From Hormiphora californensis (taxonomy: Eukaryota; Animalia; Ctenophora): 64,000 bases of DNA. The stretch covers positions 868,001 to 932,000 of the forward strand of contig CM035355.1 in the NCBI GenBank assembly GCA_020137815.1. The letters run 5' to 3'. This document shows positions 1 to 64,000 of this stretch, one piece after another. The notes below the pieces were generated by a model. That model was not told the DNA's origin. It searched no databases and saw only the letters and a program-made list of their open reading frames with translations. The position numbers were made by a program, and so were the translations under genes. Numbering within the stretch: position 1 is the first letter of the stretch; each line of letters begins with the position of its first letter.

Positions 1-959
1 TTCTTGTTCCGATACTTGGCGTCAGTCCAATAAAACAATTGTAGATGGCTGGATTGAGTCGAAGCGCATTTTCAATCACATATTCATTACCACAGTTCAC
101 ACAATTCAATAGAGAGAGAGAGAGAGAGTGGGCGAGGGTCTTAGGAGAACGAGAAAAGTGGGGGAAAGTGAGAAAGTGAAAGAGAGAGAAAGGGAGAAAG
201 TAGAGGGAAAAGTGATGGGGGAAGTGGCGGGAAAAAGGGAAAGTGTAGAGGGAACAGTGCTTTCAGAGAGAGGGGAAAGAAAGTGAGGGAAACAGGATTA
301 GGAAGAAAGGGAAAGAGGAGAAGGATGGAGGAAAGTGAAAGAAGGGTAGGTTATGTAGAGGAAATATGAAAGTTAAGAAGGGAAAGGTGAATGCGTTAGA
401 TAAAGATGTGTGAACAAAGTGAAACGTGGGGAAAGTGATAACCTAAACGAGAAAGGGAATGAGCGGAAACATCCCAAGTGAAAGAGAGAGTGTGAAAGAC
501 GAAAGAAAGTGGTGGTGAAATGGAAAGAGAAAGTGCAGGAAGAAATGTGGAAATATGAGATAAGAGGAAGCGAAAGTGTAGAAAGGATAGGGGGGAGGGG
601 GAAAGATGGAAAGTGAAAAGAGAGAAGAGAGATCGAGAGATGGAGGGGGGAGAGGAGAGAGAGAAATGAGCAAACCGAGTGAGAGAATGAAAAGTATGGC
701 GATGTTAAAGTTGGTATAAATCTCTGTATACTTTGCTGGAGAGAAAAGGGCCGCAATGTGGCAGTGAAGCTATAAATAATTCAGAGTTCAAAGAAATGAT
801 TTTGGGGATCGTTCAAACCATTTTACAATTTGGATATTTCTTCCTGCTTTCCCAATTACTCCGTCTATGTCTCTCTTCCTTTCACCGCACACGGCTTTTC
901 ACAAGACACACTGCTCAACATGTTCCTAGAATCAAATCACGTCCCCTGCCGTGGAGTCT

Positions 960-1770
960 CACATGGTCGCAATCCCTGTCTTCTGATTGGTTGGTCAAGT
1001 CACATGGTCACAATCCCTGTCTTCTGATTGGTTATGTTGGAGTCCCATGGTCACAATCCCTGTCTATATCTTGCATGGTTGTGAAGTCCACAGTCACAAT
1101 CCCTGTCTTCTGATTGGTTGGTGGAGTCACATGGTCACAATCCCTGTCTTCTGATTGGTTGGTGGAATGGAGTTGAGTTCACGGTTATAATCCTGTCTTT
1201 GATGGTTGTTGGAGGTCACAATGGTCACAATCCATGTCTTCTGATTGGTTGGTGGAGTCCCATGGTCACAATCCCTGTCTTCTGATTGGTTGTTGGAGTC
1301 CCATGGCCACAATCCCTGTCTTCTGATTGGTTGGTGAAGTCACAGGTCACAATCCCTGTCTTCTGATTGGTTGGTGAAGTCTCACAGGTTACAATCCCTG
1401 TCTTCTGATTGGTTGGTGAATTGGTGAAAGTCAGTCTACTCATGTCACAATCTCTGTCTTCTGATTGGTTGGTGAAGTCACATGGTCACAATCCATGTCT
1501 TCTGATTGGTTGGTTTGGTGGAGGTCAATGATCACACAATCCATGTCTTCTCTGAATTGGTTTTTTTGTTATGGATTGGTTGTTGGATTTCCAATCGATC
1601 ACAATCCCTCTCCTTCTGTGGGGGAGGATTGGTTGGTCAAGTAGTCAACAATAGTGGGGTCACAATCCCTGTCTTCTGATTGGTTGTTGAAGTCACATGT
1701 CACAATCTCGTCCTTCTGATTGGTGGTGATATAAAGAAGTCCCATGGTCACAATCCCGGTCTTCGATTGG
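960..1770. repeat. ~41-bp minisatellite (CATGGTCACAATCCCTGTCTTCTGATTGGTTGGTGGAGTCC), ~18-20 copies, degrading at the 3' end
   Basis: Unit visible directly, e.g. copies starting at 1261 and 1302; no unique spacers. Confidence 0.95.
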
Positions 1771-2362
1771 TTTTGTGGTTCGACCTCACATATTGTTTAA
1801 ACCATAGTGAGTGTTTGATTGGTTGTTGGATATTGTTCAAAGCTTTCACATGACTTCTGGTGGGATCGGTGTTTTGAAAAGTGAGAGATTGGGGGGGAGA
1901 TTTGAGGTTTTTAGGTGAAGAGAGAAGAGAGGAAAAGATGATGGAAGGAGGAGGGAGAAGAAGAGATGGATTGGATTTGGAAGGATGTGAGAGGGAGGAA
2001 GTGAGAGAGGAAAAGAGGAAGGCTATTATGGGTTGTGAAAATAGACGGAAAGAGTGATAGAAGAATAGGAGAGGAGAAGGGTTAAATAGGAGCACTTAAT
2101 AGGCTCTTTAATAGAATAAGGCATCTAATATTATTGGACCATTTTTTTTCTATTCTCAGTCGTTTTCAATTCAAAAAAAACCCCCCCCCATAATTGTTTT
2201 GCCCCCCCCTCCTCTGTTCTCTCTCCCCCTCTCTCTCCCTCCCTTCTCTGTCTCTCTCTCTCTCTCTCTATCTATCTGTCTGTCTGTCTCTCTCTGTCTC
2301 TCTCTGTCTCTCTCCTCTCTCTCCCTCTTTCTCTTCTCTCTCTCCTCTCTCTTCTCTCTCTC

Positions 2363-2462
2363 NNNNNNNNNNNNNNNNNNNNNNNNNNNNNNNNNNNNNN
2401 NNNNNNNNNNNNNNNNNNNNNNNNNNNNNNNNNNNNNNNNNNNNNNNNNNNNNNNNNNNNNN
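2363..2462. other. Assembly gap (100 N) within (CT)n, flanked by low-quality purine/pyrimidine-skewed sequence
   Basis: Run of N; homopolymer-rich, noisy flanks at ~1770-3650. Confidence 0.99.
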
Positions 2463-3778
2463 CTCTCTTCTCTCTCTCTCTCTCTTCTCTCCCTCTCTCC
2501 TTCCCCCTCTAATCTTCTGGGGTTATGACGTTTTGGGGTAATTTTTGGTTTGGGGCCCCGGGTTTTTCCTATTCCATAGAAAAAACCCTTTTGTTAGAAA
2601 TGGGTGGATAAGCTAGGGGGGAGGGAGGGAAAAGGAAAAAAAAGAAAAATTATTAAGGGGGGGCAATAGATGGAGAGGGGGGAAAACAGGGAAAAAATAA
2701 AAATCTAGGAACAGGAAAAAGGAAAGGAAATAATGCCATCGAAAAAAAAAAAAAAAAAAAGGGGGGGAACGGGGAGTCATTTGTTGAGGCACCAAAACGA
2801 GAGATGAGAAGCGGGGGGAAGGGGAAAGGTTATTCATAATTCGTGGGTTATGTTTTTTCCTTTTTTTGTGTCTCCCCGTTTTTTTTTGTTTTTACCCCTT
2901 TCTTCGCTACTTTTTTCGGTGGGGGGGGTTATTTTCAATCGATTTTTACCGGTAATTGGCCCCCCAATTTTTTTAGTCTCTGGAACAGAATGGGAGGGGA
3001 GAGGGGACGGAAGGGAGGAGGGGGAAGGGGAGAGGGGGAGAGAAAGGGGGGAGAGGAAAAAATAAACATGAGAAAGATTTGAGAACAAAGGGAAAAAAGA
3101 TAGAAAAAGGGCGGGGGGAACCGTCTCGTATTGCTTAGCAACAGAAAAATAAATATACAGTCATTGATTGTTTAGTAGACAAAATTGTTTAGCTTGGAGA
3201 GAAGATGGAGGACAGAAGAGTGATGGGGGAGAGGGGCAGATGGATGATGGGGGGGGGAAAAAGAAAAGGGGGGGGAGAAAGAGGAGGAGAATGTAGTTCT
3301 GATAAAGAAATGATATCTGATGAGATCTCCATTGTGCTCGTGTGATTGCAAGCTAATGTCACTCTCAAAAAAGGGGAGGTAGGAGGGGAGGGGGAGAGGA
3401 GAGGGGGAGGAGAGGAGAGAGAGAGGGAGAGAGGAGAGAAGAAGAGAGGAGAGGGGGAGGGGAAAGGAGAGGAGGGGGGGAGGAGAGGGAGGGGAAGAGA
3501 AGGGAGAGAGAGAGTGGGAGGGAAAAAGAGGAGGGAGAGGGGGAGAGAGGGAGAGAGGAGAGGAGGAGGAGAGGGAAAGAGAGAGAAGAGAAGAGGGGAG
3601 AGGAGGGAGAAGAGAGGGGAGGGGGAAGAGAGGGGGAAACATCAGAGCTTTATAAGTAGTGCAAGTTTCATGCATTAACACACGCCACGTAAAGGTCATG
3701 AGAATATACAACAACCCAACTTTTAACAACTTTATCTTTACTTTCTCCTTACTCCTTACTCACACTGTTTCTCCCCAG

Positions 3779-7251
<3,473 letters not shown>

Positions 7252-8417
7252 CACATAACGTTGTGTGTCTTGTGATTTTTATTTTCCACGTTCAAGACTA
7301 ATAATAACACTGAGAAGAAAAGTGTGTCAGGTCGTATCGAGAGATAGAGAGAGAGAGTAGAGGGACAGAGAGAGAGAGAGAGAGTAAGTTGGGGTATGAG
7401 ATGTCCAGTGCACTGTTTTCAGAACTATTCCCAGATTTGATGGTCTATCTGACTAACAGTGAATGAGAGGGAGTCACCCATTTTTGGGTCCTTTACCCAC
7501 TCTCATGATCTGGAGAACTCAACCCCCGAAAGAGATAGAGAGATAGAGAGAGACATGGTATATTTTTGGTACATTTTTGTGTTCAGGACTGCAGAATAGG
7601 TCGTGTGAGTAATTGTGTGGCATACACCAGATCTTACTCTTTTCTGAGAGAGGATGACTGTGGTGGGCGCTTTGTGTGAGTGAGAGAAATTGTGAGTGTG
7701 TGCACTGTGTGTGTTGTTTTCAAGCGACAATCGTCTGTATTTTTCTACATTTAATTGTGAAGACGCACAACTGTGTGTATGTGTCGAAGTACATTATATG
7801 CGTGATTGCACACGTATCTAGGTATTCATGCGTGAGTGTTTTACAATCGCGTGTTTTTCTTCCTCCTCCCTAGTTCTCCATATTAATATATTTTCGCTCT
7901 TAAATCCAGTTTGATAATCCCATATATATTCAGAAAGAAGCTATTAGGTATAATTTTGTAAGGAAGAAGTTTGAGGGTGTTTGCCTAGCTAGACTGTGTT
8001 TCGCGTGCCCCTTCTTTACAAATGTAAAGGAGGGTTAGAACATAACAATCTGATGGCTTAAAATTCTGACAGATCATCCCCACAACTTTATACATTAACC
8101 CCTCATCTCGCCCTCACACACACACACAACCAGATAGTGAGAGATAATGTTTTCTATATCGCCATGTTTAATACACAGAATCATAATATATATCATGTGT
8201 ATATCGGTTGAAAAAAGTGTAAAATGTAAATACGGAAAAAGATACAATGATTCGGCCTACAAGTACCCACACACACCATGAACACCACACTGTATTATCT
8301 GGCCCACACACCATGTGGACTCTTCCCCCGCTCTGTCTTGTCCTGGTCTATGTAACAGTGTATTTAGATCAAATCCTAGATTAAATAGACTCTGATCAGG
8401 AAAGAATGATCCCGTGT

Positions 8418-8510
8418 TTGGTCGCGCCGTCACCTTACAACTCAGTCCGCCTCGCGGGCTTCATTTTGCTGCGCTCTGTGCGGGAGTTGTAAGGGTGACT
8501 GCGTCACCAA
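8418..8510. mobile_element. 93-bp micro-MITE with TTGG...CCAA termini and a degenerate 9-bp TSD
   Basis: ~26-bp imperfect TIRs (TTGGTCGCGCCGTCACCTTACAACTC / GAGTTGTAAGGGTGACTGCGTCACCAA). Flanks ATCCCGTGT and ACCCTGTGT match at 7/9. Terminus matches the element at 47886. Confidence 0.7.
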
Positions 8511-8811
8511 ACCCTGTGTGTGTGTGAGGTCTGTACATATATCACGTGACAGGCTATTAGTAAATTGCGATAATTTTCAGTCGTCCACGAGTTATGTGAT
8601 AAATATCCTGATTTGTATTTGCAGCGAGAACCTTTTTTCTACTAGCATGCCACATACATTGTTGTACTTGTTTTACAGTACACTGCACAGTTTTCAAAAC
8701 TGGTGCAGCTGGTGCAGTAGATGAAGACATGTGTTTTAGTTGGTTTGTTGTTTTAGAGATGTGTAGGCTAGTAATAACGTTTTCTAGGATCTTTCTGAAT
8801 ACCTGGAACAT

Positions 8812-9222
8812 GTGTTGCTAGGGACTCTAGTCATGTTGCTAGGGACTCTAGTGACTAGGCATGTTGCAAGGGACTCTAGTCATGTTGCAAGGGACTCTAG
8901 TCATGTTGCTAGGGACTCTAGTCATGCTGCTAGGGACGCTAGTCATGTTGCTAGGGACTCTAGTCATGTTGCTAGGGACTCTAGTCATGTTGCTAGGGAC
9001 GCTAGTCATGTTGCTAGGGACTCTAGTCATGTTGCTAGGGACTCTAGTCATGTTGCTAGGGACTCTAGTTATGTTGATAAGAACGCTAGTCGTGTTGCTA
9101 GGGACTCTAGTTGCGTTGCTAGGGACTCTAGTTGTGTTTCTAGGGACTCTAGTGACTAGGCATGTTGCTAGGGACTGTAGTCGCGTTGTTAGGGACTCTA
9201 GTTGCGTTGCTATGGACTCTAG
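8812..9222. repeat. 21-bp minisatellite (CATGTTGCTAGGGACTCTAGT), ~19 copies
   Basis: Directly visible tandem unit; explains the repetitive ORFs 8812-9406. Confidence 0.97.
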
Positions 9223-9568
9223 TAAACACTCTGGTAAAGGGCTACAGAATGCTGTTTATATCTCAAGAGTTTACTCAGAAAGTTTTTTGTTTGTAAGCGT
9301 GTTCCAGGCAAGACCTGTTAAACATGGGATATTTCTTGCGTTGTTTAGGAATTCAAGAGAGAATCATCACACGCACTGGGAGATAATTTACGTGCTGTGT
9401 GTGTGAGTGTGTATGAGTGTGTGTGTGAGTGTTCTGTCGTCATAATTGATTGTAAAATAAAGAACCAATTTCTTCATTCCCCCAAAATCAGATCGAGGCG
9501 AAAATCCCATTATTATTTTGTCAACAAAACCGGCCAAAAATCATCAACCATAAAGATTTGATCAACAT

Positions 9569-9903
9569 CCCCCATAAAAAAGTCGCTTGGCAAATTCCCT
9601 CGTCGCTCGGCAATTGGTTCGGCAACAACAGGTGGTTTGCCGAGCCAGTCGCTCGGCTAATCAAGGAAGTCTCCGTGATTTCACCGCGTTCTTACAGAAA
9701 AAGCACATTTTTTCAGCACTTTGTATTTTTCAGCAGGAGATTTTGAAAAAAAGTGCTGAAAAAATGTACTTTTTCTGTAAGAACGCGGTGAAAACACGGC
9801 GACTTCCTTGATTAGCCGAGCGACTGGCTCGGCAAACCACCTGTTGTTGCCGAACCAATTGCCGAGCGACGAGGGAATTTGCCAAGCGACTTTTTTATGG
9901 GGG
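9569..9903. mobile_element. 335-bp palindromic MITE with CCCCC...GGGGG ends and probable 2-bp AT TSD (CACTA/CMC-like)
   Basis: ~155-bp near-perfect inverted arms (CCCCCATAAAAAAGTCGCTTGG... / ...CCAAGCGACTTTTTTATGGGGG); AT on both flanks. Confidence 0.9.
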
Positions 9904-9938
9904 ATCAACCATATAGATTTGATCAAAATGTCAGTCTC

Positions 9939-11503
9939 TCACTTCACAGACACAGTATGTTTTCTCGTTTTCTCACCCTTACTTCTCCCGGTTCCATTTG
10001 AACTCTCACTGATTTGCCTCTGAGCACTGCCTCTGTTTCCCTTGGGAGTTTTACTGCGCATCTTTGTCTCGTGGGAGACTGCCATACTGAGTCGTGTGGC
10101 TAGTTTCAGGCGGTTTAGTTTCCTAGAACTGGTCCTCTGGGAGGCTCCCTCAACCCAGGTGGGAACATCCAACCCATCTGGTGGGCAGGAGGAGTTGTGG
10201 ATTGGCAGGGGGCAGCCTTGACTAACGATAGAAAAAGTACCAAGACAGTAAAACATAAGTCTTAGTCCCGGTACTGTAAGTGTACTTACCGAGAATGAGT
10301 GGGTATGTGAGACAGGCCTTCTTCAACAGTGGGATGTGTTGTACCCTCCCTTCCTCATCATCTAGGTAGTGGAGAGAATATGAGGGTTTAGTTCAAACAC
10401 CAAACCCTTTTGTCTGTTGTGTCTGAACATTCATGAAACAAGTTAGAAGTAGAAAGAAGTAGAGGCCATTGAGAGAGACCAGAAATAGAGACAGAATCTG
10501 TCATAGAGGTAGAGAATGATTTGCACATGTTCATATCCCTCACATGCAATCTACTAAAGTGCCATCTCCTCAGCCACACACATCTAGAGAATAGGCTGGG
10601 AAGGATCTCATAATAAATGCCTGCCCCCTACCTAGATGGAGCAGAGAGAAGCTCTGCTTTTTGTTGAGCATCAACACCTGCAGCAATCCCCTGTTTGCTG
10701 CCAAGCAGTAATTAGGGCCTTTTCGGTGTTTCCGAGGCGGGGCTGTCACTGTCAGAGCATTGGCTTGACCCTATTCTCATAAAACTGGGGTCAGACTGTC
10801 AGCCGTCAGGCCAATGCACTGACCACAGTTCTCGCGCACTCCAAGAGAAACGAGAATGGGTCAGGCGGCAGGCCAATGCTCTGACAGGGTCAGAGCACTG
10901 GCCTGACAGCTAAAACCTACATTCAATTTTGATGAGAATGTAGTCTGCCCTGTTACAATTTGTCAAGTGAAGGTTCGTGTACAAGCATCCCTCTGTTATA
11001 GTAGCAGATAGCTCGGCCAAGTTCTGAAATCTTCCTCTGGTATCCACTAGGTCTATCGGATCTAGGAGAGGATGTTGATGAAGATGTGGGCAATCTTATT
11101 GATACGTCACAATGGCTTTTCAGGGCGTCGCGAAGGAAGGTACATGGCTCGTAATTGGGCACGTCGCGCCCCCCATGTTCGCGCGCCCGTAGGGCGATCC
11201 CTTCACAGGCAAGGCTCGTAAGAAGAACTGGTCATACACCATTTTACTATCTAGCGACGCCGATCTGAGCGTGCTGTTTTGATCTTACCTGTCAAAAGAC
11301 ATTGGTTTGCCTGAATCCTAATGTAGTCTAGGAAGCTTCTCACATTACAGTTTGGATTTATCAGTAACACTTGGTTCTCTGAAAATACACAGATCTTTGG
11401 CAACGACAGTACTGCCTTGAAAGTTGACAATAAAGTCAGAACAGGGATAATTACCTCCGTACAAAACTCTAACAAAACTGTGATGAGGATCTGGTGTAGC
11501 CAT
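9939..11503 (-). CDS. CXorf65/C22orf15-family small protein. Exons 11503-11455, 11378-11289, 10677-10632, one unresolved exon from ~10583, 10361-10290, 10177-9939
   Basis: Spliced N-terminus MATPDPHHSFVRVLYG|ENQVLLINPNCNVRSFLDYIRIQA matches the family pattern F.....G.NQ..L.N.NC....L.YI as I recall it. A later 'IPLLK' motif and a Lys/Arg-rich tail also fit. The middle exon's frame is not recoverable, probably because of indels. Confidence 0.7.
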
Positions 11504-12418
11504 CTTGATAAAGGTTGGGAGTAAAGGGACACCTCAACAAGATAAAGGGTTATAGTTGGGAGTGAAGATAGAGAGTCTCTGAGATTAAGAGATTAAGAGT
11601 CAGCACTGAACGTCAAGAAAACAGGGCAATAGGTAACTGGAGACCTCGACAAAGAATATAATGGGATTTGGATTGACTTGGAAAAAGTAAAGCCTCTCAC
11701 AGATCGAGAGAAAGTGAATGTGATTCAATCTAGATTAGGATTGGGTTACAAAATGGAGGCCTATAGATGAAGTAGGAGAGATCGGAGAGACTAGAGAGAG
11801 AGAGAGAGGACATGTTTATATTCAGAATGAGCAAACAATAGCTTTCATAATCACCACGGGCACTGAACTTTAGAAGAGGCAGGGCCCCACCAAGAATCAC
11901 ACGGGGGGAGCCCGGAGCTACAACAAGAGATCTAGGGAATAAGAGGTTGAGTAAGGGTCCTCCCACCCAACAAAGAATGAGAGGTAGGTTGCTAAAGAAA
12001 CAACTATCAGCCCCCCATGATGAGAGGGGGGAGTGACATGGGAACCTAGGCGACAAACAGTTTCATTTAATGGACCCCAAAAAGCTTCTCGATCATGATA
12101 TCATGTTATTTAGGGGCCGCCTCGGATCACTTTGGTTCCCCCTTACTCAACAACATTTTGTCGTTATGACAAAATACAAACGTGAAACCGATCATACTGA
12201 CAGAGCATCATGGGGGCCCTATATACACAGTCACTATGATATCGTGTGAAACAGTAAGAGAGTGAGAGGGGGTGCTGGATCAGAGCGATTGCATGAGGAT
12301 TGGACCGAGTAATAATATGCAACTGCGCGAGGGGGCTGTTCACACTTGTTGTTCCGTGCAATACATACAGGAGGGACTCCTGTCTAGTGGTTGAGAACTT
12401 GTTTGTCAAGTTCAGGTA

Positions 12419-13210
12419 AGTACAGATAACAGGATGACAAAGTACAGATAACAGGATGACAAAGTACAGATAACAGGATGACAAAGTAGAGATAACAGAA
12501 TGACAAAGTAGAGATAACAGGATGACAAAGTAGAGATAACAGGATGACAAAGTAGAGATAACAGGATGACAAAGTAGAGATAACAGAATGACAAAGTTCA
12601 GATAACAGGATGACAAAGTAGAGATAACAGGATCGGATGACAAAGTAGAGATATATAACAGGATGACAAAGTACAGATAACAGGATGACAAAGTAGAGAT
12701 AACAGGATGACAAAGTTCAGATAACAGGATGACAAAGTTCAGATAACAGGATGACAAAGGACAGATAACAGGATGACAAAGTACAGATAACAGGATGACA
12801 AAGGACAGATAACATGATGACAAAGTACAGATATATAACAGGATGACAAAGTTCAGATAACAGGATGACAAAGGACAGATAACAGGATGACAAAGTACAG
12901 ATAACAGGATGACAAAGGACAGATAACAGGATGACAAAGTACAGATATATAACAGGATGACAAAGTACAGATAACAGGATGACAAAGTACAGATAACAGG
13001 ATGACAAAGTACAGATAACAGGATGACAAAGTACAGATAACAGGATGACAAAGTACAGATAACAGGATGACAAAGTACAGATAACAGGATGACAAAGTAC
13101 AGATAACAGGATGACAAAGTACAGATAACAGGATGACAAAGTACAGATAACAGGATTACAAAGTAGAGATAACAGGATGACAAAGTACAGATAACAGGGT
13201 GACAAAGTAC
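12419..13210. repeat. 22-bp minisatellite (TACAGATAACAGGATGACAAAG), ~36 copies
   Basis: Directly visible; explains the spurious ORFs 12164-13322. Confidence 0.98.
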
Positions 13211-13715
13211 AACAGAGACATTTTGTTAGGTTCGCCATTGGTTTGTAAGATGTCAGGAAGGCTTTAAGACAATTGGATCTGGCGAACCTGACAAGATTTG
13301 AGTTTGACAAATTAATAAACACGGATATTTTAAGTTGTTAACAACGTGATAAATAACACATACACAACGATCAGTTAAAACAACGTAGCACTTGTAATTG
13401 ATCGCTTAGAGAATCCTAGTTTGAAACTGGGAGAATTGTCACAGCAAATGCAACAAGCATTTCTCGCCCTACAATATTCTATCGACAAATTGCTTTATAT
13501 CTTGAGAATCAATGGAGCTCGAATCAATATTAACTCTTTTATTTCTCTCTCCACTTTGAGATCAAAATATCAGGCGATTCAGTCACGAAAAACACTCTCG
13601 TCTTCTTCAGCTTTTTAACCAAAAACTGTGAATTTCACGTGTTAATTATTTAACCAACAAAATCTGATCTTTTTAACAGACACAAAAACAACAAAAATCA
13701 CACTCTTCAAAGACT

Positions 13716-16700
13716 CTACACTGCACTGTTCATATATGTTCTGTTATGAGTGTTTATGGGTTGCATGGCACCCTTGTGGTGGGCGTCCGGTGAGGTGTCC
13801 AGGACGGCTGATGTGAAGTTAACCATCATCTCTCGCTCCAACTTCATCCGCTCCTGATAGGTCTTCAGACCGGCGCTAATTTTAGCCCTCTGAAACGCAT
13901 CCATATCGGGTTTCTTGGGTTTGTTTCGTGTTGGTAGCTGGGGTGCTGGAGGAGCTGGTGTGGTTGGGGATGCACCGGGGTGGGATCGGTTCAACTCAAT
14001 GTCTATGTACTCATAATTAGGCCCAGTAGGTCGAGGTGCTGCTGCGGGGTTGCTACTGCGGGCTCGATCCATATTGATGTACATCTCTGCAGGGGAGCTC
14101 TCGCCCCTACTTCTCATGGGTCCGACTATGGACCTGGATGAGGGGATATGATGGTCGGGTGGGGAGGAGAGGAGGTGGTCAGTAGAGCTGGTAGTGGCCA
14201 TGTCCTCATAGATACTGTCACAGATCCTGGCTGTACTGGCCTCCATTTGCTCGTAGATCTGTAGAGAGGGAGGGGTGGAGTTAGTACATTATTAGTTTGC
14301 ACTAAAAAGATAAACTCGGGATAAACCCTGTATCAAAGTGTCCCGGCCCATTTACTTACATCACTATCATAGTTTGATGCACAGCTGCTCATCCCAGTAC
14401 TCCCACTATAGTCGCTGCTACTAATTCCATCACACGATCCATTCTTCCCAGGACTACCCACTCGACTCATCGTGGCAACAGGGACACTATCTTGGCAGTG
14501 GCTCCGATACAACTCGTTTATGGAGAGCCCAGTGGGGCCAGGAATACTGTATTTGTTCTCGGCTGGGGCCCGGGGGTGAGATCTACCACCTGATCGACCT
14601 GTACTGTCTGTTTTACCAACATGAATATCGATCTGGGGAAAAGGGGAGGTCAGGAACCGGTGAAGAATTCCCTAAATTTATTCTACTCAACTTATAATTC
14701 AGAAGGGCATGATCATTTCAATAGACTGCATTTAAAACTCAAAGGAAGTTTCCAATGAGAGATAAAAATAGTATATTTTCTAACCTGAATTTCAGGGTTG
14801 GTGTGGGCCATGTAGCGACAGAGGACATTGTAGAGGGTCAGGGTGTTATGATTGTTTACTGTTGCTGTGTAGGTAGTAGGGCTGTCCTTGGTCGTCCAGA
14901 TTAGCGTGTCATCTACCACGTTACAACCTGGGAGGGAGTTGGGGGTTAGAGATGGGGATTAGAGATGGGGGAGGGAGAGGAGTTGGGGGTTAGAGATGGG
15001 GGTTAGATTTGGGGGTTAGAGATGGGGAGGAGGGAGTTGGGGGTTAGAGTTGGGGAGGAGGTGATGTTAGGTTATAACCAAGGTGGCGGTTATGAGGGTT
15101 TTCATGATTACAGATGGTTAATTCGGGGACTTTTAATGGTGGCTCTATATTGGGAATAATCAAGCTAGCAGATGGACTTCTTATTGGGCTGTTGTTTCCT
15201 ACTCTCTGGTTACTCTAAACGGCAATTTGATGCCGCGACTATCGGTCTATTGAAACCAGCATGTGAAGACCTGCTGAACACTATCGGTATAGTAGATAAG
15301 AGAGAGATAGGGAGAGAGAAGGAAGAGACAGAGACAGATAGGGAGATATATAGAGAGGGAGGGAGAGTGAAGTTAGGGGGTTTCATAGTGGTAGGAAGAC
15401 TAGAAGGTTGACGCCAAGTTGACATAAGTTCTGTAATCACAGTAAAATTAGCAGGAAATCATGTCAACCCTTCCTACTCCAAGGCTCGCGACTAAAGAAC
15501 TATGATAATGAATGGCCGGTGCAAGAGTTACGTAAAGAGAACCTCCCCCTTCAGTCAATAAGTAGGGTCTGTTTGGACTTTAAAAAAAGATTCCCCTCTA
15601 CTTACTCTTTAGAACGAAGTAAGGCCACTTCCGGAGGGGAGCCCCTGTCAGGGGACAAAGCAGGGCGATACAGTCAGGAGTTAGGACTAACATACAGTCT
15701 CCATTCACACCAACATTCTCTCCACATACACAATGGTACTCAAAACCTGTGGGAGAAATCAGGATTATATTAGGCTTGTTCAATGAATTGTTTGATAAAT
15801 GTTAAAACAGATCAGAATTTTATTAGGCTTGTATTGTCTAGCTACTAAACAGACGTTCAATGAGTTGTTAAAACACACATTGTCTAATAAGAGTAGCACT
15901 GTATCTCCCCTACCTAATGTAACACCCTCCAGTATAGAACACATCCATCCTTTGCAATCAGCCCGGGTCGGGGTACTCAGGTAAAGGACCTGTCTCCCCA
16001 TATGGATTATAAAACCCTCCTCCTTAAAGATGTCCATCCGCTGGGAGGTCTTCAGGCAGTGGGCACTCTTGATGCTCCATGAGGTCTGGGGAGGAGGAGA
16101 GATGGGGTTAGGGATGGGAGATATCTAGAGGGTTTGATGAGGAGTTCCGAGTTGGGGTTAGAGAGGAGAACGCCCAAGGGTTAGAGTAAATTAAGGATTT
16201 GGGGAGAGATAGGGTAAGCAAATGGAATGCTATGAATTTGTGACTTTATCATTTGTGATCCCCTAATCTTCAATAGCTGATCTATATAGTCATGCATCAA
16301 GAATGCATGGTATGACGCCATCCCTCTCTCTCTTTCCTGCTTTTCTCATTCATCTTGTCGATGTTAGCAAGCAGAAAAGATAGCTGCTCCTTCATAAATA
16401 TATCTATTGTGGTGGAATATGATATTCACAAGTACACTCTCGTGCATGTTTCATTCTTGTGTAGAATTGAGAGGGCTAGATGAAAGAGAAAAAAGTACGG
16501 TCTGAAATGAAATATCAATGTGTCTCATAAACACCATTCAATTGACTGCACGTGCATCTCTCTTCTGATTGGTTTACACCTGTCACGTGATATCATGCAC
16601 ACTACTGATGAATGACTGGAATGAGGCTGGAACACACACTGCACGATGTACCACAATTATGATGCCATGGTAACAAACATAGTTTATGATAAAACGTCTT

Positions 16701-17542
16701 ACCAAGACAGGAAAGCTCTCCTTGACACTTGAATCCGGGGAATCGCTCTTACAGATGTGGAGAGTGTGCTGGCCTGTCTTTTCACATCGGGTTAACACTA
16801 CCCATCTACTTGTTATCTTCTGCAGGGGGAGCATGTGTTAACTAGAGTTGGCAGTTAAAAATTGGGAGGAAGGGGTGGGTCAGATCGAACTGTGTCTCTT
16901 CTAAATGAACACACAGGTGGTTTATGCTTACCTTGGGTCGTTTTAGCTTGGTGACAGAGTTATCAATATAAGTTCCCAGAACACCCTGTCTTACAACGTG
17001 AACTTGGTCCTGCGGATGGAAAATGTGGTTAGTTACCATAGCAACAGGGATAAGTGGTTAGTTACCATAGCAACAGGGATAAGTGGTTAGCACTTAGCTA
17101 GCGTTAGTTACCGATTAAAACGTTAGGTACATACTGACAACACACAGATTTGACAGGTTTAAGACAGGTTTAAGTGATTAGTTTGTGTGGTATTGGGTGA
17201 TAATCAGAATTGAGGTTAAATCCAATCAATCAAGAATATGTATCCAATTAGATAAAGCTGTCAAGTAATAAGAAAGGTGTCATATTCCCGAATTCCCAAA
17301 CTCGCCCAGAAAACTCACACAATCAGTGGATCTCTATTTATCAAACTCTCACTATATCAGTGGATCTCTATTTATCAAACAATCACTATATCAGTGGATC
17401 TCTATTCATTAAACAATCACTATATATCAGTGGGTTCAAAACACCATCCCACCTGAGAAGTAGTCACATAGAACTGGGGTCTATCAAGACCAGTCCATGT
17501 TGACCCATTGGCAAGGGCTTTCAATGTGGCACTTCTAGACAT
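13716..17542 (-). CDS. DOK/IRS-family docking protein (~518 aa): PH domain, IRS-type PTB domain and Tyr-motif tail. Exons 17542-17453, 17009-16932, 16819-16703, 16085-15914, 15746-15606, 14927-14785, 14632-14360, 14258-13716
   Basis: All GT-AG junctions are phase-consistent with no stops. PH motifs VVRQGVL...SRWVVL...LYLSTPTRADCKGWMCSI. PTB motif GDCMLVLTPDCIALL...LRKWPYFVLKS. Tail carries YEQM, YEDM, YINM, YEYI, YMNS. Confidence 0.85.
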
Positions 17543-18166
17543 ACTGTGTAACAAGAGGGAGATGAGAAAGATGCTACTAATACAAGAGATGGTGTTTGTA
17601 CCATTTTCTATCTACTACAGTTTGTAGGTATCATGAGATCTATAGAATGCTACAAAGCAGGCGACTAACTGGCGTTGGCAGAAAACAAGCAAATGAAGAC
17701 AACAAAAGGACGGGGGGACAGAGAGAGGGAGAAGAAACAAACACCACAATGGGAGAGAGATAAGATGTGTGAGGGGACTGAAACTCGAGAGGAGAAGGAA
17801 GTCTGGGTTGATAGAGAATTAGGCCGCTACTCTTCCCCTAGTTATCCCCTTCTCTCTCACTTCTCTCTCTGTCACATTTCCTATGCCGACTTCACACAAT
17901 CACCTCGCCAATTAGAACCTCACTTCTCTCTCCCTAAGTAGCGGCCGCTCTCAGTAGTCTCGAGACACAACTTCTCTGTCCTGGACAGTCGAATTCTCCG
18001 AAATGGTCTCTCTCGCTCCAGTGTGGCAAATTACAACAAATCTATCGCCCCATCGACTGTCTTGCCACTCTTCACGTGATCTGAGATTGTACACATGTGT
18101 AATGGCTTTAGTACCGCCGCTCCCCTGGGCAAACAAAGTGGAGCAAAGCAAACAATACTCCACATC

Positions 18167-18246
<80 letters not shown>

Positions 18247-19437
18247 ATCTCTCTCTCTCTCTCTATCTCTCTCTCTGTCTCTCTCATTCATTGGCCACGC
18301 ACACTTGCCTTACGTGCACTCGACTTGAAAACATGCACCAAAGTTTCGGTCGAAGGACAGAATTGAGAAAGATAGAGAGAAAGGAAGATAGATAAAAAAG
18401 AAGAAGCTGTCTTGGTGTATCAGACATTATTATGCGGTATATAGAATCTCTACTAGCGATAGATCGACCGGTAGATCATGAAATTACGGATAATCGATAG
18501 AGATAGAGAGATAGGGGGAGAGAAAGAGATAGAGTCAGAGAGATAGAGATAGAGAGATAGAAAGATCAGGAATATCGATCACAAAAAGGATGGATAGGAG
18601 GACACAGATTGATTGAAGAGAGGGATAATGCGTGCTATCGTAACTGCTCTGTAACTAAAACAATCGGTATGATCAGGAGGAATCAAGAAGAGAGGAACTC
18701 AGTCACCACAAAGTGGTACCGAGAGAAAGGTAGCAGCGGAGGAACACAAATATCGAGCAGGAGGGGAGAGTTTTTGGAGAGTGTGTTCCCTTGAGAAAAG
18801 GGACGGTGGAGCGGAAGAGACACGTGCCTAATGACTCCTCAACCCCACATGTGTAGGGGAGAGGAAGGGTGGGGAGTTATAAACTGAATAAAAAGTTGGC
18901 AACCCCACTCTCTCTTGTTGAGTAGGGGGTTGGAGATTCAACCCAACTCCCCCTGCAAATATAAAGATGGGATACGGGGAAACTGCATATAATGTACGAA
19001 CCCGGGTTCTGAAAGAGGCCGTCCTGCGAAGAAGACTGTTTGTCGAATACAATCCCACCATGTCTCGAGACATTGTATTCCCATACAAGAAGAGTAAAGA
19101 GAAGGAAGAGAAGGGAAGATGAGCGTTCTTTCACTGCCAATTTTTGTTTGCAACGGAAAGGGGGGCTCTCGCTACCCCTCTTGTAATATTTGATACCTTG
19201 GTGAGAATCGCATGAAAACTAGTATGAGAGAAAAGTGTGTGTGTGTATTTTGACGTGACGGACCTAAACCTGCTTCCGGCTACCTGTTCAATCACAGCTA
19301 AATGGATGGAAACACCTTCTCAGCAATCAACCCTCGCAACAAAACAGATAAACGTGTCGTTTTTATTGTCAGTTACTGTCCCTGTGATTGTTCTAGATTA
19401 TTTTATAGGTATGTCGCGAGTTAGTAAGCTATTTTCA

Positions 19438-19584
19438 GTCAGTCAGTCAGTCAGTCAGTCAGTCAGTCAGTCAGTCAGTCAGTCAGTCAGTCAGTCAGTC
19501 AGTCAGTCAGTCAGTCAGTCAGTCAGTCAGTCAGTCAGTTAGTCAGTCAGTCAGTCAGTCAGTCAGTCAGTCAGTCAGTCAGTC
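19438..19584. repeat. (TCAG)n microsatellite
   Basis: Directly visible. Confidence 0.99.
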
Positions 19585-21447
19585 TATAACTCAGTCAATC
19601 ACTCAGTCACGCAGTGTATTATGAATATGATCTCTTCATTTCTATTTCTTCTGTATAGTGTCATTAGGCATTTAGATTTTCATCCCCATAGTACTCATTC
19701 CTAGTTGCTTCCCAGTTTCACCCCGGCTTCACCGTTCCTTTTATCAGTTTCTGGGAGGTGTGTGCTTCTATATATGCTTCCCCTCGCCTCGGCCACTATT
19801 CTATTGTTTTTATTTCTAGGCTGGACCTCTCCTCAGTTCCCTCTGCCTCAGTCCCTACTTTCATAGCAGGCGCCAGGCATGTTTCGTACCTTCCGCTTCA
19901 ATCATGGATCGGGTCATTGGTTGCTTATTCATCATATCTCCTTCCCGCCACTCTTCCTTTCCGGTGTTCGCCCCCTAGGTGCCTGCTAGTCTGCAAGATT
20001 GGCACGTGACCTTCGGTGTTTAATTTATAGAGAGAGTTTTGTTTATAAACATGTATGGGTCAACGTGGGAAAGGGAGGTGCCATTTTCATAGAGTAGGTA
20101 GTCGAGGGGTCTCGTTATAGATATTACAGTTATCACTGACCCGCTTACAATTCTTTTTTCAGGCAAGAATATTCTATCATTATGATAGTATCATATTTCA
20201 GGTGTCTACCACTTCTCATATCAGTAATACCTATCTGTACATGCGCAGGGCAAAACTCCCGAGTGGAGAACCATTCATTGCACCCCCCCCATTCTCATTT
20301 TTAGGTACGACACAGAGGAGACGCGCGTGAGCTAAAGGAAGACGTACTCTAAGAGATAGAGAGTGTAGAGATATATATATCTAGCTGAAGATGATACTAC
20401 GTGAAGATAGAGCAGCAGAGAGAGAGAGAGAAGATAGTGATAGAGATAGAGAGATGAGAGAGAGAGAGAATAATCTTTTGTTGAGTTTAAAACATCTGTG
20501 ACCGTGTGTATCGTATGGCGCTGAGAGATACCCACGTATTTCCTAAGGGGTCTCCGACAAGTTAAAACGGTGGAAAGTTGGTATAAAACACGTGTGTGCA
20601 CTAAACTGGAACGGAGAGCTTATCTTCTGATTAGAAACGTCATGGACTTTCAACGGAACAAAATCACAAATTCAACATATTGTTATTTGTTGACTTTTCA
20701 CTTGTCTAGTTCAGAATCTCGACTTAGATTAGAATTAGACACAGAAAACACGTCTGAAACTCTCAGACACTGAACAGAAACATTGGGGGAGACTGGAGTG
20801 TGAGGGTGTAATAATTGTAGGTGTTGAATGAAGGTGGGTTAACAAACTGAACGGAACAGTGGAAATTAGTATGAAGGTGTGTTACTGTAAATGATAGCTA
20901 ACAGGGGTCAAAGTGTCAGCACCAGATTTAAACAGACCCCTATCTGGTTCTGTGGTGCATCACATGTCTGTGTCAATGATCCCAACCAACTGTCACCATT
21001 CTTCTAGTACCCCCAATTCTATCACTCTCCCAGCTACATCTTTTTGTGTTAGAACTTTCTTGTGTAACAAACTGCACTCTGTGTAGGTTGAAGCTCGTGT
21101 CTTATACAGACACAGTTGTATGTTCCTTTGACATGGCTTCAGTCTCACCCGCGCTTAGAGATCGGGGGTTTTTAACACTTCTTATAATGCACCCGTATGT
21201 TTTTACACTGCCAAGTCTAACCCAAAATGTAGTAGTCAAGATTTGCACTGTACATTATGAAACTGCAGTTTTGACAGTGAAAATATCACCAAGATTATCA
21301 TCGTCGCCATATAATATGAAAATACCCTGCCTAAATGTTTGGTAACTAAACAAAAGTTTAAAACACCTGGATTTAATAATTCATTTTATTTTTTTATTTG
21401 ATTTTAAAAGTTTATCACAGACTAAACGTACAAATCCCGTAACATAC

Positions 21448-21522
21448 CTTGTGTATCTGGGGGTGACGGGTACATCTGACTGGTACCTCATGAAAGGTAC
21501 ACGATCGCTTCCGACGGAACAT
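21448..21522 (-). CDS. Candidate alternative first coding exon of the DOK/IRS-like gene (MFRRKRSCTFHEVPVRCTRHPQIHK)
   Basis: ATG to a strong AAG|GTATGT donor is exactly 75 nt, phase 0, compatible with the exon starting at 17009. Confidence 0.5.
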
Positions 21523-21833
21523 GTGGAGTTTAACTCGCAGCTACCATAATTGGAGTTTTAGTGATTGGACAAAACAAGAACAGGACTGAAATCCGGCTTT
21601 TGAACAGTTCATAATGAATGGGGGAGACCGCACAAGAGCTTCTGAACAATTTAAAGTGATAAAGCAGATACTGCAGGGACGCCAATGACGTCTGTAAATA
21701 GCAACTACAGTTAGCAATTTAAGGAGTGAAATGAAAATGGAACAGGAGAAATATTGCCTCCCAGAGACAATGAGCAAGAATGAACAGGAAAGAAAGGGTG
21801 GACTGAGATACAGCAGTGTGATGATGATGAGAG

Positions 21834-21923
<90 letters not shown>

Positions 21924-22976
21924 CTCCTCACCTATGTGCTAGAAGTATATCCTGCAGATGAGAGGAAGACGGCATAAAAAGTATGAGAGAGAGTTTAGTG
22001 GAGGAAATGCGATAGCAAATGGGAAGTCATCGTTCATGATTCATCGTTCATCGTGATGTAATCTAATTATGTGTGCTAATTAACCTAAAATTAACAACTT
22101 CACTCTGTCAGCGTGGCAACATTCAATTAGTCATATTTTAGTCATTTCCAACCTCCCGGATTTGTTTTGTCCAGCCATGTATTTTAGGAGAGAGAGAGAT
22201 AGAGAAAGAGAGAGGAGGAGAGAGAGAGAAGATGATGAGGAGAGAGAGAGAAGAGAGAGATGAGAGACTGAGAGAGAGAAAAAGGGGGAGTGGAGAAGAG
22301 AGATGAGATAGAGAGAGATATAGAATATAGATAGAGAGAGAACTGACAAGATAGAAAGATAGAGAGAGGAAGGAGGGAGAGAATGGTGAGACGAGGCGTA
22401 TTATGTAGATCAGTTGCCCTAACTGATTAGAAAACCCCAAACAATAGTTACCCCATCTGCCTTGTCAGACTCACAATAGAGAACACAGAGTGATTAAAGG
22501 GCCTTTCTCTACATTAGGGGCAAACAATAGAGCTACAGAGAGAGGGGTGCAAGCTTCCCCAAGCACCACAAGTGCTTTGTCAGCTACATTGAAAGAGAGA
22601 TAGTTAACCTAGAAGGGGGAGAGATTACGTTGAAAGAATAATGGGCAATGGAACGGGGGAGAGAAAGAAGCTCTAAAAGAAGAAGGAGGAAAGAAAGTAC
22701 TCTGAAAAAAAGGACCTCTGATCTCCATTAGAAAAAGACTACACTCACTTGAGACCAAGCACTTGAGCCCCTGAGGTTCCCTATGCAATGTAGAAATGCA
22801 GTATCATGTTCGCACCAAGAGTGGGTATAGTATCATAGGACCACTAGCAAGATGTGATTGAAATAAACAAGAAGTGGGTAACTGAAAATCAAGGTTTGTT
22901 TACTATCTCTCTAGCACACTTGGTATGCAATAATTAGACAACCGTCTTCCAACAAGAACCTGCATGATAAGTACTG

Positions 22977-23060
<84 letters not shown>

Positions 23061-24699
23061 AGAGTGATAAACCATGAGAAAAACTAAGAACCGGAGTTAA
23101 ATTAGGGCACAAAAGAGCCAAAATCAGAGCCAGACTTCAGTGCTGCTGGTCCATATTGATGGAGCCTTAGCAAAATGATAAAACTGAGATTTCTAAAAAC
23201 TTTCAAACACCCCCTCTCTCCTAAATTGTATGCAGGGTGGGGGTTTGCAGCATGGACCCTGGAAGCACGTGTGGCTTATTAACACTACTCTCTTTATCTC
23301 ACTCAAGGGTGACCTAAGGACGGTCGTGAAGAGGTGATAAAGGGTGAATTGAAATTGGAAAAGAGATAGAACGCTAAAATGGTAAGCCAGAGGTGTAACA
23401 GCAGAGTGAGACGGCAGAGGCAAGAGAGATTGACAAATACATGCAGAAGAATCCTTTGACGTAAATCGGACCACGGAGAAAGATGCATATATTTCTTGCT
23501 ATATGAGGACTAGAATAGAGTACGAAGGAAACTTTTAGAAAGTCGGGAGTCTGTGACAGAAGGAGACAGATGGAACGAATTCAGACTCTATAGTGTATTT
23601 GATGTGACAGATTCACACAATGTAAACAGAGGGCTAGCGGTAAGGGTTGGATGGTGTTTTAATGACAAATTTAAATGGTCTGGAAATGAGGGGAGATGTG
23701 GTATAAGCGGGGAGGGACCGGGGAAGGGAGGAGAAAAGCTAATCCATAAAAAAAAAAAAAAAAAAAAACAAAATTAGCAACACTCTCTCACACAAAACTA
23801 AGATTCTAAATCTAGAAATAAATTAATGACAGCCGAGTCGACGGTAAGCTTGGAACGTGAACAGGAAACTACTCAGTTTTACAATTTTACAACGCTACTG
23901 TATTACTACTATAGTAGCAGGAAAAATGAATTTTAGATACCGCATGCCAAAACGCAGAAATTTAAACTCTATCTTCCCTCCCTCTGTCTCCTCGATCCCT
24001 CTTCTTTTTAGAAACCTTTCCCCCATCTATGTGTGACCTTTTTTAAAACCAAAAAGCGAGATCCGTTCTCCCCACCTCAAACCCCCCCCCCCCCCCCCCC
24101 CCCCCCTGTTTTAGAAAAGGGGGGGGGCCCCCCCCCCCATTTTTTTTTTTGGGGCCCCTTTTAACCCCCCCCCCCCCTTTTTTTTTTTCCCCCCCCTTTT
24201 TCCCCCCCTTTTTTTTTTTTTCCCCCTCCTCTCTCTCTCTCTCTCCTCTCTATTTTTTTCCCCTTTTTTCCCCCCCCCCCCTTTTTCCCCCTTTTTTTCT
24301 CTTTTTTCCTTTCTTTCTCCCTTTCCCCTTCTTTTTCCCCCTTTTTCTTCTCTCTTTTTCTCTCTTATTCTAACCCCCCGTGACCCCGAAACTAACAAGT
24401 AAGTTTCGTTTTTAATGAACACTAATCAGGGAGGGGTGGGAAAGAACAAGAACGAGATAGAAAGAACAACCTCGGGTCTGAGAACCAGATTTACAAATTA
24501 TAAACCCCACCGAGATATTGAGCAGAGATACTAGCTAGAAATGTACTGGTTATCATGAGAGAATCAGGAAAATAGGGACACTGGAACCGAGATACAAGTC
24601 GCATGGCGTGGTCAGGGTGTATGGAAAGTGCTGTGAAATGAACTGTATTGGTGGGATTGTTGCTGCAAGATTTCCCATGAAATGAGGAGGAAGTCAAGG

Positions 24700-24773
<74 letters not shown>

Positions 24774-25834
24774 AAGAGAGAGAGATCTATCAATTCATTG
24801 TTTGTAGCACACAGTCATGTGTGATCCTGTTAGAATCTTGAGCGCTGGAAAGGGCTTTTGAAAGAAGATAATATCCTATTTTTGATTTCCTACAATCCTA
24901 TTTCTGTGGCAATGTTATTGTTTTTCTGTTTGTTTCTTTGTTGTACAAATTGCAACTAAGGTTGTTATGGTACGACTATTTTTCAGTTTCCGCCTCATGC
25001 CAAAAGTCTTATCTCGTCTCACCGGAGTCCTATTTTTTATCTCCCTCCGGCTCCCGGCACCATGTCACTGTGCATGGGTAATTTCGGTGGCTCCAAGAGT
25101 CTTTCTCTTCCGGGGGGGTCATAATATGTGAATGATGTATAAAAGTAGAGTGTGCGAGAGAGAAAATGAGAGAACCAAGGGGCTTGATAAGTTAGGTGCT
25201 AGGTACGAAGTGTTATCCCTCCGAAATTAATTAATAATGCAACATAATAACCCTGGAAGATGAGTGTTGAACTTGCCAGGGTGTGTGACTTGTGGTGTGT
25301 TGTGTAATGATCATAGAAAGGGAGGATGGCCAGAAAGAGACACGAATCAGTGGAGGAAGGGAACGATTGGCGGCGGCTCTAGATAATGAAAGGTCTAGAT
25401 AAAAGTGGTACTAAAACTTCAGAGAGAGAGGTTAGAAAACATTTGGGAGGGGTGAGATATGGGACCCATGTCTAATTGGGCGTGAATGAATTGTGTAGCA
25501 TGCGTGAAGAATGGTACAGGGCGGTGCTAAAAATGCTGAACGAAGACCACAGAAATACCAACAATGAATTCTGTTGTACTTACAACGTTTTTATCATATT
25601 TCTCATGTTGGAGGGTGCCACCGGTTGCACCACACTTCTTTGAGAGAGTGAGGGTAACCATGGTAACAGCTTAGGATATAATGGTAACCATGGTAACCAG
25701 TTCAAAGTAAAGGAAGAGAGATGTTTTTAACAAAAACCGACAAACAACAAGAAGAGAAGCCGCCAAAAATGATCTGAACCTTTAGAGGATACCAGATGCA
25801 TGCCATGAGTATAGTAATTACTGTCGAGCGGGTG

Positions 25835-25900
<66 letters not shown>

Positions 25901-26521
25901 TAGAGTGAGAGAGAGAAAGAGAGAGAGGGAGAGAGAAAAAGAGAGAGAGAGAGAGAGGGAGTGAGATACCTTAGAGAAATGACCATTTGCTCCTGTAGCC
26001 TGACACCTATCAATGTAGCTTTCTTTCCGAGCCGCTAAAGTCTCGCTACAACATCTCTCTATTTTTCTCATTTTCGTTCATCAAAGAACGCCTTCATTTT
26101 CAATTTCAATCAGGAATCTCTCTCTTTCTCCCCCATGTCTCTCTCTCTCCTCCCATGTCTCTCCCTGTGATCGGGAGAAGGCGTGTGCCCTAATGGATCA
26201 ATCAAGCTTCAGGGTGTAGCTCGACAATTCATTGAATAAGCAAATGAAAAAAGGGGGGCCTGGTAATGGGGGAAAGTGTTACAGCCTCGGGGTGCTCCAC
26301 AGTATTAAAGGATCGATATTTTTGGAAAATGGGGACCGATCTAGGAGAACTGGGAGAGGTAAGAATTTGATTGTCAAACTTGGCAGAGGAGAAAACATTT
26401 AATAATTCACGTGCCCTATTCTACAAACTACGCTGTCATAGGTAGATGGCAGTGTGAACCAAACACAAGACAGAAAAACAGAGAATTGACAGTGTGATAG
26501 AGACTGAGAGAGAGAGAGAGG

Positions 26522-26615
<94 letters not shown>

Positions 26616-29127
26616 TAGTCATGGGTAAATAGCAAATTGTGGGCAATTGAAAGAATTAACCAAACAACTTCTGCAGGCTTAGTTGCACGATGTAGTTGTT
26701 AATTAAAAACTAAGAGAGAAGGATAGCAAACTGAGAGAGTGAGAGAAGGAGGGAAAGATAGAGACAAGAAACGACAGAGAGAAAAACAGAGCACAATTGC
26801 CTGGGCGTGTGTGTTGTTTAGAAGTTGATCAATAGGCCGATCAAGAAAAGAACTCGTTTTCAGAAATGATGAGTGTTTAGTAGAATCCCGTGAGGTCGTT
26901 TTGATCGATATCCTGATCTCACAGCCATTAAACGGGGAGCCCAATCAGATTGTTACAAAGTACACTTTGTCTAGGGAAAAGGGTTTCAAAAAAAAAAAAG
27001 GGGGGGGGGGGAAGAGGTGAAGGAAGAGAGAGGAATGGATTAGAAAAGGGGGGCCGAGAGAGAGGAGAGAGAGAGAGAGGGGAAGAAAAAGGGGAAGGAG
27101 GGGATAGAGAGAGGGGAGAGAGTGAGTCACAGACATAGAAAAGGGGGAACGGAGCCATTTCCTGCCCCATTTAATTGGTGGGTCATAATTAACGTAATTA
27201 CAGCTCCAGAGAGTGAGAAACATTCCTTCCTCTCTTCCCCCCCAACCTCCCTCCCCTCTCTTCTCCACTCTCTCTTTCTCCCAAACTATCTCTCTCTTTC
27301 TCTCCTTCTCTTTCTCCACTATTATCTCTCTCTCCTCTCTCTCCTCTTCGGTAATCTCTTAGGCTCCCCTTCTCCCCCTCCCCCATTAACCCCCCTTCTC
27401 ATAAAACAATAGCTGATATATTGGGGAGGGAGTACCTTCCTACTACTACATCTGCAGGCCCCCTCCCTTGTTGTGAGACTCCCAATGAATTTTTCTTCTA
27501 CCCCCAAAAAAAACCCTAATTTTTCCTTTCTATCAAAAACAAAACCAAAGTAAAACTATTTGCCTACCAGACTCTGCGGCTAATAAACAATCAACCGACC
27601 CCGAAAGTAAAATTTAAACCCAAAACTGAACCCGGGCATAAGAATGTAATTGTTTTCCTACTTTAGGGGTCAGACTATACATAAATTTTCTCTAGACAAC
27701 AAAATTTTAAATTTTTCCTCTCTCCTCTGATTTTTTCCTCTTTCCCTCTTTTTTTTTTTAAACCCTTCATCATGACCATTGAGAGATAGAGAACACATGA
27801 AATATAAGAAACAGAGGCAAGCAGACCGAGGACTAGAGAGGATTAGCAAAGGAAGACCCCTGAAATTAAAGTGGTTATTGGAAAAAGTCCTCACCAGAAC
27901 TATAAAGTTATCACCCCCCTTCTAGAACTCCGTTTATAGCCATGACGACAATATGTGCAACTACCAATTGCATTTTAGAACGTACTGTTCTTTTGAGGCG
28001 TAAAAAGCTCTCAGGGAAAAAACCACAAAGTCGGGGCAAACCCCCTTTTAATCAGGGTACCTGGTTCCAATCTTCCGGCTCAAAATACTTCTTTTGGTTA
28101 TCCAACATTAAACCCAGGTCGGTTTCCCTTTTGGTAGGTGGGTAATGGAATGTTGGTTAATTTCCCCCTAACAAAAGGGGAAAAAAAAAAACCGGGGGGG
28201 GAATCTGTTACTAACTATTATCATGCATAACTCTGCATATGATTCCCCCTCCTCCCGCTTAAAAACCTGGTTACACGTGGCGGCTGAAAACACGTCCTTC
28301 AAATTGAGATAGTTCTTTTGGGAAAACTATCATAAAAAGGAGGGTGAGAAAAAAGGGGGAGAGGGGAGAAGAGAGAGAGAGAGAGAAAAAAGGGGGAAAG
28401 AGGAGAGAGAGAGGGGGAGAGGGGGGAGGAAAGAAGAGGAGAAGGGGAAAGGGAATTTTTTTTTTAAAAAAAAGGGATAGCTTTTCCACTTAGAAAGCCC
28501 AAAAATTGCCCCCCTCCCCCGCAGAAAAGGGGTTTTTCTTTTTCCCCCGGGGATTGAGGTTAGATCCGTCCCCCTATAACACAAAAGGGGGAAAGCATTT
28601 TGTGGTTTTTAAGAACTGGGGCCACATATTATCTTCTTCAAGATGATCTCCTCTCTCCCCCTCCTCTCTCTTCTTCCTCCCCCTCTTTCCCCTTCCCCCC
28701 CTCCTCTACTCCCTCTCCCCCCCTTTCTCGGACAAATGTTCCCCCCCCCGAAGTCCCACCCCCAAAATTTGGTCCCCTCTTGGGCAGGGATCTTGTACGC
28801 CTCCCTCCCCTTTGAATTTTAGAAGGGTGAAGTTTGAGGTGGGGATAAGGGTTTAAAGGGGGGCAAAGATGGGGTGTAAAACGTGTAACAACAGATGTAA
28901 TAATTATGCCTACTAATAATATATGGCAACTGAATGCGTCACAAGTAACTGCGAAACGTCACATGGAGAGAGAGAGCAGAGTGCAAGTGAGGCAGCTGAG
29001 AAGGAGTGAGATATTGCAGCGAGTATAACGTGTGATGCAGCTGGTTGGTAAAGGCAAATAATTATGGGTAGGCAAATAGACATAAGGTATAAAACATAGA
29101 TAGGTGTAAGAGGGAGGGAAAGAGAGA

Positions 29128-29166
<39 letters not shown>

Positions 29167-29721
29167 GGATAGAGAGAGGGAGAGAGAGAGAGAGAGAGGG
29201 AGAGAGGGGGGTAACTTGTAGTTTCACACGGACATCAACAGCTTATAAACGGACCAAATGTTGTTCAGAGAAAGACTCTACAGCAGCTATATAGACACAA
29301 GTAGTACTGCAGCAGACACCCTAAGATAGATCGAGAGTTGTATTATTATTCTGAAGGAGGCACTATCATCACCATTGACAACGGATGTGCTAGCCAAAAT
29401 GAATCGGAATCAATTGACGTAAAAACCTCAAATGTATTGTAACCTAACTAGGAACGTTCATAATTTATCGTAATTTGTGAGTGATTGTGACAAAACAATA
29501 AACATGACGAGGTCACTGGACTAGAGCCAATAATGCTATTTGTATACACCTAGTATATCAGATACACACCAAGTATCAGACAGAATAATCGAAAAGGATC
29601 GATCACAATCAGGAACAATTAAAGAATGTTTCGGTAAAATCAGAAAAAGGTGATACCCAGTTCAGGATAGTATCCTAGCTCTACCATCATGATAATATCA
29701 CGGGTCTGCTGCTCTTCTTAC

Positions 29722-29802
29722 CTTGACATGGTAACTATCCAGAGAGTATACCCTCTTTCGAACATTCAGGGCCAGGGACTTCAGGTGTAACCGAGAAAAC
29801 AT
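29722..29802 (-). CDS. Candidate alternative first coding exon of the DOK/IRS-like gene (MFSRLHLKSLALNVRKRVYSLDSYHVK)
   Basis: Acceptor TTCCAG 5 nt before the ATG; 81 nt to an AAG|GTAAGA donor, phase 0. Confidence 0.55.
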
Positions 29803-30763
29803 GGTCACTGGAACATCATGAGAAAATGAGAGGGAGAGAGAGAGAGAGAGGCATGGATGGTTTTTGGAGGGAGAGAGACAAGATAAGAGGGTTGTACACA
29901 ACTAGCCGAAGGGGTCTTTTTTAATAAACGACGCTGCAGGAGCCAGGAGGAGGAGCAAGATAAAACACAACCCATGTTCGAAAGTTTGACAAAGCAAGGA
30001 AGAACTAGCATGCAGCATATTTTGCATTGTCTAGTTCTATTGAAAACGGTAAGAGTCTGATGTTTATTGACTGTCTGGGGGCTTCTAAAAAGCGGCTACT
30101 TTATATTTCATTGTATTTCCTGGGTTTTTTTTAATATGTGTGTTCTTCCCTCTCTGTGTAGCGTCAGTGAAAACACCATTTCACAGCTTTAATTGCACCA
30201 ATGGGGGTACCGATAGAGGGGCCATGAAAAAGAGATAGGGTTGTGTTTATCAGTGGAAAAGGGTACCGATGGGCGTTGGTATCAGTAGAAAGGGCGGGTA
30301 TCAACGCGTACCAGGCACCCATTGAGCTACCCCTTGTTTTGTTCAAACCGTGGAGCGGAGAGAGAGGGTGGAGCAAGCTGCCCCCCCTGGGAGTCCCCCT
30401 CTCTCTCATCACTATGTGGGTTGTTATCAGATCCAGTGTTACTCACTTCACACACACACCCACTTCACACCCACTTTACACCGTGTGTAGAGAGACACGT
30501 GTTCACAGGCTCTATGATCTTGAGAGAGGGGGACACGCCGCCACAGGGCAGCAGACTCGACAGATGACTAATTACCCCGTCAAATTGACAACTTCTTCTA
30601 TTGATCTATTGCCCAATATTAGAAATCAGCAGCAAAAACTCAAGATCTGGGCATCGACAAACACAGTCGCAGTGACATTTGACAAACAGTGATGTTTGAT
30701 AGTATCAAAATGATAACCGAGTGCTTTCTGTCACGTGTAGACAGGAAGAGAGAGTGAGAGAGA

Positions 30764-30824
<61 letters not shown>

Positions 30825-31757
30825 CAGGGAGATACTACGGCTTCTACTATCTGATAACAGTTACCAAATCCCTGTGCAGTTCATTTTCATCCTTCCTACA
30901 TCAACGAGAGAATCTGAACAAGTCAAATATAAGACTGATTTTGACGTTTAGAAGGTTGTAATTTCGATTGAGAAATATGTTTCGAAATATTCTGCACCAC
31001 CCTCACGCTAGAAGAAAGTCAGTCGTTCAACATAAAATTGCGAGCAAATGTCAGCCATGACTCCGAATAATGAATATGATGGGAGCATCGGAGAGAGGTA
31101 CACAGAACATCGGAGAGAGGGAACAAATTGTGATTGAGAGGAAAGAATTACTTCCTTGCTTCACTTGATTTATGATAAATTACTACGCCATCAAATCAAC
31201 TTCCCCAAAAGCTTCGCAATCTCTTGACAATCTCTTGACAGTGTCTAGTCTCTCTATTGAGAATAGTCGCACAATGAAATATAGCAAGTTTTACAAGGAG
31301 TGAGAATTGGGAGCTAGGGTCTATCACATCGCACACCCATGTTTGTTCTACAATAATTGCACACATGAACAACTTGCTCGGCCCTCACCACGTGAAGGAG
31401 GGTTAGAACAATGAACAACCACACCAACCACAACAATTTACAATGCACCACACATACTGACACACAGTAATATCTCTCATTCATTGGGTGCAGTGTGCAG
31501 GTTGTTCATGAACTACTCATGAAACATCTAAATGTAAACAATTACACCTCTTGTAACTTTGTGTAGATTCATCAGGCTACCCCACCCTACTTGTACCACT
31601 ACCATTTCAAAGATGTATTATACCGGGGATCCGAGGCCCGAGCCTTACTTATAATTATATTTTTCAATGTGTCCAATTAGCGCTTGTATATCGTTTTTCA
31701 ATTAACAGCACTCAAGGTTTTGATCAACTTAAGTATCTTGATTGAGAGAGAGAGATA

Positions 31758-31886
<129 letters not shown>

Positions 31887-32409
31887 TAGAATAGAAGGGC
31901 ACGGAGACAGGAAGGCACACCTAGAACGATGGTCCCAAGTTAGGCTACTCACTTCATTATCACCTCTGATCCAGAGGGCTCCACCCTTGGGATTTACATC
32001 TCTCTATCATGTAACTGTTACTGATCTCTCTATCATTCTCTCTCTGTTTCTTTTTCTATCTCTCTCACCTTTCTCTATCTTTTTTTCATGAATTGCTACA
32101 AACTCAAGTACTAATGCTACACTGATGCTACACAATGCAGTAAGCTGTGTAAGTTATGAACATATTGTATGATCGAGGGTATACCTTTAGACTCTTTGGA
32201 GATACCGGGGATAATACCTACATTGATAGATAGAAAAGAAGATAGAAAGAAGAAGGGTCGTCAGTGGTCCTTGTATGACCTAATTGCAAAAGTAGCAAAG
32301 TTTTGTGAGTGTATCATGACCCCCTAGTGTGATGATGCAATATCGATCTGGAGCTGCTCTCCTGCTGAGTCTGCAGGCACGCTCTTCCAATTAGAATCCT
32401 ATCAACACA

Positions 32410-32466
<57 letters not shown>

Positions 32467-32899
32467 CCACTACACGCACCACTCCCACATGGGGCCGTGA
32501 GGCCCCATGCGAGAGCAGGTTTAAATCCCCCGGACCCGGATCCTGTTGGATCTGAGGGCCCGGAGGGCCTGCGGAGTAAAGGTAGGGTAGGTAGAACAAT
32601 GTACATACGGGTAAATTTAACAATGTACATATGGGTTAGGGAAAGGGGATGATATTAAAAAGGGGGAAGTAAAGTGGGATTAAAGCTCATGGTGACGGAG
32701 CACAAGACCTCCTAAACTATCTGCAAAGAAGCCCAATCTGCTACAATGAATTCTAAGAAGGAGACAACTTATCAGGAACTGAAGAAGCAAACCGTCTGAA
32801 TCTAAGGCAGCCTAAAACAACAAAACGGTTGGCGAAAAAAATAAAATAATCAAAAGGATGGATTAATGGGGGGCGGAGGAAAGGTTAGAAAGGAAAACG

Positions 32900-33435
32900 A
32901 ACCCCCGGTCCAAAAACAGCCCGACCCCCGTTCCAGAGAAAAGTGACCCCGTTTCCCGAGAAGCAGGACCCCCGTTCCGAAAAGCCAGGGACCCCCTTCC
33001 AGAGAAACAGCCACCCGTTCCAGGGAAAAAACAGGAAAAACCCCCCCCCCCCTTCCAGGAAAGGGAAAGGGCCCCGTTTCCCGTAAAGACAGCTGACCCC
33101 GTTCCCGAAAGACGCTGCCCCCTTTCCCGAAAACAAAGGACCCGTCCAAAAGACAGCCCCCCCGTCCAGGAAGACAGCACCCCGTTTTCCCGAAAAAGGG
33201 CAGCTCCCCCTTTTAGAAAGACACTACCCGTTTCCCGGAAAAACAGCCACCCCCTTCCAGAGAAACAGCACCCCGTTAGAAGGGGCGCTGACCCCCCTCC
33301 CGTAAAAACGCTGGACCCCGTCCAAAAACAGCCCCCCGTTCCCCGAAAGAAGCTGCCCCGTTCCCTAAAGAAGCTGACCCCGTTCCAGAAAAGACAGCTG
33401 ACCCCGCTACAGTAAAAGGACAAGCTGACCCCACT
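32900..33435. repeat. Degenerate ~22-24-bp tandem repeat (CAGCTGACCCCGTTCCAGAAAAGA-like), noisy sequence
   Basis: Recurring CCCCGTTCC...AAA..CAGC units with homopolymer-length noise. Confidence 0.8.
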
Positions 33436-34263
33436 CCAAAGAATCATCTCGATGTAGAACCTACCAAAATGGAAAGAAGTGGGGTTAGGGGGGCTAGTAA
33501 TAGTAGAACAAAAACAGTATTGGTTAGCGGGGTTAGGGATATTAAAGGGGGGTTGGGGGTCCACAGTGGCTGGAAGATGCTGTCACTGTAACCCCCTGAG
33601 CCGGAGACAGAAGGCGGGGGGGGGGTTTCAAGTGGTGGGGGGAAAACATAATAGTCGTTGATACCTGTGGGCCCGCCTAGCCTTGCCAAGGAGTTTTTGT
33701 AATTTTGTATTTTCTGATTTTTTTTTCGTATTCTGAACACAGCACGCTCAGCCGCGGCCACACGGACCTGGAAACGAACAGGGGGAAAGTGGATGGGGGA
33801 AAAAAGCGTTACTCGTGTGACCCCGTTGCCCGGGGGAAACCGATTGGAGGTGGTGGCAGGTGGACCAACTCCCCCCCTCTCTCTCTCTCTCTCTCTCTCT
33901 ACCTCTGTTTAATCCAGAGTAGATGACTTGCCATGCATCCAGAGGATGGCCACACCCACCCACCTTCTCCCAAACCACTGTGTTACATCTCAAAACGGAA
34001 GGAATAGAGGGGAGGGATAGAGGAGGGAGTGGAGATAGAGGGGAGAGGGTGGGATAGTAGAGAGAGAGGGAGACCCACTGTCGTCGCTTTTTTAGCAAGG
34101 TGTATGTGGCGGTGTGAAAATCCAGGTGTTCCAGGAGCTCCTTGTGCCAAGTTGAAAACGAGGAAGAGAGAGAGAGAGAGAGAGAGAGATCGAGAGAGAG
34201 AGACGAGAGAGAGAGAGAGAGCCAGGAGAGAGAGAGAGAGAGAGAGAGATCCAGGGAGGAGAA

Positions 34264-34343
<80 letters not shown>

Positions 34344-35248
34344 TGCATGTGAGGTTAGAAATGCTGAGCTATTGAATGCAGCTGCGTACATGTACAATCT
34401 GATCCCGGACATTTGTTGTACTTGTAAACAAATAGGATGGTGACGAGATGAGAGAGAGAGAAAGAAAAGGATAGGGAGTGAGTGAGAGATAGAAAAGAGA
34501 GAAGGTTGGAGCCGTTGTCGTGCACTTGTGTGTAAGCTCGTGCTTACAAATCGGAACGCAAAACAAACGACGAGTCCGGATTCTCTAGTGCATACGAGCT
34601 GGAAAATGGATTTGCCGATGGCCGATGAAGGACACAAATCCTGAGAACTCTCTCTCATTTCCCTGAATCCCACGGCAGAGTACCGACGTGTTCTAGAAGC
34701 CCTAGAAGCCCTCTCTACACTCACCTGATACTCTGTGTTTATTATGTGCAGACAGAATAATAATATCTATCTCCCTCTATCTCTCCCTCTCTAGCTCAGT
34801 GACAAGACAGCTTCCTGGAGCCCCCTTGTCTGCATCACCCCTCTTCTCTCCTTCCCCGCGTGCCGAGTGTGAAACATAGTTTTTCTCCCGGCCCCCACAC
34901 ACACACCGGGCACGCTCGGGCAGGACACTTGTGCAATGTCAGTCCGCGCTGTGAGTGGTGTGAGAATGAATGGGGGCCCACCACAGCACGTGAGGAAGAG
35001 GAGTATTCTTTGGTGGTCGTGCCGTGGTAATATGAAGGGGCGACAGAATGGTGTAGGTGATTTATTGGTCTCTGATCGAGATGGGTAAATACAATGGATA
35101 TTCAGTGAACCATTTCAAGGTAGCTATTTCAAGGCAGCCATTTCAAGGCAGTTGGCCGTGATCAATGGAGTGTTCAATGGAGACAATCGGTAGTGTCCGA
35201 GTTTGGTGTGGTAGCTTGGTGGCCATCGCTTGATGAGAGAGAGAGAGG

Positions 35249-35367
<119 letters not shown>

Positions 35368-36149
35368 GGAGGTTGTAGAAATTTACTCCGACTCTAACAG
35401 AACCATTCAGCAACCTAAACAAGCCACTCACGCCGTGTGAAATGTGGGTTTCTAGGCCCTGTGTTTGTATGATCAGAGATATTTAGGACATGCCAATTAC
35501 GGGTGACACTTTCAAGTACCTTACACATAGTAAAGAGAGAGGGGAAGATGGAGTTATGAGAGAAAGAAAGTAGAGATAAATCTTGAGGGGGTCATCTGAT
35601 GAAGAACCCAATGGGACGGATATGATCTCACTGCTGACACTACTTCACCCCCAGACACCAATAGGTAGGATATGGGGTCTGAGTACCTCTCATGGTGTGA
35701 TATGATTATATTGGTGACGTAATATGGAAATACACCCTGTCTCCTGGGGGCCGGGGAAAAAGAGAAAATACTCTCAGAGCAATCACCCTATGACGAGATA
35801 ACCCTAGCAACACCAAAAATGGAATAACTGTAAAAAGTTAAGCTCGTTCATCCGGCTATTTCGTTCTGCAGCAGCAGTTTAGCATTCTATTTAGCAGTTT
35901 AGTGTGTTTTCTAACAAGCACGACTTCAGCATGGCACACACACACATACCAGTTTAAGAGTCCAGAGTTTCATCTTTCTATCATCCAGCAAATATTTGAA
36001 AAACTGCTATGCCTCTCGGAGAATGGCTCCGTTTGTCAGAAAAGAATTGAGAACGAGAAAACGCAAAACTACATAAACTGCAATTTGAAGGAACAGTTTG
36101 CACTAAACGGTTTGCTTTTCTGCATTAAATAGAAGTCATAGAGGGAGGG

Positions 36150-36193
<44 letters not shown>

Positions 36194-36302
36194 AAAGCTG
36201 AGTAGTAAGACAAAGCCTTCACTAATGGTGGAAGTGGCAAAGAATGACATGAGGAAGTGTTTGATCAAAACAATCATTCTCTCTCTCCCTCTCTTCTCTC
36301 TC

Positions 36303-36344
<42 letters not shown>

Positions 36345-36390
36345 TCCCCTCTCTCCTTCTCTTCTTCTCTCTCTTCTCTCTCTCTCCTCT

Positions 36391-36429
<39 letters not shown>

Positions 36430-36464
36430 CTCTCTTCTCTCTACTCTCTCTCTCCTCTCTCTCT

Positions 36465-36580
<116 letters not shown>

Positions 36581-37237
36581 CTCAATAAAGCAGAGTGCAG
36601 ACTAGTAGGACGTCTATAAATGTCATATGTCTGTCTAAAGATAGCTAGACAGTAGGGAGAGAGAGAGAGATAGGACTATCATTATTGTAATGGCTTATAT
36701 AACGGCATGAATGGGAGAGAGAGGCAAACACATAATTTGGGGAGAGAGAGAGAGAGAGAGAGGGGGAGAGAGCGAGGGTTATGAAACAGTGCAAAAAATG
36801 TAATGTGTAATGATTTTGTGTAGCATGGACCTGTTACAAACACAAAGCTACATCTAGAACAGTTACAAACTAACAACAACTAACAACTAACAAGTAACAA
36901 CAACTAACAAGTAACAACAATAAGAACGAGTTACAAACAACAAAACAATTCATCCCAAATCCCCAATTAACAACAGCAATGAACATACCGTAGATTCGCG
37001 AGGTAGCCTGTTACACCTCCTCTTCCCAATATGAATCCTCTTGAAACAGAGCTCAACCAGGAGGCACTCACTGTGAACACCAAACAGGCACGCTTCATCC
37101 TCAAATCGCTCGAAACCAGAGGATCGAGAATAGCATCTCCAAAATATCAATCAGGTTCCAAAATATCGATCAAATTCCAAAATATCAGCAGCGACGACGT
37201 TCAACAACGGAACACAAACGGTGGCATCTGCAAATGA

Positions 37238-37716
37238 CAAGTTAGAAAGAGAGCACTCAGCGTGCAGACTTGGCCCGGGGACCCCCCGCTGCCAATAGAG
37301 CCTTCTCATTGGTCGGTTACTTTTCAGGTCACGCGCGCGCCCCTTCTCTAGCGGTCCACTGCGCTAAAATCGCATGTGAGTATCTCAGTGGTGTCGCCGC
37401 GCGTTACTGCTACTCAGTTGAATGAGTCTAGCTGATCTCCAATGTCAACCCAGATCGGATTTTTGTCTGTCAGACTGTCTGGTACTGTCAAAATGGATAC
37501 TCCTATGCTACTCTGAGTAGGGTACTCACCATGGGATATTTCCATTTTCGGTACTGTGGCCCTGTCACTGTTTCAATCAAGACGTTTTTAATTTCAGATG
37601 TTTCCAGCTGACAGATTATATCGGGTGAGTCTCATATATCAAGTCTATCATAACGATCTATTGAAATGGTTATTGTTTAGATTTTCCTGAAAACCTTTCG
37701 TCGCAATTAGGTATAA
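37238..37716 (+). mobile_element. Probable non-autonomous Helentron-associated (DINE/HINE-like) element
   Basis: Starts with TAGAAAGAGAGCACTCAGCGTGCAGAC and ends with a short AACCT...AGGT hairpin followed by ATAAT, the terminal layout I recall for HINEs. No TSD seen. Confidence 0.45.
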
Positions 37717-37724
37717 TCGAATTT

Positions 37725-38090
37725 AAATTCTAATTTCGATTGAATCTCTTTGTGCCTCAAGGACAATACAACATTTCCCTTCCCTTGCATTGATATAGCC
37801 AGTCTGAACAGCAGTATCAGTGAGGCTACAGTTAGACCACTTTTTACTTTACTCAAACCATTTGGAAAATTGGGGCCCTTGTAAGGCAAGGGCTCAAAAA
37901 TCGGTATAGTAACAAATATCATTTTCGGATCGACAGCCAGCGTAAAGCTACTCTCATTTGAGTTCAACACCACATGTGGGACTCCTATAGTTCATATCTG
38001 GGCAACACAACAACCTGTGGGGTTATCAACTCCAATAACATGTCTGTCGAGGATCATAGCAGTGTCAGCTGGTACATCAGAACCAGGAAT
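37725..38090 (-). pseudogene. Possible decayed reprolysin/ADAM-type metalloprotease fragment
   Basis: Broken frames give DTAMIL..., VAQI*TIGVPH (resembles AHExGHxxGxxH with a deletion) and KKWSNCS; stops and frameshifts present. Confidence 0.25.
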
Positions 38091-38153
38091 CGACCGAATC
38101 AGGAAATACTGGTCCCTGATTGGCTGATAACCAGTCACGTGACCTAAATAACG
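38091..38153 (+). repeat. Short dispersed repeat (ACCAGGAATCGACCGAATCAGGAAATACTGGTCCCTGATTGGCTGATAACCAGTCACGTGACC)
   Basis: Its translation NRPNQEILVPDWLITSHVT is one I recall as a recurrent repeat-derived peptide in Pleurobrachia gene models (unverified recollection). Confidence 0.6.
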
Positions 38154-38868
38154 GTCTGTTCATGATCCGATTTGTCACCCTGATAGATCGGGTGATCAAG
38201 GAATCAGAGGACAAGAAGACATAGCACGGTGTTTGGGTCATCCCTAATATCAGTTAAAGCAACACTTTTACGTGGTATAACTACAAATCAATGACATGTA
38301 CAAATGAACTGACCACCTTGTACTAATCGGTAAATGTGGCGGTGGGGTGAGGGGGTAAGGAATCTAATACAAGACGGATGTCGATAATGCGAGATCATGT
38401 ATCGTATCTCTACAAGCTAGTGGTTGTATGATAGTGGGATTTCTACTACTTTACCCAATTACTAAATCTAAATCTAATCAGTAGGAGTAGGTATATTAAT
38501 ATATTGATATTGTAGTCTGGTATGGTATGTGATTCCCCATCTCTATCACCCCGATTAGTCACCACGCATCCATTCACGATTTGATAGAGATCACATGACA
38601 TCTTCTTCTTCTTCTACGTGTGTCAAGACCAGCACATGGCTAATAAGATAACTTGAAAACCTGAAATTTTTAGTGAAATTGGGCCAAACAAATTTGGGAG
38701 AAGTTTATTCTCCCGGTTAATTGAGGTCCGACTGTACCAGTAATCTTTTAATCTTCTTCACGTGGATACTACACTGCAGTGTCAGTTCCTGACAAAGCCG
38801 TTCCCTCCAAAGATAGTGTTCATAAATCATATCCATTCAAAGATTGACAGGTCGGTAGAACTTCAACA

Positions 38869-39166
38869 GAATTTAGGGCAGGTCAATTTAGGGCAGGTCT
38901 GAATTTAGGGCACCTCAATTTAAGGTAGGTCTGAATTTAGGGTAACTCAATTTAGGGTAGGTCTGAATTTAGGGTAGGTCTGAATTTAGGGCAGGTCTGA
39001 ATTTAGGGTATGTCTGAATTTAGGGCAGGTCAATTTAGGGTAGGTCTGAATTTAGGGCAACTCAATTTAGGGTAGGTCTGAATTTAGGGCAACTCAATTT
39101 AGGGTAGGTCTGAATTTAGGGTAGGTCTGAATTTAGGGCAGGTCTGAATTTAGGGTATGTCTGAAT
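38869..39166. repeat. 15/17-bp minisatellite containing TTTAGGG (GAATTTAGGGTAGGTCT), ~18 copies
   Basis: Directly visible. Confidence 0.95.
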
Positions 39167-39170
39167 ACTA

Positions 39171-39826
39171 GGCATGTGAATGTGATTCGGGGAAGCTTAT
39201 AAGCGGTGTTAGACGATACGAGATATGGAACATGATTCGAGGAAGCAAATCAGGATTGTTTCTATCGCTTTCCATCCCTATATACGCTATTGGTTATAGG
39301 TAGGACTGTCTCATGTTGCTTTCTATGCGGGAGAAAGACATGGAGAAAGAGAGATACCCTTAACTTTTTACCGAGAGTCGAGACAGGAAGACTGTTGAGC
39401 TCCTCCGTGGAATTGAGGTTCGCCGCTTTCCCAGCAGGTAGATGAAAGCAGCTCCCGGTCGTTTCGTACAGGTTGATGGTCTTGGTAGAGAAACCGGATC
39501 AGAAGTAGGTGGCAGTGGTGGAGAACTTGTGGTCAGGAAGTCAAGAAGATATCCTCCATGCACTTCGCATAGCTAAACAGTGTCTTTTCACTCTCGGTAA
39601 AAAGAGCCGCCTACATCTTCAATTTCTACGTGCTTTCCCAGCAGAAAAAGTGAGAGAAATTGAAATAGACAGAGCGAACAGAGAGGTGGGTAGGGTCTAG
39701 GGATAGAAAGCGATAGAAACCTTCACCGAATCGTGTCTCATATCGTCTAACACTCCTGATTGGCTTCCCCGAATCTCGTATCGTCTCACACCGCTAATAA
39801 GCTTCCCCAAATCACATTCACATGCT
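39171..39826. mobile_element. MITE with ~54-bp TIRs plus subterminal repeats, possibly PIF/Harbinger (CTA/TTA flanks)
   Basis: GCATGTGAATGTGATTCGGGGAAGCTTATAAGCGGTGTTAGACGATACGAGAT matches the reverse complement of 39773-39825 with ~3 mismatches. Confidence 0.85.
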
Positions 39827-39838
39827 TTATGAACACTA

Positions 39839-39877
39839 TCAAACTTTTCAACACTACTTTAAACAAATTAATTTGAG
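39839..39877 (+). other. Spliced-leader (SL) exon-like sequence at the 5' end of the LINE
   Basis: TCAAACTTTTCAACACTACTTTAAACAAATTAATTTGAG matches my recollection of the Pleurobrachia-type ctenophore SL exon. It is followed by ACGCAGCCAA-ATG, not by a GT donor. Confidence 0.75.
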
Positions 39878-39887
39878 ACGCAGCCAA

Positions 39888-41030
39888 ATGACCGATGACC
39901 AGACCGTCAAAGATGTACTGGCGGAGCTGAAAAATGCTGTCGGAGCGAAGGGGAAGGTAGTGATTGAGGCCTACGACTACCATGCCGATCATACCGTTAA
40001 TGTGGACTCCATTGCAAGTAAGAAGGTGGAGGAACTGGGTCCGGTCTGTAAGGCTCTAAACGTGTTACTTGTCGGGCGGGATGGGAAAAGCCGAGAAATG
40101 ACGGAGTTGGCGGATAAGATCGTCCTACGTATTGAGGGGTTGTTTCCTATCGGCTGTCAAGATTGTGGGGAAAATTACAGGGTTAAACTTGGTACCACAC
40201 CCCCTTCATCTTGTTTTCTTTGCGGACAAGGGGCTCACTCATGCAAGCAGTCAATTAAGGGGAACCGTAAAGGCTCAGTGTGGGTTTGCTCGTATTGCTG
40301 GGAGAAAAATGAGCCTAACACCGACATCACGGTTGTTGAAACGCCAGAGATAAAGCCCGATGATGAGAAAAAGGACGAACCAGAGGATGATGGAAAAACT
40401 CTGGAATTGACCCCAGAGAACGTGTGTAAGCACTTTCTCAACCGGAAGTGCCGCTATGGACGAAATGGAACCAAGGAAGTAGAGGGGAGGTCATGTCCAA
40501 AACTCCACCCGAGACTCTGCAAGAGGTTTTGTAACTATGGGGCATCGAAACGCTTTGGATGCGTGAAAGGTGGTTCGTGTAAGTTCTACCACCCTCCCCT
40601 ATGCAAGGGATCTGAGGTGAGACGAGAGTGCTATGATAAAATATGCACACTGAATCACCTTCTACATACAAAACGGGATCGTATAGAAGGGCGAGGAGAA
40701 GATCGACCGGTCCAGGACAGGACCAGGAAAGCACACTCCCAGGCAGCTGGAGACCGGGCGGAAGATTTTAACTCAAAACGCCCAAAGCAAGCTCCAGGAA
40801 ACAGGAACAAGAACCCGGCTGAAAAGTTCTCTCAGCCAGACGAGAGGGTGACCCATGATTTTTTGGAGATGAAACTGGAAGTTCTGAAAGCCGAGATACA
40901 ACAGTCGGTGATGACCCAGTTTTTGGACTTAAAGTCGTTTCTGCAGCGGCAGTACGGAGCAGGGGAAAAACCCCACAATCCTTGGGGACTAGCAGGAACC
41001 CAGCCCCTGTATCAAACTTTCGCCTATTAA
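39888..41030 (+). CDS. LINE ORF1p (380 aa): PHD-like finger, three CCCH zinc fingers, C-terminal coiled coil
   Basis: CQDC...CFLC...HSC...WVCSYC; CKHF...C...CPKLHP; CKRF...C...CKFYHP; CKGS...C...CTLNH. Start taken as the first ATG after the SL-like sequence. Confidence 0.9.
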   Translation: MTDDQTVKDVLAELKNAVGAKGKVVIEAYDYHADHTVNVDSIASKKVEELGPVCKALNVLLVGRDGKSREMTELADKIVLRIEGLFPIGCQDCGENYRVKLGTTPPSSCFLCGQGAHSCKQSIKGNRKGSVWVCSYCWEKNEPNTDITVVETPEIKPDDEKKDEPEDDGKTLELTPENVCKHFLNRKCRYGRNGTKEVEGRSCPKLHPRLCKRFCNYGASKRFGCVKGGSCKFYHPPLCKGSEVRRECYDKICTLNHLLHTKRDRIEGRGEDRPVQDRTRKAHSQAAGDRAEDFNSKRPKQAPGNRNKNPAEKFSQPDERVTHDFLEMKLEVLKAEIQQSVMTQFLDLKSFLQRQYGAGEKPHNPWGLAGTQPLYQTFAY

Positions 41031-44000
41031 ATGCTAGGAGTTTCTGTCCATCAGCTGAAAGTACCTGGAAGTTAGAGGTAGTGCGTGATATGGTGGACGA
41101 GGACGCCACACCAGTGGCATTTTTGGGGATCACCGAGACCTGGTGGCGGTGTTATATGACTGAGGCCCAGGTACAAATTCCCGGGTACAACCTTGCTAGG
41201 TGTGACAGGCAGGGTAGAGTTGGAGGAGGTTGTGCACTGTATATCCACGACAGCATGGCGATATCAGACCAGATCGAATACTCCGATAGAGACAGTAACT
41301 TGACAGCAGTATACATCGGCAGCAAACATATGGTCGCTGCTGTGGTGTATCGAGTTGGTTCAAACGTGGAAGGATTTCAAAGGATGATGCATAGGCTGCA
41401 GGTATTTGTCGATTTTCACAGCCAGGAGAACACGGTTCCTGATATATGGCTGGCTGGCGACTTCAACCTTCCCCTCTTGAAATGGGAAGGCGGTGTTCTG
41501 GAATTTGTTGACCAGCCTCTATACAATACACTCCGGGATTTCATGGACACCAACCTTCTAACGCAGTTGGTATCATCACCAACCAGGGGTGATAATGTTC
41601 TTGATCTAGTGTTCACCAACAGGCCAGATTATGTCCTGGCGGTGAACTGCGACGACCTCGGAATATCCGACCATTCCATGGTGACATGCACTCTGGCATT
41701 TAACTGTACGGAAAGGGTGGAGAGAGACCTTGTTAGAGTCAGCACGCGCGGCTTCTAACTTTCATAGTTGCAAGAGGCCGCGCGCGCTAGCAGAGCGAGA
41801 TTTATTTATTCGAGTCGATTCAATGTGTCCGACGTTTTCATATATTTCAAGAGTTCCAAAACAACAAATCAAAGCATGTGTTAGCTGTCAACAAAATCAA
41901 AGTTATCACCAATCAAAGTTATCATAGATCCTAGTTAATCAGTTCTCTCCAATTAGCCAAGGTAGAACAAAATGGCGACGAAGATGGTAAGCAGCATAGA
42001 AGCTTGGGACGGGAAAGCTGACTCTTTACGAGGATGGTTAGACCGTTTAACGCAACTATTTATCCTGAATGAAGCTACTTCAGAGCGGAGGGTTGCGTCC
42101 CTGCTTGTCCACATTGGAAAAGGAGGCTATAAGCTTTTGCAGGACCTGACTTATCCCGAGGCCCCATCAAAGAAGTCCTTCGCCGAGCTATCAGCCCTGC
42201 TCGAAGAGGGAGTGATGCCAACTGAGTTGGTAATAGCAGAGCGATCAAAGTTTTTTGTAATTGTGCAAGGGAGGAACGAGGAGTTGCTCGAATTCTCAAA
42301 TCGGATAAAAAGGAGGGCGGCAACTTGTGCGTTCCCCAAGGAATTCCTCGATCAGATGTTGAGAGACAGGCTGGTATGCGGATTGTTCAACGAACGGATC
42401 AAAGCACTGCTACTAGCCGAGAATCCTAGCATTACCTTCAACCAGGCGTTGGAGAAGATAAGACTAAAACTGACAGCAGGGGACGAAGCTCGAAAACTGA
42501 CAGTCCAAGTGAAACCTCCTTCTATCAAGAGTGAAGTTTTCGTGGTGGACCAATCATGGAAAGACATCAGGTGTCAGAAGTGCACGCTAAGAGGACATAG
42601 TGAGCATCAATGCCACACCAAGTGCCACAATTGCGGTAAAACTGGGCACATATCCGTGGATTGTAGGAGCAGACAGAGTGGTTCCTCATCGAGCAAGTCC
42701 TCATCGAGCAAGTCCTACAACAAGTCCTACAACAAGAAACATAGCAAGAAGAGAAACGTCGGTGCAGTCTACGAATTTGATGAAGGTGAGAATCCTAATT
42801 CAAATTATCACAGTGATCACAGTGTTGGTAGTCTCAGTGTAGACAACCTCAGCGTTAATCAAAGTAATCATAGTGCTGAAAAGCAAATCAAAGTAACACC
42901 TCCTTTCTGTTTCAGAAACGGAACCCTTGTTGTAACCGCCAAGATAGAAGGGTGTGAGGTGGAATTTACGGTTGATACTGGAGCTGCAGTTTCTTTCGTG
43001 AATGAGGTAGTATATCATAGACTGTGTGAAAATGTACTGTGTACAGACACTAGTGTGAGATTGGCCGATGGGACCAAGTTATCAGTGAAAAGATTTGAAT
43101 CAGAGATCAGAGTTAACAACGTCACCCGATCCATTACGCTACATCATGCACCAGGCTTTTCTAATCTGTGGGGGAGGGATTTGCTATGTGAATTCAACCT
43201 ATGGGGAAACGTCCTGGGAGGTAGTGATCGAGTAGTGGGGGCGATATCGGAGAAATCGGAGTTTGAGCGAGAGGTACTCTCATCCCCAGCTTTTAGAGAT
43301 AGTCTAGGGCTGTACAAGGGGGGAGAGGCTAGAATACAGGTTAAGCTAGATTGCAAACCTGTGTTTTGTAAAGCGAGGACAGCTCCATTTTCTCTGAGAG
43401 AACCGTTGAAGAAAGCCCTAGATGAGCAGGTAAACCAAGGTGTAATGATCAAAGTGGAGACATCTGAGTGGGCTTCACCCATTGTTGTAGTAGCGAAGCC
43501 AGATGGAAGCGTGAGAATTTGTGGGGATTACTCTGGAACGGTGAATCCGGTGGTAGACACCAGTATTTATCCTTTGCCGACCACGGAAGAGTGTTTCGCA
43601 GCTGTGAGTGGAGGAGTTAAGTTCACCAAGATTGACTTGAAGGCTGCTTATTCCCAGATTTCCTTGAATCCAGTTGATCAAGAGTTGCTCACTTTAAATA
43701 CCCCATTTGGTTTGTACAGATGGACCAGGTTACCTTTTGGGCTATCGTCCTCCTCTGCTATCTTTCAGAGGATAATGGATGAAGTGTTAGAAGGTGTTGA
43801 GGGTACTATCTGTAGAGTAGATGACATTCTGATCACAGCGCCTGATGATAAGACTCACCAGATGAGAGTGAGAGACGTGTTAGATCGGTTAGAGAAGGCC
43901 GGATTGCGTGCAAAGCCGAGTAAAACTTCCATTATGGTGGATAGTGTGGAGTACCTGGGATATAAAATATCCAGAGAGGGAGTAAGTCCATTGAGAGATA

Positions 44001-47000
44001 AAGTAGAAACTCTTAGTAAGATGGAGTTCCCTGAAGATAGATCGAAGTTAGTCACGTGGTTAGGAGCTGTGAGTTACTACAGTAGATTCATTCGAGATCT
44101 AGCTACACTTGCTGAACCATTGAACGGATTACGAAGTAAAGAGACTCCCTGGGTAGTGAGAGATGAGCATAGAAGAGCATTTAAGTTAATCCAGAAACAG
44201 CTAATGTCTGATCAGGTATTAGTATTGTACAATCCTAAATTAGAATTGGTGCTGGATTGTGATGCATCTTGCTATGGTCTCGGAGCAGTGTTGTCCCAGA
44301 TAGAAGATGGAGTAGAACGCCCGGTCGAGTTCATTTCCAGGAAAATGACCACAGCAGAGCGTAACTATGCACAAATAGAGAGAGAGGCTCTTTCTATCGT
44401 GTGGGCGGTAAACAGGCTCCACCAATACTTGTATGCTCGTAACTTCACGTTAAGAACAGACCACAAACCGTTAGTAGTGCTGTTCGGACCGAAGAAAGAC
44501 GTGAAATTAACAGCACTGGGGAGGATCCAGAGATGGGGACTCATATTGGCCCAATACCGTTATAAGATTGAATTTCGAGGAACAGAGAAACATGCTAATG
44601 CGGATCTGTGTTCCCGGTTTCCTCTCGAGTACCAGGGAGAGTCTTGGACGGCGGGGTTACCCTCAGTTAGTGCAGTTAGTGAGGGGGAGCGTACTTTAGA
44701 TTTGAAGTGGGTTTCGACTGCCACACGAACAGATCCCGTGCTTAGTAAGGTAGTGAGATGGGTCCAGACAGGCTGGCCCATCCGAGAAGAGAGCAGTTTC
44801 AAAGATTTTAACTGTCGTAAGTTAGAGCTGACAGTGGAATCTGGATGTTTGATGTGGGGATCACGTGTAGTAATTCCAGAGAAGTTGAGATCTAAAGTGT
44901 TGAAGTTAATTCATGCTGTTCATATGGGACAGACAGCAATGAAGAGATTGGCCCGGGAGTACATCTGGTATCCAGGGTTAGATGGAGATATTGAGAAAGT
45001 GAGTGAGCAATGTGAGCAGTGTATTTTAACAAGAGATAAACCTGCACGAGCTACTCCTCATCCTTGGCATCCATCTAATCAACCCTGGGAGAGAATTCAC
45101 ATCGATTTTTGTCAATTTGAAGGCAGTGATTGGTTAGTTGTAGTAGACAGCTATACCAAATGGATAGAAGTATTCAAGATGGGAAGTACCACGTCGGAGA
45201 AAACAATTAGTGTGTTGAGAAGATTGTTTGCTACATTTGGTATTCCTGAGGTGATTGTGAGCGATAATGGATCACAGTTTACTTCACACGAGTTTGATCA
45301 GTTTACGGGCAGCAACCGTATTAAACATATTAGGTCCGCTCCTTATTCTCCAAAATCTAATGGGGCAGCTGAGGCAGCTGTGGGAACGTTTAAAGGTTGA
45401 CAAGATACCTAAAACTTTTCGTATATCGTCTTATTTTGATTTATCATTAATTTTCAGCATTTTTTCAGAATTTTTTGTCGGCTAGAAAAAAATTCGAAAT
45501 AGGGGGTCTACCGATATTGTCAGCACTGGTTTTACTGGGCACACTCACTGCGTCTCGCAAATTGAAATTCACGTTTCCGGTTCCTCAAAAGATAAAGACT
45601 TGATCTTGGTTGCGTTGGATTGGTCTCAATAAGACCTTTCCAACGCTACCAAAACGGTTTCTGTATCTCATCAGGAACCGGAGATATTACGTTATCAATT
45701 TTAAAAAAGGCACACTCATTTGTCAGTAGACCCCCTATTTTGCACATATTTCTAGCCGACAAAAAATTCTGAAAAAATGCTGAAAATTAATGATAAATCA
45801 AAATAAGACGATATACGAAAAGTTTTAGGTATCTTGTCAACCTTTAAAAGGGCCATGAAGAAGGCATCTGATATTCCAATAGATTTGCGAGTATCCCAGT
45901 TTCTAATGTATCAGCACACCACCCCTGCGATAGCTACTCAGGTTGCACCTGCTGTGTCCATGTTCGGTAGAAGAACCCGGACACGTTTGTCATTCCTAAA
46001 CCCTCTAGATCAGCCCGCAAAAGCAAGTATTCTTTCCAGGCGTGATCTAGATATTGGCACTTCTGTGAAAGCCGATGTTAGGGGTAAGTGGGTTGCAGGA
46101 GTTGTGAGAGAGAAAGTGGGACTGGTTATGTATAAAGTAGAAATTGATGGGAGAATATCAATAAAGCATATTGACCAGTTAATAGCAACTTCACCTAAAT
46201 CTGAGATCATAGGAGAGGAGGGGGATGATGAGTGGGATGAGTTACCGGTTATTTCAACTAGTCCAGTTAACCATTCGAAAACACTGAGAAAGTCGAAAAG
46301 AGAAACAAAGCCAATCGAGAGATATCAAGCGGGATGATTTTAAAATGTTAAATTGACAATTTAAGAGTGTTTAGTTTTTTTAAACAGTTTACCAGGAATT
46401 TTATATTGTATTAGTGTGTTCCACACTGTGTGTTGTTTTTGAATGTAACCTATTATTTGTGTGTGACAAGGGTGGCACATTTTAACAGAGTAGTAACGCG
46501 CGGCCAGCCCCAGTGCAAAGATTGTGCTAATTTGCGAATTTAGTTAGCAGCAAAAAATTAGTAAATAAACACCTAAAAGTAGCAAAAATTCGCTGTACAG
46601 CAAAAACTAGACATCGTGGAGTGAAATAGATACGTGCATCGTGTTCAGCGTCGAAAAATAGGTCGGGGTACGAAATTTGGTATCTCTACCTCATCTCAGT
46701 CGCGAAATTCGTATTTTGCTAATGCTGCCTAATCTAGCAGCAGCAGAAGAGGCAGCAGATGAAGTGTAGCTATGACAACCATGCTGCCATGCCGCGCGCA
46801 CATATAAGAACGGATTAAATTCGATCCTTGCATCAGCCTCAGTGGTCGAGTGGTTAAGGCGATTGACCATGAAACCAGAAGCGAGCACCTGTGTGGGTTC
46901 AAATCCCGATAAATCTTATTTTTTTAAAACATTTTCCTCGTTTATGCAAAATAATTTAAACATTTTTTCTCTAATGCTGACCTCAAAAACATAGTTGTTA

Positions 47001-49678
47001 AACACAATTAATGTTATTGAGGTGACCTTCAAAATTTGGTGGGAGCAAATTTTCGATAAAATTTTTAGATTCGCAGCATTTTTTAAGATCTTTGCACTGG
47101 GCGGCCAGCTCACAGGAGGTGAGAGGATGTTAGAGTCAGCACGCGCGGCTTCTAACTTTCATAGTTGCAAGAGGCCGCGCGCGCTAGCAGAGCGAGATTT
47201 ATTTATTCGAGTCGATTCAATGTGTCCGACGTTTTCATATATTTCAAGAGTTCCAAAACAACAAATCAAAGCATGTGTTAGCTGTCAACAAAATCAAAGT
47301 TATCACCAATCAAAGTTATCATAGATCCTAGTTAATCAGTTCTCTCCAATTAGCCAAGGTAGAACAGACCTACGGGAGAAAACAGGGTTTGCAGCGCTCA
47401 GCTTATTGGACATGGATTTTGAGAGGGCAAACGCGTTGTTTGAGGAGGTGGACTGGGACCTCCTGCACCTCCTCTGTTCTGAAGGTTGCAGTGATTTTTT
47501 GGAACTGATGAGGCTTACAGTTCTACAGATATCCACTATGTGTGCCCCACCTAAACGGGTTGGCAAGAAGTGGAGAGATAAGAAGTTGAGACACCTGCGG
47601 AGCCGGCGGAGGAAACTCAACCGGCGGATGGTCAGGGCATCTGGTAAGCTGAAACAGCGGCTGGAGGAAAAGGTTGACAGAATAACGATGGACATTAAAG
47701 ATCACGTGAAAGATCTACAGCAAGCTAGAGAAGAAAAAGTTGCAGCGGCGGTTAAGTTGAACCCTAAGTACTTCTTCACCCACGCCAAATCCTTCTCCAA
47801 GGTGAAGTCCTCGGTCTCTCCACTCGCGAGGGAAGATGGTTCTCTTACAACAGATTCTAGGGAAAAGGCAGACCTGCTGCAGCGGTTGGTGACGCGGTCA
47901 CCCCTCCACTAGGGCCGCGCGAAGCGCGGCAACGAAGCTCGCGAATAGGGGAATGTCATCACCAACTGCAGCGGCAATACGTGAAGGTCTTCAGTAACCC
48001 AGCGGATGTGGATCCAGAGAAGGCAATCGAGAACATTCCTGAGAACAATGTGGAAATCTTGGATATAGAGTTTTTCCAGGAGGATATTGAAAAGGCATTA
48101 AAGGAGCTTAAACCCAACTCAGCAGCCCCACCGGGAGATATTCCAGCTGTCATTCTAAAAAGCTGTTGCAGCAGATTAGCGTACCCGATTTGGCTTCTCT
48201 GGAAGGAGTCTTTCAATACAAGTACCATACCAGCAGCAATGAAAGAACAGTTTATCTGTCCAATCTTTAAGAAAGGGGATCGCTCGCTGCCTGAGAATTA
48301 CCGACCGGTGGCTATCACGTCACATATCTCCAAAACATTTGAGAGGGTGCTGCGAGACCACCTGACGAACTTCTTGGAGAGAGCAGAGCTTCATTGCGAT
48401 AGGCAGCACGGCTTTCGAAAGGGGCGAAGTACGATGACTCATCTCCTCGCCCATATAGATAGAGTATTAAAACAACTCACTGAAGGGAATGAAGTGGACG
48501 TTTTGTATCTGGACTTTCAAAAGGCGTTTGATAGAGTTGATACACGTGTCTTACTCAAAAAGCTTCATCGTTATGGTGTCCGCGGCAAACTGTTGGCTTG
48601 GATAAAGGAGTTCCTCATCAACCGGAAGCAGACGGTACTTGTGGACGGGGAGCAATCATTTTGGGAACTCGTGGTCAGTAGTGTAATCCAGGGCAGCGTA
48701 CTGGGGCCAGTCCTTTTCATATTTTATGTACTCGACCTGAAAGAATGCCTCTCAAGTGCAGACTCGATGTCTTTTGCCGATGACACTAAGCTGATCCAGG
48801 CTATCCAGACCCTTCTTGACCAAGTGGAACTTCAAGAGGACATCAAAAATGTTAGTCAGTGGTCGTCCAATAACAACATGAGGCTTCACGAGAAGAAGTT
48901 TCAGCTAATGATATACCCCCTAGGCAAGTCCCAGTTGCTTAGGGAGCTACCTTTCACGTCTGAAACCCTGAGCTATGTTACGGAAGCAGGTACGACTGTG
49001 GAACCTGAACAGCACGTAAAGGACCTCGGTGTATGGTTGTCGGCGGATGGTACATGGACTTATCACATCAATGACATCGTTAGGAGGGCCAACCGGATTG
49101 CGGGATGGATTCTGAGCGTGTTCAGATGTAGATCTCAGGAGGTATTACTGACTCTATACAAGGCCTTGGTTCGTCCCATTCTAGAGTACTGCTGCTTGGT
49201 TTGGTCACCGTCCAAGGTAGCTGACATCCAGGCGCTGGAGAACGTTCAGCGAGCTTTCTTAAGAAAGATCTATGGGATGAATGAGCTGACCTACTGGGAG
49301 CGGTTGGAGACTCTGAAAATCATGTCCCTTCAGAGGCGACGCCAGAGGTACGAGCTTATACATGTCTGGAAAATCTATCATGGACTAGTACCTAACTGTG
49401 TAGGAATGGAATTCCAGACAGGCCGCTTGGGGATACAAGTCAAAACGCAGAAGTATCCTTATTGGGCTGATAGGAGGCGAGCTACCCAGCTGTTCAACTC
49501 GTTCAGTTACAGGGCTCCTCAGTTGTGGAATAAACTGCCCCGAGAGGTGACCCTTTGTGAAACATTGGCAGGGTTTAAGGCTAGCCTGGGCTCTTTCATG
49601 AAGGAGTACAAGGACAGGCCTCCAGTGAGAGGGTACCCCACGGTCCCGAATGACTTCAGTCAGGCGGCGAAATCTTAG
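40982..49678 (+). CDS. LINE ORF2p (AP endonuclease + reverse transcriptase), split: 40982-41730, 47372-47885, 47975-49678 (989 codons rejoined)
   Basis: APE motifs LLNARS, ITETW, GGGCALY, GDFN, LDLVF, SDH. RT motifs YRPVA, QHGF, LDFQKAFD, QGSVLGP, FADD, KDLGV, RPILEY..VWSP. Junctions read ERDL|REKTG and DLLQR|QYVKVF. Confidence 0.95.
41972..46337 (+). CDS. Gypsy gag-pol single ORF (1303 aa when 41972-45393 and 45848-46337 are joined): Gag with 2 CCHC knuckles, protease, RT, RNase H, integrase
   Basis: CQKC..RGH....C and CHNC..TGH....C; VDTGA; WASP, LPFG, RVDD; DAS, ERE, TDHKPL; HAVH..CEQC, HIDF, SDNG, SNGAAE. Junction reads GTFK|RAMKK. Confidence 0.97.
41973..41987 (+). promoter_or_regulatory. 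Primer-binding site, tRNA-Ser(GCU)-type
   Basis: TGGCGACGAAGATGG is 14/15 complementary to the 3' end (...CCATCCTCGTCGCCA) of animal tRNA-Ser(GCU) as I recall it. Confidence 0.8.
45394..45843. mobile_element. 450-bp Kolobok-type MITE (AGG...CCT termini, TTAA TSD) inserted in the Gypsy integrase
   Basis: ~120-bp TIRs; TTAA at 45390-45393 and 45844-45847; removal restores the integrase frame. Confidence 0.93.
46509..47101. mobile_element. 593-bp non-autonomous TIR element (CCCAGTGCAAAGAT ends, 8-bp TSD CGGCCAGC; hAT-like TSD length) in the Gypsy 3' UTR
   Basis: Perfect 14-bp TIRs; CGGCCAGC at 46501-46508 and 47102-47109. Confidence 0.9.
46836..46925 (+). pseudogene. tRNA-Ser-derived sequence with A box, B box and T7 terminator; lacks the 3' acceptor strand
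   Basis: GTGGTCGAGTGGTTAAGGCGATTGAC ... GTGGGTTCAAATCCC, then TTTTTTT at 46919-46925; nothing complements the 5' acceptor strand. Confidence 0.8.
47886..47965. mobile_element. 80-bp micro-MITE (TTGGTGA...TCACCAA), 9-bp TSD CTGCAGCGG, Mutator-like
   Basis: TSD at 47877-47885 and 47966-47974; removal restores LINE ORF2. Confidence 0.93.
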
Positions 49679-50485
49679 CTGTGTCTGATTTTGCTGTGTG
49701 TGATTTTGCTGTGTGTGATTTTGCTGATGACTGACCACCAGTCAGACGGGGCGATTCGATTTTGATATTTTGAGTTAAGACTTGACAAGGAGGACCCACT
49801 CGCTGGGAAATCCGCACGCGTTTAGATTGTGTAAATTTAATTTGATTTGATTTGATTTGATTTTATCTTTGGATCGAGGGAACGACTTCGCTGGGATTAT
49901 GGGCTATGGTCAAAAAAGGTAACGGCCTCTCCGGGCCTGTGGACCCCGAGCTGGCTGCCGCTGCTGCACCGGCGCCACTCTCAAGACATTCCGGTGCTCA
50001 GAACCGGTCCCCTAGAAATAATTTGCATCGTGGCCTCTGCCAGTGTGAGATAATGCAGGCTTCAGCCTTAGGCACTTTTCTTGGCATACGTTGCAGGCCC
50101 CTTATAATATAATATAAGGGGCCTGGAGGGAATACCGCGCTGGGGGGGAATACATAATCAATCATATCTCCGGTTCCAGATAAGGTACAGAAATCGTTTT
50201 GGTAGCGTTGGAAAGAGGAAGATAACAGCTTTCAAATGCAACCGGTTTCAGGTCTCTATTTTATTAGGAACAGGAGATATGAACCAAACTCCGCAAAATC
50301 GAGTGCGGTAAAATAAAAAAATTCGAGATTTTAATTCAAATTTGAAACCAAGTGTCCCTGCAGGAATCTGTGACGTCACTTTTTGAAAACAACCCATCTT
50401 TGAACGGTTATTGCTCAGCCTCCTGAAGTCCAATTAACTCCTCTCAAAACAGCAAGGTAGATAATTGTCAGATCTAAGAGCTAGT

Positions 50486-51456
50486 ACGGTGGCAGATTCC
50501 GGCCAAGTGTTTTTTTAGTCAAGTGAAATATTTTTGCTTGAAGTTTTATAAAAATTTTATTTCAAAATAAAAATAAACATGTCCTTAAAATTATTGGCCG
50601 GAATCTACCACGCGGGTGGCAGATTCCGGCCAAGATTCTCAAAAAACCTTAGCCAGAATCTGCCACACACGTGGCAGATTCTGGCCAACCAACTAAAACT
50701 TGTTTATATCAAAGCGAAAACCACTGTACCCGACTAATTTTGATACGCTGAATCACGTAAGATACCTTTCCAATCCCTCAGAGGTCGGAAAAGTGTCATA
50801 ATTGACCATAATTGGGTCTAATTGATCCCACTTACAACTTTTTACCTTAAAACGATAGACGCTTATGTGAAGGCACTTTTCCGACTAATTTTGATACGCT
50901 GAATCACGTAAGCAACTTTTCCAAGTCCTCAGAGATCGGCAAAGTGCCCTAATTGAGCAATTAAGGCTAATTAGACCCAATTATACCCAATTAAGGCATT
51001 TTCCCGACCTCGGAGGACTTGGAAAAGTTGCTTACGTGATTCAGCGTATCAAAATTAGTCGGAAAAGTGCCTTCACATAAGCGTCTATCGTTTTAAGTAA
51101 AAAGTTGTAAGTGGGATCAATTAGACCCAATTATGGTCAATTATGACACTTTTCCGACCTCTGAGGGATTGGAAAAGTATCTTACGTGATTCAGCGTATC
51201 AAAATTAGTCGGGTACAGTGGTTTTCGCTTTGATATAAACAAGTTTTAGTTGGTTGGCCAGAATCTGCCACGTGTGTGGTAGATTCTGGCCAAGGTTTTT
51301 TGAGAATCTTGGCCGGAATCTGCCACCCGCGTGGCAGATTCCGGCCAATAATTTTAAGGACATGTTTATTTTTATTTTGAAATAAAATTTTTATAAAACT
51401 TCAAGCAAAAATATTTCACTTGACTAAAAAAACACTTGGCCGGAATCTGCCACCGT
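50486..51456. mobile_element. 971-bp foldback/MULE-type palindromic element, 9-bp TSD AGAGCTAGT
   Basis: ~470-bp near-perfect inverted arms with internal GGCAGATTCCGGCC subrepeats; TSD at 50477-50485 and 51457-51465. Confidence 0.95.
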
Positions 51457-51667
51457 AGAGCTAGTGAAAGAATCAAGTCAAACGGACTTCAGGGGCCAAA
51501 GTTATAAATGTATGTAATGTAAATGTAATATATGCATTTAATATACCACTTTCTAGTGTAAATAACGGTGTCCGTATTGATAGCCAACGCTATACGAACA
51601 CACACACTTCCTAAAGTGGTTATAAGACCAAAACACACGAACGTTCTACGTAAACATACGAAACGAG

Positions 51668-52630
51668 TTAGTAACCCATTTTAATGATCCCGTTTTGAAT
51701 GTAATATTTCCCATTTGGATCTTCCAGTCTAAGCCTCTTTACGGTTTCTACTAGTTGTTTTCGTTCCTTTTGTTGAACAGGAGTTAGATCCGGTGAGAAA
51801 AATACAGATGAAAAGTTTTCCGACTGTTTCAAGAGTTTTGCTTTCCTAAGAAGTGCTAACAGAGATTCTCTGCTCTCCAGAGAGATAACCAGTGGTCTCG
51901 TTTTGGAACTTGAATCCAGTTTTTGGCCGACTCGTTTCATCGATTTAGTAACAGGTTTCTCATTTAACTCTTCGAATAGTTCTTTCACTGAGATTGAATC
52001 AACTCGGGTCGTAGACTCAGGTAAACCAAACACCACGAGGTTTTTAGCTCTATCAGGCTCCACCACTGCATTGCTAGACGCTGAGATCCGAGGGGTTGCT
52101 GCATTTTTCACTACCTTAGGGGTGATCACAGAGCAGTTTTGACTCAAAACGGTAGAATATGCTTTCATTTTAGCAACAGAACTGGACGCAGACTCGAGAT
52201 GGCGGTCTTGTAGAGCGATAATCTTCTTCTGCAGGTCAATTACAGAGATCCGATGCTTATCAAGTTCCTCCTTGCATTTCTGCATGCGCAGTTCAGCTTC
52301 TTTCACTTTACACTCCATGACATGATGAGAATTCATATACCGATTTGCAACACGTATACTGCTAACAATAGTCCTGCTACTCAGATTAATAACCTCCTCA
52401 ATGCTACAGTTTTTGAACGCATTCCTTAACATTCTATCATGATTGTCGATTTGGGCGTCACTGAACCTCTTGATTTTAGCATGATCAATGTCCCAATCTT
52501 GAGGGTTGGGATTAGCTTCCATTTCTTTCCGGCAGGCAGGGTTGAAGATCATTGAAAGATGAAGAGCCCATGGTGCGATTGAGTCATCATTTATCATAGG
52601 GCTATCACCCTTCTCCTCTGTCGTTGTCAT
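51668..52630 (-). CDS. LINE ORF1p-like protein (320 aa): coiled coil + RRM/CTD of L1/CR1/L2 ORF1 type
   Basis: Intact, intronless ORF with DRAKNLVVFGLPE, RVGQK...RPLVISL, LLRKAKLLK, VFFSPDLT...ERK.L motifs typical of ORF1p. Confidence 0.9.
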   Translation of the reverse strand: MTTTEEKGDSPMINDDSIAPWALHLSMIFNPACRKEMEANPNPQDWDIDHAKIKRFSDAQIDNHDRMLRNAFKNCSIEEVINLSSRTIVSSIRVANRYMNSHHVMECKVKEAELRMQKCKEELDKHRISVIDLQKKIIALQDRHLESASSSVAKMKAYSTVLSQNCSVITPKVVKNAATPRISASSNAVVEPDRAKNLVVFGLPESTTRVDSISVKELFEELNEKPVTKSMKRVGQKLDSSSKTRPLVISLESRESLLALLRKAKLLKQSENFSSVFFSPDLTPVQQKERKQLVETVKRLRLEDPNGKYYIQNGIIKMGY

Positions 52631-52650
52631 TTCTACACCTAGAGGCCGAG

Positions 52651-52718
52651 TTGGCCTATGCTACAGGCCCTAGAAGCCGTGGAAAACGCGCGCACTTGGG
52701 GTCTGCAGCGCATGCCAA
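52651..52718. mobile_element. 68-bp micro-MITE (TTGGC...GCCAA), 9-bp TSD GAGGCCGAG
   Basis: TSD at 52642-52650 and 52719-52727; TIR resembles that of 50081-52846. Confidence 0.9.
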
Positions 52719-53339
52719 GAGGCCGAGCAAAGTTATCTTCGACCCAGCCAGGCCCGTCCTGAGCTCAGGCCAAACGCGCGCGCGGCATTCCCTTCAGTCC
52801 CCTCGTTGCGGGGGTGCGCGCATGAGGGGGCTGCAGCGCATTCCAAGCACTTTTCAAACGACTTTTGAGCGCTTTTCAAGAATTTTGAAATCGACGAAAG
52901 AAAAAGTTTGATGTATTATTTTTCAAAAGATTTTGGTACTGTGCGCGCTGTTAATTCAAATTAATTCGCGCGTTACGTTTATGTTGGTTTTATGCAGCGT
53001 AGTATTAAGCACGTGCGGCGCGCGTGAATATATTTTTCCAAAAACAGGTTGCAAAAAGCCACCGTGCCGTCCCAGTTTTTTGTTTCTTGTAAGATTTTGT
53101 GATCTGTCGGCTCTCCTGCGACCTGCTGTGAGCTGTCTGCGGATTCCATGAGTTAGGACTCAATTAGGAATTCTTGGATTTCATATTCATATTCTAATTA
53201 ATAATACCGCCATTATCCGTAACGTCCTCCGGGTACCGATCTCAAAGCATTTCTTGTTGGACTTGGACGCTATAAACCCTGGTGGTATCTTTCCTTTATA
53301 TAATTATCATAAATTTAATAATAATTTTCCCACTAGGAC

Positions 53340-63682
<10,343 letters not shown>

Positions 63683-64000
63683 TTGTTATTAGAGTTTTCT
63701 AGACCGATAGTATAGAGAGTTATTTATAGTATATGTGAGTGAGTTATAAATTGGTCTTTATGTGTATAATAGCACATATTGCATGGTGTATCACAGACTA
63801 TTATAACATTCCCACACGATTGATGTGACTGTATGAGTTATAAAGAGATAAAGTACTCCCCAAACTACTATGTCCCTCTCTCGGGTTTTGTGAAATTTCC
63901 CACGGTCATAATTCCACTGGGGGGGGGGGGTTATCATGGTGACAAATGGTGACAGATGGTGACAAATGGTGACTCATCTGACCATTTAGAGTATGTCACC

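Follow-up and report, generated by a model that had tools for sequence, protein, structure and literature searches.

The window, a stretch of 64,000 nucleotides from the ctenophore Hormiphora californensis (GCA_020137815.1, contig CM035355.1, positions 868,001 to 932,000), contains a LINE whose 5' end is formed by the last 39 nt of the host spliced-leader (SL) exon (39839..39877, + strand), as identified from the published leader and from an SL RNA gene. Without a nested Gypsy element the LINE spans 4384 bp and comprises the leader, a 10-nt 5' UTR, ORF1, ORF2, a 3' UTR and an ATTTG tail. The UTR (39878..39887, +) holds a CAG at 39881-39883 and is followed by the ORF1 start codon at 39888. This succession of 39-mer, 10 nt and ATG had been described in an earlier model reading of the letters (hereafter the sequence-only reading), and its coordinates proved accurate. 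The same ATG is the start common to the relatives P0001 and P0002. ORF1 (39888..41030, +) is intact and encodes 380 amino acids with a PHD-like Cys/His cluster of H-x-C spacing and three CCCH-type motifs. A PHD pattern with textbook spacing did not match ORF1, and Pfam searches of ORF1 relatives returned only sub-threshold matches to zf-CCCH_2 and FYVE_2, in 5 of 13 cases.

ORF2 is split into two parts. The APE endonuclease part (41090..41730, +; Pfam PF14529 and PF03372) is 71% identical to the intact relative P0029. The remainder, including the reverse transcriptase (RT; 47373..49678, +; PF00078), was located by tblastn with P0029, to which ORF2 is colinear, and the same alignment placed a frame change between 47882 and 47966. 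A Gypsy-type LTR retrotransposon with identical 239-bp LTRs (41731..47366, +) interrupts the reading frame and is bordered by a 5-bp target-site duplication (TSD; 41726-41730 and 47367-47371). The Gypsy element is young, and its long ORF stops at 45400, within the integrase region. Because the Gypsy insertion splits ORF2 and ORF2 additionally carries the frame change, the window copy of the LINE cannot move and, judged from its sequence, is dead. Its 3' end is a tail of ATTTG repeats (49835..49863, +) detected by TRF. The TATC pair put forward as a weak TSD of the LINE is indeed present at 39837..39840 (+) and 49864..49867; being only 4 nt long and overlapping the first two SL-matching bases with its left copy, it stays a weak and unproven candidate.

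The left neighbour of the LINE is an unrelated MITE-like element with terminal inverted repeats (39172..39825, without strand assignment). Self-BLAST aligned 39172-39260 with 39825-39749, and contigs from DNA runs, in which the MITE reaches high depth, match it up to 39825-39827, which places the previously claimed MITE end at 39826 correctly to within one base. A tandem array with a unit of 16-17 nt (38869-39166) adjoins the MITE. One contig from the DNA run X5 matches 39770-39837 and then diverges; it might represent an empty allele. Pfam searches of 94 of the 96 listed stop-to-stop ORFs outside the LINE gave no family at the curated cut-off, so that no host gene or read-through source was identified in the window, and none of the SL-led mRNA loci described below mapped to host genes in the window. 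On the minus strand, positions 51671-52630 hold an intact ORF of 320 amino acids that is 47% identical to the SL-led metagenome locus L009. A YAG lies 2 nt before its ATG. No ORF2 follows, and some 150 nt further down there is a short tail that looks like a repeat. No leader was found upstream of this ORF, which may be truncated; it possibly represents an ORF1-only retroposon or a domesticated gene.

Relatives of ORF1 were obtained from ENA assemblies and Pleurobrachia bachei. Matches of the RT included ctenophore proteins (Bolinopsis, Mnemiopsis) at 51-55% and, more distantly, proteins of birds at 36-38%. CR1 being the main LINE of birds, these matches are an indirect sign that the window LINE fits the CR1 group. 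It is built as an APE-type LINE, with APE preceding RT in ORF2, a separate Cys/His ORF1, a 3' tandem-repeat tail and no LTRs of its own, those in the locus belonging to the nested Gypsy element. With the CR1 group (Jockey superfamily) it shares the two ORFs, APE plus RT, the short tandem-repeat tail and the PHD-like ORF1 cluster, PHD ORF1s having been described in CR1 and L2 in the accessible text of PMC4120745. Unlike elements of that group, however, it begins with a host SL exon and a 10-nt UTR instead of an element-specific UTR.

The 39-mer is an exact match to the last 39 nt of the 44-nt leader published for H. californensis, which according to the available text of that study is carried by 56% of Iso-Seq reads and has 718 occurrences in the genome (PMC8527503). 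Within the 64-kb window, a search that allowed up to 3 mismatches found a 36-nt portion of the leader just once, and it turned up in 0 of 100 shuffles. We scanned metagenome contigs with the last 25 nt of the leader as an exact word, a scan that favours repeats. It yielded 107 stretches in 106 loci, mostly SL-led mRNAs and one SL RNA gene array; SL pattern scans of viral and genome contig sets gave 0 matches. In 97 of the 106 loci the leader lay no more than 12 nt from the contig end, and most of the leader loci at contig ends continued into unrelated, uninterrupted long ORFs. Leader words were also present in an oligo-dT RNA run. The main ATG followed within 10 nt of the leader in 37 of 91 SL-led mRNA-type loci (median 15 nt); measured against these contigs, the 10-nt UTR of the LINE is ordinary for a trans-spliced mRNA. 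The SL RNA gene array (L068:1-1945) consists of tandem genes with a 778-bp period and a GT donor, and is identical to the window at 39 of 39 leader nucleotides. Published leader, SL RNA gene and mRNA contig 5' ends all agree with the claim of the sequence-only reading that the 39-mer is the host SL exon that heads mRNAs, and at the level of nucleotide identity we consider the matter settled. The L068 gene has a C where the published leader consensus starts with G; this initial G may be a cap-derived extra base, in which case the exon would measure 43 nt.

Apart from the 39 exon bases, the L068 array had no further match in the window. The features of an SL RNA gene, a GT donor with intron and an upstream promoter, are present in L068 and absent in the window: no GT follows the 39-mer, the 3' flank is not the SL intron, and no SL promoter lies upstream of the leader. 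NeSL, SLACS, CRE and CZAR are RLE elements that insert into SL gene arrays, and a LINE beside an SL exon could likewise arise by such an insertion, or from a switch of template to SL RNA. The beginning of the LINE tail (49828-49845) moreover resembles the AT-rich 3' end of the leader (39865-39877) over about 13 nt, probably by chance. However, the comb jelly LINEs have dispersed flanks unrelated to one another and an endonuclease of the APE type, not RLE, and their junction always falls at the exact exon end without any intron bases. We therefore regard insertion into SL genes or template switching as very improbable, in line with the earlier claim that the locus is not an SL RNA gene and did not arise by NeSL-style insertion into one. 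For the window and seven other flanked loci, SL-gene insertion is contradicted.

More than 12 nt preceded the leader in nine of the 106 metagenome loci. Six of these were LINE or LINE-homologous loci (L020, L029, L063, L066, L098 and L105); the rest were the SL gene array and two unassigned loci (L054 and L101), and none of the nine was a recognised host retrogene. With two further SL-headed LINEs that have short flanks (L032 and L049), the total comes to eight LINE or LINE-homologous loci, a classification made from ORF1 homology and APE domains. Pfam APE domains reached the cut-off in L029, L032, L049 and L063 and stayed below it in L020. L063 is a distant relative of the window LINE (ORF1 31%, endonuclease 41%). 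The other seven (L020, L029, L032, L049, L066, L098 and L105) form a second group with a CCHC-type ORF1, which gave no BLAST match to the window ORF1, and with UTRs of 145-215 nt. The ORFs of L054 and L009 matched no Pfam family at cut-off and were left out of the LINE count, and scans of metagenome, viral and genome contigs with the ORF1 alignment returned no relative. Eight flanks of at least 30 nt had no BLAST match to each other or to the SL gene promoter; wherever they were long enough to compare, the upstream flanks of SL-headed loci were thus unrelated. An exact-word scan of this kind indicates that SL-headed LINEs are common, and is blind to copies of the same families that lack the leader.

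In L063, 351 nt of flank precede the leader and the contig starts with a donor-like GTAAG, while its source assembly otherwise holds SL-led mRNA-type contigs; the flank is possibly read-through RNA, perhaps intronic, or DNA carry-over. Within the first 60 nt after the leader, L009, L054, L096 and L101, and more weakly L063, share a uORF of 1-4 codons, a 4-bp GC hairpin after its stop and then the main ATG. A loose form of this pattern, which was drawn from these same loci, occurs in 5 of 12 TE-like loci and in 3 of 94 others. It is possibly a shared translation control element.

To follow the SL-ORF1 junction in public data, contigs from 4 of 22 listed runs (X2, X5, X11 and X18) were placed on 39770-40500. 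For X2 (organism A), the stretch 39895-40219 is covered by one contig alone, 407 bp long, whose start at 39850 falls inside the leader. For X11 (organism B), 39895-40319 is likewise covered by one contig alone, of 1863 bp, with its end at 39851; organism B is about 95% like the window, with 31 differing letters and 60 gap positions across some 650 bases. The contigs of both species read at the junction keep 6 nt between the leader and the end of the CAG. A contig start inside the leader is expected from a 31-letter assembly graph, as the leader is common to many other places, and a close copy with different upstream sequence would break the contig at the junction or add depth. The junction contigs had depths of 139.7 (X2) and 39.1 (X11), compared with 26.3 and 5.4-10.5, respectively, for the smallest variant contigs; as depth is not copy number, this excess hints only roughly at a merger of several copies. 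At four positions the window departs from every X2 and X5 contig, and these contigs thus mostly represent other copies or alleles. Contigs drop rare variants, and the sample behind X2 may be the one from which the window itself was sequenced. X5, where depth was highest, is neutral either way, since its junction contigs lay outside those listed. In the RNA run X18, with only leader and MITE bins covered, no contig of this LINE family was seen, and the run is uninformative on LINE expression.

More generally, each DNA run has 18-28 contigs that pass from the leader at 39877 into sequence of diverse kinds (agreement 0.40-0.46, consensus not GT); in X2 and X5, 20-21 contigs run into the leader at 39839 out of diverse flanks. 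The SL thus stands at the head of many different sequences in the genome. The sequence-only reading had named as one refutation a family in which most copies carry a longer 5' end without the leader; no such form appeared in the X2 and X11 contigs, which drop rare forms. Boroni et al. raised chimeric assembly for SL-containing Schistosoma elements, in the part of their report available to us, and the window junction could in the same way be a chimera, or else a one-off retrocopy. Such an accident is hardly credible here. Both versions are largely refuted, since contigs under two organism labels show the same junction and other assemblies contain many families with SL heads. As far as the contigs can be read, SL heads appear to be family-wide in the window LINE and common to several pleurobrachiid LINE families.

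Of the about 43-44 nt of the leader, the eight LINE loci keep 28, 35, 40, 41, 41, 42, 42 and 43. Outside the 25 nt used as search word, 112 of 112 leader bases in these loci match the SL gene up to the break. Identity is 39-94% in the neighbouring UTRs and 31-59% among the group's five full ORF1s; in four subfamilies, L020, L032, L098 and L105, the leader is joined at the same UTR base. A second SL relic downstream of the leader was found in none of the 106 loci. Junctions at the precise end of the exon, leaders that are almost complete and flanks unrelated to one another point to trans-splicing of the LINE RNA followed by reverse transcription to the cap, as the sequence-only reading had claimed and as we, too, find most likely. 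Undecayed, full-length leaders on deeply diverged families further argue for addition of a fresh leader in each lineage and against passive copying. We infer with high confidence that the leader was added by trans-splicing, that target-primed reverse transcription followed, and that this was repeated in each lineage. These LINEs thus seem habitually to have their RNA SL trans-spliced before it is reverse-transcribed.

The leader could also have been captured once per lineage and copied passively ever since, if the element or the leader itself drove transcription from the leader's first base and selection kept the leader intact. An internal promoter of this kind dispenses with splicing at a GAG, Song et al. 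proposed SL relics as promoters of dinoflagellate retrogenes in the accessible text of their paper (PMC5585692), and the 145-215-nt UTRs of the CCHC-type group could hold one. Under passive copying, however, the leader should have drifted and shortened, whereas it is full-length to within 0-3 nt in six of the eight LINE loci and shows 0 substitutions in 112 unselected bases despite the deep divergence of the families. The UTR of the window's own family, moreover, is just 10 nt long. We judge capture with an internal promoter to be rather improbable.

Given repeated leader addition, the source of the template has to be considered. In the proposed cycle, the family's RNA would acquire its leader by trans-splicing, as host mRNAs do, before reverse transcription copies it nearly up to the cap. 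The resulting SL-headed copies would serve as the next templates: in a transcript that starts upstream of the copy, the old leader would act as outron end and acceptor, and re-splicing would take place at or next to its terminal AG. Since a master without the leader was seen in neither of the two species, SL-headed copies as templates make the simplest cycle. With guarded confidence we favour a version in which there is no hidden master with its own outron, and a transcript from upstream exchanges the old leader for a fresh one. The promoterless form put forward in the sequence-only reading, with read-through from host promoters and splicing at the integrated leader's own AG, is our best guess, about as likely as not. 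Taken as a whole, the window holds a dead CR1-like copy with a host SL 5' end, from a family whose RNA is likely trans-spliced and whose SL-headed copies are probably, if by no means certainly, re-spliced as templates.

Alternatively, a few hidden masters may keep their own promoter, outron and YAG acceptor, with the SL-headed copies as their dead-end offspring. Ordinary acceptor rules would then be satisfied (PMC12707134, as far as its text is accessible), the window copy is dead in any case, and the exact-word SL scan is blind to masters. The entries P0027 and P0028, which are probably one locus and were read from protein only, bear on both sides: they show leader-like residues, about 30 extra bases, a probable YAG and then the same UTR. 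The YAG just before the common UTR fits a master, but the leader-like residues upstream of it do not; either an ancestor was re-spliced downstream to give the window's form, or the extra bases are an insertion. Against hidden masters further stand the lack of a non-SL form in X2 or X11 and the need for a long-lived master in each of many families; besides, a master could not copy itself if every one of its RNAs shed the outron. We consider hidden masters unlikely.

The acceptor is the weak step of the leader-renewal cycle. The terminal triplet of the leader is GAG, and in the window LINE a CAG follows 6 nt downstream. In the available text of PMC12707134, the wild-type yeast spliceosome passes over GAG in favour of a neighbouring UAG, a preference that it loses when Prp8 is mutated. 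In Schistosoma, the acceptors of outrons are laxer than those used in cis (PMC5832876, accessible portion), and in our contigs a YAG lies within 6 nt after the leader in 23 of 93 mRNA-type loci, compared with a background of 9.6%. This enrichment suggests tandem acceptors at ctenophore trans-splice sites; neither it nor the leniency in Schistosoma addresses a ctenophore GAG. Counting against leader renewal, GAG is non-consensus, yet the 6 nt before the CAG end are kept in both species. The leaderless ORF at 51671-52630 (-), despite its likeness to the SL-led L009, and the longer 5' form in P0027/P0028 weigh in the same direction. In its widest form, several unrelated pleurobrachiid LINE families would have dispensed with a promoter and 5' processing of their own, relying on read-through transcription from wherever a copy inserts and on a leader swapped at its own AG, and many of the 718 leader loci would be LINE heads rather than SL genes; this we offer as a tentative and somewhat doubtful extension.

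Parts of this picture have precedents. About 30% of the TE Iso-Seq reads of Hydra carry an SL (PMC12220107), and in S. mansoni six transposon genes contain the SL, for which either trans-spliced, retro-transcribed elements or assembly chimeras were suggested. The accessible texts on the SL-bearing TEs of Hydra and Schistosoma describe no genomic LINE families that start with the leader and propose no renewal in each cycle. In dinoflagellate retrogenes, trans-spliced RNA is written back with an SL relic whose AG is a possible new acceptor (PMC5585692). As far as the text at hand goes, these relics sit on passenger host genes and are decaying or stacked, whereas in the comb jelly an autonomous element is headed by a single, undecayed leader. 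A chaetognath paper contained nothing on SL-headed elements in its accessible text (PMC12460157). Our literature search, which took in few subscription papers and main texts without supplements, found neither genomic leader-headed ctenophore LINE families nor a leader-renewing cycle. Within the texts available, trans-spliced transposon RNA is thus already known from Hydra, Schistosoma offers hints of SL-bearing retrotransposons, and no genomic description at the level of whole families came to light.

In each cycle a LINE has to restore its 5' end in full, for which two answers are known, an internal promoter and a self-cleaving ribozyme. If the proposed cycle is true, host trans-splicing would be a third answer. 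The leader would then be a simple tag for full-length LINE copies, and the reading of hundreds of genomic leader copies in comb jellies would change. The idea is directly testable, as the host animal has a chromosome-scale genome and Iso-Seq data. Functional counterparts are the 5' ribozymes of R2 and L1Tc, which play the same role in both elements. That of L1Tc cuts a defined 5' end from a read-through transcript, according to the accessible text of PMC3383444. In the comb jelly LINE, by contrast, the 5' end would be set by the host spliceosome and not by an RNA that the element itself encodes.
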